64,000 bases of DNA. Source: Myxococcota bacterium. GTDB lineage: Bacteria; Myxococcota_A; SURF-8; G963663525. Positions 1 through 64,000 of the stretch are shown piece after piece. The translations under genes were made by a program, and so were the position numbers. Location of the stretch: positions 153,514-217,513 of the forward strand of contig CAXXVK010000060.1 in NCBI GenBank assembly GCA_963676915.2, read 5' to 3'. Each line of letters starts with the position of its first letter. Within the stretch, counting starts at the first letter, position 1. Below the pieces are notes generated by a model that was not told where the DNA came from, made no database searches, and saw only the letters and a program-made list of their open reading frames with translations.

Positions 1-258
1 CGATACGAACGTGATCCTTGAAAAAGCCGAAAACGCGGAGATGGTGGCAGTCATTCCTCCGAAAAAGAATCGGAAAGTTCAACGACCATACGATAAAGAG
101 CTTTATCGTGTTCGACATCTGGTCGAAAACGCTTTTCTGAAACTGAAACGATGGCGAGGAATCGCTACACGATACGCAAAAAACGCGGCATCTTTCCTCG
201 CAGCCGTTCATATCAGATGTCTCGCTCTCTGGCTTGATATCTCGTGACGACACTGCCT
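1..258 (+). mobile_element. Right-hand end of an IS5-family insertion sequence, cut by the window edge
   Basis: The transposase ORF is open to position 1 and stops at 247. The element terminus is inferred a few nt downstream, with a possible YTAR-type target CTAA at 259-262. The exact end cannot be fixed without the other IS end. Confidence 0.7.
2..247 (+). CDS. IS5-family (IS4/IS5 DDE) transposase, C-terminal fragment
   Basis: Translation ...VIPPKKNRKVQRPYDKELYRVRHLVENAFLKLKRWRGIATRYAKNAASFLAAVHIRCLALW is the characteristic C-terminal block of IS5-family transposases. The N-terminus lies outside the window. Confidence 0.85.
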   Translation, partial: DTNVILEKAENAEMVAVIPPKKNRKVQRPYDKELYRVRHLVENAFLKLKRWRGIATRYAKNAASFLAAVHIRCLALWLDIS

Positions 259-752
259 AATTTACGTACAATTGCTGGATCAAAACGTTCTCCAGAAACT
301 TCTTCCATCAGTTGCACATAAGAACCGTAGTTAAGCACTCTGTATTTCGCAACATCGGTAGGTGGGTTTTGGATGTTCACACTGTTGAAAGCTGGGCAAT
401 GAGCATGAATCAGCAATCCTTCAGCAACTGAAATAAGCGTTGCCCATTCTTCATTGGTCAGATCTTTACTTCCATCAACCAGTAACCGGCCAATGTAAAT
501 TTCCAAATTGCATGGATCTGAAGTCCAATCATGAAGATCATGTTGTATCAATCTCTGTCGAAACGTTTGATCACAGGCTTTCCCGATGTATAAAAGAACA
601 TTTCGACCATAAATAGGATGCGAGCCATATATTTGGTAAACGCCTCTTGCTGTTTCGCTATTGGTAAGTTGTTCAATTTCTGGGATATCTTCTCCGAATA
701 ACTTGAATGGACCTCTCCAACCGAGACGAATTGAAATAAGTTTTTCACACAT
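213..752 (-). CDS. GIY-YIG nuclease-like protein, with its C-terminus running into the IS end (probably truncated or altered)
   Basis: GIY-YIG-type motif GVYQIYG...(N11)...LYIGKA...FRQRL..H. The last ~15 codons are encoded antisense to the transposase 3' end. Confidence 0.55.
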   Translation of the reverse strand: MCEKLISIRLGWRGPFKLFGEDIPEIEQLTNSETARGVYQIYGSHPIYGRNVLLYIGKACDQTFRQRLIQHDLHDWTSDPCNLEIYIGRLLVDGSKDLTNEEWATLISVAEGLLIHAHCPAFNSVNIQNPPTDVAKYRVLNYGSYVQLMEEVSGERFDPAIVRKLGSVVTRYQARERDI

Positions 753-786
753 TTTGGTCCCCTTTAAACCAACCCCCGCCCCCGAC

Positions 787-951
787 CTAAAACAGCGTGT
801 AGATAAACGGGGCCGAGGCTTGGCTTGTGGCGACGAGCAGAGCGATCAGACCGAGCAGCAAGCCTAGCGGAACCATCCAGTAGACCTTGTTTTCCTTGGC
901 GAAATCCCAGAATTCTTTCAGCAATTTTCCGCTATACCCCAGTTTGCCCAT
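787..951 (-). CDS. DUF5989 / SxtK-like small membrane protein (54 aa)
   Basis: The internal Met gives MGKLGYSGKLLKEFWDFAKENKVYWMVPLGLLLGLIALLVATSQASAPFIYTLF. A basic N-terminus, one TM and the ...APFIYTLF end are typical of the small ORF found next to NodU-type carbamoyltransferases. The longer 125-aa ORF overlaps the upstream gene. Confidence 0.75.
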   Translation of the reverse strand: MGKLGYSGKLLKEFWDFAKENKVYWMVPLGLLLGLIALLVATSQASAPFIYTLF

Positions 952-1009
952 CGTCCTTGTCCTTACTTTCGACCCGGTGTTGCCGGGTTCGGATGTCTCG
1001 CCGTGGCGG

Positions 1010-2842
1010 TCAGTCCAATTCGAATTCGCTGCGCCAGTCTTTCTTTTCCTGCCATTGGGGCTGGCGCGATTTTTCCAGCAGGAACGAGCCGAGCACCAGA
1101 TCGTCCATTTCGGTGCGCATGAAACAGCGGTAGGCGTCCTCCGGAGTGCAGACGATCGGTTCACCCCGTACGTTGAAGCTCGTGTTGATCACGATACCAT
1201 ATCCCGTGCGTTTTTCGAAAGCCCGAATCAAGGCATGGTACCGGGGATGGGTTTCGGCGCTGACGGTCTGCACCCGCGCCGAGTGGTCTACATGCGTGAT
1301 GGCGGGGATATCCGAGCGCGGACGGTTCACCCATTGCAGCAGGTCGTCGGTACGCGGCGGTTCTTCCTCACCGGCCCAGCGGTCCCGGCGCACGTCGGCC
1401 ACAAGCAGCATGTAGGGCGAGGGACGATCCAACTCGAAGAAATCGCTTACGCGCTCGACGAGGCAACTTGGCGCAAAGGGCCGGAACGACTCGCGATACT
1501 TGATTTTCAGGTTCATGATCGACTGCATTTTTTCAGACCGCGCATCGCCGATGATCGAGCGTGCCCCCAGCGCTCGGGGACCGAACTCCATACGCCCGGT
1601 GAACAAACCCAATACATGTTGCTTGTCGATCACCTCGGCCAGCCGGTCCGCCCAGTGCTCTTCCGACAACCGTTCGTAAGGATATCCCTTTGATTTCAAA
1701 TAGCTTTCGATGGCGTCATCCGAAAATTCCGGGCCAAGATAACTGCCTCGCATGGCGTCGTGAACGCCGTCCGTCTCGCGGGGAATGTCGTGCAGGTTGT
1801 GGGCCACGGCCAGCGCAGCACCCAGCGCGCCTCCGGCATCGCCTGCCGCCGGTTGAATCCATATGTCCTCGAAAATCCCCGAACGCAGCAGTTTTCCGTT
1901 CGCCACGCAGTTAAGCGCCACACCTCCCGCCATACAAAGATGCTTCATTCCGGTCGTTTCTCGCGCATGTCGCGCCATTCTGAGCACGATCTCTTCGGTC
2001 ACTTCTTGAATCGAGCGGGCGAGATCCATTTCTCGGCGGGTGATCGGCGTCTCCGGTTTGCGGGGCGGTCCGTCGAAAAGTTTTGCGAAACGACGGTTGG
2101 TCATCCGTAGGCCGTCGAGGTAGCCGAAGTAATCGAGATTCATTCGGAACGAGCCGTCCTCTTTGAGATCGATCAGCTTGTCCAGAATCACATCTTTGTA
2201 GGTCGGTTCACCGTAAGGAGCAAGACCCATCAGCTTGTATTCGCCTGAATTGACACGAAAACCGGTAAAGTAGGTAAAAGCCGAATACAGCAGTCCGAGC
2301 GAGTGGGGAAAACGCAATTCTTTTAGAATTTCCAAGCGGTTGCCACGTCCGACCGCCAAGGTGGAGGTGGCCCACTCACCTACGCCGTCCACTGTCAAGA
2401 CCGCCGCTTCGCGAAACGGCGACGGGAAAAAAGCGCTGGCGGCGTGGGATTCGTGATGTTCGGGAAAATACAGTTTTTCGGGCATGGAAACGCCCGCCCG
2501 CTTCAGCGCGTTTTCGATCTCCACCGGAATCCAGAGCTTTTGTTTGATCCACAACGGCAAAGCCTTGAGATAGGGGCGAAGGCTCCAGGGCGCGGTTCCG
2601 AAATGGGTTTCGATGATACGGTGGAATTTGATCAGCGGCTTGTCGTAAAAGGCCACGGCGTCCAGTTGATCGGGACCGACGCCGCCTTCAGCCAGGCAAT
2701 AGCGAATGGCGTGGATCGGGAACGAATGGTCGTGCTTGACGCGAGTGAAACGCTCTTCCTGCGCGGCGGCGACGATCCGCGCCCCGTCGAGCAGACAGGC
2801 GGCGGAATCGTGATAAAACGCGCTGATCCCGAGAATTTTCAT
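1010..2842 (-). CDS. Carbamoyltransferase (NodU/CmcH/SxtI family)
   Basis: MKILGISAFYHDSAACLL..., HHESHAASAFFPSPF, CMAGGVALNCVANG and INTSFNVRGEPIV are hallmark blocks. I prefer the ATG at 2842 over the TTG at 2854. Confidence 0.93.
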   Translation of the reverse strand: MKILGISAFYHDSAACLLDGARIVAAAQEERFTRVKHDHSFPIHAIRYCLAEGGVGPDQLDAVAFYDKPLIKFHRIIETHFGTAPWSLRPYLKALPLWIKQKLWIPVEIENALKRAGVSMPEKLYFPEHHESHAASAFFPSPFREAAVLTVDGVGEWATSTLAVGRGNRLEILKELRFPHSLGLLYSAFTYFTGFRVNSGEYKLMGLAPYGEPTYKDVILDKLIDLKEDGSFRMNLDYFGYLDGLRMTNRRFAKLFDGPPRKPETPITRREMDLARSIQEVTEEIVLRMARHARETTGMKHLCMAGGVALNCVANGKLLRSGIFEDIWIQPAAGDAGGALGAALAVAHNLHDIPRETDGVHDAMRGSYLGPEFSDDAIESYLKSKGYPYERLSEEHWADRLAEVIDKQHVLGLFTGRMEFGPRALGARSIIGDARSEKMQSIMNLKIKYRESFRPFAPSCLVERVSDFFELDRPSPYMLLVADVRRDRWAGEEEPPRTDDLLQWVNRPRSDIPAITHVDHSARVQTVSAETHPRYHALIRAFEKRTGYGIVINTSFNVRGEPIVCTPEDAYRCFMRTEMDDLVLGSFLLEKSRQPQWQEKKDWRSEFELD

Positions 2843-2885
2843 AGGTCGCGCCAAGCCTCCATCAAGTGAAACCCTTTGAAATTAC

Positions 2886-3362
2886 TTAGAATTGACGTTC
2901 GTACGAAGATTTTTTGCTGTCTCGTTCACACCAGTAACTTTCCTGGTTTCCGGGAAAGCGTCGGGCCAGTCGGTCGCGGTTTCCCCGTCGGAACAACAAG
3001 CCGAAGGGGAGAAAAAACAGCAGATACAGGGGAATCAGCGTCAGCCATCCGGCCAGCGTTCCCAACAGCCACGCCAAAGCGCCCACCGCTTTTTCGAACA
3101 CGGCAAAACCGCTCAGAGGCGACAACAGTCCCAACACCAGCGTCAATCCGGTAAACGCGAAAACGAGGATACCCAAGGTTTCGTGAACGAACAGAAACAG
3201 CAGCGGGGCGGCGATCACTCCGATGAATCCCTGCACCAGCGCCCGGTTGATCCGTCGGGACTTCAGCTCGCGAACCCGTCGCTTCGCCGTTCTACCGCTT
3301 GGATCCCAGACACTGTAAGAGGCTTCATGGCGATCCGAAGGCTGCTCCGAGGAGGAGGACAC
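2886..3362 (-). CDS. SxtJ-like multi-pass membrane protein
   Basis: 158 aa with 3-4 hydrophobic helices and a C-terminal ...FRRGNRDRLARRF....SYW motif. It lies immediately upstream of the carbamoyltransferase. Confidence 0.6.
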   Translation of the reverse strand: MSSSSEQPSDRHEASYSVWDPSGRTAKRRVRELKSRRINRALVQGFIGVIAAPLLFLFVHETLGILVFAFTGLTLVLGLLSPLSGFAVFEKAVGALAWLLGTLAGWLTLIPLYLLFFLPFGLLFRRGNRDRLARRFPGNQESYWCERDSKKSSYERQF

Positions 3363-3365
3363 CGG

Positions 3366-3947
3366 TTAACTCGCCGGAACTTCTTGGTACGTGGATTCGG
3401 GAAGTTTTTCGAAAGCTTCCTTGCCGTGCTCGAAAATGTAGGTTTTGACCTTTTCCGGCATGGTTTCGGCCTGACGAATCAACTCGACGAAGCGGTCATA
3501 GCGGCTGACCGCCCGCGAATACCAGGCGCGGGTTTCTTTTTCCACGTAGCGATCGACGATCGGCGAGCTGGCGGCATCGAGCATGTTCACGGCCTGATTG
3601 GCGGCCTGCCATTCCTCCTCGCTGAGATTCTCGCCCAAATCGCGCACGCCCAACATCAAGGTGTCGATCCACTTGGCGAACAGTGCAGCCACCTGCTTGC
3701 GGCCTTCGTTGTCGGCCTTGCTGCGGGCCAACTGAAGGGCGTGAATATTCTCGACTTTTCCGATGCCCTGCACCACGGGAACGGCCTGGCCGTCTTTGTC
3801 TTCCAGGGTGGTGCGGCCACTGGTCATGACGACCCAGGCCGGGCGATTGCCCAGATTATCCGGGATGGTGTTTTTGGTCGTGCAGGACGAGGCCAGAAAC
3901 AGAATCGAAACGAACCAGACGGTCCAGGCGAGTCTCGCGACGCTCAT
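3366..3947 (-). CDS. Lipoprotein of unknown function
   Basis: The Met at 3947 is preceded by AAGGAG. Signal peptide with lipobox LASSC. The stop is 4 nt from the SxtJ-like start, which looks like an operon. Confidence 0.6.
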   Translation of the reverse strand: MSVARLAWTVWFVSILFLASSCTTKNTIPDNLGNRPAWVVMTSGRTTLEDKDGQAVPVVQGIGKVENIHALQLARSKADNEGRKQVAALFAKWIDTLMLGVRDLGENLSEEEWQAANQAVNMLDAASSPIVDRYVEKETRAWYSRAVSRYDRFVELIRQAETMPEKVKTYIFEHGKEAFEKLPESTYQEVPAS

Positions 3948-4124
3948 GCGGTTTTCTCCTTCGCTGACATCTACGAACATTCATGTACGTTGCATTGTAG
4001 CCAGACGCCGGGGAAGGTCAAGTCGGGTGACACCGGGACTTGTCACGGAGCGGAATATTCTGTAGTTTCAATGGGCTGGTGATTTCGATCGTTTGATGAA
4101 AACTTCAACCGGGGCAGAGCCATC

Positions 4125-5672
4125 ATGAATCGAATCTTCTTGTTTTTTGGCTTTTTGATCTGTGGAATTCTCCTTGGATGCGGGGGGAGCGATACCAGCG
4201 GTACGCCATTTTCGAACGAGGAGGGGGATTCGGAATCTTCCGGGTACGAAACGGATGAAGATTTTCCTATGGTACATGGTGACATGGACTCGGAGGAACA
4301 CGAGGCCGTGCTTCCAGGAGATGAAGAGACCGTGGAAAACCTGGATGTTTCGGACGACGACCCGGATCATTTCGAAAACGATTCAACCGAAGAGTACGAC
4401 GAAGCCTTTGAAGCGGAAGAAGCCGAGGAGGCTCTCGAAGTCGAAGCCGACGATTCCGGAGATTTCGCCTGCGACCGCCTCGAATTCTGCCCGAGTAACC
4501 ATGTGTGCAACCTGGCGTTGGGACGTTGTGAAAAGCGCAGTACTTATGTTGAAACCGGCAATGAGTTCTTTGACTTCCATCCGAAAAAGGCGCGGAACGG
4601 GGATCTCCTGGTGATCGACGGCCAGGCGTTTTACACCACGTTGATGGGCAATTTCTCGGTCAAAGTCTGGATCGGTCCTACGGAATTGACGTTTTTGCAA
4701 TACCTCGCCTGGGACGAAAACCGTCTGCTGGTCCGTATTCCCAACGGCGCTTCGGGAAAAATCGGCGTGCAATGCGAAAACGGGTTCTTTTTGCAAAGTG
4801 CCGAAGATTTCGAGTCGGCTCCCGAAGGCGTGCTTACCTGTGACGATTCCTCACCCCAGGCTCGCGGCGTGGCGGCGGAGTTTCCCACGCAAAGCGGTCC
4901 GTACGCTCCGGCCTACCTGGATTACACCAACGAAGGCATTCGCGTCTTTTATCCGGCGTCTTGCGGATCGTTGCGAAGACCAGGGGTTGCGGGAAGTTAT
5001 CCGCTGGTGACGATTCTGCATGGAAACGGAGCGGGACACGTCAATTACGAATACCTGGGGCAGTTGCTCGCCAGTCGGGGGTTCGTGGTGATCAATCCGC
5101 CCAGTACTCACACCAACCAATACGACGAGGAAGTCATCCGGTTGATCAAAACCACGATCGAGACATTCCACGACCGGGATCTTGGAACCATCCATCAGGC
5201 ACTTTCGGGACTTTCCACCAATGGCGATCTGGGCTTCATCTGTCATTCAAGGGGCTGTGGCCGCGAGCAGGAATTGCTCGGCGATTATCCAAGCCTTGCC
5301 GCCGATACTCTGGCCTCGGTTTATTTGGGACCGGTGGGCAACAATGATGTGGTTCCGGGCGCGATCATGGTGTTCGGTGGAACCGTGGACGGTCAGAGTT
5401 TTGCAAGCTACTACAACGGCGATTACCAACGACAGTCCGCGCCGAAATGGAAGATCGAAATCCAGGGAGGCAATCACAGCTTGTTCGCCGATGCGAAAAC
5501 CTATTCGACCATGGACGGCGTCCCCTCGGTTTCACGCCAGAGACAGCTTGCAATCACGGCATCGTTCGCCATTCCATTCATGGAGCGAGCTTTCGGAAAA
5601 ATCGAAAATCACGCCGAATGGCTTGATAACCCGCCCGCCAGCTCGCATTACACCGTTGAATCGGACCCGTAA
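4125..5672 (+). CDS. Lipoprotein with an acidic linker and a C-terminal alpha/beta-hydrolase-like domain
   Basis: Lipobox LLGCGGS, then a D/E-rich low-complexity stretch. VTILHGNGAGH...GFVVINP and GFICHSRGCG resemble an oxyanion/nucleophile-elbow arrangement (a GxSxG variant). Confidence 0.6.
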   Translation: MNRIFLFFGFLICGILLGCGGSDTSGTPFSNEEGDSESSGYETDEDFPMVHGDMDSEEHEAVLPGDEETVENLDVSDDDPDHFENDSTEEYDEAFEAEEAEEALEVEADDSGDFACDRLEFCPSNHVCNLALGRCEKRSTYVETGNEFFDFHPKKARNGDLLVIDGQAFYTTLMGNFSVKVWIGPTELTFLQYLAWDENRLLVRIPNGASGKIGVQCENGFFLQSAEDFESAPEGVLTCDDSSPQARGVAAEFPTQSGPYAPAYLDYTNEGIRVFYPASCGSLRRPGVAGSYPLVTILHGNGAGHVNYEYLGQLLASRGFVVINPPSTHTNQYDEEVIRLIKTTIETFHDRDLGTIHQALSGLSTNGDLGFICHSRGCGREQELLGDYPSLAADTLASVYLGPVGNNDVVPGAIMVFGGTVDGQSFASYYNGDYQRQSAPKWKIEIQGGNHSLFADAKTYSTMDGVPSVSRQRQLAITASFAIPFMERAFGKIENHAEWLDNPPASSHYTVESDP

Positions 5673-5902
5673 GAGGCCGTTTTCGCCACACTATTTTGCA
5701 AGAAGCGTCTCGGAAGGGTAAATTTCTTTAACCTGTTGATATGTAAGCTTTTTACGGATTCGTCATTGGTTTCTGGCAAAAGACTTTGACCAAGAACGTT
5801 ATAGTGTTGGCGGTTTTCCCTTGACTTCGATCCGCTAGATACATAATTATTCCGTAATCGACCATGGGGAGTTTCTGGATTTCCAGGAGAAAGGTTCAGT
5901 TT

Positions 5903-6079
5903 ATGGCCTCCGAGGAACAGTACGAAATATTTAACGATTACTTCTCCGAAGACGCGATTGAAAGCCTCTTCGATAATCTTCCCCAAGAAACGTTGGATGA
6001 GCTTTTACAGGTTGTCCAGCTTGTGGACAAGAAAATGGGGATGTATAAAAAGAAAATCAAGGAGTTAGAGACGAAATAG
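5903..6079 (+). CDS. Small acidic protein (58 aa), hypothetical
   Basis: AGGAGA lies 12 nt upstream of the ATG, and a strong terminator hairpin follows at 6101-6141. There is no recognisable family. Confidence 0.35.
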   Translation: MASEEQYEIFNDYFSEDAIESLFDNLPQETLDELLQVVQLVDKKMGMYKKKIKELETK

Positions 6080-6100
6080 ATCGGTTGAGGATTTTCGCCT

Positions 6101-6141
6101 ACGAACCTCGTAAACGTCGTTTTGCGAGGTTCGTTTCGTTT
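6101..6141 (+). terminator. Intrinsic terminator
   Basis: ACGAACCTCG / CGAGGTTCGT 10-bp stem followed by TTCGTTT. Confidence 0.6.
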
Positions 6142-6289
6142 GGTGACCAGACGTTACGGATAGTTGAATTTCCCATGATTTTGATGATGGTCCGATATTG
6201 TACCTTATCGGGCTTGGTGATATGCTGAATCGTTTTCTAGGAGCCGCAATCGGCGCCTTTTTTCACTCGATACGACGTGGAGGATAACC

Positions 6290-8260
6290 ATGCCTGAACG
6301 GCAGTACACATGGAATGACCGACAATGGCAGGCGGAAGAGGGACTCAGCGCGGCGGATATTCTGGCCGCTGGAGGAATCGAACTGACCGCCGACACCGTC
6401 GCTGCAAAATACAACGATGACCTGATCGAACTTTCCCGCACGCTCACCGAAGGCGGTAGCTTGGAACCGGTGGAACTCGACAGCGAAGACGGACTCGAAG
6501 TGATGCGCCACACGGCGGCCCACGTCATGGCGCAGGCGATTCTTCGGGTATTCCCCGAGGCGAAACTGGCTATCGGTCCTACCGTGGAAAACGGTTTCTA
6601 CTACGACATCGATTTCGGCGACAAGGAGTTTTCTTCCAGCGATTTCAAGCGTATCCAGTCGGAGATGCAAAAGATCGTCAAGAAGAAATTCCCCATCGAA
6701 CGCAAAGAAGTCAGTCGGGATGAAGCCCTCGCGATGTGGGAGCCGGAAGGGGAAATCTACAAAGTCGAACTGATCCAGGATCTTCCCGAAGGCGAGACGA
6801 TCAGCACCTATACCCAGGGTGAATTCACCGACCTCTGTCGCGGTCCCCACACTCCCCATACGGGTTTCGTGCGGGCGTTCAAACTGATGAGCGTGGCCGG
6901 AGCCTATTGGCGAGGCGATGAAAAGCGCCAGCAGCTCACTCGTATTTACGGAACCGCGTGGCCGACGAAAGATGCGCTGAAAGACTATCTCCACCGCCTG
7001 GAAGAAGCCGAGAAACGCGACCATCGTAAGCTTGCCAAGCAACTGGAATTGTTCATGATTTCCGAGGAAGCGGGCAAGGGACTTCCCCTGTGGATGCCCA
7101 ACGGAACGATTATTCGGGAAGAACTCGAAAAACTGGCCAAGGAAAAAGAATTCGACTACGGATACGAGCGCGTGGCGACGCCGCACATTACCCGGCAGGA
7201 ACTGTATTTCCGTTCCGGGCATTTGCCATACTACAAGGATTCGATGTTTCCTCCGTTGTCCATGAAAGACAAGGACAAAGATGAGGATGAAGTGTTCTAT
7301 CTCAAGCCGATGAACTGCCCTCACCATCACATGATTTACGCCGCTCGTCCGCGTTCCTACCGTGAACTGCCGTTGCGGCTTTCGGAATACGGTCAGGTGT
7401 ACCGCTACGAGAAATCCGGTGAGCTGGCGGGAATTTTGCGCGTACGGGGAATGTGCATGAACGACGCTCACCTGTACGTCCGCGAAGACCAGTTGAAAGA
7501 GGAATTCCAGCTCGTGATGCAGATGCACAAAGAGTACTACGAGCTGTTCGGCCTGAAAGACTACTACATGCGGCTTTCGCTGGGCGACCCGGAAGACGAC
7601 AAAAAATACTTCAAAGACGATGCTCTGTGGCGCAAGGCCGAAAAAATTTGTGCCGAGGCGATGGACGCGGCCGGAATGAATTACAAAACCGTGCGCGGCG
7701 AGGCGGCGTTCTACGGTCCCAAGGTTGACGTACAATTCAAGAACGTGATGGGACGCGAGGAAACCAACGGCACGAACCAGGTCGATTTCCTGGCCGCCGA
7801 GCGTTTCAATCTGCGCTACATCGGTTCCGACGGACAAGAGCACAAACCGGTGGTACTGCATCGCGCCCCGTTGGGAACCCACGAACGCTTCATCGCTTTT
7901 CTGATCGAGCACTTCGCGGGTGCGTTCCCGCTGTGGATGAGCCCCAAACAGGTGGTGGTGATTCCCGTTGCAGCGGCGTTTGCCGACTATGCCCACAAAC
8001 TCAGCGCCGATCTGCGGGCGGCACGGATTCGCTCGGAAGTGGACGACTCGACCGAAACCCTCAACAAACGCATTCGCACGGCGATCACTCATTGGAAGAC
8101 CCCTTGCGTGCTGGTGGTCGGAGAGCGGGAAATGACTCAGGAAGCCGTCACGCTGCGCCAGTACGGTATCAAAGAGCAGAAACAGATGCCGTACACCGAG
8201 TTCAAAGCCTGGGCCTTGGAACAAATCCGTACCCGTGCTTTACCGGATCGGGAGTTGTAA
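6290..8260 (+). CDS. thrS: Threonine--tRNA ligase
   Basis: TGS-like N-terminus, editing-domain MRHTAAHVMAQAI, class II motifs (PMNCPHHHMIY, YRYEKSGEL, FYGPKVD) and an anticodon-binding C-terminus. GGAGGA lies upstream of the ATG. Confidence 0.97.
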   Translation: MPERQYTWNDRQWQAEEGLSAADILAAGGIELTADTVAAKYNDDLIELSRTLTEGGSLEPVELDSEDGLEVMRHTAAHVMAQAILRVFPEAKLAIGPTVENGFYYDIDFGDKEFSSSDFKRIQSEMQKIVKKKFPIERKEVSRDEALAMWEPEGEIYKVELIQDLPEGETISTYTQGEFTDLCRGPHTPHTGFVRAFKLMSVAGAYWRGDEKRQQLTRIYGTAWPTKDALKDYLHRLEEAEKRDHRKLAKQLELFMISEEAGKGLPLWMPNGTIIREELEKLAKEKEFDYGYERVATPHITRQELYFRSGHLPYYKDSMFPPLSMKDKDKDEDEVFYLKPMNCPHHHMIYAARPRSYRELPLRLSEYGQVYRYEKSGELAGILRVRGMCMNDAHLYVREDQLKEEFQLVMQMHKEYYELFGLKDYYMRLSLGDPEDDKKYFKDDALWRKAEKICAEAMDAAGMNYKTVRGEAAFYGPKVDVQFKNVMGREETNGTNQVDFLAAERFNLRYIGSDGQEHKPVVLHRAPLGTHERFIAFLIEHFAGAFPLWMSPKQVVVIPVAAAFADYAHKLSADLRAARIRSEVDDSTETLNKRIRTAITHWKTPCVLVVGEREMTQEAVTLRQYGIKEQKQMPYTEFKAWALEQIRTRALPDREL

Positions 8261-8289
8261 CCTCTGTAAAACACGGCTAGATTTTTGAA

Positions 8290-8325
8290 GGGACAGGTTC
8301 CGGTCGGAGCTTGTCCCTTTTTTTG
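8290..8325 (+). terminator. Intrinsic terminator of thrS
   Basis: GGGACAG...CTTGTCCC stem followed by TTTTTTT. Confidence 0.75.
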
Positions 8326-8394
8326 TCCCATGGATTGGAGAGACATGTTACCATGCGAATAATGAACGAATTCAATCGTGGAAAGGGGATGCCG

Positions 8395-8880
8395 ATGGAT
8401 AGAAAAATCAACCTTGCGGATGTATTGGATATTGCCGTTCGGATCGAGGAAGAAGGATCGCGTTTTTACAAGAAAGCAGCCGAACTGGAAACGAATGAAG
8501 ACCTTTCAAAAATGTTCGAAAGGTTATCCAAAGAAGAGCTGGCGCACGCCCAGAGCTATCGACAAAAAAAAGAGCAATTGGGCGAAACCGAGGATCTTTT
8601 TCACACCGAGCTTTCCAAAGAGATCGAGGAATTCATTCATTTTACGCTCAAAGGAGATTTTTTCGATCTGGAAGTCGGCAAACAGTATTTTACCAAACCG
8701 CATTCCAGTGTGGAGATCATCCAAACGGCCATCGACATGGAAAACCGCAGCATTTCTTTTTACGCAGCCTTGCGACAGTCGGCAGCCAACCCGGAAACTA
8801 GGAAAATGATCAACGGCATCATGAATGAAGAACTTTTCCACGTTGTGCGTTTGGGAAAACGTTTGGAAATGCATTTATAA
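8395..8880 (+). CDS. Ferritin-like / rubrerythrin-type diiron domain protein
   Basis: Two half-sites, each with a Glu plus an ExxH (EEEGSRFY...EELAH; MENRSISFY...EELFH). The start is placed after the thrS terminator with AGGGGA 6 nt upstream; 8389 is an alternative. Paralogue of 38893-39348. Confidence 0.75.
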   Translation: MDRKINLADVLDIAVRIEEEGSRFYKKAAELETNEDLSKMFERLSKEELAHAQSYRQKKEQLGETEDLFHTELSKEIEEFIHFTLKGDFFDLEVGKQYFTKPHSSVEIIQTAIDMENRSISFYAALRQSAANPETRKMINGIMNEELFHVVRLGKRLEMHL

Positions 8881-9075
8881 GGCGAATCCGTCGGTCCGTT
8901 GGGTAAAATTGCCCAACCTCCGAATTTTTCCCAGCATTTGCATTCTTACCCTGAAAACATCTTCCGAAGGAAACCTTCTTGCTCCGTTCGGCGGGAATGT
9001 GCTAGGTTGAGCAAGACTATACCCTGAGATGCCATTTTCACGGCCTCGCCCACCACGATCCGAGGAGGTTCGTCG

Positions 9076-10347
9076 ATGCTTTGCCGCTTGCTTCCAATTC
9101 TACTTGCCATTGTGTGTTTATCCTCGACGGCGTGGGCCGATACCGCCAAAAAGCCCCAACCGAAAGTTCTTTCGGATGAACTCTCGCTGCTCTGGATCGT
9201 CGAAGAACGTATCGATGACGAAAAGACCGATCTGGAACTGCTTCAGCACGCCATGCAAGCAGATTTGTACAAGATCGGTCTGCGGGCGATCAAGGGAACC
9301 AAGGCCAAGGCGCTGGCCAAACCCTGCGACATCGAAGCGATGATGAAAGACGAATTCTGCGCGTCGATCGGAGCGACCGACGCGGATATCGTTTTCGTCG
9401 CCACCGTGGATTCCAAAGCCAAGGTCAAAGACAAACGAAAACGCAAAAAAGCCAAAAAGATGGGCTATCAGGTGAAAGTTCAGTTGAAAATGTTCCGCGT
9501 GGACGAACAGCGGTACTATGGATCTCTCACCCAGTCTTCCTATGCCACGGCAGGAACCGCCAACCTGGCCACCCAGGAAGCTCTGAAAAAAATCGTCAAT
9601 CCCATGACCATGCTGATTTCCATCAAAACCCACGCCACGATGTCCAAGGAAAATGTGGCGCAGATTTACGTTTCGGGATTGCCGTCGGCCGATCAATACA
9701 ACAACATGTTGTTGCATTTCCCGCTGATCGACGTCGTTTCCGAAGCGCGGGTGCGTAATCTCGATCCAGAAAAAGGACAGGTCAGCGTCGTGTTCTCGGG
9801 AACCACCGTGGCAGGGCTTTCGCGTTCGATCAACAAATCCTACGGTGTCGGCCTGAAAACCACCGTGACCGGGCCGATGAAACTGGACGCGACGTATTCG
9901 CCCTCGCACGCTTTCGCTATGCTATCGCATGTCTATGAAATCAAAGACAATAGCGGCGGACAGCGCACCGGAGACGCCGCCAAATTGAAGGTGGCGACCG
10001 CCAAACAGATCGATGCGCTCTGGCGCTACTCCAAAGTAGCCGATACGGGAACCGATACCTATTCTCCTCGCTATGCAACCCGTTTTTACAACGACTATGG
10101 CGGAGAGTTGATCATCACCGGTAGCATCACCCGCACGGCGGACGTCTATTTTCTCGAACTGGTGGCCAAGCATCACAAGGCCGGAGAAATCGCCCGCGTG
10201 AAAAAGTCCGATCCGGGAAATATCGACGACTGGGCGAGGCTTGCGGTGATCGATCTCGGAAACGAAATCCTGCGTGGCCTCGACAGGAAAACCAACCGGT
10301 TGCCCTCCGACGAGAGGGAACAGTACCGAGCCTACCGCAATCAATGA
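9076..10347 (+). CDS. Secreted protein of unknown function
   Basis: GAGGAGG RBS, signal peptide (LAIVCLSSTAWA/D), 423 aa, followed by a clean terminator. Confidence 0.6.
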   Translation: MLCRLLPILLAIVCLSSTAWADTAKKPQPKVLSDELSLLWIVEERIDDEKTDLELLQHAMQADLYKIGLRAIKGTKAKALAKPCDIEAMMKDEFCASIGATDADIVFVATVDSKAKVKDKRKRKKAKKMGYQVKVQLKMFRVDEQRYYGSLTQSSYATAGTANLATQEALKKIVNPMTMLISIKTHATMSKENVAQIYVSGLPSADQYNNMLLHFPLIDVVSEARVRNLDPEKGQVSVVFSGTTVAGLSRSINKSYGVGLKTTVTGPMKLDATYSPSHAFAMLSHVYEIKDNSGGQRTGDAAKLKVATAKQIDALWRYSKVADTGTDTYSPRYATRFYNDYGGELIITGSITRTADVYFLELVAKHHKAGEIARVKKSDPGNIDDWARLAVIDLGNEILRGLDRKTNRLPSDEREQYRAYRNQ

Positions 10348-10352
10348 TGATA

Positions 10353-10386
10353 CGGCTCATTCCCGATAAGGAATGAGCCGTTTTTC
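10353..10386 (+). terminator. Intrinsic terminator
   Basis: CGGCTCATTCC / GGAATGAGCCG 11-bp stem followed by TTTTT. Confidence 0.8.
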
Positions 10387-10730
10387 GTTTGTTTTCAACA
10401 AAGTGGTGAACGATGAGGGACCAAGGCAGCGGTGTCCTTTTGTTGCACTTTAATAACAAAAGACTATTTCCAGATATGTAAAATGTTGACAAGCTCTTTT
10501 TTTTCGTTCTATTTTAAATCATTAAATATTATTATAAAGAAGATGTTTTAAACTGGTCATTGGATGAAGCGACTGGATATTAATAGGAAAATCATCGGGT
10601 GACGTTTATGACGGGGGGATAAAAATAGTTTGTTTTCAATTTTCTTCGTTGGGTGTGGCGTAGGACGGACCTAAGGGTGTATAATTGTGTGAGGAACCGG
10701 GAATAAGGTTCAGGTAGGAAAGAGGTCATC

Positions 10731-12668
10731 GTGACCAACCTTTTGCTGATCGACAACCAGAAAGACTTCGTTCGTGCCTGGCTGGAAACCGTGAATTCCT
10801 TGTGGCCGGATGGAATGCACCGTTGGGTTACCGATACCTCGACCCTCGGAAACGATTCTGTGGATTTCGTTTTCGTTTCGTTGCAAACCATCCCGAGTGA
10901 ATCCGCTGTGGAATTCGCCAACTGGAGGGTTACGATTCCCGCCGATGCCCGCCTGCTTTTCATCGATGACGACGACAACCCTTGCTATGCAAAACGAACG
11001 TTTTTACATCCGTGGCCGGCATTACCGCGAAAGCAGGTATTGGGTTCTATAGAGCACATTCTCGCTTTTAACCTTTTCGGATGTACGCAAAAAACGGTGG
11101 AAAAGGCACCGAGCGAAAAGATTTCCTCCGTTGCGGAAATCGGGGCCGACCTCTTCGATCGCATCCCCTTGGGACTCCGCGTACGCAACCGCTATGGCGA
11201 AGCGGTCTACAAAAACGCCATGTTTTCCCAGCTCATCAAGGATAAAATCGCATCGGACAATCTCCGGTACATGATTTTCATCAATGGAAAAACCACGCAA
11301 GAGGTTTCCGAGCGGGAACTTGTGGAAATGGTGTTGCAAAACAGCCAGAGTAGCAAGCCGTTTCTTGCTCGAACATCCATGGATTCGACGATCTACCAGA
11401 TAGCATTCACGTCGGTCCAGGAAGGTATAAAAGGCAAGCTATGGATCGTCGAGATCTGGCGGGATATTACGGAAGAGGTGAATATCCAGAAGAGCCTGAT
11501 CAATGCGCAGAAAATGGAAGCCGTCGGGAGCCTTGCCGGAGGCATCGCACATGATTTCAATAACTTGCTGGCCGGGATCATGGGCTATGCCGACCTGATC
11601 AAGATGCTGGCCAAGGGAACGCCTGCTGCCCGGTATGCCGAGACCATCAGCAAAACGAGTGCGAAGGCTTCGGATCTGACGCAACAGTTGGTCGCTTTGA
11701 CCGAACGGCGCGAACAAAGCCCGAAACCCATGAACATGGGAACGGTGGTCAAAAACGCTACAAAATTGATCAAAGCCGGTCTGCCTCCAACCGGAGGGTT
11801 CGAAGTATCGGATTATACCTCGCACGAGAGCGGACGAATTATCGGTATTCCCCAGCAGATTCAACAACTTCTGGTGTCGTTTTCAAAAGCGGTGAAAGAC
11901 AGTCTGGAACAGGCCAAGTTGTCGTTGGATTGCCGAGATTATCGCCTCGATTCTTCCAGCGAATGGGTGAGGAAAAAGAATATCGATCCGGGTTTGTACA
12001 TCGGAGTGTTTATCAAGGTCGAAGGAGATTTGACGGATTTTACACTTTTCGAGCAGTTCAGACGTCTGGTGGAGGGCAAAAAGAAGGATTTCGAAGTTTC
12101 CGGGGTCAGTCTGCAAGTTGCCGCCAACATCGTACAAGCCCATCAATGCCGCGTGTTGATCGAAAAAAAGGGAACCTCTGCTCAGCGTTTGGTTTTACTG
12201 TTTCCGAAACAGGACAAAACCATCGAAATCGATTCTACGGATGCCATCCAGATGGACCATCCCTGGTGCATTCTCGCGGTCGATGACGAGGAAATCATTC
12301 GTCGTATGCTTGGCGTCGGTTTGGGACGCTTCGGCTACGAAGTCGAAACCGCCGAATCGGGAATGGAAGCTCTGGAAATCCTCAAGGATCGACCGGAGGA
12401 TTTCGACCTGATCCTGCTCGATATGCTCATGCCGGGATGGACCGGAGCGAAAACGTTTTACAAAATAAAAGAGGTTCTGCGAGATCCCCAAATCATCATC
12501 TTTTCCGGTATGGCCGATCCGGGGGATGTCAAAGATCTTTTACGCGACGGTGCTTTGGATTACATCCAGAAACCGATTCGGTTGCCGGTTCTGGCGCAAC
12601 GTCTCAATGAATTCTTTGCTCAATCCCGAAAAGGTTCGGCCGCACCGATGCCTCGTGTCGGAAGCTGA
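10731..12668 (+). CDS. Hybrid sensor histidine kinase / response regulator with a degenerate ATP-binding domain
   Basis: GTG start with AAGAGG upstream. H-box IAHDFNNLLAGIMGYADL. C-terminal receiver ILAVDDEE...LILLDMLMPGWTG...KP. The N, G1 and G2 boxes are not recognisable. Confidence 0.85.
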   Translation: MTNLLLIDNQKDFVRAWLETVNSLWPDGMHRWVTDTSTLGNDSVDFVFVSLQTIPSESAVEFANWRVTIPADARLLFIDDDDNPCYAKRTFLHPWPALPRKQVLGSIEHILAFNLFGCTQKTVEKAPSEKISSVAEIGADLFDRIPLGLRVRNRYGEAVYKNAMFSQLIKDKIASDNLRYMIFINGKTTQEVSERELVEMVLQNSQSSKPFLARTSMDSTIYQIAFTSVQEGIKGKLWIVEIWRDITEEVNIQKSLINAQKMEAVGSLAGGIAHDFNNLLAGIMGYADLIKMLAKGTPAARYAETISKTSAKASDLTQQLVALTERREQSPKPMNMGTVVKNATKLIKAGLPPTGGFEVSDYTSHESGRIIGIPQQIQQLLVSFSKAVKDSLEQAKLSLDCRDYRLDSSSEWVRKKNIDPGLYIGVFIKVEGDLTDFTLFEQFRRLVEGKKKDFEVSGVSLQVAANIVQAHQCRVLIEKKGTSAQRLVLLFPKQDKTIEIDSTDAIQMDHPWCILAVDDEEIIRRMLGVGLGRFGYEVETAESGMEALEILKDRPEDFDLILLDMLMPGWTGAKTFYKIKEVLRDPQIIIFSGMADPGDVKDLLRDGALDYIQKPIRLPVLAQRLNEFFAQSRKGSAAPMPRVGS

Positions 12669-12687
12669 TTTTTCATGGATTGAAAAA

Positions 12688-13236
12688 TTACTCGTCCGCC
12701 AGCGGATATCCGGCTTCTACCCAGGCTTCCAGACCGCCATCGAGACAGGCTACATGCGTGTATCCGGCGGCAACCAGCGTATCGCAGGCACCAACCGACA
12801 TCAGCCCCCGATAACAGTACAGCACTGTTTTACGGTCTTTGTCGTCACCGATGTAGGCCATGACCGCATCCATATCGGTATGGGCGATGTGGGTGTCGGT
12901 ATCGGGGAGTTGACCTTCGTCTCCGTGATACACGTTGATCAGCAGGAAGTCTTTGGTTTCCAACATTTCGTGGAGTTTTTCCGGCGAAACGGTCCAGACC
13001 TGCCCGACGTTTTCCCACACGGTTTGATCCGAACCCCCGGTACCTTCCTCGGTCGCTTCGGTTTCCTCATCCGAATCCGACGCAAGCTCGGTGTCGTCCG
13101 TATCGGCGGACATACCGATTTCCTCGTCACCGGCGGGTGGGTTGTCGCTTTCCTTACAGCCTGATGGAAGCAGCGCCACGAAGAAAATCAAAACGAAAAG
13201 TGCTAAATTTTTCCAGCAGATACGAAGGTTGTTCAC
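12688..13236 (-). CDS. Rhodanese-domain lipoprotein
   Basis: Lipobox LLPSGC and an acidic linker. The rhodanese fold carries the active-site loop CYRGLMS. Confidence 0.8.
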   Translation of the reverse strand: MNNLRICWKNLALFVLIFFVALLPSGCKESDNPPAGDEEIGMSADTDDTELASDSDEETEATEEGTGGSDQTVWENVGQVWTVSPEKLHEMLETKDFLLINVYHGDEGQLPDTDTHIAHTDMDAVMAYIGDDKDRKTVLYCYRGLMSVGACDTLVAAGYTHVACLDGGLEAWVEAGYPLADE

Positions 13237-13247
13237 AGCGCTATCAC

Positions 13248-13805
13248 CTATAGTTTTCCCCGAAACAGTTCACGGATGCAGATTTTGCCGTAATCCCATA
13301 GCAATCGGAACATACTACGAAAATCGAGATTACTGAAAATATTGTCGAAGGTTCCCATCGGCAGCATTAAAGGAATGATGCCACGGCTGTATTCCAGCAT
13401 CCAGGCTTGATCCGGCACCCGGTAGCCTTTGGCGCGCCCTCTAGCAAGATGAGCGCGATCTCCCGGAAGCGAAACGGTCCGCGTCGTTTCACCTTCGTAG
13501 TAGGTCCACATTTCGCCGTCCAACATCCAGTCGTAGACATCCGCCGGGTAGCGACCCGAATGTCCCTCGGTGCCGATGGGCGTACCGAAGAGAATCACGT
13601 ACTCGGTCAAGGAACCGTACAGCAGTTTGAGTGTTCCCATGGCTCCGCAGGCGTTGTTGAACACCCAGTCGAATTCACGGGTGATGCGACCGGGATACCG
13701 TTTCTCCAGTTCGCTGATGACGGTTTCGAACATCTCGTCCTGCGGTTTTCCTTTGGCGAGATCGACAATTTCCTGCAACTCGGCGAGATCGAAAAGAGTG
13801 GTCAT
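13248..13805 (-). CDS. ERG2 / sigma-1-receptor-like protein (no N-terminal TM helix)
   Basis: Blocks W-VFNNA-G-MG, SLTEYVILFGT, GHSGRY, WMLEYSRGIIP and FSNLDF match the sigma-1 receptor/ERG2 blocks WVFVNAGGWMG, SLSEYVLLFGT, GHSGRY, WMVEYGRGVIP and FSTQDF. Confidence 0.8.
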   Translation of the reverse strand: MTTLFDLAELQEIVDLAKGKPQDEMFETVISELEKRYPGRITREFDWVFNNACGAMGTLKLLYGSLTEYVILFGTPIGTEGHSGRYPADVYDWMLDGEMWTYYEGETTRTVSLPGDRAHLARGRAKGYRVPDQAWMLEYSRGIIPLMLPMGTFDNIFSNLDFRSMFRLLWDYGKICIRELFRGKL

Positions 13806-13867
13806 GAAAATCCTCTATGGAAAATAAGAATAAATCGGTCGAACGTGTGACAAAACGTGAAAAAAGA

Positions 13868-16003
13868 TCAAAGTTGGTGGTACCAGTTGGAAAGCAGTTC
13901 GCTGCGTTCCTGTACGAAAATGCGTTTGAAACTGGCCTCTTCGTCTTCCCCTCGGCCAATGCTTCGTACCAGATCGAGCACGGCCGCAAACTCGTAATTA
14001 TCTGCTAGATAAGATACAAACGAAGCCGCCTGTGCGTGTGCGCGGGCGTCGCCACGATTCAAAGTGCGGTCCCATTCACCGAATTCCCGGTATCCTTCAC
14101 CTTCCATCAACAGTTTTCTCGGATGGTATTGGTTCGGAACGACTTTCTCCATCAACGTCAGGCTCAGGCCGCATTCGAGCCAGCGCGGCGTAGCGTCTCC
14201 CCCGATCTGCCGGACGATTCGGCGCGCCACGAGGGCGGCCAGTGTCGCCTGGGCTTCTTTTTTGTCGGTATGCATCCACTGGCCGTACACCGGGATCGTT
14301 CCCGAGGATTCGGGGATATCCAGCCCGAAGGTCGTAACCATGGTGGAAAAATCTTTCGTCCCATCGACGAAGAAAGACAGCCGTTCGACATCGGACAGAT
14401 TGAGCGCCGTGAGCATTTTGTACAGGTTCTGTTCACAGAGCTTCCCCAGATCGATCAACAGTCCGTCGTTTTCGAGACCGGTGGCTTCGAAGTGACAGCG
14501 TCCTGCCGAGGTTGTGTACTGAAGACGGTTCCCCGTATCGGTGGAAGGAGGGGACGGAACTTGTTTCGCTACTTTCTTGGTCGCAGGCGGCGGCGTTTTC
14601 ACGATGGTGGTCTGTTTTTGAGGCGCATTCTTTTCCGATACCGGTGAGCCGCCCATCAGAGAAAAACCAGCAATGGCCAGGCCAACCAGCACGACGGCCA
14701 GGCCTCCATACAGCACAATGGGGCGCTTTTTCTTTAAAGATATCGGGTTGTTACCGGTTGTCGGAGAACTCATGATGCCGTAGCGACCGCTGGTTTCGAG
14801 CTCCAGTTTCGGGCGTCCCTCCCCCAGTTTGACTTTGCGGGAAGACACCTTTTGCAACTCGATTTCCGCTCCCATGTCGTAAAATCGCCGTTGCAGTTCC
14901 TTGGCTTTTTCGAATTCGAGTTTCGGCGACAAGGTAAGCGGTAAATTGCGCAGGATCATCCGAATGGCTTCGGCGGACCGACCCGTGGTCTGCTTCATGT
15001 ATTCGATGACTTTGGCTTTGGCTTCGAGCTGCGAAAACCCAAGCAATTTCACCTGCATGAACACTTCTTCCCGACTCGGAGGCTCGATGCTCGCCCCGCA
15101 GCGGCTGCAATGTTCCTCGTCTTTCAGGCGGGTGGCGACGCCGCAGTCGTCGCAGAACGTCCATTCCGAATCGACGAAATCCTTCTCATTGATCACGATG
15201 GCGTCCAACTCGGAGATGATATCGCTATAGGACGGGTAGCGCTCCTTGGGAGATTTGGCCATCATCCGTTCGACGATGCGACCCAACGAACGAGGGAACT
15301 GAGGGTTCAAAGCGACGAGATCCGGGATGGGATCTTTGATATGCTTCATGATCAGGCCGATGGCCGTTTCCGAGGTATACGGCGCTACTCCGGTGATCAA
15401 TTCGTAAAACGTCACGCCCAGGGAATACATATCCGCGTGAAAATCAATGGCTTTTCCGCTGGCCTGTTCGGGACTGATGTATTTCGGCGTTCCCAACGCC
15501 ATACCGGTGGCGGTGAGGTTTTCGTCCGCCTGGGTCAGCTTGGCGATGCCGAAATCCACGAGCTTGGCGCCGCCCTCGGCTTCGATCATCACGTTGCCCG
15601 GCTTCACGTCGCGATGCATCACGCCCTTGTCCGAAGAAAATTTCAAGGCGGCGAGGGTCTGCTGCATCAAGGTGATTTTTTGCAAACCGGTCATTCGCAT
15701 TTTTTTGACGATCAGATCCGACATCGGGATGCCGTCGATGAACTCCATCGCGTAAAACGGCACGCCTTCGGCGGTTCGACCGACGAAAAAAACATGAGCG
15801 ATATTGGGATGTTTCAGGTTTGCGGCGGCACGGGCTTCCCGCTCGAAACGGGTGAGGTTCTCTTTGTCGGACATGATCGCGGGAGAAAGCACCTTCAGGG
15901 CCACCCGCATGTTGAGTTCCTCGTCCAGCCCCTCGAAGACCTTTCCCATCGCGCCTTCGCCAATTTTTTTCAGAACTTTGTAATGGCCGTATCGTTCGGA
16001 CAT
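13868..16003 (-). CDS. Ser/Thr protein kinase with zinc-ribbon, L7/L12-CTD-like module, TM helix and an extracytoplasmic domain
   Basis: GEGAMGKV, VALKVL, HRDVKPGNVMI, DFGIAK, GTPKYISPEQ. The tail is described in the findings. Confidence 0.93.
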   Translation of the reverse strand: MSERYGHYKVLKKIGEGAMGKVFEGLDEELNMRVALKVLSPAIMSDKENLTRFEREARAAANLKHPNIAHVFFVGRTAEGVPFYAMEFIDGIPMSDLIVKKMRMTGLQKITLMQQTLAALKFSSDKGVMHRDVKPGNVMIEAEGGAKLVDFGIAKLTQADENLTATGMALGTPKYISPEQASGKAIDFHADMYSLGVTFYELITGVAPYTSETAIGLIMKHIKDPIPDLVALNPQFPRSLGRIVERMMAKSPKERYPSYSDIISELDAIVINEKDFVDSEWTFCDDCGVATRLKDEEHCSRCGASIEPPSREEVFMQVKLLGFSQLEAKAKVIEYMKQTTGRSAEAIRMILRNLPLTLSPKLEFEKAKELQRRFYDMGAEIELQKVSSRKVKLGEGRPKLELETSGRYGIMSSPTTGNNPISLKKKRPIVLYGGLAVVLVGLAIAGFSLMGGSPVSEKNAPQKQTTIVKTPPPATKKVAKQVPSPPSTDTGNRLQYTTSAGRCHFEATGLENDGLLIDLGKLCEQNLYKMLTALNLSDVERLSFFVDGTKDFSTMVTTFGLDIPESSGTIPVYGQWMHTDKKEAQATLAALVARRIVRQIGGDATPRWLECGLSLTLMEKVVPNQYHPRKLLMEGEGYREFGEWDRTLNRGDARAHAQAASFVSYLADNYEFAAVLDLVRSIGRGEDEEASFKRIFVQERSELLSNWYHQL

Positions 16004-16028
16004 AGTGCACGTACTTTCGCTATAGAGC

Positions 16029-16832
16029 CTATTTCTGTTTCAGACCGGCAACGAATTTCATGCGGTTCGAACCGATTTCGATGGTGTCGTCATCTTCGAG
16101 AAGATATTCGGTTCCTTTGGGCAGTTTTTCTCCATTGACTTTGACCCCACCCATTCCACCGACCTGCACCAGCACGAAATCGCTACCCCGACGAGTTACG
16201 GTAGCGTGTTCTTTTCCCAGCATGAACCCGCCTTTTAGGCGAATATCCACGTTGGCGGCCCGACCCAGGCGAGTGGTCTGTTTGTCGATGGAATAAGTCC
16301 GGCGGTCCATTTCGGTCAGTGCCTGGAAATGAGGTTTCAGGCGTTTTCCCATTTCCGCTCGGAGCGCGTTGAGCTGGGTTTTGCCCATGGTCATCGTTTC
16401 ATCGACCACCACCGGCTGAGAGGCACCGGGCTTGGCTTTCCGGGATGCCTCCACGGCATCGGACAAGGCGTCTTCGAACGACGTTTTGAACTGGCCGCCC
16501 GGCTTGTTCTGGTCGATCGCACGATCCCGCTCCAACTCGTCCCGCGACTGCTTGAAGGTCAGCATGTATTTCGCCACGCCGATCACGTACCCGTTGTGAA
16601 GCGGTGATTTTTCAATGGGTTCGCCGTTGATGAACAAGCCGTTTTTACCGGAAAGATCCTTGATGAACCAGATCGCGTTGCGCTGGTAGATCATCGCGTG
16701 TTTGCGGGAGACGAGAGGGTTGTCCAGGTGAATGTCGGACTCGGGATTTCGGCCGATGAAGATCATATGATCTTTCACAAGTCGAATCGTTTTCAGCTTC
16801 TTCGAGCCTAAAACCACGGTAATTTCAGCCAT
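16029..16832 (-). CDS. Protein with two FHA domains
   Basis: Starts at the internal Met MAEITVVLG. Two FHA signatures (IGRNPESDIHLDNPLVSRKHA...NGLFINGE; LGRAANVDIRL...HATV...GVKVNGE). It lies 25 nt upstream of the kinase. Confidence 0.85.
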   Translation of the reverse strand: MAEITVVLGSKKLKTIRLVKDHMIFIGRNPESDIHLDNPLVSRKHAMIYQRNAIWFIKDLSGKNGLFINGEPIEKSPLHNGYVIGVAKYMLTFKQSRDELERDRAIDQNKPGGQFKTSFEDALSDAVEASRKAKPGASQPVVVDETMTMGKTQLNALRAEMGKRLKPHFQALTEMDRRTYSIDKQTTRLGRAANVDIRLKGGFMLGKEHATVTRRGSDFVLVQVGGMGGVKVNGEKLPKGTEYLLEDDDTIEIGSNRMKFVAGLKQK

Positions 16833-17092
16833 CGGACCCGCCCTCCCTCGATGAGCTTTTCTAAAATACTGGTTGCGGAAATATCCATAGGGAATAACAG
16901 GTATTTTACTGCAAAACCTCAAGGAAGCAACTGAAATCGATGATGGGTACAACGGATGGCTGCAATAACGTGTGATTGAAAATGGTGAAGAATTCGTTGT
17001 TTTTCAGGAAAACGTGACTTTTCGGTACAAAACAAGACGGCTGTGGTATAGTAACGCATTATCGTTTATCCGGAGGTACCGAACAGACTCCC

Positions 17093-18352
17093 ATGTCGGA
17101 AAATGATGTACTGGCCTATCTCGGCTTGTTGTTTTTGTTGCTGTTTTCGGCTTTTTTTTCCGGTTCCGAAACAGCTTTGATCGGCAGCCGCCGCCTGATT
17201 CTCACAACTCAAGCCCAAAAAGGAAACCGTTCGGCCCAACGGGCACTGGATCTGATTCGCGAGCCGGGGTCGTTGCTTGGCACGATTCTGGTCGGAAACA
17301 ATCTCGTCAACGTCGCTGCCGCCGCGCTCGGTGCCTATCTCTGGGGGCCGGTGACGGCAACCGTCGTCATCACGCTTCTGTTGCTTTTAATCGGTGAAAT
17401 TCCACCCAAAACCCTGGCCACGTATTGGCCGGAAAAGATTGCAAAAACGGTAAGTTGGCCGATCTCGCAGTTCAAGCGTCTGTTCTGGCCGTTGGCCTGG
17501 ATAGCACAATCTCTTACCGATCTGATTCTAAGACCGCTGTTCAAAAAGGTCGGTCCTCGGCGTGGATATTTCAGCCAGGATGAAATATCCACAGCCCTTG
17601 GGTTGAGTCAGGCCGAAGGCGAACTGGAACCGGGGGAAGCCCGTATGGCCCAGGAAACCCTGGAGTTGGACAAAACCCTGCTCGAAGAGATTATGATTCC
17701 CCTCAAAGATACCGCCACGTTGCAAAAGGATTGGAACCTGGATCGGGTAGAGAAGGAAATTCGCAGCAGCCGGTTTTCCCGTTATCCGGTGTACGACCAC
17801 CGCGGGCGTCCCATGAAACGGATGCTCCATATCAAGGATCTAGTGCTCGCCACCCATCGGAAGTACTGGTATGGTCTGACCCGCACGCTGGAAGTTCGCC
17901 CCGGCACGATGCCCGCCGACGATCTGTTGCGGGAAATGCAGATCGGTCGTTTCCATATGTGTGCTGTGGCGCAGGAAGACGGAAGCATCGTCGGATACGT
18001 TACGATGGAAAGCGTATTGGAGGAAATCGTTGGGGAAATCACCGACGAACACGACAAGGAAGACGATCCCGTCAAAACTCAGGGAGAGAACAAATACCTT
18101 GTACGAGGCGATCTTGAATTGGCCGACGTTCAACTCATTTTGAATATCGATCTGGAAGCCGACGATCCGGAACAAACGCTGGAAGATTATTACCGCGAAC
18201 GGGCTGGAGGACGGCCATTTTCCTATATCGTGGTGGGACGCTCACGCATTCGTGCATCCAAAAAGAAATTCATCGTTGAGATTTTCGAAGACGAAGAAGC
18301 CTTGGAAGAGGAAATCGAGGAAGAGAAAAACGGGAATCACGCCAGTACTTGA
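17093..18352 (+). CDS. CNNM/HlyC/CorC-family transporter (DUF21 + CBS pair + CorC_HlyC domain)
   Basis: N-terminal 4-TM DUF21 (FFSGSETAL..., VGNNLVNV), a CBS pair, and a C-terminal transporter-associated domain. Confidence 0.85.
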   Translation: MSENDVLAYLGLLFLLLFSAFFSGSETALIGSRRLILTTQAQKGNRSAQRALDLIREPGSLLGTILVGNNLVNVAAAALGAYLWGPVTATVVITLLLLLIGEIPPKTLATYWPEKIAKTVSWPISQFKRLFWPLAWIAQSLTDLILRPLFKKVGPRRGYFSQDEISTALGLSQAEGELEPGEARMAQETLELDKTLLEEIMIPLKDTATLQKDWNLDRVEKEIRSSRFSRYPVYDHRGRPMKRMLHIKDLVLATHRKYWYGLTRTLEVRPGTMPADDLLREMQIGRFHMCAVAQEDGSIVGYVTMESVLEEIVGEITDEHDKEDDPVKTQGENKYLVRGDLELADVQLILNIDLEADDPEQTLEDYYRERAGGRPFSYIVVGRSRIRASKKKFIVEIFEDEEALEEEIEEEKNGNHAST

Positions 18353-18382
18353 GTTTTATCCGAATATCGAACTCGGCTCACT

Positions 18383-19408
18383 TCATTCATCGAGCTTTTC
18401 GGCCATCTCCCGAGCATCGTCGATCAGGCGGTCCAGTTTCGTCGAATCCAGGTGCAATGCCTTGGCGGAGGCTTCGACCATTTTCGGCATCGTGTAGTCG
18501 ATGATGGTCACGCTTTTCTGCTCTTTGTCGTCCAGAATCCCGGCTTCGATTTCGTTGGCGATCCATTCGGCCAGACAGGCGGTCGCCATAGCGGGAGTTA
18601 CGGTCTGATCCGGCTTGAATTTGTGATGGTATTCAATCGCTTCCCGAATGTTTTCAGGGAGTTTCCACAATCGGGCCAGAATTCCCCCGGTTTCTTCATG
18701 CAAATCGTTGATCGCGGGCCAGAGCAGATCGAGGCTGAATCTGGCCTCGGGGGTTTTGCCTTCTCCAAGTGCGATCAACAACCCGGCCATACCGATATCG
18801 TGCATCAAGCCGATCAAAAACGCCTGGCCTTCCATCAACCCGGTACGAGAACCGATCAACTTGGCGACGCGGGCCGTCGCTACACTGTGACGACGCAGAA
18901 AATCCATCTGCTCGGAAAACCGTTCGACACGAAACACCCGCATGTCCATCGCCACCTGCCAGACGATATCCCGGATGGTAGCCAGTCCCAGACGAACGAT
19001 GGCGTGCTCCAGGGAAATCATTTTGCTTTGTCCACCGTAGAACGGGGAATTGACGATTTGCAGCACGCGACCCGTCAAAACGGGGTCCATTTCGAGAACT
19101 TCGCCGATTTTGGCGAAGGTGATGTTCGTTTGCCCTGTGAGTTCGTGGACTTCCATGGCGATACGAGGAAGCACGGGAGGCTTGTAATCGGGGGATTTGA
19201 ACAGGGAAAGCAGCGTTTTCCTTAACGTTTTTCCCGCTTCCGATGCGTCGAGATCTTCGGACGATACCTGCCAGCGAGTCCGATCGATCGTGCTCTTTTT
19301 TTCGATACGACCCAAAGCATCTTTGGCTTGCCGTTTCGGTGATGTTTTGCCGGAATTTCGAGAAGGGGCTGCGTCTTTTTTCTTTGTTTTTCGCCGACCG
19401 AGAAACAT
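18383..19408 (-). CDS. HDOD domain protein
   Basis: Internal Met at 19408, because the longer ORF overlaps the upstream gene. VLQIVNSPFYGG....ISLEHAIVRLGLATIRDIV and GLMHDIGM are typical HDOD blocks. Confidence 0.8.
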   Translation of the reverse strand: MFLGRRKTKKKDAAPSRNSGKTSPKRQAKDALGRIEKKSTIDRTRWQVSSEDLDASEAGKTLRKTLLSLFKSPDYKPPVLPRIAMEVHELTGQTNITFAKIGEVLEMDPVLTGRVLQIVNSPFYGGQSKMISLEHAIVRLGLATIRDIVWQVAMDMRVFRVERFSEQMDFLRRHSVATARVAKLIGSRTGLMEGQAFLIGLMHDIGMAGLLIALGEGKTPEARFSLDLLWPAINDLHEETGGILARLWKLPENIREAIEYHHKFKPDQTVTPAMATACLAEWIANEIEAGILDDKEQKSVTIIDYTMPKMVEASAKALHLDSTKLDRLIDDAREMAEKLDE

Positions 19409-19503
19409 GGAAGCTCCGTTTCCTGAATGTCCATTCCTAGTATTTGATCGGCAGGTTTTGACGCAACAAAAGGGATTTTTTACGAAAAACGGAGAATGTT
19501 TCG

Positions 19504-20466
19504 TCAGTTTTTCGCTTTTCCGACAAGCTGTTGCAAACGTTCGAGCCGGGCTGGCTCCGACCGGGAAAACCACTCCATCGCCGATAGCAACTCGTATGCC
19601 TCGGCGGCGGATCGGGAGGCGAGTTCCGTTTGTCCTTTGGCGGCATACAGTTCGGCCAACTCTTCGTAAACAAAGCCGTCTTTTTCTCCGGCGGCATTCA
19701 TTTCCCGTTCCAAAGCCTGCTGCATGTCCAAAGCCTCTTCGGCCTGTCCCATGGCTCGTAACGTACGAGCTACGCACCATGTCGCGATCCGAATTTCTTT
19801 GGGTACTCCTGCGTTTTGCCGAAATTCCAGCGCGTCACGGAACATCGCCAACGCTTCGGAATACTCTCCCCGATCGAAGTACGTCCAGCCGAGGTTGTTG
19901 GTCAGGCTGCCTTTCCATTTTCGGGCTTTGGCGGAAGAACTACGCTCGACCATATCCAACGCCAGCCGGTTCCATTCCAGCGCGGTGTTCGGCTCGGCGA
20001 CGATAGCAAGCATGTGGGCGGCATCGATGGCGTAAAACTCCTCTTTAAGTCCAAGCGCCAACCGAAAAGCCGCCAGAAACAGGGGACGCGCACGGGTTTT
20101 GTCGCCTGCGGAGTTGAAACAGCGTCCTCGTTCCAACTGCAAACGGATCAGCGCAACACTTGGAGCATCGCCGATCAGCGCCTTTGCTTCGTCGAGACGG
20201 GTGTGGGCTTTATCGAATTGCGATCTCAGACTATGAGTCCGGGCGATCTGCGTGAGAAGTTCGGCGCGACGCAGTGGTTTCGTTTCGGCGGGGAAGCGGG
20301 ACAGAAACTCGGTAAAGACACGTTCGGTATCTTCCGGGTGGTCGTAATCCCACAACCGGTCGAAATCTTCGGTCGACTCAACCGGTTTTTCAGGTTGTGG
20401 CTGAGGAGCCACTCCAGCGCAACCTACGAAAAAGACAACGAAAATGACAAGTAGTAAAGTACGCAT
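19504..20466 (-). CDS. TPR-repeat lipoprotein
   Basis: Signal peptide MRTLLLVIFVVFFVGCAG with a lipobox, then TPR-like helical repeats. Confidence 0.7.
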   Translation of the reverse strand: MRTLLLVIFVVFFVGCAGVAPQPQPEKPVESTEDFDRLWDYDHPEDTERVFTEFLSRFPAETKPLRRAELLTQIARTHSLRSQFDKAHTRLDEAKALIGDAPSVALIRLQLERGRCFNSAGDKTRARPLFLAAFRLALGLKEEFYAIDAAHMLAIVAEPNTALEWNRLALDMVERSSSAKARKWKGSLTNNLGWTYFDRGEYSEALAMFRDALEFRQNAGVPKEIRIATWCVARTLRAMGQAEEALDMQQALEREMNAAGEKDGFVYEELAELYAAKGQTELASRSAAEAYELLSAMEWFSRSEPARLERLQQLVGKAKN

Positions 20467-21022
20467 CGCTTCCCTTTTTCCTTGCTCCACATCGTGTGGA
20501 TCACTCCCGATCATGACGAATCAGAGAATATCGATTTACACCGTGATCTTGACTTATAACATACTGTAATTCTGTGTAAATGAGACGTAAAACAACGGGA
20601 AGGTGCATCAAAAAAGAGAGCACTAGACCCAATGATGATGAAGTTCTCATTCTTTCCTTTGGGTTGTCGCGGCGAGGCGGTAACCCACTAAAAAAAAGGG
20701 ATTGGCACGTAGGAAAGCGTCTTTCCATAGGCGGTGAATTTTTGTCTCGTCGCTACGGAATAAAGCAAGAATTTCTACAGCCACTATATTTTACGATGTG
20801 TCTGCTAGTATTTTTACTATAATATATTATTTGTAAACTTGTGCCGAAAATGGTACACTTTGACTGTTTTTGTATCGAAAAATGACGGCTGTGCCTGCTT
20901 TCCAGTACAGTGATTTTTGTTTTTGTTTGGCAATCAGGCCGGGTTACAGTATTCTCGGTTCTTGTTTCGGTTCGGACCAAACGAAGAAAACTTGCCCGAT
21001 GTATGGGTCATAAAGGAAACGA

Positions 21023-22030
21023 ATGATGGACGATCTGCCGCAGACCGGCGAAGCGGAACGCTCCGAAGCTCCACAGCCTTCGGCTCCACCTCCCCCGCCT
21101 CCGTCACCGCCACGGCAATATTACGTGCCGTACCAGCCGCCGCCCAAGAAAAAGGGGGGATCGTTCTGGACGGTGCTGCTCGGCGTCATCGTGGGTGGCG
21201 TTATCATTATGCTGATCGGTGAATATTTCGACGATTTCGACGACTCCATCGGAGACGGCGACGTGCGTATCGGTGTGGTGAACCTTCTGGGTGCGATCGA
21301 AGACACTACGGTCGTGGTCGAAGACTTGCAGAATTTCGCCGAAAACAAAAACATCGACGGTATCGTGCTGCGGATCGATTCCCCCGGCGGCAGCGTCGGC
21401 GCATCCCAGGAAGTCTACCGGCAGGTCGAACTTGTCAAAAAGAGCAAACCGGTCGTGGTGTCGATGGGTAGCCTCGCGGCATCGGGTGGCTATTACTCGG
21501 CGGCGTCGGCAAGCATGATCGTGGCCAACCCCGGAACCCTGACCGGCTCCATCGGCGTGATCGTATCTTCGACGTACATGCGGGAGTTGATGGAGTTTCT
21601 CAAAATGGACCCGGTGGTTTACAAGTCCGGGAAACACAAGGATATTCTGTCTCCCTTCCGTCGCGCCACCGAAGAAGATGAAGCGTTGATCCAGAAGGTG
21701 ATCGAAGACATCTACACCCAGTTCGTGGACGACATCGCCAAGGGGCGGAATATTCCTGCTGAAGAGATCAAAAAAATCGCGGATGGGCGGTTTTTCACCG
21801 CCAAAGAAGCCATTACGTACAAACTGGTGGATAAAACCGGCAACTTGATCGACGCCGCCAAAGAGACTGCAGTTCTTGCCGGATTCATGCCGGATGCCGA
21901 CATCGAGCTGGTGTATCCCAAGGAAGACAAGTTCAAAACCTTTGAAAAGTTTTTGGAAGGAGCTACGCGAGCGGTCATCCGAGCCGCTTCCGACTCCTCG
22001 ACCAAGATCGAATATCGTATGAATCACTAA
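21023..22030 (+). CDS. sppA: Signal peptide peptidase SppA (36K type)
   Basis: Pro-rich N-terminus and a TM helix. GIVLRIDSPGGSV, SMGSLAASGGYY and KSGKHKD motifs. Confidence 0.88.
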   Translation: MMDDLPQTGEAERSEAPQPSAPPPPPPSPPRQYYVPYQPPPKKKGGSFWTVLLGVIVGGVIIMLIGEYFDDFDDSIGDGDVRIGVVNLLGAIEDTTVVVEDLQNFAENKNIDGIVLRIDSPGGSVGASQEVYRQVELVKKSKPVVVSMGSLAASGGYYSAASASMIVANPGTLTGSIGVIVSSTYMRELMEFLKMDPVVYKSGKHKDILSPFRRATEEDEALIQKVIEDIYTQFVDDIAKGRNIPAEEIKKIADGRFFTAKEAITYKLVDKTGNLIDAAKETAVLAGFMPDADIELVYPKEDKFKTFEKFLEGATRAVIRAASDSSTKIEYRMNH

Positions 22031-22044
22031 ACTCGGGGCATGGA

Positions 22045-22401
22045 ATGAATATTGCCAAATCGCTTCTCCTGGTTGCCGTCGCCGTAAGTTTCACCGCGGC
22101 CGCCATTTTGTTTGTAGCGCTCAATCGCGATCCGGTACAACTTGAGTTTCTCATCCTCGAAAGCGTTCCGCTGCCCATGGGAGCGGTGGTGCTGATTGCC
22201 CTCGCCTTGGGTATTGTCATTGGTTTGGGAACCTCGGCCTGGTTCTGGTTCTCCCATCGCATTCGTCTTTCGGCTGAACGACGCCGAAACAAGGTTCTGC
22301 AAAAGGAATTGGACGACCTGCGCGCTCTGCCGTTTTCCGGCAAAGACGACGGACCGGAACAAAACCGAACCGTCGAAGACGACCAGAACGCGGGGAACTG
22401 A
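22045..22401 (+). CDS. lapA: LapA-like (DUF1049) inner-membrane protein
   Basis: Two TM helices followed by a basic coiled segment. It lies immediately upstream of a LapB-like gene (3-nt gap). Confidence 0.6.
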   Translation: MNIAKSLLLVAVAVSFTAAAILFVALNRDPVQLEFLILESVPLPMGAVVLIALALGIVIGLGTSAWFWFSHRIRLSAERRRNKVLQKELDDLRALPFSGKDDGPEQNRTVEDDQNAGN

Positions 22402-22404
22402 GAT

Positions 22405-23529
22405 ATGGAAACGGCTTTCCAAGGGATGGTTCCCCTGTTTATTGCGTTCGCCGCCGGTATCGTTGTGACGTGGTTTGCGGCGACGATTCTGCGCAAATAC
22501 CGATTGCACCACCCGACATCCGAGCAAAAGCTTCTTCGTCGCAGACATCTAACCGCCGCCGAACACCTGATTCGCGAGGAATGGGAAGAGGCTCGAAGAA
22601 TTTTGACCGAACTGGCGGTCAAAGACAGCGATGCGGTACAGACCTATCGCATATTGGGGTTCGTGCTTCGAAAACTCGGGTTGCATACACGATCCAACCG
22701 GGTGTATCGCAGCCTGATCCTTCGTCCCGATCAAAGCGACGTGGACGTCCCGCGTGTGTTCTACGAACTGGCGGTCAACCAATGGGAAACAAAGCGCAGC
22801 CGGGACGCGCTGGAGTCCATTCGGAAAGCCGTGCGATTTCGACCCCGCTGGGCTATGGCGAGAAAAACACTGACATCCTGGCTGATGCGCCTGGATCGAT
22901 GGGAAGACGCCGCCCTGGAACGCGAACAATACGAAAAATCCGAGCCGAAAGCCCACAAAACCGAACCGGAAATTTTGGGCCGGATCTACGCTCAACATGC
23001 CTTACAGGCCGCTCGTTCCGGCGATACCGACAAAGCCCGTTTCGCGCTTAGGCGCGCCAAAGCCGAGCTGGGCGACCATCCCCAGGTTTTCCACGCCAAG
23101 GCCGTTTTGGCTGTGGCGACAGGCAATCTCGATACCGCCATCGAAGCATTTCGCGAAGCGCTGGAGTTGTCGATCGATTGCGCCCCGATCGTGGGTTGGG
23201 AGTGGTTCGACGAAGGTGTAAAACACGAAAAGAAACTGCCGTTCCACAAATGGCTGTTGCGTCGCCGAGACGCCGGAGACGAGCGATGGACCCACCTGCT
23301 GGAGGTCCGTTGGCTGCTCGAAGACGGTCAGGAAGAAGCCGCGCAAGACCTGTTGAAGAATCATCTGGTTCGTTACCGACACGATCCCCACGCCTGGAAT
23401 CTCGCCCAAGAGCTGTCATTGAACCCGGAGCGTCCGCGACCCCAATGGAAATGCCGCCACTGCGGGGCGAAGTCGTCGAACCCGTCGTGGTTCTGTCCTG
23501 AATGCCAGCGTTGGGATTGCCACTTCTAA
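22405..23529 (+). CDS. lapB: LapB/YciM-like TPR protein with a C-terminal rubredoxin-type zinc finger
   Basis: N-terminal TM helix, TPR repeats, and a C-terminal WKCRHCGAKSSNPSWFCPECQRWDC. Confidence 0.75.
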   Translation: METAFQGMVPLFIAFAAGIVVTWFAATILRKYRLHHPTSEQKLLRRRHLTAAEHLIREEWEEARRILTELAVKDSDAVQTYRILGFVLRKLGLHTRSNRVYRSLILRPDQSDVDVPRVFYELAVNQWETKRSRDALESIRKAVRFRPRWAMARKTLTSWLMRLDRWEDAALEREQYEKSEPKAHKTEPEILGRIYAQHALQAARSGDTDKARFALRRAKAELGDHPQVFHAKAVLAVATGNLDTAIEAFREALELSIDCAPIVGWEWFDEGVKHEKKLPFHKWLLRRRDAGDERWTHLLEVRWLLEDGQEEAAQDLLKNHLVRYRHDPHAWNLAQELSLNPERPRPQWKCRHCGAKSSNPSWFCPECQRWDCHF

Positions 23530-23563
23530 GTTCAAAAAACCTGAATTTTCAACGATATACAAG

Positions 23564-23584
23564 GTCGGGTGCTCTGCACCCGAC
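23564..23584 (+). repeat. REP-family hairpin (GTCGGGTGC-TCT-GCACCCGAC) just after lapB
   Basis: 9-bp perfect stem. It shares the GTCGGG...CCCGAC(AT) core with the hairpins at 29733, 29831, 30339, 30375 and 45008. Confidence 0.6.
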
Positions 23585-23641
23585 ATCAGACAATTGACAA
23601 ACCCCATCTTTTCCGGCGGTTTTTATTTTTTCCGAGGTCAA

Positions 23642-23824
23642 TTAGCCCGCATACTTCATGAGGATCGTTGCGAGACGCCGAAAACCGAAGAACTTTCATG
23701 AAGTTGGAGTGATTTTTTAACGGAAGCATACTTGACAGTATGTTGAGTATAAAAAATCGGGAAACGAATGAAAGATCAAGAGTTTTCAAGTCGTAGTAGA
23801 TTCTTCATGAATTATGCGGGTTAG
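23642..23824. mobile_element. MITE copy 1 (175-bp core 23646-23820 flanked by a TTAG direct repeat)
   Basis: Terminal inverted repeats CCCGCATACTTCATGA / TCATGAATTATGCGGG. Only about 7-8 differences from copy 2 over 175 nt. TTAG is present on both sides. Confidence 0.8.
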
Positions 23825-24082
23825 GCTCCGATGCCGACGGGAGCGAATTTTCCAATCGAAAGGCGAAAACCGATCCGATGTCGGTCCCTTGCGCAACAAA
23901 GGATCGCCACCATCTCCCAGCCATTTCACCTCCAAAAATTCGTACCTGAACAGTCCCTTTTTACCGAAAGTCGTTGCGTTCGAGGGTGGGAGTGATTACC
24001 TTACTTTTGGTTTTCGGAATCGGTCCCGTGTGAAAAAGGGAGGATTCCTAATCCAGTAACAATTTGAATTCTATTAAGAATT

Positions 24083-26290
24083 TTGAGAATGGGGCGGAAA
24101 ATACCGATGACGGACGTGACGACGAGTATTCAACGGCAGCTACAGGATGAATTCGACCGGTGCGAGCTACACCGCGACATCAAGCCCGAGCCTTATAAGG
24201 ATGGCGAACGGCTTCGCCTCGACCTGACCGGTATTCATCCGCAGGTTCCTGGCCATGCGGATGTGGAAATAGAAAAATTTATCGGTGGAGGATTCGCCGG
24301 ACAGGTCTACAAAGTCCGTCTGAACGCTATCGACGGCGAAGACGGTGCAATGATCGACGGCTTGGAGTTGGGACGATCGTATGCCATGAAGATCCTGATT
24401 CCCCCGACGGGATTTTCGGTACTGTTCCGAGACGCCATTTACAAAACCGCCTACCAAAGCGATTTTGCCGCCCAGGTCAATCCCGATGCTATGCGGGCGG
24501 GTAGTTTGTGGCAGCTTTTCATTCGCCGCGCTGCTTCTTTGGAATTCGGTTCCGAAAAATGCGTCGTTCAGCCGTTCGCCCATTTTTACGACGCTCGTCT
24601 GCACGCCTATGGAGAGATCAGCGAGTGGGTAGAAGGTCGAACCTGGCATTACGAAATCGACGAAAACCTGTTCGAGCGCTGGACGGGTGATGTCGAATCC
24701 CTGGATGCGGACTCCAGTCCGGAATATTCCGAGAAAAAGCGTTTCATGAAACGTTTTGTGGCGATGCTGCATCGCATGGGCGCGCCCGAATTCGCCCGCC
24801 AATACGAATGGTGGAGCATGAAAAGCCAGCCCAACGTGCTCAAGCGCCTCAATGACGAGGACTACGACGGCCTGACCGCCATCGATTTCCGCGCCGGGTT
24901 GGCGCTGCTGTTTTTCCTGCCGATGAGTCCGGTAGACGTGAAACTGATCCGCGACGGGTTTCGGCGGGGACATTGGGTGCAGTTCGACCGGGGGAACCTG
25001 TCCCAACTGCGGTATTACGTCGAAAGCCACCGGGAGTTCTTCGAGGATCTGCTGCCCGTGCTCGACGAATTGGAAACCACCGACCGGGCATATCGGGAAT
25101 CTCAGATCGATCTTACCCATCACGGACTGAAAGCCCTGACAAATTCCCGGCTTCGCGGCTCGATCCGGCAGGGAAAAATTCAGGCGTGGCGAGCCAAAGG
25201 ACAACTGGACGAGGACCGCGCCGAGACGCTCGAACGTTCGCCTTGGCTGTTTTCGTTGCTGTTTTTGCTTTCTCTGATTCCTTTGGTCGGCAAAGTCATC
25301 CGTAAAAGCTGGGGTAATGCACGGTATCGTAAACACTTGAAACAACTAACTGTTTCTCCTGGGTATCTCTGGCGAGCGATGCGGGCGAGTCGTATCGAAA
25401 CCTTGATGAAATGGCAGAAAAGCGGCCGACGCAACGACGAAGCCCTGCTGCGGCTGGTTCATCGGCCCGTAGCGTTCTGGGCACAACGGATACCTTTCGG
25501 ACTGCTGCCTGCCTCGTGGCATCGTTCGATCATGGAGCCTTCGTATCTGTTGGGAAAAATCCGCGATTCCATCTCGTATTCCTGGCAGTTTTACAAAAAC
25601 AGCGAGTTTCGCGAGCGCTGGCTGTTGGGAGAGTTGGAGGAGGGCCGCCGCCAGGGAATGTTGAACGAGGAGGATTTCCAGGAAATCGCCGGGCGGATCA
25701 AGGACCAGTTCATTCAAAAATACCTGAAAAGCGTGGCGATTCACTTGATGACCCTGCCCGTGACGCAGGTTGTGGCGCTGGTGATTGCCATCTACGCCTA
25801 CTTCGCTTTCGCCGATACCTGGGAGGAAGGCATCGCGTATGCCACCGGTGTGATGGTGATTTTCCAGGTGCTTCCCTTCAGTCCGGGATCGCTAACCCGT
25901 GGATTTTACGTGGTTTATCTGATAATCTCGGAGCGGGATTTCAAAAACTACAAAGTCGCCTGCTTCGTAAGTTTCTGGCACTACATCGGTTATTTGGGCT
26001 TTCCGCTGCAAATGGTGGCGCATTATCCGAAGCTGGCCCGTTTCATGGGCGGGCGCTGGGCCACGAAAATGGTGCACGTCGTGCCGGTGTTCGGCGAACG
26101 CGGCGGCCTGCTGGAGCACTTTATCTTCGACCTGTTTTTCAACATGCCGATATCGTTACGGAAAAGCTACCGCAAGCAACCGCTGAAAACCGTGCTGGGT
26201 GTTTTGGCGGTACTCGTGCTTCTCGTGCTTTTCCTTGTCGCGCTGTATTATCTGGCGGCCTTTGTCTTCGGCTGGTTGTTCGGTAACTAA
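24083..26290 (+). CDS. ABC1/UbiB-like atypical kinase-fold protein fused to a multi-pass membrane domain
   Basis: G-loop-like IGGGFAGQVYKV, Lys in YAMKIL, hinge-like ISEWVEG, ..PNVL...AIDF. The C-terminal half carries several TM helices. The start is uncertain (TTG 24083, ATG 24089 or ATG 24107). Confidence 0.6.
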   Translation: MRMGRKIPMTDVTTSIQRQLQDEFDRCELHRDIKPEPYKDGERLRLDLTGIHPQVPGHADVEIEKFIGGGFAGQVYKVRLNAIDGEDGAMIDGLELGRSYAMKILIPPTGFSVLFRDAIYKTAYQSDFAAQVNPDAMRAGSLWQLFIRRAASLEFGSEKCVVQPFAHFYDARLHAYGEISEWVEGRTWHYEIDENLFERWTGDVESLDADSSPEYSEKKRFMKRFVAMLHRMGAPEFARQYEWWSMKSQPNVLKRLNDEDYDGLTAIDFRAGLALLFFLPMSPVDVKLIRDGFRRGHWVQFDRGNLSQLRYYVESHREFFEDLLPVLDELETTDRAYRESQIDLTHHGLKALTNSRLRGSIRQGKIQAWRAKGQLDEDRAETLERSPWLFSLLFLLSLIPLVGKVIRKSWGNARYRKHLKQLTVSPGYLWRAMRASRIETLMKWQKSGRRNDEALLRLVHRPVAFWAQRIPFGLLPASWHRSIMEPSYLLGKIRDSISYSWQFYKNSEFRERWLLGELEEGRRQGMLNEEDFQEIAGRIKDQFIQKYLKSVAIHLMTLPVTQVVALVIAIYAYFAFADTWEEGIAYATGVMVIFQVLPFSPGSLTRGFYVVYLIISERDFKNYKVACFVSFWHYIGYLGFPLQMVAHYPKLARFMGGRWATKMVHVVPVFGERGGLLEHFIFDLFFNMPISLRKSYRKQPLKTVLGVLAVLVLLVLFLVALYYLAAFVFGWLFGN

Positions 26291-26325
26291 CCCGGTTAGT
26301 TCAGGCCAAAATCAATGACCGAAAT

Positions 26326-27411
26326 TTAAAATTCTCCGCGAAGCATGGCTTGGAATTCCGGGATGGGTTGCAGACTGCGCAGGTCGGGATCTTTGCGCAT
26401 CATGTCGGTTTCCACGAAACCGTTCATCAGGGCGATTTTCAGATAGCGCATGGCCAGATCGCTTTTGTCCTGAAGGGCATAGATGCACCCGATATTGTAG
26501 TAGGCATCCTGATAGTTCGGGTCGCAGACCAGCGCTTTTTTGTAGGCTTCCAACGCTTCGTCGTACATGTTGCGGGCGTAATAGGTGATTCCGACACCGT
26601 TGGTGGCGAAGGGGTCGCAAGGGCTTTCTTTCAATGCCGCCTGGAATTTCGCCCGAGCCTGCTCGAATTTTCCCGCACCCAATAGACCTTTGCCCTCATT
26701 TTTGTATTGGAGGGCTTTGTCGGTCAGTTTCAGCGCCGCCATCGGGTCGTAGGTGCCCGGTTCGGGGCGTGGTCCGTGCAGGACTTTCTTTTTGTGCTCG
26801 TACTTCCCTTTCAAATCCCCGAGAGCCTCCAGGTTTTCCGGCTCTTCGACACTGGGTTCGGCGAGTTCGTCGGTTTCCGGCAGCGGTTCCTGCGGTGTAT
26901 TGGAAGGGATGGATTTGGAGGAAGAAACAGCGGATTTTGCGGGTTTAGCAGACTTTTTTGCAGCGGCGCGTTTCCAGTACAGCCCGTTTTTTCCGGTCAA
27001 TCCCTGGATCGTGCAGCCTTTGGCATTGACGTTGACCGACCCGGACAGCACCTTGCCGGAACCATCCAGCAGCAACACACCGAATCCCCAGATTTCGCTA
27101 GAGCATCCGGGAGCATCCAGGCGGATTTTACCGGAAAGGCTGTCTTCCATCATCACGCCTTCCAGAATCAGGTCGCCGGATTTCAGGGTGACGCCTTCCG
27201 CCGGAAGAGCGAGTTTCCCCACGATTTTACCCGAAACGGCCGAAACCCGAATATCGCCCAGCAAACCGGACCAGTTGCCAGTGACATCGGATTGTGCAAA
27301 CAGGGTGGCGGGTAGCAGTAGCATCGGAAACAGAACCACCGAAATCGCAAGAAACCGTAGAAAAGAACGTTTGGAGGCTGAAATGTCATAACCTATCGGA
27401 TTTTTCATCAT
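26326..27411 (-). CDS. Secreted TPR-repeat protein
   Basis: Signal peptide ending in LFAQS, and C-terminal TPR repeats (YYNIGCIYALQ..., GVGITYYARNMYDEALEAYKKAL). Confidence 0.7.
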   Translation of the reverse strand: MMKNPIGYDISASKRSFLRFLAISVVLFPMLLLPATLFAQSDVTGNWSGLLGDIRVSAVSGKIVGKLALPAEGVTLKSGDLILEGVMMEDSLSGKIRLDAPGCSSEIWGFGVLLLDGSGKVLSGSVNVNAKGCTIQGLTGKNGLYWKRAAAKKSAKPAKSAVSSSKSIPSNTPQEPLPETDELAEPSVEEPENLEALGDLKGKYEHKKKVLHGPRPEPGTYDPMAALKLTDKALQYKNEGKGLLGAGKFEQARAKFQAALKESPCDPFATNGVGITYYARNMYDEALEAYKKALVCDPNYQDAYYNIGCIYALQDKSDLAMRYLKIALMNGFVETDMMRKDPDLRSLQPIPEFQAMLRGEF

Positions 27412-27521
27412 TTTTTGCCTTTTCCCCGTAAGTTTTCTTGACTTAATTTTATAAAATTATGTAAAGTTAATACATGTTGAAATGGAAAACGGTTCGTATA
27501 CTGTAACGCAGAGGATGTGCT

Positions 27522-27827
27522 TTGTCGAATCCGCGACCGAAAAAAATCCTGTTGGATGTAGCAGGACAAAAGCTCAAGGTCATGACGGATCTGGAGGAAT
27601 CCTACGTGCAGCGAATCGCCGCTTACCTGGACCGCCGGATCGGCGCGGTACAGAAGTCGGGGAATGTGGGGATTTCTCAAAAGACGATCCTATTGGCGGC
27701 GTTGGATCTCGCCGAAGAGGTGATCAGTCTGAACCACCAGTTGAACGAATTGCGTTTTCGAAACGATTCCAATAAAAAGAGTGATTCCGATCCATTGACA
27801 GTTTCGGATAAGTTAGGGTATGAATAA
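27522..27827 (+). CDS. zapA: Cell division protein ZapA
   Basis: TTG start, 101 aa. The pattern KILLDVAGQKLKVMTD..E.YV..IAAYLD.RI....ILLAALDLAEE and a coiled-coil tail are typical of ZapA. Confidence 0.7.
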   Translation: MSNPRPKKILLDVAGQKLKVMTDLEESYVQRIAAYLDRRIGAVQKSGNVGISQKTILLAALDLAEEVISLNHQLNELRFRNDSNKKSDSDPLTVSDKLGYE

Positions 27828-27851
27828 GAGTTGCGATTTTTTCGCACGTTT

Positions 27852-28038
27852 GGCACCGCCGGATCATGCGGCGTTCATATATAACAGGTTTCGGATCGAA
27901 CCTCAGTAGCATTAGCCTTTTCCCCGGCCACAAGCCGGATCAGATAGCGCCCGGAATTTCCGGGTTCACCAGCCTACTAAGAGCCTTTTTCGGCCGATTC
28001 CTTGAACACCGCCTTGGTCATGATGGGTCCGACTGCGT
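27852..28038 (+). ncRNA. Rod-like structured RNA candidate, possibly 6S RNA (ssrS) or the rny leader
   Basis: The 5' arm 27859-27909 pairs with the 3' arm 27974-28031 through a series of short helices: ATCATG/CATGAT, GGCG/CGCC, TTCA/TGAA, AGG/CCT, TCGG/CCGA, CGAA/TTCG, CTC/GAG and AGTAG/CTACT. Two apical hairpins lie at 27924-27938 and 27950-27964. There is no ORF. It lies directly after zapA, as ssrS does in E. coli. Confidence 0.35.
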
Positions 28039-28088
28039 AAATCCGGTGAAATTCCGGGGTAATTTACCCTCTGACAAGGAGAAAAACT

Positions 28089-29651
28089 ATGCCTACGTGG
28101 CTTGCGATATTGTTGGTGTTGATGGCCGTTGGCGTCGGGATCGGCGCAGGCATCTATTTTCAGCAACTCAGGGAAAAGCTGGTCGCCAAGGAAGCCCGGC
28201 GAACCGCCGAAGGCATTGAAAGCGAAGCCAAAGCCAAAGCCGATCGCCTGTTGAAAGAAGCCGAGCTGAAAATCAAGGAACAGGAAATCCGCAATCAGGA
28301 GCGTTTCGAGAAAGAGGCCAAGCAGCAACGTGAAAAGCTTTCCCGAATCGAGCAACGGCTGGAGGAGAAAGAAGATAAAGTCACCCGCAAAATGGAGAAT
28401 CTCGAAAAGCGGGACGAAGAACTTTCACGACACAAAAACCGCCTCACCCAGAAAGAAAGCCTGCTGGATGACAAGGCGTTGAAAGCTGAAAAATTGCTGG
28501 AAGAGCGCAAAACGCAGCTCGAAGTCGTCGCCCAGATGACCAGTGAAGAAGCCCGACGCACCTTGATGGACCAGATGGTCGAGGAATCCAAACAACAGGC
28601 TGCGCAACACCTCAAGGTGATGGAAGAAGACGCCCGCGACATGGCCGAAATGAAGGCCAAAAACATCATCGCTCAAACCATTCAGCGCTACGCCGGGGAT
28701 TACGTCGCCGAAAAAACCGTCAGCGTGATCAGCCTGCCCAACGACGAAATGAAGGGCCGGATCATCGGCCGTGAGGGTCGGAACATCCGGGCGATCGAGG
28801 CGGCGACCGGTATTGATTTAATCATCGACGATACGCCCGAGGCGATCATCCTGTCCGGGTTCAACCCGATCCGCCGGGAAGTGGCTCGCATGGCCCTGGA
28901 ACGGCTGATTTCGGATGGCCGGATTCATCCGACCCGGATCGAGGAAATGGTGCAGAAATGCGAGCAGGAACTTGAAGGAAAGATCAAGGATTTCGGGCAA
29001 CAAGCCGCCATGGACTTGGGCATTCACGGCTTGCATCCCGAGTTGTTGAAACTGATCGGTCGTTTACGCTGGCGCACCAGTTACACCCAGAACGTCTGGG
29101 AACATTCGCTGGAAGTGGCTTATATGTCCGGCATGATGGCGTCCGAGCTGGGGATTTCGGTCAAGCAGGCGCGACGGGCCGGATTGCTGCACGATATCGG
29201 CAAGGCACTGACCCATGAAGTGGACGGCTCCCACGCCCTGATCGGTGCGCAACTGGCGAAAAAGTATGGCGAAACGCCGAAAATCGTCCACGCCATCAAG
29301 GCTCACCACGAAGAGGAAAAACCCGAAACCGTGCTGGCGGTGATCGTACAGGCCGCCGACAGTCTGTCCGGCGCACGCCCAGGCGCTCGAAAAGAAATCC
29401 TCGAATCCTACATCAAGCGCTTGTCCGATCTGGAGAACATCGCTCGTGGCTTCGACGGTGTGGACAAATCGTATGCGATTCAAGCAGGCCGGGAATTGCG
29501 GGTCATCGTGGAATCCCGCAAGGTCAACGACGCCGACGCGGTGATCCTCTCCAACGAAATCGCCAAGAAAGTCGAAGAGGATCTGACCTATCCGGGACAA
29601 ATCAAGGTTGTGGTCATCCGCGAAACCCGCGCCACGGGAGTTGCTCACTAA
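28089..29651 (+). CDS. rny: Ribonuclease Y
   Basis: N-terminal TM helix, a long E/K coiled coil, a KH domain (GRIIGREGRNIRAIE) and an HD domain (LLHDIGKA...). Confidence 0.95.
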   Translation: MPTWLAILLVLMAVGVGIGAGIYFQQLREKLVAKEARRTAEGIESEAKAKADRLLKEAELKIKEQEIRNQERFEKEAKQQREKLSRIEQRLEEKEDKVTRKMENLEKRDEELSRHKNRLTQKESLLDDKALKAEKLLEERKTQLEVVAQMTSEEARRTLMDQMVEESKQQAAQHLKVMEEDARDMAEMKAKNIIAQTIQRYAGDYVAEKTVSVISLPNDEMKGRIIGREGRNIRAIEAATGIDLIIDDTPEAIILSGFNPIRREVARMALERLISDGRIHPTRIEEMVQKCEQELEGKIKDFGQQAAMDLGIHGLHPELLKLIGRLRWRTSYTQNVWEHSLEVAYMSGMMASELGISVKQARRAGLLHDIGKALTHEVDGSHALIGAQLAKKYGETPKIVHAIKAHHEEEKPETVLAVIVQAADSLSGARPGARKEILESYIKRLSDLENIARGFDGVDKSYAIQAGRELRVIVESRKVNDADAVILSNEIAKKVEEDLTYPGQIKVVVIRETRATGVAH

Positions 29652-29678
29652 CTCTCCGAAAATATGAAAACTTTTGAG

Positions 29679-29709
29679 ACGCCTGCTGATTTTTCGGCAG
29701 GCGTTTTTC
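29679..29709 (+). terminator. Intrinsic terminator of rny
   Basis: ACGCCTGC / GCAGGCGT stem followed by TTTTT. Confidence 0.8.
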
Positions 29710-29714
29710 GTTGG

Positions 29715-29755
29715 GATAAGTAGGATAAGTAGGTCGGGCAAATTTCTTGCCCGAC
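29715..29755 (+). repeat. REP element: tandem GATAAGTAG x2, with GTAG directly ahead of the hairpin GTCGGGCAA-ATTTC-TTGCCCGAC
   Basis: Perfect 9-bp stem. The 30-nt stretch 29728-29757 is identical to 45003-45032. Confidence 0.75.
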
Positions 29756-29815
29756 ATTGCCAAGGAATCGGTAGGGTAGCACGAACCAAGCATAGGGTAG
29801 CGACTGTGATTGAAG

Positions 29816-29852
29816 GGAAGTAGGAAGTAGGTCGGGTGAGGAATTATCCGAC
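29816..29852 (+). repeat. REP element variant: GGAAGTAG GAAGTAG followed by the hairpin GTCGG...CCGAC
   Basis: It has the same GTAG head and GTCGG/CCGAC stem, but the loop has diverged. Confidence 0.55.
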
Positions 29853-29867
29853 CTGCGGAGTTTATTT

Positions 29868-30260
29868 TCACTTTTTCAATGGATCAGTCCCGATAAAAGG
29901 TAAAAATGGTTCCGAACCTTCTTTTAATATTCCATTGTCTGTAAAAGAGTAAATGTCCCGATAATTCATACTTGAGGTATAATAACCTCCACTAAATGAG
30001 TACGGATCTTTTCCTTTCACTGTATGAACCAATATCTTAATCTGGCTTTCTGCACAGGCTAAAGGAATAACAATTTCAATGCTGTTGCTCTCATCTAGAT
30101 TCTTGAAAATTCTTTTCTTCTGGCAATTGAATATAGTAATTCGTTCAATTTTATTGATGCTGTTGTTTTTAACAAGTATGTAGAGATTATTATCCCATGC
30201 GATGATCGAAAGGATAATTGCAATACATAGAAAAAACGTGATAATGATTTTTTTAGCCAT
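29868..30260 (-). CDS. Orphan small membrane-anchored protein in an AT-rich island
   Basis: A 130-aa ORF is open in a visibly AT-rich stretch, where stop codons should be frequent. N-terminal TM helix KKIIITFFLCIAIILSIIAW. No Shine-Dalgarno sequence and no recognisable family. Confidence 0.45.
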   Translation of the reverse strand: MAKKIIITFFLCIAIILSIIAWDNNLYILVKNNSINKIERITIFNCQKKRIFKNLDESNSIEIVIPLACAESQIKILVHTVKGKDPYSFSGGYYTSSMNYRDIYSFTDNGILKEGSEPFLPFIGTDPLKK

Positions 30261-30338
30261 TTGTTAATACTTATGGTGCGTAACATCACCATTTTACCAC
30301 AGCAAACACCTGAAAACTGACACAATAAGGATCATGCA

Positions 30339-30397
30339 ATGTCGGGTAAATTCTTAACCCGACATTGGCAAAGTGTCGGGCAAGAAATTTGCCCGAC
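30339..30397. repeat. Two REP-family hairpins (30339-30365, and 30375-30397 in inverted orientation)
   Basis: ATGTCGGGTAAATTCTTAACCCGACAT, and GTCGGGCAAGAAATTTGCCCGAC, which is the reverse complement of the 29733 hairpin. Confidence 0.7.
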
Positions 30398-30458
30398 CTC
30401 CTCGTAACTTGCCCCAACGAACTAAAGCCAATCGACTAACTAGTAAAAAAACGATATC

Positions 30459-31145
30459 TTACGGCCATTCGATGCCGATGGTCGAATCCAGCGCCCAGTG
30501 ATGGCCGAACTTGAATGAATCGATGGGTTGGGGCAGGTTGGGAGCTTTGATACCGGTTGCGCCGTAAAGAATGGAAATCTCGTAAACTACCGCCCAGTTT
30601 TTCGAGAGCGACGGATACCAGGTTCCCGACAACGGCAGGCGAAAAAACAATTCCCCGCCATAAAGAATTTTATCGCTTAAAATCACGCCGAGTTTCGGTC
30701 CCAAACCGGCTGAAATCACCCAATGTCCGAACACCCAACGATACGCCGTGCCGAAATACGCGCCCAATCCTGCAATCACGCTGAGTTCATCGCAATGGGA
30801 AAGAGAAAAATACGGTGTGAAATCGAAGATATACCCCGATCCCCCGCGTTTGATCCCGAAGTTGAGCAACCAGCCATGGCGGTCATCGACGATCAGGCCG
30901 GGGGCTGTGTTCACCGGGTCGGTCCCCGGACCTTTGGGGGTGTATTGCAACCGGTATTTTCCCTGATACAAGTATCCTATACGCGGGGACAGTTCGATTT
31001 TCGACAGTTTTTTCTTTCTCGGATGGTTCTCTTTGGTTTCGGCGGCATATCCACTGGAGAAGCACAACATACAAACGATCATCGAGACCAGCGTGATCCA
31101 CGCCAAGCCCGGCACCATTTTCGTTTGCTTCGATCCCCGATCCAT
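30459..31145 (-). CDS. Secreted, possibly beta-barrel, protein of unknown function
   Basis: Start at MDRGSKQTKMVPGLAW... with a signal peptide ending in GYAAE. The body is Gly/aromatic-rich with alternating-polarity strands and a C-terminal aromatic residue. Confidence 0.5.
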   Translation of the reverse strand: MDRGSKQTKMVPGLAWITLVSMIVCMLCFSSGYAAETKENHPRKKKLSKIELSPRIGYLYQGKYRLQYTPKGPGTDPVNTAPGLIVDDRHGWLLNFGIKRGGSGYIFDFTPYFSLSHCDELSVIAGLGAYFGTAYRWVFGHWVISAGLGPKLGVILSDKILYGGELFFRLPLSGTWYPSLSKNWAVVYEISILYGATGIKAPNLPQPIDSFKFGHHWALDSTIGIEWP

Positions 31146-31347
31146 ATCGTACCCTATCCTTGACCGTTCGAGAAAGGCCAGTATAGAGCAAGCGCTTTCC
31201 GGCGGCAAGGAACGGTTGCCGATCATCTTTCAGACGACTTCGTCGCCGGTCTCGACTTGAAAGACTCCCGGTATTCCACGTCTCGCCAACAACGAATCCG
31301 TCTCGAAATTGCCTCGAAATCCTCGGTCGCTAATTTTAGGATAGCTT

Positions 31348-33090
31348 CTACTCGAAAGTTGCGGGCGGCTTTTCCTGGCTGCCGAACGGGTCTTCGACGT
31401 TCAGGCGTTTTTCCCGCTGTAATCGGAGTTTTTTCATGCGTCGTTTTTTGATCTGGATAACCATAAAGATCAAGAGCAGCACGGCTAGCAACGATACGAT
31501 CAATTGCATCCGAAATACTTTGTAATAGGGCAAATACCCCCAAAGCGTGTCACCTCGCACCATAACGTTGCGAATATCGAGCAGACGCTCCCGGTCTTTG
31601 GGGGAACGAATGTCCCGAGATAGCGACAAAGCGTAGTTGATCTCGTTGATGGCCAGCGCCTGATTGGTATCGTAATATACGATAGCTTTGGCGAAATGCA
31701 GGAAAGGATCGGTCAACGATTGGTCATCGGCATGGTCGAGCCGTTTGACGGCTTGCTCGTATTCGCCCATATGCCAATGGGACAACGCCGCATATCCGGC
31801 GATACGACTCATCGAATTGTCGAGAATTTCCAGTTTGGCAAGACCCAATTGTGCGTCTCGATAGCGGTTGGAATGAAAATCCGCCACGGTTCTGGCCCAG
31901 AGCGCAAAGATATCGTCCGGGTTTTTCGCTTCCCGAGCTTTCAGGCGTTTGTCGAAGTGGCGGTTGCCATCGAGTTCGAAAAACAGGTCATCGAAGGACG
32001 GAACCAGTTGTTTGTTTTTCGTCGGTTCCAGATCGTAGGCCGCTTCCAGCATTTCGGCGGCTTCCAGGTAGTTTCCGCTTTCATAGCGACAAGATCCCAG
32101 AGGAACGAAAAGCTTGCGCCGCAAATCGTCGGCCTGCCCCATGGTATCGAGCATCAGAGCTTCCAGTTCATCGCACAAACCGCCACCGGAATAGAGATCG
32201 ATCAATCGTTTTTGCAGCACCGTACAGAGGGGATAACGGCGCATTCCGGCTTTGGATATGCTTGATGCCTGATTGAAAAGTTGTCTTTTTTCAAGCAGTT
32301 GAGATGTCCAGACCAGGGTTTTGCATACCGCATGACGCGAGATCGGGCTTTCGGCCTGGTACACGCGATCGAGCAAGGCATAAGCATCTTCGCTCTTGCC
32401 CTGCAACAGATGCGTGCGCGCCATCTCGCGCATGGCGATTTCCCACAACGTTTCGTCCTCGGCTTCTTCCGTATACGGAGTCAACAGACGGACCGCCGTT
32501 TCGAATTGACCACGCTGGGTGGCCAGTGCCGCTTCGAAAATCTCCAATTGACCGAGCTTGTTTTGAGAAGACAAGTCCGAGCGCATCGACTCCCACAGGT
32601 GTGGCATGGCATCGAGGATAGCGGTTTTGTAGTAATTTTGAAACGTTAGACCGAAAGCGTCGTCGGGCCGTTGTTCGACTTTCTTTTCTGAAACATTCCA
32701 TTTCCATTTCGGCAAGCCGGGAACAGCCGCCGTAAACGCCTGCCATGCCGGAAGAATCGTTTCGGGAATCGGGTCGGTCTCGACACCAACCGCCACCGAA
32801 CCGATAATTTTTGCTCCGGAAGAGCGTTGTTGCGGATGAAGCAAGCGGAAACAAACCTGAACGTCGCTGTTTTCTTTCAGCTTCAGACAGGTTCGAACGC
32901 TGTCCTGACTGATGACGATATCGGTGAATTCACTGGTGGAAGGCAAGGCGGATTTCGCCTTATCGAAAAACCGCTGGACACCGGCCTGGCCTTCTTCATC
33001 GATGACCCAATGCGTTGTTTCTCCCATTAGTAAGGAAGGGAAAATCCACAACCCAAGTATCCCCATCCACATACCGATGAATTTCCCCAT
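31348..33090 (-). CDS. TPR-repeat protein with a signal peptide and a C-terminal TM anchor
   Basis: 580 aa with TPR-like repeats throughout, a hydrophobic helix LIVSLLAVLLLIFMVI near the C-terminus, and then a basic tail. Confidence 0.7.
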   Translation of the reverse strand: MGKFIGMWMGILGLWIFPSLLMGETTHWVIDEEGQAGVQRFFDKAKSALPSTSEFTDIVISQDSVRTCLKLKENSDVQVCFRLLHPQQRSSGAKIIGSVAVGVETDPIPETILPAWQAFTAAVPGLPKWKWNVSEKKVEQRPDDAFGLTFQNYYKTAILDAMPHLWESMRSDLSSQNKLGQLEIFEAALATQRGQFETAVRLLTPYTEEAEDETLWEIAMREMARTHLLQGKSEDAYALLDRVYQAESPISRHAVCKTLVWTSQLLEKRQLFNQASSISKAGMRRYPLCTVLQKRLIDLYSGGGLCDELEALMLDTMGQADDLRRKLFVPLGSCRYESGNYLEAAEMLEAAYDLEPTKNKQLVPSFDDLFFELDGNRHFDKRLKAREAKNPDDIFALWARTVADFHSNRYRDAQLGLAKLEILDNSMSRIAGYAALSHWHMGEYEQAVKRLDHADDQSLTDPFLHFAKAIVYYDTNQALAINEINYALSLSRDIRSPKDRERLLDIRNVMVRGDTLWGYLPYYKVFRMQLIVSLLAVLLLIFMVIQIKKRRMKKLRLQREKRLNVEDPFGSQEKPPATFE

Positions 33091-33481
33091 TGGCTTCGCT
33101 CCCGATTTTGTGCTAACATTTTACCGACGGATTTTCATGGTAGTGGATTCGCTACGATCTTCCAAGGGAAAATCCGCAGCCTGACAAGGATGGGGCGGAT
33201 TTTTTCATGCGTTTCATGCCTGATGGACTCTTTTCGTCAGGGCGGCGGGTGATACGACGGGAAATGTAGTGCGGGTTCACATATGGCGAGAATTCGAAAA
33301 CTTTGGCTGCAAGCGGGGTTTTTTCGTGGATTTTCGCAGGACTTTCTACGTGCGAAATGAAGGAATTCCGGCCAAAGGTTTGCGGTATCGTGTGCCTTCT
33401 GATAGAATTATGTGCTGAGAATTACAAAAAATTCAGGTTTGCCCCGGATTTTTACCGTGCTCTTCCAGGAGTGGAAACCTC

Positions 33482-36400
33482 ATGAAAATTACATGCGGAA
33501 CCTGCTCCGCCAAATTTAAAGTGGCGGACAGCAAAATTCCGGACAAAGGGGTCGTGATCAAGTGTCCGAAATGCGGATCACCCATTCAAGTGGAAAAAGA
33601 AATTCCCGCCGAGGAGGCCGCACCTCAGGATCAGACACTGGACCCGTTGGATCTTCCTCCCGCGCCGGATTTCAATTCGGATTTGCCTCCGGCCGAGGAT
33701 GTCGATGTGTTCGGCGCTGCAATTCAGGCTCCTCCCGAGGATGACGACGATGCTGGCGGGGTCACGTCCGGGACATTGTCGGATACGCAATTCAGTTTCG
33801 ACGATCTCGGTCTGGACGAGGATCTCTCCCGTTCTGTGGACGATGACGATCTGTTCGATACCATTTCACCCGATTCGATTCCGACGGCCCCGGATATTTC
33901 CCTGGGCGATACGGAAGCACCCGCTTCCGCGTCGGCAGATGGCGTTGGGAAACTCGGTGCGACGAAATACGAGTTGGAAACCGGTTCGCAACAGGAAGAC
34001 ACCAGTTCTCTGACCCGTTTCGATCCCCTTCCCGCCGACACGCAATTCGGTGAAGATGCTACGGATTTCGGAGAAATCGATTACACCGGCAGCGATCAGG
34101 CTACCCAGGCGGTGTCCGACCCGCAAACCCAGATCGAGTCGGCCGAAGGTTCTCAGACGTTCAGCGAAATGGATATCGACCTTCCGGCTCCACCGGAAGA
34201 AGGCGGTCTGACCCAGTTCGCATCCCCCGACCAGTTAACCGGATTCGGCGAAGAAGATACGGATTTCGGTGCCGGGACGGACGTTACGGATTTCGGTGGA
34301 CGAGGCAACGAATTCACGGATTTCGGAGATCGCACGAATTTCGGCGATGTCGAGCAGTTGGGAGATGAACTTCTCGATCACCTGACCGATTTCGACACCA
34401 AAAAGACGTTTTCGGTCAAACGTCCCAGTGGGGATGTTGTCGGTCCTTTCACCGAAGATGCTATCCTGGACATGCTGGCTCGGGGCAAGCTTTCCGGCGA
34501 GGAACTGGTTGGTAAAGAGGACGACTGGACCCCGATCGTGGAAGTCGAAGCTTTTTCGGATGCCGCGCTTCAGGCACGTTCCCAGTTGGACTCGACCGAG
34601 GCCGTGATTCCGCAGGAATCGGAATCTCTGCTGAAAGAACGGGAACGCATTCAGGACGAAGCCAAACGCCGACGTCGGGCCGGTTCGCTCGATGTCGTTA
34701 CCGGCGCTCGCGAAGGCAAACGACTTTTCAGCGGGAAAATTCTGGTCGCGCTACCGGTGATTGCCGTTCTGGCATTGGCCTTTGTATACTTCACGTTCAT
34801 CGAAGAACGAGGCATCATCGACATTCTCACCGGCCACGATCCGTTGGAAGATGCGTACAAAGTCCGACTTTCCAACAATTCTCCGGCCTTGGTGTCCAAG
34901 TACAGCGAATACCTTTCGTTGATGTACAAAGACGACTTCCCCAGTTTGAGCAAAGCCCGCGAAAAGACACTGGAGACGCTCCAAGCCGAAAGCCCGTTCT
35001 GGGGAGAGGAACTGTTCCATGCCCTGCTTCATCTGGCGAATACGGAAATCATTCGCCGCTATGGTGGAGGCGTGCAGCTTCAACAGGAAGTCCAAAAGTC
35101 CGATGAAATCCTCCGGGCGGCGCAGGTGGTCAAAGACGACCCGGAATTCCACTTAGCCTTCGGTTCCTGGAATCTATGGAAACGGCATTACGATACTGCG
35201 AAAAAAGAGTTCACCGAAGCGCTTTCGCTGTTCGGAAATCCCAACCACGAACGAACCTTGCATTTGCTGGCGGAAACCTACATTTTCCTTCCCGAAAAAG
35301 AACAGGGCTACCAGCACCTGAACAAACTCATCGAAAGCGACAAGGCCAACGCTCGAACGTATATCTTGTACGGATTGCTCTACGTTTCGGAAAAACGATT
35401 CGAAGAAGCTCGCGATCAATTCAACAAAGCACTTGAAATCGACCCGGAAAACCTGGACGCCCAGATCGAACTGGCGGCCACGACCATGTACCTGCCGCAG
35501 GGAGAATCCAAGTCGATCAAAGAGCTGACCGAGATCAAAAACAAGAATCCCGATCGTCTTGCCCGTCGGCAACTGGGTAATATTCATTACTACCTTTCTC
35601 TTGTCTACAAACGCCTCGATCAGTTGTACAAACAACAAAAAGAGTTGTTGGCCGCAATCGAGCAGGAGCCGGACAACTACATTTACCGTTTGAAGCTCGG
35701 GTATTTCCATCTCAACAAGCACGAGTACGAAAAAGCGGAAGAGCAGTTCGAGCACTGCAAGCTCAAAGCGCCGAAGGTAGCGGCCTGTCACGTCGGACTG
35801 GGAGAAGTGTTCCTGGCGACCAACCGCCCCGACCAGGCGTTATTCGTCATGGACAAAGTGGTCAAATGGGCCGCCAACGATTCCGAGGTTCATTTCCTTT
35901 TGGGTCGATCCTACGAAGGAATTTTCAAGCCGAAACTGGCGCTTGCGGAATTCAAAAAAGCCATGCAGCTCGATGGCAACCAGGTCCGGTATTTCACCCA
36001 CACGGCCATGATGCACCTCAAGGATGGCAACCAGGTGGAAGCGGGTAACATGATTCAGCAGGCGTTGATGAAAGACCCGAATTCTTCATGGGTTTTCAAT
36101 GCCTTGGGTGAAATGCAACTCTACCAGAAAGACAACGCCACGGCGATCGAATCGTTCAAGGGAGCGATCAAAGCCAATCCGAAATTCATTCCGGCATTGT
36201 ACAATCTAGCCAACCTGTATCGCGACCAGGGACTGTACAGGCAAGCGATCGAAGAATACGACAAGGTGTTGGCACTCGACGAAAAGAGCGACCGTGCCCA
36301 CTACGGTCTGGCAACGACGTATCTTGCACAGAAGCAACTCGATAAAGCCGTGGCCGAATTCGAACGGGCTTTGAGTCTCAATCGCCGCAATGCCGATTAT

Positions 36401-37159
36401 TATTTCAATGCCGGTCTGGCCTACTACCAGAACGGCGAACGCGACGAAGCCCAAAAGCATTTCAACAAGGCCATCGAGCTTGCACCCAACCACAGTGGAG
36501 CGATGTTCTGGCGAGGCCGTGTCTATGCCGACCTGCTTCAATTCGACAAAGCCGTGGAAGCCTACGAGGCCGCTATTCAGCTCGACAAGGAAAACCCGAA
36601 AATTTACTACCACTTGGGAATGGTTTTCGAGCAACAGGACAAACCCGGCGACGCCATCGATCAATTCGATGCGGCATTGAAGTTGAAACCGGACTTCCCG
36701 GATGTTTACGTGCGCCTGGGACTGGTGTACATGAGCCAGAACCGGATCATCCAAGCCATCAAGATGTTCAAAAACGCGCGTGACCTGAAAACCGGCGACA
36801 TTGTGGCTACATTGGGTTTGGGGGATTGTTACGTCAGTCTCCAGCGCTACCAAAAAGCTATCAAGCTGTTCAAAGAAGCCATCGGTCGCAATCCCAATAA
36901 TGCTCAGGCGCATTTCAAGCTTGGTGACGCCTACGCCCAGCAGTTGAAGTTCAAGGCGGCTCTACCCCATTTGAAGCGGGCTTTCAACCTCGATCCTCTC
37001 GATCCACAAACCAACCGGCAGTTGGGTTTCGTGTACAAAGGACTGGATCAGAAAGCGTTGGCGATCCGTCATTTCCAGAATTATCTGGGACTGGAAGAGG
37101 AAAACAACGAGCAGGAAGATATCGAGGAAATCATTCTTCGAATGCGCAAAAACCTGTAA
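33482..37159 (+). CDS. Giant MJ0042-type zinc-ribbon / acidic repeat / GYF_2-like / TM / multi-TPR protein
   Basis: N-terminus MKITCGTCSAKFKV...KCPKCGS, a D/E-rich region with TDFG repeats, a GYF-like block (VGPFTEDAILDMLARGKLSGEELV...WTPI), one TM helix, and then about 20 TPR repeats. Confidence 0.85.
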   Translation: MKITCGTCSAKFKVADSKIPDKGVVIKCPKCGSPIQVEKEIPAEEAAPQDQTLDPLDLPPAPDFNSDLPPAEDVDVFGAAIQAPPEDDDDAGGVTSGTLSDTQFSFDDLGLDEDLSRSVDDDDLFDTISPDSIPTAPDISLGDTEAPASASADGVGKLGATKYELETGSQQEDTSSLTRFDPLPADTQFGEDATDFGEIDYTGSDQATQAVSDPQTQIESAEGSQTFSEMDIDLPAPPEEGGLTQFASPDQLTGFGEEDTDFGAGTDVTDFGGRGNEFTDFGDRTNFGDVEQLGDELLDHLTDFDTKKTFSVKRPSGDVVGPFTEDAILDMLARGKLSGEELVGKEDDWTPIVEVEAFSDAALQARSQLDSTEAVIPQESESLLKERERIQDEAKRRRRAGSLDVVTGAREGKRLFSGKILVALPVIAVLALAFVYFTFIEERGIIDILTGHDPLEDAYKVRLSNNSPALVSKYSEYLSLMYKDDFPSLSKAREKTLETLQAESPFWGEELFHALLHLANTEIIRRYGGGVQLQQEVQKSDEILRAAQVVKDDPEFHLAFGSWNLWKRHYDTAKKEFTEALSLFGNPNHERTLHLLAETYIFLPEKEQGYQHLNKLIESDKANARTYILYGLLYVSEKRFEEARDQFNKALEIDPENLDAQIELAATTMYLPQGESKSIKELTEIKNKNPDRLARRQLGNIHYYLSLVYKRLDQLYKQQKELLAAIEQEPDNYIYRLKLGYFHLNKHEYEKAEEQFEHCKLKAPKVAACHVGLGEVFLATNRPDQALFVMDKVVKWAANDSEVHFLLGRSYEGIFKPKLALAEFKKAMQLDGNQVRYFTHTAMMHLKDGNQVEAGNMIQQALMKDPNSSWVFNALGEMQLYQKDNATAIESFKGAIKANPKFIPALYNLANLYRDQGLYRQAIEEYDKVLALDEKSDRAHYGLATTYLAQKQLDKAVAEFERALSLNRRNADYYFNAGLAYYQNGERDEAQKHFNKAIELAPNHSGAMFWRGRVYADLLQFDKAVEAYEAAIQLDKENPKIYYHLGMVFEQQDKPGDAIDQFDAALKLKPDFPDVYVRLGLVYMSQNRIIQAIKMFKNARDLKTGDIVATLGLGDCYVSLQRYQKAIKLFKEAIGRNPNNAQAHFKLGDAYAQQLKFKAALPHLKRAFNLDPLDPQTNRQLGFVYKGLDQKALAIRHFQNYLGLEEENNEQEDIEEIILRMRKNL

Positions 37160-37177
37160 TTGTTAGATTTTTCACGC

Positions 37178-37210
37178 TTTTTTTACCCCGCCTATACGGC
37201 GGGGTTTTTC
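37178..37210. terminator. Bidirectional intrinsic terminator between convergent genes
   Basis: ACCCCGCC-TATAC-GGCGGGGT stem flanked by a T-run on each side (CTTTTTTT on the left, TTTTT on the right). Confidence 0.8.
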
Positions 37211-37241
37211 GTGTCTGACGACAAAGAGGCGAAATCGCTAT

Positions 37242-38615
37242 TTACCCTCCGCAGACGTCGACCAGCGCCTTGCGGGCAGCATCGACCATGAGGTCTATTT
37301 CCTCGATGGTCATCGTCAGCGGCGGCATGAACACCAGTACCGATCCCAGCGGACGCAGCATCACGCCGTAATCTCTGGCTTTGAGACAGACTTTCGCCCC
37401 GATTTTCTCCTGCCAGGGATATTCCTCCAACGTAGCTTTGTCTTTCACCAGTTCGACACCGCACATCAAACCGCGTCGCCGGATCTCGCCGCAACAGTTC
37501 AATGGGGCGATCCATTCGTCCAGTCGTTGTGCGAAGTGCTTGATTTTCGGCTGGATTTCGTCCAGCACCTTCCCGGTTTCAAAAAGCTTCAAGTTGGCCA
37601 GTGCCGCCGCACAGGCCAGCGGATTTCCGGTGAAAGTATGGCCGTGGAAGAAGGTCCGAGCCTCTTCGTGGGTTCCTAAAAACCCTTCGAAAACCTGTGT
37701 GCTCGTCATCGTTGCAGCCAACGGCAGATACCCGCCGCTGAGTCCTTTGGCCAGCGCCATCAGGTCGGGACGTACGCCTTCCTGCTCGCAGGCGAACATC
37801 GTGCCGGTACGACCGAATCCGGTGGCTACTTCGTCGCAGATCAGCAAAACATCGTAGGCGTCGCATAGCTCTCGTACACGCTTGAGGTAACCCTCGGGTT
37901 GGGCCAACATCCCTGCCGCACCCTGCATCAACGGTTCGATGGTAAACGCCGCCGTTTCCTTGCCGTGTTTTTCGAAAGCCTGTTCCAAAGCGTCCCAGAA
38001 ACGTTGCAACCCCTTGGGATCGTTCTCGGTTTTCGGCTCTCTCAGGTTGTACGGCGTCGGAACCCGGACCATTTCGAACAGCAACGGATGATAAATACTA
38101 TGGAATAGCTCGATACCGCCCAGCGATACCGAACCGATGGTATCGCCGTGGTACGCTTCACTCAATCCGATGAATTTTCGCCGATGCGATTGTCCGTTTT
38201 GCCTGTGGTATTGAAACGCCATTTTAAGGGCGATTTCCATCGCCGTGGAGCCGCTATCCGAATAAAAAACGTGATTCAGTCCTTCCGGGGTGATGTCCAC
38301 GAGTTTTTCGGCCAGTCGGATCGATGGAACGTTGGCAAGACCCAACAACGTGGAATGCGCCACCTGGTCGAGCTGCTCCCGAATGGCATTATCGATTTCC
38401 GGCACTTGATGCCCGTGTACGTTGGTCCACAGGCTGGCGATGGCGTCGAGGTAGCGCCGACCGTGGATGTCCTCCAGCCAGCAGCCCTCGGCTCGGGTGA
38501 CGATCAACGGCTCGGACTCGGCGTATTCGGCCATCTGGGTGAACGGATGCCAGAGGGTGCGTCGGTCGATGTCCATTAACTCATTGATTTCCTTAGAAGT
38601 ATAGCCGTTTTCCAT
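37242..38615 (-). CDS. bioA: Adenosylmethionine-8-amino-7-oxononanoate aminotransferase
   Basis: Class III aminotransferase with BioA-type blocks (WHPFTQM, SDSGSTAMEIALKMA, YHGDT, LICDEVATGFGRTG, GHTFTGNPLACAA). Confidence 0.92.
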   Translation of the reverse strand: MENGYTSKEINELMDIDRRTLWHPFTQMAEYAESEPLIVTRAEGCWLEDIHGRRYLDAIASLWTNVHGHQVPEIDNAIREQLDQVAHSTLLGLANVPSIRLAEKLVDITPEGLNHVFYSDSGSTAMEIALKMAFQYHRQNGQSHRRKFIGLSEAYHGDTIGSVSLGGIELFHSIYHPLLFEMVRVPTPYNLREPKTENDPKGLQRFWDALEQAFEKHGKETAAFTIEPLMQGAAGMLAQPEGYLKRVRELCDAYDVLLICDEVATGFGRTGTMFACEQEGVRPDLMALAKGLSGGYLPLAATMTSTQVFEGFLGTHEEARTFFHGHTFTGNPLACAAALANLKLFETGKVLDEIQPKIKHFAQRLDEWIAPLNCCGEIRRRGLMCGVELVKDKATLEEYPWQEKIGAKVCLKARDYGVMLRPLGSVLVFMPPLTMTIEEIDLMVDAARKALVDVCGG

Positions 38616-38892
38616 CGAATCCTCGTTTTTGTATCGGGAAATAAAACGCCCCGACTCTAACGAAGATGCCGTAGCGGGTCAAGCCGGATGCCAGGGAAGA
38701 ACGTGAAGTTTTTCCAAGACAGCCCGTTTCGGCAAGAAGATCATTTCCTTCTCGAAAGGGAATTTCGATTTTTTCGGTTGCACCGGGCTGGGGCGTTCTT
38801 ACTTTATAGGCGTTCGGAATTTCAACGATTCGTGTCAACAAAGGAAACCGCCGGTTCGGTCGTGGTGAACGGTGAGCAAGGAGAAGAGGAAC

Positions 38893-39348
38893 ATGCAAGA
38901 ATTCAAAACGGTAGACGACATTCTCGATTTCGCCATTTCGGAAGAAGAAGCCGCCAGCGATTTTTACACCCGGCTGGCCTCCAGTGTGAAAAAAGACTGG
39001 ATGAAAAACGTGTTTTTGGGATTCGCCAAAGAGGAACAGGGACACAAGGCCAAGCTTCTCAAAATCAAGGAAGGCAAGCTGATTCCCGCCACCGGTCAGA
39101 AAGTTCTGGACCTGAAAATCGCCGACTACCTCGTGGACGTCACGCCTTCAGACGACATGGACTACCAGGAAGCATTGATCGTCGCTATGAAAAAGGAAAA
39201 AGCGGCGTTCAAACTGTACAACGATCTTGCGGAAAAAGTGGATGATCCGCAACTCAAAGACAGCTTGCTGGCTCTGGCTCAGGAAGAAGCGAAACACAAG
39301 GTTCGTTTCGAGTTGGAGTACGACGAAACCGTCTACTCCGAAAACTGA
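38893..39348 (+). CDS. Ferritin-like / rubrerythrin-type diiron domain protein (paralogue of 8395-8880)
   Basis: AGGAGAAGAGG RBS. Two Glu + ExxH half-sites (EEEAASDFY...EEQGH; KEKAAFKLY...EEAKH). Confidence 0.75.
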   Translation: MQEFKTVDDILDFAISEEEAASDFYTRLASSVKKDWMKNVFLGFAKEEQGHKAKLLKIKEGKLIPATGQKVLDLKIADYLVDVTPSDDMDYQEALIVAMKKEKAAFKLYNDLAEKVDDPQLKDSLLALAQEEAKHKVRFELEYDETVYSEN

Positions 39349-39396
39349 AAACCCTAAGGGAGGTTTTTTCCTCCTTGGATACGAAAGGATAACGAC

Positions 39397-39900
39397 ATGT
39401 TGAGTGAAAAAATGCTTAAAGCTCTCAACGAGCAGATTCGTGAAGAAACGTTTTCCGCCTACCTCTACTTTTCGATGGAGGCGTATTTCAAATCGTTGAA
39501 TCTCAACGGCTTTGCCAACTGGATGCGCGTTCAGGCCATGGAAGAACTAAGCCACGTGACCCGCTTTTTCGATTTCATCAACGATCGCGGCGGCAAGGTG
39601 ACGCTGCTAGCCATCGACGCACCGGAGCATCATTGGGAAAGCCCCGTCGCGGCTTTTGAAGCGACCTTGAAACACGAAAAGCACATTTCTTCCAAAATCA
39701 ACGACCTTGTGGACATCGCCATCGACGAGCGCGACCATGCCGCCAACGCCTTTTTGCAGTGGTTCGTCAACGAACAGGTCGAAGAAGAAGCAAGTGCCGA
39801 CGACATTCTGCAAAAGACCAAGATGGTCAGCGACGGTCCCGGCCTGTATCATCTCGATATGGAGATGGGCAACCGGGTGTTCACGCCTCCGGCTGCTTAG
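39397..39900 (+). CDS. ftn: Non-haem ferritin
   Basis: LNEQIREETFSAYLYFSMEAYF....GFANWMRVQAMEELSH, ...TLKHEKHIS, ....FLQWFVNEQVEEE. Confidence 0.9.
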   Translation: MLSEKMLKALNEQIREETFSAYLYFSMEAYFKSLNLNGFANWMRVQAMEELSHVTRFFDFINDRGGKVTLLAIDAPEHHWESPVAAFEATLKHEKHISSKINDLVDIAIDERDHAANAFLQWFVNEQVEEEASADDILQKTKMVSDGPGLYHLDMEMGNRVFTPPAA

Positions 39901-39964
39901 GCAATGTCGCCACATGCTATAGAGCTGATTGGTAAGCCTTAGTTTTTATTGCTATTTTTGGCTA

Positions 39965-40098
39965 TTGGTTCCAACGAACCGGATAACGAAGGGTGGCACG
40001 GGACAAGCGACGTGAAACGTCTGCTTGCCCGTGTACAAACAATGTTCATGGGCAACCTGCGGTTGGCCCATGGCACACCCTTTGAACACCAAAACCAA
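39965..40098 (+). ncRNA. Structured RNA element, copy A (conserved core 39985-40080)
   Basis: About 95 nt are nearly identical to 49176-49270. Three hairpins are conserved and one has a compensatory apex. The G-U pairs fit the plus strand. It lies between the ftn stop and the 40189-40228 terminator. Confidence 0.5.
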
Positions 40099-40188
40099 AT
40101 AATAACTGCTATAAGACAAACGTGAGGAGCAGGACGAGAGCCATGCTCCTGCAAAAAGTGTAACCCCTCGAAAATTCACTGCAATTTA

Positions 40189-40228
40189 AAACGCGCCGGG
40201 TGGATCAATCCTCCGGCGCGTTTTTTTC
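40189..40228. terminator. Bidirectional intrinsic terminator that overlaps the last codons of the minus-strand OMP gene
   Basis: AACGCGCCGG / CCGGCGCGTT stem with TTTTTTT on the plus strand and TTTTAAATT on the minus strand. Confidence 0.7.
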
Positions 40229-41570
40229 GTCCTGTTGTGGTTTGAAGCCACGGAAGAATTCGCCCATCGTGGGATATTCTTCTCGGTCCTGCTCTTCCTT
40301 TTTCATGGCTTTGCGCGTGGCGCTCTCGGTGTCGTCGTTGTAGCGGATGCTTCCGGCGTACAGCAATCCAAGGTACCATTCTTTCACACCCAACCTGCGT
40401 TCCTGCACCACTTCGTGTCCGCCACCCATGGCCGCATTCAACCCCAGCATCGAGGTCGTAAAGGCGTTTTCCCAGCCGAACGCCGCCGTAATTCCGTAAA
40501 AATCGATTGCGGTAGGCATCCCTTCGCGGCTACGCGAGGGTTTGGGGGCCGAACTGAAATCGGTATACATCCCGGCACGCAGAAAATACCAGCGTCGAAA
40601 ACGTTGCTCGAATCCCAGGTTGACGTTGCCGATGGCATCGAGCTTCACCGGTCCGTCCGCCAACTCCCGGTTGGTCTGGTCGTGAATGGTCACGTCCGCA
40701 ACGAAGGTCGTATTCAAAAACGGCTGAAACGCGACGCCCGCCCGAAAGGAAAACGGCATTTCGATGGATTCCGAAATCGTCCGGTTGGAAATGTAGATCG
40801 GCTCGTCTTGAGGATCGTTGGTGGTGTGGATCGACCGAAATCTTGTTTTCGACCGGGCCGGGAAGGCCGAACGAATCCTCAGTCCGGCCTGTATCATCGG
40901 ATGAGGACGTATCCAGACACCCAGAATCGGCGTAAAACCGATGAAGGCACGCTCGGCCACGTTGACGGTATGATCGAAACGTCCGTTGAGTTCCGTCAGC
41001 TCCGAGCGATTTTCGTACTCGGTCCGATAGTAGGCATAGAGTGTCGCGCCAACGGCGAACGCCGGATGCAGCCGGTAGGCCACCGACGGTCCGGCGAACA
41101 TTTCCTGACTTTTGTTGGAAATGTCGATGTAGAGATAAGGTTGTTCCTTCTCGGTCACGAATTGCGCCGACTGCTCGTTGCTTTCCGGGACCGCGACGGT
41201 AAACGCCGCCGTCCAGTCCCCGAAGCGCATCAGGGTTCCCGTGGTCGCACCGATGACGTTGAACGCGCTCTGGGTCAGGTCTTTGCCGTCCCGATAGTTT
41301 TCCACGGTCCGATAGCGTAACTGGTAGATCGACAGGCTCAATGATAGCGAATCGTAACGGGCATTGGCCATTCCGGCGGGATTGTAGTACGCACCGGAAG
41401 GATCGTCCGAAATGGCAGTGAAAGCTCCACCCATCCCGGCGGCGCGTTCGCCGATCAGGCTATCACTATAATGATAGGGGTCTGCGAAAGCCGCCTGCAA
41501 TCCGAGGAATAAACCACAGACAGCCAGCACTAGCCCGATGCAACGACGAGTGACCCGGCCCCTTCGCGGC

Positions 41571-41578
<8 letters not shown>
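40205..41578 (-). CDS. Outer-membrane beta-barrel channel, FadL/TodX/PorV-like
   Basis: Start MPEPRRG..., signal peptide ending AAFA/DP, an N-terminal GERAAGMGGAFTAISDDPSGAYYNPAGMA motif, and alternating beta-strand pattern. Its start overlaps the upstream regulator's stop by 8 nt (ATGCCTGA). Confidence 0.7.
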
Positions 41579-42956
<1,378 letters not shown>

Positions 42957-43023
42957 ACAGTCCTCAACCTAGAATCCAAAAAAAAACATTTGTCATGTTC
43001 GATTGCTCTCTTAGGAAAGCAAG

Positions 43024-43097
43024 AAAACGCGAAAGATGCAAGGAGTTTTCGCGAAAAAATTTCGCTCTCTTGACGTTTATTTTTCGCAAAGCGAAAT
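43024..43097. promoter_or_regulatory. Cluster of TTTCGC/GCGAAA half-sites, a candidate enhancer (UAS) for the adjacent sigma-54 activator
   Basis: AAAACGCGAAAG (43024-43035), the palindrome TTTTCGCGAAAA (43046-43057), ATTTCGC (43059-43065), and TTTCGC-AAA-GCGAAA (43082-43096). They lie 140-210 bp upstream of the -24/-12 element. Confidence 0.35.
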
Positions 43098-43232
43098 ATT
43101 TTCCTTCTTTAGGGTTTATTTGTATCTAACAGTTATTTAACATTTGGTTTTAGAATCAAAAAAACTGTTTAATTACATATTGTTACGCTATTTATATTTG
43201 TTATTTTTTACTGTCCTTTGTGTATATCAGAT

Positions 43233-43248
43233 TGGTATTTTTTTTGCA
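43233..43248 (+). promoter_or_regulatory. Sigma-54 (-24/-12) promoter candidate
   Basis: TGGTATTTTTTTTGCA compared with the consensus TGGCAC-N5-TTGCA. The GG and GC dinucleotides have exact spacing and the -12 half TTGCA is perfect. Confidence 0.55.
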
Positions 43249-43257
43249 CATCTTAAG

Positions 43258-43389
43258 TGCTGTTGAATCCCTCAAAAATCTCCCCGGATTTTTGAGTCTT
43301 TGAGATCGGAGTGTGCCCCTACTTCGGTCTGGTTCGGAAAACTCCGAACACCCCCTGTGGCGAGAGTTCCCCCCTCTCGCCATTTTTTT
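43258..43389 (+). ncRNA. Sigma-54-dependent small RNA candidate with four C-rich single-stranded motifs
   Basis: Hairpins at 43271-43296 (10 bp, loop UCCCCG), 43304-43329 (7 bp, loop with GCCCCU) and 43332-43349 (7 bp). Linker ACCCCCU. The terminator hairpin 43359-43381 has loop UUCCCCC followed by AUUUUUUU. There is no credible ORF. Confidence 0.55.
43359..43389 (+). terminator. Intrinsic terminator of the sRNA candidate
   Basis: GGCGAGAG / CTCTCGCC 8-bp stem followed by ATTTTTTT. Confidence 0.8.
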
Positions 43390-43710
43390 GATCTTTTCAT
43401 TCGAGAGACGACTCTAATTCGTTAGAGAATCGCGTTCTTTTTGGTTACAATTATATCCTCATGGGGTTATGTTCTCGTGTCAATGCAAGTCATTCATTTA
43501 TTTTTATCGGAATATTTTTTTGGAAAATAAATGGATTCCAAAGAAATTTTCTTTATAATGTATCCAGGTAGGTAAGATTGTTTCATGATTCGTTGTATAT
43601 GGAACATGAACTCCCAATGAAAACCGTTGTTTCACAAACACTTAGCCTCCAGCATTCGCTGAATGCCACAAGAAAACGATAGAGACGGACTGATTATTTC
43701 TGGAGTAACG

Positions 43711-44910
43711 ATGCAGCACACCCCCGTTGAAATCGACGCTTTTCCCGAAGCATGGCGTTCCTTGGCCGACGCCAACGCATCTCCTCTGATTTTCACCGAC
43801 GAAAAAGGTCATCTGCTTTACGGGAATCCCTCGTGGCAGGCGTGGAGCCATGACCTTCGAACCACTTTGCTTGATGTTTCTGCAAAACTTCTCCAGCATG
43901 AGTTTTCTCAAACCCGTTCCATTTTGGAAAACCTGACGATTCCGAATCTCGGTGCTATCGCCTGTACCTGCGAATGGCTTGAAGATCGAGGCAAACGTTT
44001 CGGGATGCTGCGTTTCGAGCCGGAGAACCAACCGGTCCTCGAACCCGGAAAAGTAGCCATCGACCGGGAAATGGCCGCCCGCTGGGCGTTGTTGTCCGCT
44101 CGCATGAACAGCGTGGCCGATGTGGCCGCCGGGTTGGCGCACGAAATCAACAACCCTCTGGGCGGTCTGTTGCAAACGGTACAGCTTTTATCGCGTAACC
44201 TGACCATCGATCACGAACGCACCCACGCCCAACTGGAAAAAATCGGATTTGCCGAGGACGAAATCACCAAGTTGGCAAAATACATCGAAGAACGCCAACT
44301 GCTTTATTTTCTTCAGATTATCGGCGAAAGCGGTGAGCGTGCCCGAGCGATGGTATCGTACATGGTCGAATTTTCCCGCCAGCGCCCGGCCGAGCATCAC
44401 GAGGTAGATCTCGTCACGTTGGTAAAGCGCTGCATCGAGCTGGCCAAACTCGATACGGACATGCGTAAAATCTACCAATTCGCCCGGCTTCCCCTCGATA
44501 TGACGGCCGATCCTACCTACATCGGTGGCGTTTGCATCGAACAACAAGCGAAATATGTATTCTTGCGCTCACTCAAGCGACACGCTGCCGGACTGCATGC
44601 CGCCACGCAGGAAAAGGATGCGTTTTTTCCCGAGTTGCGTCTCGATTTGAGCTATCGTGACGACCGGGCGGTGATCGTTTTCAGCGACAACGGCCTGCCG
44701 CCCACACCCGAAGACATCCGCCTCGTCGAAGACGGTTCTCTGGATGCCGTATGGAGCACCGACGAGTCACGGTTCGATCTCGCCGTCAGTTCGTTTTTAT
44801 GGCAATCCTTCAATCATGGTGGCTATACGTTGTCCGAAAACGAGCGAGGCGGCTGCACCACCGAACTGACCCTTCCGCGAAAAAACGGTCAATCGGCACA
44901 TGTGGGGTAA
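43711..44910 (+). CDS. Soluble sensor histidine kinase (weak G1/G2 boxes)
   Basis: The ATG at 43711 has GGAG 7 nt upstream; the ORF is open from 43663. H-box GLAHEINNPLGGL. The C-terminal HATPase-like domain has DNG but no clear GxGLG. Confidence 0.8.
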   Translation: MQHTPVEIDAFPEAWRSLADANASPLIFTDEKGHLLYGNPSWQAWSHDLRTTLLDVSAKLLQHEFSQTRSILENLTIPNLGAIACTCEWLEDRGKRFGMLRFEPENQPVLEPGKVAIDREMAARWALLSARMNSVADVAAGLAHEINNPLGGLLQTVQLLSRNLTIDHERTHAQLEKIGFAEDEITKLAKYIEERQLLYFLQIIGESGERARAMVSYMVEFSRQRPAEHHEVDLVTLVKRCIELAKLDTDMRKIYQFARLPLDMTADPTYIGGVCIEQQAKYVFLRSLKRHAAGLHAATQEKDAFFPELRLDLSYRDDRAVIVFSDNGLPPTPEDIRLVEDGSLDAVWSTDESRFDLAVSSFLWQSFNHGGYTLSENERGGCTTELTLPRKNGQSAHVG

Positions 44911-45003
44911 GAACAGACGTTTCAACGGATATTCACGTCTTCTCGTCGAGCAGGTATTTTCTCTTCAATCGTTTTTCGGTGATTATTTGAATGAAAAGTC
45001 ACA

Positions 45004-45030
45004 GTAGGTCGGGCAAATTTCTTGCCCGAC
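45004..45030 (+). repeat. REP element: GTAG followed by the hairpin GTCGGGCAAATTTCTTGCCCGAC
   Basis: Identical to the element at 29729-29755. Confidence 0.75.
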
Positions 45031-45047
45031 ATTCCCAAAACAACGGG

Positions 45048-45231
45048 TTAACCCGCATTATTCATGAGGATCGTTGCGAGACGCCGAAAACCGAAGAACT
45101 TTCATGAAGTTGGAGTGATTTTTTAACGGAAGCATACTTGACAGGTTGTTGAGTATAAAAATTTCGGGAAACGAGTGAAAGATCAAGAGTTTTCAAGTCG
45201 TAGTAGATTTTTCATGAATTATGCGGGTTAA
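45048..45231. mobile_element. MITE copy 2 (176-bp core 45052-45227 flanked by a TTAA direct repeat)
   Basis: TIRs CCCGCATTATTCATGA / TCATGAATTATGCGGG. Near-identical to copy 1. Confidence 0.8.
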
Positions 45232-45252
45232 GAATGAACCCGACTTTCGGTT

Positions 45253-46551
45253 TTATTCGTTTGTATCGCACCGAAACGGTTTGAGTTCCCCAACCCCGCG
45301 ACGTTCGACGTACTCCCGCCAGACCCCGGGGCATTCTTTGGCCAGACGACAGGAAGCGCAAGGAGATTCGGGGTGAACCTTCCGACCCGCTTTTTGCGTC
45401 CAGCCTTCGCGCCATCCTGACTCTCCGGTTGAACTCAACAGCATTTTCCGTGTTCTTCCACGGACTTCCTCACCCCGCGCCACGCACAACGGAACATCCA
45501 GCAGCGACACCAGCGGGCTTTCCTCACGTGGGGTGAGCAGGCGTGAAACCACCGCTTCAACGGCTGTCAGTGACGGCATCACCTCGTCGAAATGCTCCAA
45601 CGCCCATCCACCCGGTTCGGGAAAGGAAAATGTGGCCGAAGACACCTCGGACCGGGTGAGATAGTCCAAGATTTCCGGCAGAAACTCCTGATTCTGCTTG
45701 GTAATCACCGTACTGGAAAACAGCGCCCGTTCGCCGAACCATTGTTCCCGCCGCGAACCCGTAGCCTCGACGACGTTGGCCAACGCACGGGCTTTGATCT
45801 CGAAGGCGTTCGAGCGGGTGGTCAAAGCCTGTTCGATCTCCGGCTGATGCCCCAGAATCGATAACGTTACCTGATGCAGCCCCGCCGCGAAAATATTGCG
45901 ACAGAAATCGGGTTTGGCGAACCCGTATCCATTGGAAATCATTCGGATCGAGCGATACCCCAGGCGTTTCGCCTCGGCCACCAGATCGAGGATATCCGGC
46001 CTCAAGGTGGGTTCCATAGCGGTAAACTCGACGCCCCGTGCCCCCCGTTCCCGTCGCTGGCGTAGCAAGACAAGCAAATCCTCGGTCGAGGTGTCGGGAA
46101 TTCCCGCCGGGCGATTGATGCAGAAACGACAGCGGTTCTGGCAATGGGGCGAGGCTTCGATATCGAACGAAAGGGCGTTCTCGTCGTCGAAGATGTCGTA
46201 CTTTCGACGAAGGTTGTCCCAAAAAGGAGGTTTTGGGCCGGAATCGCTGTTGCGCCGAACCAGTTCCACCATCAGCCGGGCGAAACGAGCAACGGACTCG
46301 GGTAGCGGTTCTTCGGCATCCAGCACGGCGAAATCGAACCAGCGGCTTCTCTCGAACGCCGGACGACCCTCCTTGTGGGGAAGAAGACCCAGCTTCAAGG
46401 CGGTAGAATCACGGTAGGCGAACACCGCACGAATCGTTTTTCCCGGAACGATGTCCACCAGCTTCCAGCCGTCTCGAAACCCTTGACCTGGGCGAAGCGG
46501 ACGAAAAAGTTCCAGTAGGTTTTGAGGGATAACGGGGGCGTTCGAGGACAC
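45253..46551 (-). CDS. Radical SAM protein with an N-terminal extension and a Cys-rich (SPASM/twitch-like) C-terminus
   Basis: CQNRCRFC (CxxxCxxC), GVEFTAMEPTL, RMISNG. The C-terminus carries CASCRLAKEC (Cx2Cx5C). Confidence 0.85.
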   Translation of the reverse strand: MSSNAPVIPQNLLELFRPLRPGQGFRDGWKLVDIVPGKTIRAVFAYRDSTALKLGLLPHKEGRPAFERSRWFDFAVLDAEEPLPESVARFARLMVELVRRNSDSGPKPPFWDNLRRKYDIFDDENALSFDIEASPHCQNRCRFCINRPAGIPDTSTEDLLVLLRQRRERGARGVEFTAMEPTLRPDILDLVAEAKRLGYRSIRMISNGYGFAKPDFCRNIFAAGLHQVTLSILGHQPEIEQALTTRSNAFEIKARALANVVEATGSRREQWFGERALFSSTVITKQNQEFLPEILDYLTRSEVSSATFSFPEPGGWALEHFDEVMPSLTAVEAVVSRLLTPREESPLVSLLDVPLCVARGEEVRGRTRKMLLSSTGESGWREGWTQKAGRKVHPESPCASCRLAKECPGVWREYVERRGVGELKPFRCDTNE

Positions 46552-46625
46552 GATAAGCCCCTTTTCACGTTAGACAATACGTTGTAAAAGCATGTTCGAA
46601 ACTCGGAACTTGCCAAAAAGACACG

Positions 46626-47768
46626 CTAAAACCCGAAAATGGCACCGAAAATTCCCAAGGGATTGTAGCTGCGCAACAAAAGCTGATCCCCGTGGCCGAT
46701 CATGGCGAATCCTGTGATCAAGCCAAGCACCGCCATTCCAATGAACAATCCTTTCAGCGCCGTAACGATGGTTTTGGATTTTTTCTCGGTCTCGCTTCCC
46801 GAAATCCGGGTACCGACGAAAGGATTGACCTTGAATCGCTTTCGCACGCCTTGTTTGCGTTCCTGCTGCTTTCGGTACTCGTCGAGCGTAAGTTCCATCG
46901 AGCCTTTTTGTTCTTCTTCCGGCTCGACTTCCACAAGCATCCGATAGGCATGGGGAATTGCAACGTGGGTCGCCTGGGGATCGTAGCCCTTTTCCTCGTC
47001 GTCCTGCGCTTTCGGTTTTTCCGGTTCTGTTTTTTTCGCGCCGACTTTGGACAGGGCTTCGTCGTCCATCGCCCGAAGATCCTTGGTGGCCGCCGTCAAT
47101 TCACCCCGTTCCTCGAAAGCAAAATCTCCGCCGAAAATGCTTCCGGCAGGTTCGGGTGCGTCTTCGGGGGGAGGTGGTTGGGAATGTGAAGCGACACGCA
47201 TCGAGGGGTCGGACCCGCTGGCGATTTCCTCGGCGAATTCGGAATACGCCGGTTGACTGGGTGATGAAGCCTCTCCCGGATTTTGAAAATCCTCCATAGG
47301 CATCTGAAGATCGAACGCGCTGGAACCGGTATCCGGCACCGGTAATTTCTGATCATCAATCGCATTCATATCGAGGCCGGTTCTGTTTTCGATGTCCAGC
47401 AACTGGCTGCCGGGCGTGAACTGGCTCATCATTTCTTCCTGGCTGATGGGTCCGGAAGATTCCTGCGGGGAGGCAAGATCGTAGTTTTCCGACGGATTAC
47501 CGGAGAACATCTGACCGCCACTGAATGAGTCTTGATTCGAGGTTTCAGGAGGAGGGAACGACGGAGACGAGTTTTGTTGCGAAAAATCGCCCAAGTCCTC
47601 GTCCGTAGCGAATTGCGAAGCCATGAAATCCGGTTCGGGCTCGGGTTCCGGCGGGTGAATCGTGAAAATGTTGCTGCAACTCAAGCAGCGGACACGGCTT
47701 CCTTCCGGTTTTATTTTACTATCGTCGAAACGAAACCGACTTCCACAATTAGGACATTGGACTTTCAT
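46626..47768 (-). CDS. MJ0042-type zinc-ribbon protein with a low-complexity acidic/Pro-rich body and a C-terminal TM segment
   Basis: Starts at MKVQCPNCGSRFRFDD...RVRCLSCSNIF. The C-terminal hydrophobic helices are LKGLFIGMAVLGLITGFAMI. Confidence 0.7.
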   Translation of the reverse strand: MKVQCPNCGSRFRFDDSKIKPEGSRVRCLSCSNIFTIHPPEPEPEPDFMASQFATDEDLGDFSQQNSSPSFPPPETSNQDSFSGGQMFSGNPSENYDLASPQESSGPISQEEMMSQFTPGSQLLDIENRTGLDMNAIDDQKLPVPDTGSSAFDLQMPMEDFQNPGEASSPSQPAYSEFAEEIASGSDPSMRVASHSQPPPPEDAPEPAGSIFGGDFAFEERGELTAATKDLRAMDDEALSKVGAKKTEPEKPKAQDDEEKGYDPQATHVAIPHAYRMLVEVEPEEEQKGSMELTLDEYRKQQERKQGVRKRFKVNPFVGTRISGSETEKKSKTIVTALKGLFIGMAVLGLITGFAMIGHGDQLLLRSYNPLGIFGAIFGF

Positions 47769-48144
47769 GGAATCCCTTCGACCTTTCACGCACATCAAAT
47801 ACAACTATGCGAAAAACATCTCTTTTTACAATGATTTTACCCCGGAGTCAAGGTGGTCGGGTGTTTCGGAACCTCGTCACGAGGCGAAATTTCGAAAGAT
47901 TACCGCTTGTTGGAGTGATGAATCAGGTGAAGAACCACCCAAAAAACGTAAGAATCCTCACTCGTCGCAGCAAAACGAGCGAGTTTGTTACTGCTCCTCT
48001 TACAGTTCCTTTCCTCCATGAAAGTCATGAAATTTGGTGTAAGAGAAGACTTGCGCTATACTTTGTCCGACGGGTTAATAAATTTTCAAATCATAACGTC
48101 CACTTGGTTGTGAATAGTAATCGTTTACGGGGGACGCAGATTTC

Positions 48145-48675
48145 ATGAAAAGCAAGACCAAACTCTTCTTGTTGCTGGCAGTTGTTGGGTTGTCTTGGTA
48201 CAATTGGGATGATATTGACCAATGGATGGAGCAACGGGAAATCTCCGACTGGCAGTCGGAAGGCGATTTGAGAACCTCCTCCCGTATCAAACGCCACGCC
48301 TGGAAAACCTGGCTGAAACTGAAAAAAGCCATCGAAAACAAACATGCGGAAACGGCCATGATAGACCGTGACCGATTGCTGATGGATGCCAGCATCGCGG
48401 AAGCGGCGCTGATGTACGACAACGAAGTCGCAAAAGACGAGTATGAGAAGATAAAAGATCAGGAATTTTCCGTCCGGCAGTCTGCCAAAATTCTTCGGGT
48501 GAAAGTTTCGGTGATCAATGAAGCGATCGACGATGGGAAACTGAAAGCTTCGTACAAAAAACGGACTTATCGAGTCAACCGAATCGACCTTGCCCGCTTT
48601 TGGAACAATATCGTCATCGAAGGGGAAGCGGACAAATATCCGGATGATCTTTCCACCGCGATTTTACAGCAATAA
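48145..48675 (+). CDS. N-terminally anchored protein with an excisionase/MerR-type HTH (HTH_17-like) at the C-terminus
   Basis: Signal anchor KLFLLLAVVGLSW. The C-terminal FSVRQSAKILRVKVSVINEAIDDGKLKASYKKRTYRVNRIDLARFW resembles excisionase-type HTH domains. Confidence 0.55.
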   Translation: MKSKTKLFLLLAVVGLSWYNWDDIDQWMEQREISDWQSEGDLRTSSRIKRHAWKTWLKLKKAIENKHAETAMIDRDRLLMDASIAEAALMYDNEVAKDEYEKIKDQEFSVRQSAKILRVKVSVINEAIDDGKLKASYKKRTYRVNRIDLARFWNNIVIEGEADKYPDDLSTAILQQ

Positions 48676-49134
48676 CATTTCAGGGTCTGCACTTGCCTTG
48701 ACCGCAGTCGGTCGAATAGTGGAAAACTTGAGTCTTCTCCAGTATTTTTTCGAGATAGACCATTGGATGATCGTCTTCCTGCATTATCCGATTTCCCATT
48801 TAAAGATAAAATATATGAATGAATGTATCTTTTGTGAAATGATTGTGGAAAAGAAAAATACCCAGTTAAAAAAGTAAACAAAGTAGCACTAACTTTCTTA
48901 TTTTATTAGGTTTTTTGCCTTTATTTCACTGTTGAAAACCCACTTTCAACGCATTTTGGAAAAATCTTTCCACATTTTTTCCACAGGGTTACATTCCCAC
49001 AACTGATTGATCTCTTTTCGAAAATGGCAATAGCTGTCTAAATTTTTTTGCAAATACACACGAAAAATAAATAAGGCTTCTTTGGGGAATTTCCCTATGG
49101 TGAATTTTGGGGAAAACACGTTTTCTGGATAGAT

Positions 49135-49315
49135 ATAGCCGGTATGATTTGGTTCCAGCGATAGAGAATCCTGGAAACGAAGGGTGACACGGTCCAAGCG
49201 ACGTGAAACGTCAGCTTGCCCGTGGTCGAACGATGATCGTGGGCAACCTGCGGTTCACCCATGCCACCCACAACGAAAAGGGTAAGGAGCGCTAAAGGCA
49301 AAGTATAACGGCTAT
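49135..49315 (+). ncRNA. Structured RNA element, copy B (conserved core 49176-49270)
   Basis: The core matches copy A. It is enclosed by the helix ATAGCCGGTAT (49135-49145) / ATAACGGCTAT (49305-49315), 10 of 11 bp. Confidence 0.45.
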
Positions 49316-49365
49316 GGCACTGTCGAAACTCATCCGAACACCGGATATTTCATAAAAATCGTCGC

Positions 49366-49548
49366 TAGCCCGGATAATTCATGAGAAATCGTCACGAGAC
49401 GCCGAAAACCGACGATCTTTCACGGAGTCAGGGCGGTTTTCACCTGCAGTCAAACGGAACAATCTGTCGAGGATGAAAACCGGGAAACCGTTGAAATATC
49501 AATAGTTTTTAAGTCATAGCAGGTGTTTTATGGTTTTTTCTGGGTTGC
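49366..49548. mobile_element. MITE copy 3, a diverged/decayed member (left flank CTAG)
   Basis: The left TIR CCCGGATAATTCATGAG is intact. Internal blocks CGAGACGCCGAAAACCGA, GGGAAAC and AAGTC-TAG-AG are conserved. The right TIR has degenerated to ...TTTATGGTTTTTTCTGGG. Confidence 0.55.
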
Positions 49549-49568
49549 AGCACTTTTGGGGCTGACGT

Positions 49569-50669
49569 TCAGGCGACTCCGGCTTCCTGGGTCGAAGGAG
49601 TTTCTTTGCAGAGAATCAGCACTTTGGGCCAGATTTTCTCCAGTGGCAGGACGTGATCGACACCGCCGTGCTTGATGGCTTCATTCGGCATTCCGAAGAC
49701 CACGCAGCTTTTTTCATCCTGAGCGACGTTTTTGGCACCGGCATCGTGCATTTCCTTCATGCCCTGTGCGCCGTCGTCGCCCATGCCCGTCATAATGACG
49801 CCTACGGCATTCGATCCGGCATAACGGGAGGCCGAACGAAACAGCACATCGACCGAGGGCCGGTGACGGCTGACCAACGGACCCTCGCGCACTTCCACGT
49901 AATATCGCGCACCACTGCGCTTGAGCAGCGTATGTTTGTTGCCCGGAGCGATCAACACGCGGCCCGGAACGACCGAATCGTTGTTGGCCGCTTCTTTGAC
50001 GTTGACCCGGCAGATGCTGTTGAGCCGTTCCGCGAACGACGTCGTGAATTTTTCAGGCATGTGCTGGACGATCACCGTGCCGGGAGCATCCACCGGCAGG
50101 GCTTCGAGGTAGACTCGCAAGGCTTCGGTGCCTCCGGTGGAGGCTCCGATCACCACCACTTTTTCCGTGGTTTGGATCAAAGCGCGACTGTTGGCCTTGG
50201 ATAGTACGGCGTCTGCCGAAAGCTTTTTCTCGGCACGCAACTGCACCGTAGGAAGAGGTTTGGGGCTGGTCATCGCGGCGGCTTTTACGGCATCGCAGAT
50301 CAGCATCCGGGACTCCTCGATAAACTTTCCTACACCAAGTTTCGGTTTGGTGATGATATCGACCGCTCCCAGTTCCAGGGCTTTGATGGCGGTCGCCGCC
50401 CCTTTTTCAGTCAGGCTGGAGCACATCACGACCGGGATGGGATGCTGGTGCATCAGTTTCTTGAGAAAGGTCAAGCCGTCCATGCGAGGCATTTCGACGT
50501 CCAGCGTGATGACGTCGGGAACTTCCCTTCGCAATCTCTGCGCTGCAATGTAGGGATCTTGTGCGGTTGCCATGACTTCGATCCGGGGGTCGCTTTCCAA
50601 AACGGCGGTCATCGCTTGTCGTACCACCGCCGAATCGTCGATTACCAGCACTTTGATTTTATCGGGCAT
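49569..50669 (-). CDS. cheB: Chemotaxis protein-glutamate methylesterase/glutaminase CheB
   Basis: Receiver [11 protein letters not shown]...DVEMPRMDG and a methylesterase domain (GASTGG, HMP..FT..FA.RL, GMGDDGA). Confidence 0.93.
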
Positions 50670-50697
50670 GGGACTTTCTCACGTTCCAAGGAGTTGA

Positions 50698-51567
50698 TTA
50701 TAAAGGCTTTCTGTAGACCGTCGGCGCAACCGTTTTGAAATCGCTGCTGACATTCGAAAGGGACTCCGAGTGCCCGAGGAAAAGGTATCCGCCCGGCTGA
50801 AGCTGATTGTAAAACTTGCGAATCAGCTGCCGTTTCGTTTCGAGATTGAAGTAAATGATCACGTTTCGGCAGAAAATGACGTGCATTTTCTTTTTGATCC
50901 CGAACGAATGATCCATCAGGTTCAGTTGCCCGAAAGTAACCTTGGAGCGAATCTCGGGAAGTACTCTGTAGTATCCTTTGTAGTCCCCTTTACCGGCCAT
51001 CAGATATTTGTAGCGATAGTTCGCGGGAATTTGCTGCACGAGATTTTTTGAATAAATGGCCCGTGTGGCCGCTTGCAAGACTTCCATCGATATATCCGTG
51101 GCGAGAATCGAGTATTCCGATTTCAGCCGAAGCAGGTGATCGTTCAGAACCATCGAGAGGGTATAAGGCTCTTCTCCCGTCGAGCACCCCGCGCTCCAGA
51201 AACGCAAACTGTCGTACGGTCGCCAAACGCCTTCTTTTTCCAGTGCGGGAAGCACCTGTTCAACAAGAATCCGAAAGTGGTCGTGTTCCCGGAAAAATTC
51301 CGTTTTGTTGGTCGTGATGGCGTCGATCAGCGATCCCAATTCTTGCTCGAATCCCTCTTTGTCCTGCAACAATAGGTAATATTCGTTGAAAGACTTCAGC
51401 CGTAACCGGCGCAAACGTTTGATGATTCGCGAGGCCACCATGGTCTTTTTGCCATCGGCCAGATGAATGCCTGTATGTTCGAAGATTACTTCGCGAAACT
51501 GCCTGAAAAGGCGATCCGACATCGGCGGGATTCGAAACGATCCCGAATCTTCCGTAGTTCCAACCAT
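50698..51567 (-). CDS. cheR: Chemotaxis protein methyltransferase CheR
   Basis: N-terminal helical domain (F.QFREVIFEHTGI...) and a SAM-methyltransferase domain (FWSAGCSTGEEPYTL, IFCRNVIIYF). Confidence 0.92.
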   Translation of the reverse strand: MVGTTEDSGSFRIPPMSDRLFRQFREVIFEHTGIHLADGKKTMVASRIIKRLRRLRLKSFNEYYLLLQDKEGFEQELGSLIDAITTNKTEFFREHDHFRILVEQVLPALEKEGVWRPYDSLRFWSAGCSTGEEPYTLSMVLNDHLLRLKSEYSILATDISMEVLQAATRAIYSKNLVQQIPANYRYKYLMAGKGDYKGYYRVLPEIRSKVTFGQLNLMDHSFGIKKKMHVIFCRNVIIYFNLETKRQLIRKFYNQLQPGGYLFLGHSESLSNVSSDFKTVAPTVYRKPL

Positions 51568-51667
51568 GGCTCGATCCTTTTTTTGCGGTCATTCAAGAAC
51601 CGCCGAATCCTTCAAACGACTCGGAGCTTTTCCGTCGTCCGGTTTTTCGGCGTGGACTCTCTTCCGG

Positions 51668-52210
51668 TCATGCCGGCGGCTGCTGCTCCGTGGAGGTCGT
51701 TTCGACCTCTTCCGTTACGAGATCCGCCGACTGTTCGAGGACTTCCAGCTCTTCCAGCGACAGAACCTTGTCGATGTCGAGGATGATCACGAAGCCGCTT
51801 TCACGCTTGCCCATTCCTTTGATGAACTCGGTTTTCAGCTTGGAACCCAGCTTCGGGGGAGGACCGATCAGGCTTTGATCGATATCCACCACTTCGCTGA
51901 CCGAATCCGCCAGAGCACCCACTTGCAGGCTGTCGCCGTTGATGTTGAGTTCGACGATCACGATGCAGGTGTCCGAGGTGCGTTGAATCGCGTCCATCCC
52001 GAGATTCTGCCGCAGATCGATCACCGGGACGACATTGCCGCGCAGGTTGATCACACCGCGTAAAAAGTCGGGCGTACGGGGAACCTTGGTAATGTGCGTG
52101 AAATCGAGCACTTCACGAACTTTTGAGATTTCCAGGGCGAAGTCTTCCTCGCCCAGACGAAAAGTCAGGAATTGATTGACCAGGTTCGTGGAATCGTTTT
52201 GGATTTCCAT
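51668..52210 (-). CDS. cheW: Chemotaxis coupling protein CheW
   Basis: QFLTFRLGEEDFALEI..VREV......VP..P.F..GVINLRG.VVPVIDLR. The ATG at 52210 is preceded by GGAGG; 52222 is an alternative start. Confidence 0.9.
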   Translation of the reverse strand: MEIQNDSTNLVNQFLTFRLGEEDFALEISKVREVLDFTHITKVPRTPDFLRGVINLRGNVVPVIDLRQNLGMDAIQRTSDTCIVIVELNINGDSLQVGALADSVSEVVDIDQSLIGPPPKLGSKLKTEFIKGMGKRESGFVIILDIDKVLSLEELEVLEQSADLVTEEVETTSTEQQPPA

Positions 52211-52237
52211 TTTTTCCTCCATTGACGTTGAAAAGGG

Positions 52238-54283
52238 TCAATATCGTTCGAAATTATCGTCCGAAACATCCGGATCGGTTTCGAGATGAAGTTGTATGCC
52301 TTTGCCTTTGTTTTGGCCGTTTGCCTTGTTTGATGCGTAGGTTTTGTGCTCAATATGAGCGACTTTCTTTGGTTGTCGCTGCTTCGGGTTCTCATCGTCG
52401 TAATAAAGATGGTGATGGTCCAACTTGAAGAAAGCCACCTGCTCGTTCATGCTGATCGCCTGGCTCGATAATTCTTCACTGGTGGCGGCCATTTCTTCGG
52501 TGGCGGAAGCGTTTTGTTGGATCACCTGGTCGAGTTGATGAATCGCTTTCGTCACCTGCTCGATACCATTGGCCTGTTCGTTACTACTTGCGTTGATTTC
52601 CTTCACGAGGTCTGAGGTTTTCTGGATCACCGGCACGATTTCGCCGAGCAGGGCACCGGCTTTTTCGGAGATCTCTACACTGGACACCGACAACTCGCCG
52701 ATTTCCTTGGCGGCGCTTTGGCTGCGTTCAGCCAGCTTGCGGACCTCGGCGGCTACCACGGCAAATCCCTTGCCATGCTCTCCGGCGCGGGCGGCTTCGA
52801 TGGCGGCGTTCAACGCCAGCATGTTGGTCTGTCGGGCGATCTCTTCGATAATGTTGATCTTCTCGGCGATACTTTTCATGGCATTGACGGTTTGAGACAC
52901 CGCCGCACCACCTTCTTCGGCATCCTCAGCCGCCTTCTGGGCAATAGAAGCCGTTTGCTGGGCGTTATCGGCATTTTGCTTGACTGTGGAACTCATTTGT
53001 TCCATCGAACTGGAGACTTCCTCGACGTTCGATGCCTGTTCGGAAGCACCTTGGGCCATCTGTTGTGAAGAAGAATTGACCTGTTCGGAGCCGACTGAAA
53101 CCTGTCCTGCTGCGTTTTGAACCTCGGTGACCACTCTTGTCAGGTTGCCTACCATGACCTTTAAGGAGTTGGCGAGATCTCCGATTTCGTCGCGCTTGTC
53201 GATATCGATTTTGACCTTCAGGTCACCGTTGGCGATTCTATCGGCAATTTGCGATAAGCTGTTGATAGGACGGGAAAATCCACGAGCCGCGAACAGTGCA
53301 AAACCGGTAATCAACAACGATATCACGACCAGCAATAAAATGACGTCGTTGCGCATGGCATACAGCGGAGCCAGCGCTTCGGCCTCGTCGATCTCCGAAA
53401 GAATCACCCAGTCCACGCCTTTGATATCGACTTTGGTAAAAGCTCCATACACCGGAATCCCCCTGTAATCGGGATACAACTCGGTGTCACTGAAACCTTT
53501 CATCGCTTTTTCGACGCCGGCGGTCTGGATTTTCTTCTTCAAGATGGTGCTGTCCTGTTCGAAACGACTATCCGAGCGCATCTTGTAGTCCGCGCCCACA
53601 AGATAGGTTTCTCCCGACTCTCCCATTCCTGTTTTTTCCTGCATGATTTCGTTGATTGCACCGATCGGCATTTGTAAGGCAACCGCGCCAAGAACTCTGT
53701 CATTTTTCAGAATGGGAGCAGCGATAAACGATGCAGCCACACCGTTGCTTGGAGCGTAGGATTCGAAATCCGTCAGTAGGATTTCACCGGACATGGCATT
53801 TTTAAATGTCTTGGCCAATCCACTGCCACGATACTGACCTTTTAACAGGTTGCTCGCAAAATCGGCCTCGTGCTCGACCGTAAACACCACATCGCCTTCG
53901 GCAGTGATCAGAAACAGGTCATAGTACCCGTATTCTTTCTCGTAATGAGAGAGCAGGTCTTTAAAGGTGGTATCGGCTTTTTGATACAGTTCCCCTTCAA
54001 CTCCACCGTTTTTGAAAGCATGTTCATACGTTTGTAGGGCTTCGGAAATATCGTGAAATGCAGCAAGTACGGTAACGTCGCCGTAGCGTTCTTCAAACCA
54101 GCTTTCGATTTGATGCCTTTTGATTGTCATAATCGCTTCGAGCTTGCTTTTAACATCGTCATCGATGGTCTTGCTTGTTTGCAGGTAGTTCGAGGTAGAC
54201 GCCAACAGCATCGGGATCAATCCGACCAGTAGGAACATCAGGATCAGTTTCGGGCCGATCTTCAAATTGCGAATGAGATTCAT
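52238..54283 (-). CDS. Methyl-accepting chemotaxis protein 1 (Cache-type periplasmic sensor, HAMP, MA domain)
   Basis: Two TM helices flank a ~290-aa Cache-like domain. A HAMP domain follows, then the signalling-domain hairpin core [41 protein letters not shown]. Confidence 0.93.
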
Positions 54284-54420
54284 GGTTTTTTCTCCTTTTG
54301 TGTTTTCAGGCTGTTGAAGAACGCCATAACCTCTGATGTCAAAAAATCGCTACTGACGCTAACGTTCCACCTTCCCCTATTTTGTTCGCGGACCGCCCCT
54401 TGACGGTCCGCTCCCTTCCA

Positions 54421-56526
54421 TCACATCCTTTCGAAATCATGATCCGAAATGTCCGGATCGTTCGAGAAGTCCAGGTTCAAGCCCTGGGTTTTTCTATTGC
54501 CATTGCTTTTTCGAGCAACCGATTCGATCTTTTTCGTGGGTTTGATCACGGAGTCGCTCATTTGCATGGAGTGAGATCCCAGACCCAGCTTGAAGAACGA
54601 AACCTGATCGTTCATGTTGACCGCCTGCCCGGAGAGTTCCTCGCTGGTGGCGGCCATTTCTTCGGTGGCGGAAGCATTTTGCTGGATCACCTGATCGAGT
54701 TGATGAATGGCCTGCGTTACCTGCTCGATGCCGTTGGCCTGTTCGTTGCTGCTGGCATTGATTTCGCGCACCAGATCGGAGGTTTTCTGGATCACGGGCA
54801 CGATTTCACTGAGTAAAGCCCCTGCCTTTTCGGAAATTTCCACGCTGGAGACCGATAACTCGCCGATTTCCTTGGCGGCGCTCTGGCTGCGTTCAGCCAG
54901 CTTGCGGACCTCGGCGGCTACCACGGCAAACCCTTTTCCGTGTTCTCCGGCGCGGGCGGCTTCGATGGCGGCATTTAGCGCCAGCATATTGGTTTGTCGA
55001 GCGATCTCTTCGATGATGTTGATTTTCTCGGCGATGCTCTTCATGGCATCGACGGTCTGTGTCACCGCCGCTCCACCTTCTTCGGCATCCTCGGCGGCTT
55101 TCGAAGCGATGGAAGCGGTTTGCTGAGCGTTATCGGCATTTTGCTTGACCGTCGCACTCATTTCCTCCATCGAGCTGGTGACTTCCTCCACGTTGGCGGC
55201 CTGCTCGGAGGCACCTTGCGCCATTTGCTGCGAGGACGAATTGACCTGCTCGGAACCGACGGCAACCTGGTTGGCGGCGTTTTGTACACCCGTGACGACT
55301 TTGGTCAGGTTTTCCACCATATCTTTGAGAGAAATCGACAGCCGGTCCGCCTCGGAACGAGGATTGATGGCGACCGTCAGATTGCCCTGGGCGACATCTT
55401 CGACGAGATCGGCCATGGCACGCTGGGCTTCCACCATGTCTCGGAATGAATCGGCCAACTCGCCGATTTCGTCTTTGCTGTTGACTGCGATGGTCAGATT
55501 CATATCGCCGACGGCCAGTTCCTTGGAGGCATGGACCATGGTGCTCAGCGGGTTGACGATCGCCCGGCTGATGCGGAACGATAGGAAAACCCCGACAATC
55601 AACGCCACCAACGCGGCGACGAGGCTGATTGTGATGGACCGCTCGTTTTCACTCAGCATCTGAGGGCCAAGAATATCTTGCTGGTTTTTGTTGGCAAGTT
55701 TGACTTCTTCGGCCAGCGAAGCCATTTTCGGACCCAAGGTGTCCATGGTATAGGCCACGATCTTATTGCGGTCGAAAATGGTTTTTGCCAATGCAGTAAA
55801 GGCCGCTTCGTATTTTTCTTTATCTTTCATCACACTAGCCAGGTGCTCCCGGCGGTCGCGGTTTTGCAACTCGTCGTCCAATACTTTCAGGTACTTATGG
55901 AATTCACTCAGCTCTTTTTCCACCCGTGTAACGTGGCTTTGCTCGTTGTTTTCGAGGAACTTGATGACGTACAGCCGAGCCAACAACAGGTTTCGCAGTC
56001 CGAGACTGGCGTTGTATGCTGCCAGCATATCGTTGTCCCGTTTTGCCGTGGTGATGATGTCGGTCAGGTTCCGTTCCATTTTCGGACCGGCGACGTTCAG
56101 CACCTCTTCCTCCAGCTGGCGACGCTTTTCTTGTTTCTCCACGACCTGATGAAAAGCATTGTCGTACGTTTTGGAATCTCCCTGCATGGTCAACAGTTTG
56201 TTCTTTCGTTCCCCTTCTTTTTGTTCTTCGAGAGCGGTGGCCACGAAATTCTCTACTTGGCTCCAACGTTCCTCGTATTTTTGCTTTGCTTCGTCGGTTC
56301 CGGTGATGAGGAAGTTTTTCACCTCCATCCGTGCTTCGAGAAGGTTGGCTTGAATCCTCCCCATCAGGTTCGTACTGCGGGCGACACCTCGATAGGTTGT
56401 GAATCCGGTACACGCATTGGACAACGAGAAACTACCCACGGCGGCGATGATGATCAGCAGCCCGATCACGATGCCGAAACCGGTACGGATTTTCGATGCA
56501 ACAGACATGTTGTTGAAATTGAACAT
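54421..56526 (-). CDS. Methyl-accepting chemotaxis protein 2 (helical-bundle sensor, HAMP x2, MA domain)
   Basis: All-helical periplasmic domain between two TM helices, with the same signalling core as MCP1. Confidence 0.93.
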
Positions 56527-56842
56527 GATTTTTACCTTTCTGCTAAAATTGCGGTGAAGTAGCGGAAGGGACTTTCTGTTGCATGAAAATCTTGGGAGTT
56601 TATTCTTAGAACATCCCTGTCCTTTAAAGAATGCGTTGACTTTTCAACCGTTTTGTTCCCCCCAAATGTCTCGGACTCTCAGTGCTTCTATCCTTGAAGC
56701 GTCGTGCGTCTCCTTTCCTGGTTTTGACCTTCGAAATTTTCCAAATTCCGTTCACTGTTGTTGAATGCATTGGTGTTGATTTCCGCATGTTGTTTCTGTG
56801 ATGTCGTTTCGTGAACCGCCCTTAAAGGGCGGTTCGTATGTC

Positions 56843-59059
56843 TTAAATCCTTTCGAAATCGTCGTCCGAAATATCCGGATCGTTCCCAAGATCGAGTCTC
56901 AATCCATGTTTTGGGTCTTTGAGGGATTTTGACCCGTTGGTTTTTGCTGGAGTAACCGTTGTATTCGATGCCCTGAAGGCTTGATGCGATCTGCCGTTCG
57001 ACAGTTTGAAGAACGCCACCTGCTCGTTCATACTGATGGCCTGACTGGACAATTCCTCGCTGGTAGCGGCCATTTCTTCGGTCGAAGCGGCGCTTTGCTG
57101 GATCACCTGGTCCAGCTCGTGGATGGCCTGGGTTACCTGTTCGATACCGTTGGCCTGTTCGTTGCTGCTGGCGTTGATTTCACGTACGAGATCGGAGGTT
57201 TTCTGGATCACCGGCACGATCTCTCGTAGCAATCCGCCCGCCTTTTCGGCGATTCCCACGCTGCTTTCGGAAAGTTCGCCGATCTCTTTCGCGGCAGTCT
57301 GGCTACGCTCGGCCAGCTTGCGGACTTCGGCGGCCACCACGGCGAACCCTTTGCCGTGCTCCCCGGCGCGGGCGGCTTCGATAGCGGCGTTCAACGCCAG
57401 CATATTGGTCTGGCGGGCGATCTCTTCGATAATATTGATCTTTTCGGCGATGCTTTTCATCGCTTCGACGGTCTGCGTTACCGCCGTGCCGCCTTCCTCG
57501 GCATCCTCGGCCGCTTTCGAGGCGATGGACGCGGTTTGCTGGGCGTTGTCGGCATTTTGCTTGACGGTGGCGCTCATTTCCTCCATCGAACTGGAAACCT
57601 CTTCCACGTTCGATGCCTGTTCCGAAGCGCCTTGCGCCATGGACTGCGAGGACGAATTGACCTGCTCGGAACCCACCGCCACCTGATTGGCCGCCCCCTG
57701 GACTTCGGTCACGACCTTGATCAGGTTGAGCACCATGTCATTGAGGGAAATGGCCAGCATATCGGATTGGGAACGGGGCTTGATGTCTACCGTAAGGTTA
57801 CCCTGGGCCACCTGTTCCACAAGATCGGCCATCGCCCGCTGAGCTTCCACCATTTCCTGCAAAGAGAACGCAAGTTCGTCTTTGTTCGAACGAGCTTGGA
57901 CGTCATGTGACAAATCCCCTTTGGCTACATCGCTGACGAGATTCGTCATTTTCCGCTGGGCTTCCACCATGTCCCTGAACGATTCGGCCAACTCGCCGAT
58001 TTCATCCTTGCTTTTGAAGTCGATCTTTAAATTCACGTCGCCGACGGCCAGTTCCTTGGAGGCTCCGACCATGGCAATCAGGGGATCGACAATCGCCCGG
58101 CTGATACGAATGGAAAGGAAGATACCAACGATGAGAGCCACGATGGCTGCAATAACACTGACAATGATGGAACGTTCGTTTTCCGCCACCAGCTTCGGAC
58201 CTAAAACATCCTGCTCGTTTTGGTTGGCGAGCTTGATTTCCTCAGCCAGTGAGGCCATGCCCGGTCCCAGAACGTCCAACGTGCTGGTAACGATTTCATT
58301 GCGTTTGATAATAGTTTCTGCGACCGAATCGAAAGCGTTTCGGTATTTTTCCTGGTTCTGGCTTACAGATGCCAAGTGTTCCCGGCGGTCGCGATTTTGC
58401 AGTTCGCTGTCCAGCACCTTTAAATAAGATTCGAATTGGCCCAGTTCTTTACCGACACGGTCGACGTGGCTTTGTGCGTTATCTTCCAGGAATTTAACAA
58501 CATACAGTCGTGCCAGTAGAAGGTTCCGCATGGCGAGACTTGCGTTATAGGCCGCCGTCATATCGTGATCGCGATTGGCCGTAGTGATGATGTCCGTCAA
58601 GTCGCGTTCCATCTCGGGACCGACAACGTTCAATACTTCATCTACCAGGTGATGGCGCTTGTCTTGTTTGACAACGATTTGCTCGAAGGCATTGTCATAG
58701 TTTTTCGCGTTTTTATCCATCTCCAGAAGCTTGTTTTTGCGCTCCCCTTCATGTTGATTTTCAGTAGCCGTTGTAATGAACTCTTCTACCTTGGCCCAAC
58801 GCTCTTCAAACTTCTGCTTCGCTTCGTCGGTTCCGGTTATGAGGTAGTTTTTCACCTCCATCCGGGCTTCGAGGAGATTGGCTTGAATCCTCCCCATCAA
58901 ATTCGTGCTGCGCGCAATGTTCCGGTAGGTTCCGAAACCCTCCGAGGCGTTGGATAACGCCAGGCTGGCGACAGCGGCGACGATGATCAGCAAGCCGATC
59001 ACAATGCCGAAACCGAACCGAATTTTGGACGCAACTTTCATGTTCTTGAAATCCACCAT
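56843..59059 (-). CDS. Methyl-accepting chemotaxis protein 3 (paralogue of MCP2 with an extra HAMP-like unit)
   Basis: Its N-terminal sensor is collinear with MCP2. A ~37-aa unit is duplicated before the MA domain. Confidence 0.93.
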
Positions 59060-59245
59060 TTTTTCTCACCTTTCCTACGGATTATGGTACTTATCGCGAG
59101 AAAGACTTGAATCACTTCAAAGTGCACTTTCAATGGCTATCGCTTCCGCTTTTGCCCTTCTCTCCTCCTAAAAATCATTCATCAAGAAGGACGTTCCCCT
59201 CGGAAAAAGTAAAAACAGGTGAGGGGAACATCCGAATAGGTTGGC

Positions 59246-61597
59246 CTAGAAGGCTTCGAAATCTTTGTCGATGGCGTCATCGCTTCCGTCGAGAAGCAGT
59301 TTTACGCCTTTGGTGTCTCCGTTGCCGTGGTTGGAAGGCGGCGACTTTTTGCTGCTTGTGCGTGAAACGGGGCTTTTCATGCTTTGCCTGAAAGCCGACG
59401 AACCGGATCGCTTGATCTTGAAGAACGAGGCCGATTGCAGCAGTTGCTCGCCTTGACCAGAGAGTTCTTCGCTGGTGGCGGCCAGTTCCTCGGTGGAAGC
59501 GGCGCTTTGCTGGATCACCTGGTCGAGCTGGTGAATGGCCTGGGTTACCTGCTCGATGCCGTTGGCCTGTTCCGAACTGCTGGCGTTGATTTCACGCACG
59601 AGGTCGGAGGTTTTCTGAATCACCGGCACGATCTCGTTGAGCAATCCACCCGCTTTTTCGGCGATTTCCACGCTGCTTTCGGAGAGTTCGCCGATTTCTT
59701 TGGCGGCAGTCTGACTGCGTTCGGCCAGCTTGCGGACTTCGGCGGCCACCACGGCGAATCCCTTGCCGTGTTCCCCGGCGCGGGCGGCCTCGATGGCGGC
59801 GTTCAGCGCCAGCATGTTGGTCTGGCGGGCGATTTCCTCGATGATGTTGATTTTTTCGGCGATGCTCTTCATCGCTCCGACGGTTTGTGTTACCGCCGCG
59901 CCGCCTTCTTCGGCATCTTCTGCGGCTTTCGAGGCGATGGACGCGGTTTGCTGCGCGTTGTCGGCGTTCTGCTTGACGGTCGCGCTCATTTCTTCCATCG
60001 AGCTGGAAACTTCTTCCACGCTCGAAGCTTGCTCGGAAGCGCCCTGCGCCATGGATTGCGAAGACTGGTTGACCTGCTCCGCTCCGGTAGCTACTTGACC
60101 GGCTGCCGATTGCACGTCTTCGGCAAAGCGGGTGAGATTGCCAATCATGTTGTTGATGTTGTCGGCGATTTTCTCGAAGTTTGCGGCGATTTCAGCCGTG
60201 TCGTTATCCGAATCGGCCACTTGCACGTCCACGTTCAGATCGCCTTCGGAGACTTTACCCAGTGCAGTAACCAGCTTGCCGACTTCGCCTTCCTGGTAAT
60301 TGGCCTGCTTTTTCGCCACTCGCGCCGCTTCGCGAACGGCGGTTTGATCGATGATGAATTCAAACGCCGCCACGGCATTGCCGCTTTCGTTTTTGATCGG
60401 CGTGGAGATGTAATCGATTTCCATCCGATGATCGCCCGGTGTGGCGACGGTGGAGCTTTCCGTCATTTTACGGGTGTTCATCGCTCGTTCGCTGGCGCAG
60501 TTGGCCGTCTGGCATTCTCCACCTTTCAAAGAATGGTAGCATTTGGTTCCCAGCATTTTCTCCGGTGTGCTTCCCGAAATATTCGCCAATTGCTTGTTGG
60601 CAAACAGAATATTGAATTCCTCGTCTACGCCGAGCACGGGAATCGGCACGTTGTCCAGATGTCCAACCAGTTCGTCGGTAAGACCGTTGATGCCGTCCAC
60701 CATTTTCATCCAGGCGCCTTTGTATGCCGAAGAATCGCTGCGTTCGGTCAGACGCCCGGCCTTGACGTTGGCGCTCATACCGTTGACGTCATCCAGCAGT
60801 TTTCGCAATACCCCAATGACTTCGGCAAGTGCCGCCATCATCTGGCCGATTTCGTCCAGGCTTTTATCGGTGATTTCCTGGTCGATTTCTCCGGCGGCCA
60901 TCGCGGTCATCATGGACGAGGCATTGTTGAGCCGTTTGGCGATGGTGCGACTGATCCACCAGGCGAGTGCTGCGCAAAACAGCGTCAAAATGAGAGAAAA
61001 CACCAAAATGCGGTTGCGCCAACCCGCGATTTCCTCGTTGACGTCTTCGATATACATGCCGGTCCCCACAACCCATTGCCAGGGTTCGAAATACTGAACG
61101 TAGGAAATCTTCGGCACGATGCGGTTTTTCTGGTCTTTGTACTGCCACATGTAATCGACGAACCCAGCTTTGTCGCTCAAAGCCACGTCCACCATTTCCT
61201 CGAACATCTTTTTGCCGTGCGGGTCTTTGTTGTCCCTGACGCTTTTGCCTTCGAGCGCTAGGTTGAATGGGTGCATGACCATGATGTGGTCGGTATCGTT
61301 GATCCAGAAATAGTCATTCATTTCGGGACCATAGCGCACAGAACGCACGGCTTCGGCGGCTTGTTTGCGGCCTTCTTCATCGGTGAGCGTTCCGGCCACA
61401 ACCATGTCATGATAATGCTTGACGACAGATACAACGACTTCGGTCTGCTCCTTTATTTTTTCACGTTTCTTGTCTACCAGTCCGTCGCCGAACTGGGGAA
61501 CGATCCAACCCATGATGGAGCCAATGAACAGGGTAATGATAACGAAGCTCAATGAGAGGATTTTCCAGCCGATCTTCAGGTTCGAGAAGAATTTCAT
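59246..61597 (-). CDS. Methyl-accepting chemotaxis protein 4 (Cache-type sensor, HAMP, PAS-like, MA domain)
   Basis: Periplasmic Cache-like domain ([15 protein letters not shown]...), a HAMP domain, a cytoplasmic Cys-rich PAS-like segment, and the same signalling core. Confidence 0.93.
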
Positions 61598-61633
61598 GAT
61601 GCGGTCCTTTCACACAGGAGTATTGAATGCCGA

Positions 61634-63769
61634 CTAGGATTGCGCCGAGAGATCCTCGGTCTTCTCTTTGATTTTTCGGTTTTTACCGATGGAAACTTTT
61701 TCATCCATGTTGGCCATGCGTACGAGGCCCAACACGTCTACGATCAACGCCACATTGCCGTCGCCCATGATGGTCGCGCCGGACAGCCCGACGACATCCT
61801 GGTAAATACGTCCGAGGGATTTGATAACCGTCTGGTAGTCGCCGATCACCCGGTCCACCACCAGTCCGACGCGCTGGTCGCCGTGGTTGACGATCACCGC
61901 CTCCTCGATTTCCGGCCGGATACCTTCGATCCAGAACGTTTCGCGCAGGCGCACGAACGGCAGCAACTCGCCCCGGACCTGAATCAGATTTCGTCCACGA
62001 TCCAGTGCGATGGTTTCCGGTGTCATTTCAATGCATTCCACGATGGCATTGATGGGAATGACGTATTTTCCAGCCCCGATTTCGACCAGCAGACCGTCGA
62101 TGATCGCCAGCGTAAGAGGCAGGTAGAGATCGATTCGCGTGCCTTTTCCCGGTTGGCTGTCGATTTCGATCGATCCCCGCAGGCTTTCGATTTCCCGTTT
62201 CACCACGTCCATTCCCACGCCGCGTCCGGAAATCGATGTAACCGATTCCGCCGTGGAAAAGCCGGGGCGCATGATGAGGTTGAAAATTTCTTTTTCGGTC
62301 AAATCTTCGTCGGCGGCGATCAAGCCTTTTTCGATGGCTTTGGCGCGAATGGCTTCGGGGTTCAGTCCTTTTCCGTCGTCTTCGATGGAAATCACCACGT
62401 TCGCTCCCCGATGCATGGCGGACAGGCGGATCGTGCCACGCTCCGGCTTTCCGGCTTCCAATCGTGCTTCCTGGCCTTCGATACCATGGTCCAGGCTGTT
62501 GCGAATCAGGTGCACCAGGGGGTCTCCGAGGCGGTCGATGACGGTTTTGTCCATTTCCGTCTCACCACCCTGGGTGACGAGATCGATTTGCTTGTTCAGT
62601 TCCGACGAGAGGTCGCGTACCAGGCGACGGAAGCGGCTGAACGTCCCGCCGATGGGCATCATGCGGATATTCAGCACGATATCGCGCAATTCTCCGGTCA
62701 GGCGATCCACTTCCTCCACCGGAGAATCGAGTTCGAGACTGTCGATTTTCGAGGCCACGCGGGACAATTGCGCCTGGGTGATGACCAGCTCGCCGACGAG
62801 ATTGATAAGGTTATCGAGTTTGTCGGCGGGAACGCGAACCGTTTCTCTGGCAGTGGCTTTGTTGAAAGCCTGCAACGCTTTCTGTTCTTGAAGCGCCGAT
62901 TGGATTTTCGTCTTGGAGACGCCTTTTGTCTCGGAGAGAAGATCGCCAATACGTTTTTGCGTTCCTAAAACCTGTTCGATATCTTCCGCTTTGGCATCGC
63001 CACGATCGACGAGAATTTCTCCCAACCGTGGGATGTCTTCGGCTTCTTCTTCGGAAATACGCCGAATATCGATTTCGCATTCATCCTCGACGAAAATGAA
63101 CACGTCGCGGATGTCGTCCTCGTTGTTGGAGGTGGTTAGGACGATATCCCAGGACAAATAGCACCTTTCCGGGTCGATTTCGTCCAGCGGGGGAATGGCT
63201 TCGAGGTTCGTGATGACTTCGCATTCCCCAAGCCCTTTTAGCTCGTCGATCAGAAGTGCCGGGTCCATTCCCCTGGAAAATATTTCGGGATCGCCTTGGA
63301 AACGGACCCGGTACACCTGTTTGCTGGGAGGAGCGGCTTCTTCTTCTGGTTTTTGCTCTTTCGTCTCTTTCATCGCCTTTTTGGCGGAACGCGGCATCAG
63401 TTCGTGCAAACGCTCGATAATCTTCAGGTTTTGCGTATGGCTGACGCTCGGACCACCCTGGCTTTGGTCGAGCATGGCGCTGATTTGATCGCGGGAGATC
63501 AAAATCAGGTCGATGAAATCTTTTGAGATTTTCATCTTTCCTTCGCGCACGAGATCCAACGCGGTTTCGACGTGGTGGGTAAAGTCCGCGATGTCGTCGA
63601 ACCCGAACATCGACCCCGAACCCTTGATCGTATGCATGGCTCGGAACAGCCGGTTGACCGCATCGATGTCCTCGGGATCGGACTCGATATTCAAAATGCA
63701 CTCCTCGATATCCGTAAGGAGTTCTTCGGCTTCCTGCAAAAAAAACGTCGGCAAAGTTGGCGGATTCAC
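61634..63769 (-). CDS. cheA: Chemotaxis histidine kinase CheA
   Basis: GTG start. Hpt domain (FRAMHTIKGSGSMFG), dimerisation domain, HATPase domain (HLIRNSLDHGIE, DDGKGL, GRGVGMDVV) and a CheW-like P5 domain. Confidence 0.95.
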   Translation of the reverse strand: MNPPTLPTFFLQEAEELLTDIEECILNIESDPEDIDAVNRLFRAMHTIKGSGSMFGFDDIADFTHHVETALDLVREGKMKISKDFIDLILISRDQISAMLDQSQGGPSVSHTQNLKIIERLHELMPRSAKKAMKETKEQKPEEEAAPPSKQVYRVRFQGDPEIFSRGMDPALLIDELKGLGECEVITNLEAIPPLDEIDPERCYLSWDIVLTTSNNEDDIRDVFIFVEDECEIDIRRISEEEAEDIPRLGEILVDRGDAKAEDIEQVLGTQKRIGDLLSETKGVSKTKIQSALQEQKALQAFNKATARETVRVPADKLDNLINLVGELVITQAQLSRVASKIDSLELDSPVEEVDRLTGELRDIVLNIRMMPIGGTFSRFRRLVRDLSSELNKQIDLVTQGGETEMDKTVIDRLGDPLVHLIRNSLDHGIEGQEARLEAGKPERGTIRLSAMHRGANVVISIEDDGKGLNPEAIRAKAIEKGLIAADEDLTEKEIFNLIMRPGFSTAESVTSISGRGVGMDVVKREIESLRGSIEIDSQPGKGTRIDLYLPLTLAIIDGLLVEIGAGKYVIPINAIVECIEMTPETIALDRGRNLIQVRGELLPFVRLRETFWIEGIRPEIEEAVIVNHGDQRVGLVVDRVIGDYQTVIKSLGRIYQDVVGLSGATIMGDGNVALIVDVLGLVRMANMDEKVSIGKNRKIKEKTEDLSAQS

Positions 63770-63798
63770 TCATGGTATTAAATCCTTATAAACGAGGG

Positions 63799-64000
63799 TT
63801 ATTTCAGGACTTTCTTTACGACGGAAACGAGTTGGGGCGGCTTGAACGGCTTGACGATCCACCCTGTGGCCCCCGCCTTTTTTCCTTCGAGTTTTTTTCC
63901 GCTTTCCGATTCGGTCGTCAGCATGACGATGGGAATGAACTTGTACTCTTTCCGGCTGCGGACCTCCCGGATGAGTTCGAGTCCGTTCATGTTGGGCATG
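63799..64000 (-). CDS. cheY: CheY-like response regulator, C-terminal part (the N-terminus is outside the window)
   Basis: ...MPNMNGLELIREVR....IPIVMLTTES......GKKAGATGWIVKPF is the typical receiver C-terminal half. It lies directly upstream of cheA. Confidence 0.85.
   Translation of the reverse strand, partial: MPNMNGLELIREVRSRKEYKFIPIVMLTTESESGKKLEGKKAGATGWIVKPFKPPQLVSVVKKVLK

Follow-up and report, generated by a model that had tools for sequence, protein, structure and literature searches.

A stretch of 64 kb from a Myxococcota bacterium (the window, meaning throughout the whole stretch that was analyzed) carries the same foldable sequence twice, which raises the question of whether this sequence is an RNA gene or a repeat spread by mobile DNA. 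The original prediction described a structured RNA and raised a mobile origin as a possibility, and this possibility is the best reading here. Both copies are probably a MITE-like, non-autonomous dispersed palindromic repeat of ~175–185 bp in Myxococcota, and the family most likely adds to a common class of elements and is not a dedicated RNA gene.

Anatomy of the two copies

The shared core spans 39985–40080 in copy A and 49176–49271 in copy B, with ~95 nt in each and 85% identity. The near base-for-base match noticed earlier stands, with 14 differences over 93 gap-free positions (39985–40077 vs 49176–49268), and the local alignment pairs 39965–40077 with 49149–49268. A 29-nt pattern for the shared hairpin matches only two sites in the 64 kb, where none is expected by chance. 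A covariance model scores both copies on the + strand and detects no third copy in the window, even with its speed filters off. The flanks had been described as unrelated; instead, both copies carry diverged inverted arms of one larger element. Comparison with copies in the related MAG CAXXHC01 defines a unit made of a 5′ arm, (T)ATAGCNGTTGCTATTTGATTTTAGCGATAGAAAACCCTGGAAAC, the core, and a 3′ arm, ...ATGATCGCTAAAACCAAATAAGAACNGCTATA. Its parts lie in the window as follows:

39940–40113, + strand: copy A, full element of 174 bp (BLASTN and flank comparison with subfamily-1 copies of CAXXHC01), laid out as a diverged 5′ arm, the core, and a 3′ arm ending ...AACTGCTATA
39985–40080, + strand: copy A, core (covariance model, 107.8 bits; minimum-free-energy fold; family pair counts)
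39991–39995 / 40076–40080: copy A, helix P1
39997–40033: copy A, hairpin 1, CACGGG/CCCGUG stacked on CAAGC/GCUUG and GACG-UGAAA-CGUC
40034–40046: copy A, linker
40047–40072: copy A, hairpin 2, CAUGGGC/GCCCAUG stacked on AACC-UGC-GGUU
49134–49315, + strand: copy B, full element of 182 bp (BLASTN to subfamily-1 copies spans 49132–49315)
49135–49160 / 49290–49315: copy B, terminal inverted repeat of 26 nt, 73% complementarity
49176–49271, + strand: copy B, core (covariance model, 99.2 bits; alignment to copy A)
49182–49186 / 49265–49269: copy B, helix P1
49188–49224: copy B, hairpin 1
49225–49237: copy B, linker
49238–49263: copy B, hairpin 2

Across subfamily 1, both window copies included, the arms read (T)ATAGCNGTTGCTATTTGATTTTAGCGAT... 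and ...ATCGCTAAAACCAA..AACNGCTATA and are mutual inverted repeats; the subfamily consensus ends are TATAGCNGTTG... and ...CAACNGCTATA. The arms of copy A are too degraded for an inverted-repeat search to detect them as such, and the ends of this copy pair in the full-length fold (z = −7.0).

Both copies sit between convergent genes, as had been reported. Copy A follows the ferritin gene ftn (Pfam Ferritin, E = 2.6e-42) and has a convergent 534-aa ORF on its other side; copy B is flanked by an HTH-domain ORF and, convergent with it, cheB. Between ftn and its convergent neighbor, a G+C-rich hairpin at 40189–40228, bordered by AAAA and, at its opposite end, by TTTTTTT, resembles an intrinsic terminator that would work in both directions; a simple terminator scan overlooked it because its loop exceeds the 3–8-nt limit of the scan. 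No tRNA or tmRNA was found in the window by ARAGORN.

Fold of the core

The core is a nested palindrome, in which helix P1 (GGGUG/CACCC) closes two adjacent and mutually similar hairpins. The tip of hairpin 1 is variable (a GAA triloop, GACG-UGAAA-CGUC, or a purine-rich GGAG-UGAAA-CGGA), as is the linker between the hairpins, which measures 9–16 nt. Against dinucleotide shuffles, the fold of copy A has z = −6.0 to −7.0 and that of copy B, which was also folded at full length, z = −2.7 to −3.7.

The segments CACGGG, CCCGUG, CAUGGG, and CCCAUG allow two alternative pairings. Since hairpins 1 and 2 are alike, segment 2 is able to pair with segment 3, generating the central GCCCGUG...CAUGGGC hairpin of the original prediction. 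The other helices proposed there are all present: GGGUG/CACCC as the outer helix, and CAAGC...GCUUG and AACC-UGC-GGUU as hairpins. The central hairpin, in contrast, is not the fold that has been kept: among 99 distinct model-aligned copies, the informative cells in which the two hairpins differ support local pairs 128 times (43 + 85) and cross pairs once. On a clean 41-row alignment, the three-way junction has 96.0% of cells paired and nine pairs with double changes, values that 0 of 500 shuffles attain. The earlier architecture has 92.8% of cells paired; double changes are never seen in its 2:3 helix, and the companion 1:4 helix contains a C-A mismatch in 35 of 39 rows.

Compensatory changes are found in P3a, where C-G becomes G-C (7 of 39 rows of A11, with a 61:34 split in the larger set), and in P3, where U-A becomes C-G and G-C becomes U-A; a single P3 pair occurs as U-A, C-G, and U-G within the SURF_8 copies. 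P1 changes from GGGUGG/CCACCC to GUGUGG/CCACAC. Because the local pairs hold, more cells are paired, and double changes occur, the predicted two-hairpin fold, with the outer helix closing both, is better supported by the aligned sequences than the central-hairpin fold, which is sterically possible in nearly every copy. Compensatory change of this kind does not distinguish a functional RNA from palindromic DNA.

Spread of the family and evidence for transposition

A two-copy RNA gene, or an sRNA derived from the 3′ UTR of ftn, does not describe the family, which is dispersed, with dozens of copies per genome. The genome-collection scan (one genome per species, relaxed hairpin 1 pattern; 59 loci returned), combined with the covariance model, gives a count of at least 29 copies for CAXXHC01, contained in 21 eight-kilobase loci. 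Nine copies are found in OZ223209.1, seven in QZKR01 (SURF_8), and two in CAYTHG01, next to the two in the window. All four MAGs are labelled Myxococcota or Myxococcales; real matches cluster in them, whereas chance-like matches are singles in unrelated phyla. With the other hairpin as its anchor, a metagenome scan found 85 loci, most with a shorter variant, and ~70 metagenome contigs contain the core. Plasmids and phages gave no match to copy A by BLASTN, nor did viral contigs in three pattern scans. Judged from these sequence matches, the family is specific to a Myxococcota lineage. The literature searched yielded nothing specific on a myxobacterial MITE of this kind.

The core lacks long arms in some genomes, and the same core is found inside elements with weakly alike termini. 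In OZ223209, CAYTHG01, SURF_8, and some CAXXHC01 loci, it has other flanks or occurs in tandem arrays of 143-nt units. One such array in OZ223209.1 (L020, 133–562) consists of three tandem units with 95% identity, each formed by one core and a 48-nt spacer, and the unit extends into the upstream ORF, of which it contains the final 15 nt and the stop codon. An arm-less subfamily (L012, L047 505–605, L054, L037, L032, L076, L100) has a conserved ~45-nt 3′ extension, ATTCRTYYGTGTTTCAAAAATCAYYACTTGTCACGGCCACCC, that ends with a second GCCACCC half-site. In the OZ223209 copies, a second GGGTGGC-like half-site precedes the core by ~15 nt.

Evidence for transposition comes from the sister subfamily found in metagenomes. 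Its termini, CAATGCYGTTGAMTTAAG and CTTAAKTCAACRGCATTG, are inverted repeats of 18 nt with CA...TG ends, the second end being the reverse complement of CAATGCYGTTGAMTTAAG. The direct flanks are identical at 9 or more of 11 bases in 25 of 51 distinct copies and at all 11 in 14 copies, against a maximum of 7 of 11 for control flanks taken 18 nt further out. These 11-bp target-site duplications differ between copies (for instance, GGGAGCGAGGG, CCTCCTCTCGC, and GATTCGACGGT). The sister terminus CAATGCCGTTGACTTAAGG matches the E. coli IS4 IRR, TAATGCCGATCAGTTAAGG, at 14 of 19 positions; in the sequence fetched for E. coli K-12, IS4 has ends TAATGCCAGTCAGTTAAGC and TAATGCCGATCAGTTAAGG and a 12-bp duplication. 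The repeats and duplication by which the IS4 family is recognized (CA/TA-AATGCC...TTAAGG, 9–13 bp) are seen in the metagenome subfamily. Based on its IS4-like inverted repeats and 11-bp target-site duplications, we conclude that the sister subfamily moved by cut-and-staggered-join transposition.

In the window subfamily, the longest candidate for a target-site duplication is a TA, which would flank TAGC...GCTA and is inseparable from the inverted repeat itself. Direct repeats of 11–12 nt with one mismatch occur in a few copies at about the rate of chance, which we estimate at roughly 5 in 48 copies, and were rejected as a long duplication. Aligned by hand, the window-subfamily termini agree with the sister terminus at ~8 of 18 positions, mainly in a short GC-GTTG block. 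The window and ~1 Mb of fetched loci yielded neither an autonomous IS with matching ends nor, by tblastn with E. coli InsG, a transposase.

Window positions 30457–36872 are syntenic with a CAXXHC01 locus (L049, contig_1) at 73–81% nucleotide identity, which places the window organism as related to, but distinct from, CAXXHC01. The element is present in a convergent intergenic gap of this locus, and the orthologous window gap (31045–31349) has no copy. A remnant in the empty gap was sought and rejected, the best local alignment scoring 22 against a shuffle maximum of 26. The intergenic DNA is too diverged for the exact insertion boundaries to be aligned.

Nature of the element and its relatives

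Neither strand of the element appears to encode a protein. Copy A has an open plus-strand frame that a stop interrupts in copy B. A minus-strand ORF is open in both (75 and 68 aa), and its translation under purifying selection had been named as a finding that would argue against a structured RNA. Codon positions 1, 2, and 3 account for 6, 4, and 4 of its 14 differences, and 11 of 31 residues are changed, with no sign of such selection; it has no Pfam match, and a profile search with its conserved part found no homologue among 5.8 billion protein clusters. With the plus frame stopped and the minus ORF devoid of selection, Pfam match, and homologues, we take the element to be non-coding.

Bacterial MITEs include Correia/NEMIS in Neisseria, RUP in Streptococcus pneumoniae, ERIC, and the IS231-derived MIC231 in Bacillus cereus. 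The family resembles them in being 100–200 bp long and non-coding, in its terminal inverted repeats and dozens of dispersed intergenic copies, in the strong hairpins predicted if it is transcribed, in its insertion polymorphism, and in the duplications of the sister subfamily. Unlike in bacterial MITEs, conservation peaks in the internal two-hairpin core rather than at the termini, no cognate IS was found, none of the plasmid and phage records searched is similar in sequence, and the window subfamily lacks a detectable duplication. IS4 of E. coli is approached by the metagenome subfamily in its terminus (14 of 19 positions) and in a duplication of 11 bp, near the 12 bp of IS4; unlike IS4, the element contains no transposase gene, and no homologue of the IS4 transposase is present in the fetched DNA.

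The main rival to a MITE-like repeat is a core that acts as a functional structured RNA, either a three-way-junction ncRNA or a cis-element (a 3′-UTR stabilizer, a protein-binding RNA, or a ribozyme, for example), multiplied together with mobile DNA and held by selection on its fold. We regard this as unlikely. In its favor are the high stability of the predicted structure (z = −6 to −7), the compensatory changes that preserve pairing in P3a, P3, and P1, the conservation of the core in subfamilies whose ends differ and in at least four MAGs, and a hairpin 1 tip that varies like RNA expansion segments. No Rfam family accounts for it, which agrees with the earlier failure to name one: Rfam 15 at gathering thresholds returns 0 matches anywhere in the window, and E-value mode around both copies gives weak matches, none spanning the core as a whole. 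A match to Atu_C9 (20 bits, cutoff 40) was discarded, as it falls solely on the terminator at 40189–40228. The G-U pairs from which a plus-sense RNA had been deduced lose their meaning at the level of the family, where 28 G-U pairs stand against 35 A-C mismatches in a count that leaves out one lineage-specific U-G pair; the plus strand has no G-U excess beyond one lineage. In the genome set, 19 copies have convergent and two divergent contexts, and the copies between tandem genes, three co-oriented and five anti-oriented, show no orientation bias; the apparent co-orientation with the gene upstream simply follows from the layout of convergent spacers. Both strands of the metagenome subfamily score almost equally against the covariance model, which identifies this subfamily as dyad-symmetric DNA. 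The commonest base reaches a mean frequency of 93–97% in columns of stems, against 71% in unpaired internal ones, a comparison partly biased by the search patterns, although helices that the patterns leave unfixed behave alike. Loops vary freely in sequence and length, and stems conserved while loops and linkers drift are the opposite of what most functional RNAs show. Further points against an RNA are the absence of a sigma-70-like promoter from the stretches scanned immediately 5′ of the two copies and the presence of the element in L049 but not at the orthologous window locus. An RNA function is unproven and of modest probability, and nothing here points to a selected one.

Two similar palindromic units side by side in the core are also what a REP/REPIN-type doublet would look like, moved by a RAYT (Y1/HUH) acting on single-stranded hairpins, with the arms as lineage-specific additions. 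Like REP, BIME, and REPIN sequences, the units are extragenic, paired or clustered, and placed at gene 3′ ends, where they are potential stabilizers of upstream mRNA. Copies prefer extragenic 3′–3′ spaces and, together with other palindromic repeats, form clusters and tandem arrays, GTAG-headed REP-like hairpins are present in the same MAG (CAXXHC01), and the window subfamily has no detectable target-site duplication. This origin is nevertheless improbable. The sister subfamily has precise 11-bp duplications and IS4-like CA...TG termini, and Y1 transposases produce no such duplications. Unlike REP units, those of the core are longer, closed by an outer helix, and devoid of a conserved GTAG head; the local hairpins are conserved, not a REPIN-style long hairpin between units. 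No RAYT-like ORF was found in the fetched loci or the window by a hand-written motif pattern, which makes this weak evidence.

The prospect that non-autonomous copies carry a guide-RNA scaffold (IscB omega-RNA/HEARO, TnpB reRNA, or IS110 bridge RNA) is very remote. The element shares with HEARO and TnpB reRNA a structured, RNA-like sequence of similar length (~100–180 nt), many copies, and an association with mobile DNA. The HEARO- or omega-RNA-like origin considered in the original prediction finds no echo in Rfam, since HEARO is not matched in the window at the gathering threshold or near the copies in E-value mode, and there is no conserved placement beside a transposon end or a guide segment. 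The 117 neighboring ORFs show no enriched Pfam family, and the best 25 of their 164 families include no transposase, nuclease, or RT; the absence of IscB, TnpB, RT, or a recombinase beside the copies, among the families listed, is weak evidence. An ORF between two inverted copies in L061, considered as a transposase, reads by sequence motif as an RmlC-type dTDP-sugar epimerase. The 11-bp duplications of the sister subfamily fit none of these guide-RNA systems.

Against a MITE-like repeat stand the degraded arms of copy A, the lack of a long duplication in the window subfamily, the absence of an autonomous IS or a transposase from the ~1 Mb of fetched DNA, compensatory changes that a functional RNA would show equally, and the core itself. 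A centre more conserved than the ends is unusual for MITEs, and a conserved core with varying ends is not predicted by internal deletion from one IS. Possible causes are nested elements, descent from related ISs with subterminal hairpins in common, or an independent role of the core, and the pattern leaves room for the last of these. A ~95-nt core that is an independently selected module, as RNA or ssDNA, with its own function and acquired by elements with unrelated ends, would account for a centre that is conserved more strongly than the termini; its function would be transcript protection, binding of a host or transposon protein, or catalysis. We consider such a module quite unlikely.

For a MITE-like repeat, the behavior of its relatives suggests that the window subfamily would have spread like the sister subfamily, by a transposase acting in trans and recognizing the ends. 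The window copies would be old, diverged relics in 3′–3′ intergenic spaces, where they are harmless to transcription. Their hairpins may have been kept because the spread of the element, or its parent IS, needed them as DNA or as a single-strand structure. Read-through transcripts of ftn, if they contain the element, would have a very stable fold and may incidentally block 3′ exonucleases.

If the reading as a MITE-like repeat holds, such sequences would be masked as repeats in Myxococcota annotation, not listed as sRNA or riboswitch candidates, and could serve as insertion-polymorphism markers for an uncultured lineage. For specialists in mobile DNA, they offer a core that stays conserved between subfamilies that differ in their ends and, apparently, in their insertion signatures, with other small elements inserting at the tips of its hairpins. 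An RNA-level role of the core, if true, would mean a widespread new structured RNA carried by transposons.

In two loci (L070 167–650 and L121 9634–9920), metagenome-subfamily copies are interrupted by small insertions ending ...GTAC, located at the tips or feet of hairpins (beside TAAGC or TTAGCCC) and in some cases accompanied by a duplicated TAGCCC. The inserts contain hairpins of the type GGATTCC-N-GGAATGACG, and their positions suggest that another element targets the hairpins of the metagenome subfamily. The flanks of CAXXHC01 copies (for example, L001 5610–5710, L012 6900–8000, L029, L030, and L053) contain clusters of other short palindromic repeats in a BIME-like mosaic, among them GTAG-headed REP-like hairpins (GTAGGTCGGG-N-CCCGACCTAC), GGAGCAAGTCTCCCGACTTGCTCC, and GGTTCAGGTCGGGAGACCTGAACC.

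A pair of similar window segments, 52727–52870 and 59720–59836 (also like L134), was rejected as a repeat, being paralogous coding sequence that is read as the signalling domain of a methyl-accepting chemotaxis protein. A second repeat family, ~183 nt long and unrelated to the first, has terminal inverted repeats of ~20 nt (TTAGCCCGCATAATTCATGAG... and ...TTCATGAATTATGCGGGTTAG) and looks like another MITE. Its copies are:

23642–23824: window, 183-nt repeat
45046–45230: window, 183-nt repeat
49365–49546: window, 183-nt repeat
2963–3144 and 5853–6032: locus L013, 183-nt repeat
3847–4026: locus L043, 183-nt repeat
917–1097: locus L023, 183-nt repeat

One of the window copies of this second family lies ~50 nt downstream of copy B.

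Follow-up and report, generated by a model that had tools for sequence, protein, structure and literature searches.

A small RNA (sRNA) gene that is transcribed with sigma-54 and placed beside the gene of its own enhancer-binding activator is a recurring design, known from Qrr, Pxr, CrcZ, GlmY, and Dv_sRNA2. In Vibrio, luxO and qrr1, i.e., an NtrC-family activator gene and a sigma-54-dependent sRNA gene, diverge from a shared intergenic region that holds the activator sites, and the RNA is made of several hairpins and a terminator; the Qrr RNAs carry a conserved Hfq-dependent seed that is not C-rich. In Pseudomonas, the sigma-54-dependent sRNA CrcZ adjoins the NtrC-type regulator CbrB. C-rich motifs in unpaired loops and linkers are found in RsaE/RoxS of Firmicutes, in 6C RNA, and in CcsR, where they pair with G-rich ribosome-binding sites, and RsaE/RoxS is also under two-component control. 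To our knowledge, the model species of Myxococcota lacks Hfq, and almost no riboregulators are known from uncultured Myxococcota.

The system that the locus studied here most resembles is PxrR/Pxr of Myxococcus xanthus and other Cystobacterineae, although homology is unproven; Pxr is an sRNA that acts as a gatekeeper of development in Myxococcus. The pxr gene has a sigma-54-type promoter and adjoins an NtrC-like response regulator and a histidine kinase (PMC5568312, PMC5684412). The C-rich loop of its stem-loop SL1 is essential, and a single C-to-A change there inactivates Pxr (PMC5684412). In Desulfovibrio vulgaris, the mapped target of the NtrC-family regulator DVU0679 is the adjacent Dv_sRNA2, for which a sigma-54 promoter has been predicted, and the DVU0679 binding site is conserved in relatives (PMC3333781).

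We have analyzed a 64-kb stretch of DNA (64,000 nucleotides, hereafter the window) from a Myxococcota bacterium, for which an earlier note had proposed a LuxO/Qrr-like divergent layout with a two-component-controlled, sigma-54-dependent sRNA. Comparative evidence supports this proposal. The RNA belongs to an undescribed family found in a few uncultured Myxococcota, and the locus is a clean, comparatively supported example of the sigma-54 sRNA design from this group.

Genetic organization of the locus

The gene on the left side of the divergent gap (41571..42956, minus strand) encodes an NtrC-family response regulator/sigma-54 activator. Its product matches the Pfam domains Response_reg (1.6e-27), Sigma54_activat (3.6e-69), and the Fis-type HTH_8 (1.5e-10), and the GAFTGA motif of the AAA+ domain and a Walker A sequence, GESGTGKE, are readable in the translation, in agreement with the REC-AAA+(GAFTGA)-HTH activator postulated before. 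The protein reaches no NCBIfam equivalog cut-off, the best match being AtoC with 482 bits of the 714 needed.

An ORF on the same strand (40205..41578) starts 8 nt before the activator stop codon, and the 8-nt overlap that had been described is real (ATGCCTGA). It encodes a 457-aa outer-membrane-barrel-like secreted protein with a signal-peptide-like N-terminus. The likeness to FadL/PorV proposed for this product has some matches behind it, i.e., PorV_fam (E 2.4e-07, 30.7 bits, cut-off 90) and Toluene_X/FadL (E 0.004), but all of them are sub-threshold. The synteny of this gene is kept only in one of the orthologous loci described below, L001, and its product is unrelated to that of the 713-734-aa gene located downstream in other loci.

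On the right side of the gap, the 43712..44910 gene (plus strand) encodes a histidine-kinase-like, apparently soluble protein with a HisKA domain (4.1e-08) that contains the H-box. A soluble histidine kinase had been placed downstream of the RNA, and the HisKA domain is indeed present, but the ATPase domain is degenerate (HATPase_c sub-threshold, 13 bits, E 0.13), and the gene probably starts at the ATG in 43712 rather than at 43663, as suggested by the comparison with L001, where GGAG-N6-ATG at 43712 is conserved and 43663-43711 is not. Synteny of the kinase gene is also found in L001 only. The HisKA protein is a plausible candidate for the partner sensor of the activator.

The sigma-54 -24/-12 promoter-like element lies at 43233..43248 on the plus strand (TGGTAT-N5-TTTGCA; TGGTATTTTTTTTGCA). 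It has the spacing that had been claimed for it, the GG occupying motif positions 2-3 and the GC positions 14-15, and its -24 element, TGGTAT, is weak. The motif alone is not above chance in the window (23 matches with up to 2 mismatches, 25.8 expected), and its weight comes from the comparison across loci, where a -24/-12 match is found at the same place in 10 of the 10 orthologous loci (TGGCAC/TGGCAT-N5-nTGC), ranging from TGGCACGCGGATTGC and TGGCACGTTGTTTGC to the weaker TGGCATGATAGATGC in L003.

Two putative activator sites are located upstream of this element. Site 1 (43051..43065), GCGAAA-AAA-TTTCGC, is an inverted repeat without mismatches that precedes the -24 TGG by 182 bp; it is the sole perfect copy of GCGAAA-N3-TTTCGC in the window and lies inside an island conserved between the window and L001. 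A perfect palindrome stands at the matching position in L001 (-183) and L004 (-185), and the remaining loci contain related GCGAAAnAATTGCR sites at -170 to -185. Site 2 (43091..43105; GCGAAATATTTTCCT), 40 bp downstream of site 1 at about -142, has two mismatches to the palindrome and is conserved against L001. Its block recurs as ACGAAATATTTTCC in L001 and GCGAAATATTTTTGC in L004, and CGCAATnnnnTGCR sites occupy its position in other loci. The two predicted sites, at about -182 and -142, are position-conserved across 11 loci and fall within the roughly 80-200 bp expected of activator sites. The cluster of TTTCGC/GCGAAA half-sites noticed earlier is present, with TTTTCGCGAAAA at 43046-57 and TTTCGC-AAA-GCGAAA at 43082-96, but the elements kept in relatives are 43051-43065 and 43091-43105, and not the 12-bp palindrome that had been stressed. 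According to the composition profile, the sites and the promoter are separated by an AT-rich spacer (43106..43232, about 28% GC) that is not conserved against L001 and is presumed to be the DNA that loops.

Anatomy and conservation of the predicted RNA

The predicted sRNA (43259..43389, ~131 nt; all its elements are on the plus strand) would start 12 nt after the -12 GC and end in the U-tract of a terminator. The 43258-43392 interval folds into four hairpins, the terminator included, with a minimum free energy (MFE) of -51.3 kcal/mol (z = -6.35; 0 of 200 shuffles fold as well), and a separate run over the 12 family RNAs gave z = -6.78 for the window RNA. Near its 5' end, GUUGAAUCCCUC (43262..43273) is a shortened form of the family motif UUCAUUGAAYCAUUUGCCCUCAG (alignments A1 and A2). 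Hairpin 1 (43271..43296) has a 10-11 bp stem and a (U)CCCC(G) loop, and an A-to-G change in L001 keeps the affected pair as G-U. Hairpin 2 (43303..43330) exposes GCCCCUACU in its loop, the hallmark C-type loop of the family (C4-7, then UA). Hairpin 3 (43332..43349) has a 7 bp stem and an AAAC loop without a conserved loop motif; its stem is kept in L001 with another loop, UUAAU. A single-stranded linker, ACCCCCU (43350..43356), leads to the intrinsic terminator (43357..43389), formed by the stem GGCGAGAG/CUCUCGCC, the loop UUCCCCC, and U7. The terminator scan placed its stem-loop at 43357-43383 and T7 at 43383-43389, so the canonical terminator proposed for the RNA end is corroborated. The three hairpins that had been drawn are found at their coordinates, but hairpin 2 has 11 bp in the MFE fold instead of 7. 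The C4-C6 runs are all unpaired (43282-85, 43316-19, 43351-55, and 43369-74), but it was an overstatement that every unpaired segment carries one, since none is found in the 5' leader, in the linker from SL1 to SL2, or in the loop of SL3.

Ten loci from uncultured Myxococcota MAGs and metagenome contigs (L001-L004, L043, L044, and L046-L049), whose activators are 62-90% identical, share the divergent gap layout of the window. Near-complete genomes are among the carriers of the family: L001 (3.3 Mb contig, CAXXHC010000001.1), L003 (5.18 Mb chromosome, OY782497.1), L046 (5.98 Mb, ERZ25042269), and L047 (2.69 Mb). Beside the activator orthologs, the same parts follow in the same order at fixed distances: two enhancer-like sites and a -24/-12 match precede a multi-hairpin RNA whose loops are C-rich and that ends in a conserved terminator followed by U7-U9. 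The RNA length varies from 128 to 294 nt and the number of hairpins from 4 to 8. An eleventh relative RNA, L072, was found through the terminator sequence. A model seeded on four sequences recovered five non-seed members at the expected position, and the alignments show that the most conserved stretch of the family is the single-copy, single-stranded 5' motif.

The window RNA is 89% identical to positions 3570-3686 of L001, while the flanking gap is not conserved; conservation in the gap covers the RNA with its promoter and the two sites upstream, and two further conserved blocks (43452-71 and 43492-43551) lie between the terminator and the kinase start. Model R1 scores the window RNA with 47.5 bits (E 4.8e-10). 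Model R2, built on the full 5' motif plus SL1, detects neither the window copy nor that of L001, in both of which little remains of the conserved 5' motif. The window copy contains C-type motifs only and no AGCWGUAUC loop. Judged by its sequence, it is a short, diverged member of the family, without the full 5' motif and the second loop type. An R2 match at 12603-12676 of the window (21.9 bits) was discarded as chance, being inside a coding ORF (10731-12668) and without a C-rich loop.

Outside these loci, no such RNA was found within 4 kb of the L045 activator, which is 69% identical, and the RNA is also absent beside the more distant activators of L005-L008 and L012 (47-48% identity, in kinase-regulator operons) and L050-L052 (53-57%). 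On the sequences compared, the module is confined to an activator clade of at least 62% identity. When the terminator pattern was used to scan metagenomes, 22 of the 24 matches were GC-rich chance hairpins, so that the family is rare in the scanned collection or its terminator varies; the only family members retrieved were L072 and L074, the latter a duplicate of L049.

Compared with dinucleotide shuffles, the fold of each of the 12 family RNAs is far more stable (z from -4.9 to -7.9). Runs of at least four C are unpaired in 44 of 45 cases, compared with about 40% unpaired bases overall, and only one run of at least four G exists in all 12 RNAs. Covariation was counted in model-fitted alignments of only 8-12 related sequences: in the terminator helix, pairing reaches 98% over the 12 members, and both sides have changed in 5 of its 9 pairs (0 of 500 shuffles as good), while SL1 is 87% paired, with 8 of 13 pairs compensatory and a score of 0.571 versus 0.24 in shuffled alignments (0 of 500) and at most 0.137 in slid controls. 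For SL1, plain MAFFT put the 3' arms out of register and was replaced by a four-sequence seed of equal hairpin length and Infernal realignment.

The RNAs can be read in open frames of 30-70 codons, with non-ATG starts at differing places; these frames mostly cross the terminator and vary with the number of hairpins. The window and L001 copies contain no ATG, and a conserved ORF is absent across loci. The earlier note had named a conserved coding frame in place of compensatory base changes as the observation that would speak against it; the stems show compensatory changes, and a conserved coding frame was not seen. Rfam 15 returned no match at E<=10 in 42000-44500 of the window, and in seven family loci the RNA was also without one at E<=1, which agrees with the view that the RNA has no named family, Qrr, RsaE/RoxS, CrcZ, and 6C included. 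The next gene after the RNA is convergent in L043, L044, L047, and L049. The lack of an Rfam match and of a conserved ORF, together with this convergent gene in four loci, points to a stand-alone sRNA.

Proposed mode of action

We favor, with reasonable but not strong confidence, a stand-alone gene for a trans-acting sRNA that requires sigma-54 and the divergent NtrC-family regulator for its transcription and pairs with mRNAs through its C-rich loops. The regulator would be phosphorylated, with the adjacent HisKA protein as a plausible sensor in the window genome, and would bind the inverted repeats that lie some 180 bp (43051-65) and 140 bp (43091-105) upstream of the promoter. From there, it would contact the sigma-54 holoenzyme at 43233-48 across the AT-rich spacer, yielding an RNA of ~131 nt that ends at the terminator (43357-89) and displays its C4-C6 runs only in loops and linkers. 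These runs, together with CCCUC at the 5' end, would pair with G-rich Shine-Dalgarno-like mRNA regions elsewhere in the genome, and this pairing would alter the translation or the stability of the target mRNAs. The most likely partners of the C-rich loops are G-rich ribosome-binding regions.

The search for targets gave nothing convincing, neither in the 64-kb window nor in the sequences that flank the related loci. When 352 candidate translation-start regions of the window were cofolded with the sRNA, the distribution was noisy, and the single outlier, at 19197 (-23.9 kcal/mol), was rejected, since it needs a melted terminator. A duplex search with the 5' motif in the start regions of neighbor genes of six relatives revealed no consistent target (the motif was mis-extracted for L043 and L044), and UAGGGG complements are infrequent, the three that the window has outside the RNA including none at a start codon. 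The suggestion that the RNA governs envelope or transport genes is therefore unsupported, given that no target was found and that the outer-membrane-like gene and the kinase gene are syntenic only in the window and L001.

The main rival to pairing leaves the gene and its control unchanged but takes the RNA for a protein sponge like CsrB/RsmZ or CrcZ; its repeated loop motifs (C4-7UA and, in relatives, AGCWGUAUC) would titrate an RNA-binding protein off mRNAs. We consider this unlikely. In its favor, the family is modular, its 4 to 8 hairpins having different stems and identical loops, and the copy number differs among relatives, as in sponge RNAs, where one short motif is repeated in many hairpin loops. 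AGCWGUAUC loops are repeated in L047 and L072: AGCAGUAUC or AGCUGUAUC occurs three times in L047, which also has a GCAGUAUCG loop, and four times in that part of L072 which was retrieved, and these identical tandem loops fit a sponge at least as well as pairing. C4 followed by UA is found in loops of 10 of the 12 RNAs, CrcZ provides the precedent of a sigma-54-dependent RNA adjoining an NtrC-type regulator, and the lack of an mRNA target in the window or the flanks of the relatives points in the same direction. However, a candidate binding protein linked to the locus is absent, and the window RNA has just four C-runs and no AGCWGUAUC loop. The C-rich loops of RsaE/RoxS and Pxr are thought to act by pairing, and the most conserved element of the family, the 5' motif, is single-copy and single-stranded, as is typical of a pairing seed. 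The motifs of these sponges are A-rich (Hfq/Crc) or GGA (CsrA), in contrast to the C-rich and AGCWGUAUC loops found here, and no Rfam model of such RNAs matches the family. In L043, AGCAGUAUC immediately precedes the ATG of the 734-aa gene. This was considered as a shared motif of the sponge type and rejected as not significant, because about 5 chance occurrences are expected in the searched sequence and only 2 exist outside the RNAs. The variable count of identical loops makes the family a test case for pairing versus sponge sRNAs.

A wider form of the titration proposal, equally tentative, would be a modular sigma-54/two-component decoy RNA, built of tandem hairpins whose stems are exchangeable and whose loops use two constant words (C4-7UA and AGCWGUAUC), that would titrate an RNA-binding protein of Myxococcota and might also be a deep-branching relative from which Pxr descends. 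If it were such a relative, the origin of pxr would move outside Cystobacterineae.

Relationship to known regulatory RNAs

That the RNA is a distant Pxr homolog, and the activator the counterpart of PxrR (Nla19), has in our opinion a small probability, which does not compete with those of the pairing and sponge mechanisms because homology concerns ancestry. Both systems belong to the same phylum, Myxococcota, and, besides the sigma-54 promoter and the adjoining NtrC-like regulator and kinase, they share an RNA of several stem-loops with a terminator hairpin at the end. The essential 7-nt loop of Pxr SL1, UUCCCCC, rebuilt from published oligonucleotides, differs little from the SL1 and terminator loops of the family, and its apical sequence, GGUUCCCCCCACC, compares with GGUUGCCCCCACC in SL1 of L044 and GGUUCCCCC in L047 and L049. 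In the main clade of the family, the SL1 loop has 7 nt (UGCCCCC or UUCCCCC), like that of Pxr, and the SL1 loop of the window is UCCCCG. Nevertheless, in these rebuilt fragments the likeness is limited to 9-13 nt (E about 0.24 or worse), without significant similarity beyond them. The layout also differs, since pxr is found downstream of pxrR (nla19) on the same strand, with a NADH dehydrogenase gene on its other side (PMC5568312), whereas the family RNA is divergent, upstream of the activator, and has other neighbors. Pxr has 108 nt and 3 stem-loops, the third with a conserved 8-bp core, versus 128-294 nt and 4-8 hairpins in the family, and lacks the single-stranded 5' motif (UUGAAYCAUUUGCCCUC), the AGCWGUAUC loop type, and the C-rich terminator loop. 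In addition, the sole Myxococcaceae-labelled protein among the top 120 homologs of the activator (P0108, L050) has no pxr-like context, and the origin of pxr has been placed inside Cystobacterineae (PMC11928866). The near-identity of the SL1 loops offers a way to test whether Pxr-like regulation is older and more widespread than the published origin in Cystobacterineae implies.

The remaining systems are more distant. The Qrr RNAs share the divergent layout and come from a different phylum; their Rfam covariance models do not match the window RNA, and paralogous copies of the RNA were not seen in the window or in the loci. RsaE/RoxS, 6C RNA, and CcsR have similar C-rich unpaired motifs, but they are transcribed from sigma-70-type promoters in other phyla and have no Rfam match here, and the loop consensus C4-7UA and the variable number of hairpins distinguish the family. 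Dv_sRNA2, likened by description only, lies downstream of its regulator and also belongs to a different phylum. As the family is compact and all its parts are recognizable, it could be rebuilt in a heterologous host, which would open a two-component system of an unculturable organism to study.

A reading of the structure as a leader or attenuator that controls the downstream kinase gene in cis, instead of an independent sRNA, is very unlikely. In the window and L001, a kinase gene does lie about 320 nt past the terminator in the orientation of the RNA, and L002, L046, and L048 also have a same-strand downstream gene, but the convergent downstream gene of L043, L044, L047, and L049 leaves nothing to read through to. 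Furthermore, the downstream genes are unrelated among loci, the terminator with its U7-U9 is strong as well as conserved, and the conserved blocks that precede the kinase gene in the window and L001 fit a promoter of its own. Finally, a sequence without function or due to chance, or one that codes for a small protein, can practically be discounted despite the chance-level frequency of the sigma-54 motif and the 30-70-codon frames, given that these frames have variable, non-ATG starts and mostly cross the terminator, with no ATG at all in the window and L001 RNAs, and that fold z-scores, covariation, and architecture hold over 11-12 loci.

A predicted small RNA gene divergent from an NtrC-family activator

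The gene at 41571-42956(-) encodes a protein with Response_reg, Sigma54_activat and HTH_8 domains and the GAFTGA motif, as the earlier note had read it, and the predicted small RNA (sRNA) transcribed divergently from it (43259-43389(+)) belongs to a real, conserved and hitherto uncatalogued family under probable sigma-54 and two-component control. The proposed promoter, TGGTATTTTTTTTGCA (43233-43248), does have its GG and GC correctly spaced for sigma-54, and the motif alone is at chance level (23 matches with ≤2 mismatches to TGGCAC-N5-TTGCW in the whole window vs 25.8 expected). Four hairpins form in the predicted structure of 43258-43392 (z = -6.35; MFE -51.3 kcal/mol), which is more stable than every one of 200 dinucleotide shuffles. 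The second hairpin, described previously as 7 bp, is present but has 11 bp in the MFE fold; the final one (stem 43357-43383), followed by T7 at 43383-43389, forms the expected intrinsic terminator. Four C4-C6 runs (43282-85, 43316-19, 43351-55 and 43369-74) are unpaired, although the claim that every unpaired segment carries one did not hold.

No Rfam 15 match was obtained for the window region (E≤10) or for the RNA of seven relatives (E≤1), in agreement with the suggestion that it has no named family. A check for a conserved coding frame revealed no conserved ORF, and ATG is absent from the RNAs of the window and of its closest relative, locus L001.

Distribution of the RNA family

Scanning the activator protein against one genome per species yielded 41 loci, the close relatives being uncultured Myxococcota MAGs (activator identity 90% in L001, 69% in L002, 67% in L003 and 62% in L004). 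In the protein search, a cluster of orthologues (P0001-P0015) shows 62-90% identity, after which the values fall to ≤57%, and seven further contigs were added for this cluster. Upstream of the activator, in a gap of 540-880 nt, 10 of the 11 orthologous loci carry on the opposite strand a promoter match, a structured RNA of 128-294 nt and a terminator, mostly AUGGCGAGAGGCCUCCCCCnnCUCUCGCCAU7-9. The -24/-12 matches include TGGCACGTTGTTTGC (L043), TGGCACGGCGTTTGC (L046), TGGCACGCGGATTGC (L049) and the weaker TGGCATGATAGATGC (L003). A plain sequence search recognizes the L001 copy only (89% identity over 119 nt), the other RNAs having been located by position and architecture.

The remaining orthologous locus, L045 (69% activator identity), has an upstream gap of 157 nt and no sRNA within 4 kb; here the RNA gene looks to have been lost or rearranged. 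The gap (region 3850-4000) keeps the site-like GTTTGCAAGCAAATTTTACGCGC and GACGAAATTATTGCC, which border on a co-oriented 396-aa gene and on CGAGAGCGCGCGCAGATTATGCGCGCGCTCTCG, a long GC palindrome.

The family looks rare, since a terminator-pattern scan of metagenome contigs gave one new member, L072, and otherwise chance matches. One of these, in L063 (contig Ga0316628_100100370, ~330-440(+)), lies near several C6-loop hairpins (GGTATCCCCCCGG..., GTCGGTTCCCCCCGTCGAAACGACGGGACCCCCCTCC) that may represent an unrelated C-rich-loop RNA. In two related contigs (L060 ~6900-7050; L065 ~3150-3250), more than 10 tandem copies of the 10-nt repeats GAGCCATGAC / GAGCCATGCC lie upstream of the chance match.

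Structure and covariation

All 12 RNAs gave fold z-scores between -4.9 and -7.9. Runs of at least four C were unpaired in 44 of 45 cases vs about 40% of all bases, and there is one run of at least four G in total among them. The terminator covariance model (R1) finds exactly one copy per family locus; the rest of the window, L045 and the loci of more distant activators have none. A second model (R2), covering the 5' motif and the first hairpin (SL1) and built from a four-sequence seed, finds five members outside the seed in the expected place (L046 42 bits, L002 40, L047 30, L004 19, L003 13). The compensatory changes that the earlier note had looked to as support were found in both helices: the terminator helix is 98% paired with both-side changes at 5/9 pairs (0/500 shuffles as good), and SL1 is 87% paired with 8/13 pairs compensatory in an alignment of eight R2 sequences (L003, below the E-value cut-off, being left out), scoring 0.571 vs 0.24 for shuffles (0/500) and ≤0.137 for slid partners. 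With a small set of related sequences, aligned by fitting to the model, we take these counts as supportive, not as probabilities.

R2 also matched 12603-12676(+) on CTCAATGAATTCTTTGCTCAATCCCG... (21.9 bits, E ~0.003), at the 3' end of a 645-aa ORF (10731-12668) that is receiver-domain-like by sequence; this match has no C-rich loop and was judged to be due to chance.

In the main clade of the family, four elements recur: a conserved, mostly single-stranded 5' motif (~UUCAUUGAAYCAUUUGCCCUCAG), a first hairpin of ~13 bp with the 7-nt loop UGCCCCC, two to six further hairpins, and a terminator with a C-rich loop. The loops of the further hairpins are of two kinds. The C-type loop (C4-7 then UA) is found in 10 of the 12 RNAs, and AGCWGUAUC occurs three times in L047, which has a GCAGUAUCG loop in addition, and at four places in the part of L072 that was retrieved. 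In main-clade RNAs this second loop word (AGCAGUAUC / AGCUGUAUC / AGUUGUAUC) is conserved and recurs on tandem hairpins, up to four or more of them, whose stems are unrelated (L047 3544-3616(-), L072 12857-12956(-), L049 2873(-), L043 3590(-)). Short and diverged versions are seen in the window and L001; they have four hairpins, a 5' motif reduced to GUUGAAUCCCUC (43262-73) and no AGCWGUAUC loop. The hallmark GCCCCUACU loop is retained in their hairpin 2, and their terminator is of the family type.

Control region

Two putative activator sites hold their distance to the promoter in 11/11 loci. Site 1 (43051-65; ~-170 to -185 from the promoter across loci) is a perfect GCGAAA-N3-TTTCGC palindrome in the window, where it is the sole perfect copy in 64 kb, and in L001 and L004, and reads GCGAAAnAATTGCR in the other loci. 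Site 2 lies ~40 bp downstream (43091-105 in the window; CGCAATnnnnTGCR in other loci). The site sequence varies with the activator clade, as expected of a cognate operator. When the window and L001 gaps are aligned, conservation is confined to 43017-65, 43080-105, the promoter and the RNA. Autoregulation of the activator is also plausible, because the putative sites lie ~95-150 bp upstream of its own start codon.

The AT-rich spacer between sites and promoter contains TATCTAACAGTTA (43123-43135), with one mismatch to the IHF consensus WATCAANNNNTTR; it is not kept at the aligned L001 position.

Possible function and known systems

The best-supported interpretation is a stand-alone sRNA that the sigma-54 holoenzyme would transcribe upon activation of the neighbouring response regulator. 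Its C-rich loops would pair with G-rich ribosome-binding regions in the RsaE/RoxS fashion, as suggested by the C-runs, which are kept out of stems and displayed in loops, by CCCUC in the 5' motif, and by CCUCC, an anti-Shine-Dalgarno sequence, in the terminator loop of most main-clade RNAs. Searches for mRNA targets in the 64-kb window and the 4-kb flanks were uninformative, an outcome expected at such scope. The main rival is a sponge of the CsrB/RsmZ/CrcZ type, which also have tandem hairpins with identical loops in variable copy number. A cis-acting leader was rejected because the next gene is convergent in L043, L044, L047 and L049 and the downstream genes vary by locus.

An sRNA beside a sigma-54 activator, as we propose here, is a known design (LuxO/Qrr, CbrB/CrcZ, GlrR/GlmY). 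Further cases are DVU0679/Dv_sRNA2 (PMC3333781) and PxrR/Pxr of Myxococcus (PMC5568312, PMC5684412). Among known systems Pxr comes closest: it is from the same phylum and has a sigma-54 promoter and an adjoining NtrC-like regulator and kinase. Its SL1 loop is essential, one C-to-A change abolishing function (PMC5684412). Compared with 105/108 nt of Pxr, reassembled from published primer and Northern-probe sequences, the likeness lies in the 7-nt SL1 loop (UUCCCCC in Pxr) and its apical stretch (GGUUCCCCCCACC vs GGUUGCCCCCACC in L044), with no similarity beyond it. Moreover, pxr is downstream of its regulator gene and co-oriented, whereas here the RNA is divergent. For these reasons we describe the RNA as probably working like Pxr or Qrr and make no claim of Pxr-family membership. 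A sponge function of the family, or a deep kinship with Pxr, would if borne out make the finding more interesting.

Adjoining genes

The activator gene and the next ORF share the 8-nt overlap ATGCCTGA, as had been pointed out; the FadL/PorV likeness attributed to this 457-aa ORF is weak, with sub-threshold matches. The proposed histidine kinase has a HisKA domain with its H-box, and its ATPase domain is degenerate (13 bits). Its start is probably ATG 43712, since GGAG-N6-ATG is kept there in L001; the first ATG of the ORF (43663) is not (region 43663-43711). Blocks conserved in L001 at 43452-71 and 43492-43551 may constitute a promoter belonging to the kinase gene. At 43423-43451 there is also a called sigma-70-like site.

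Synteny of the outer-membrane-like gene and the kinase is limited to the window and L001. In three main-clade loci the activator is followed by a gene for a 713-734-aa protein (L043 5469-7673, L044 5443-7590, L047 5498-7639; 56% identity, L047 vs L044), unrelated to the outer-membrane-like ORF. A Pfam search of this conserved protein gave nothing even with the limit relaxed to E≤0.5, and its HGTGG and GHSxGG motifs are suggestive of an alpha/beta hydrolase.

Four family loci have a radical SAM gene no more than a few kb from the sRNA, mostly in convergent orientation to it (window 45253-46551(-), L044 464-1381, L047 2075-3367, L049 1515-2720); the window copy gives a weak HxsC4-like NCBIfam match (120 bits vs a cut-off of 500).
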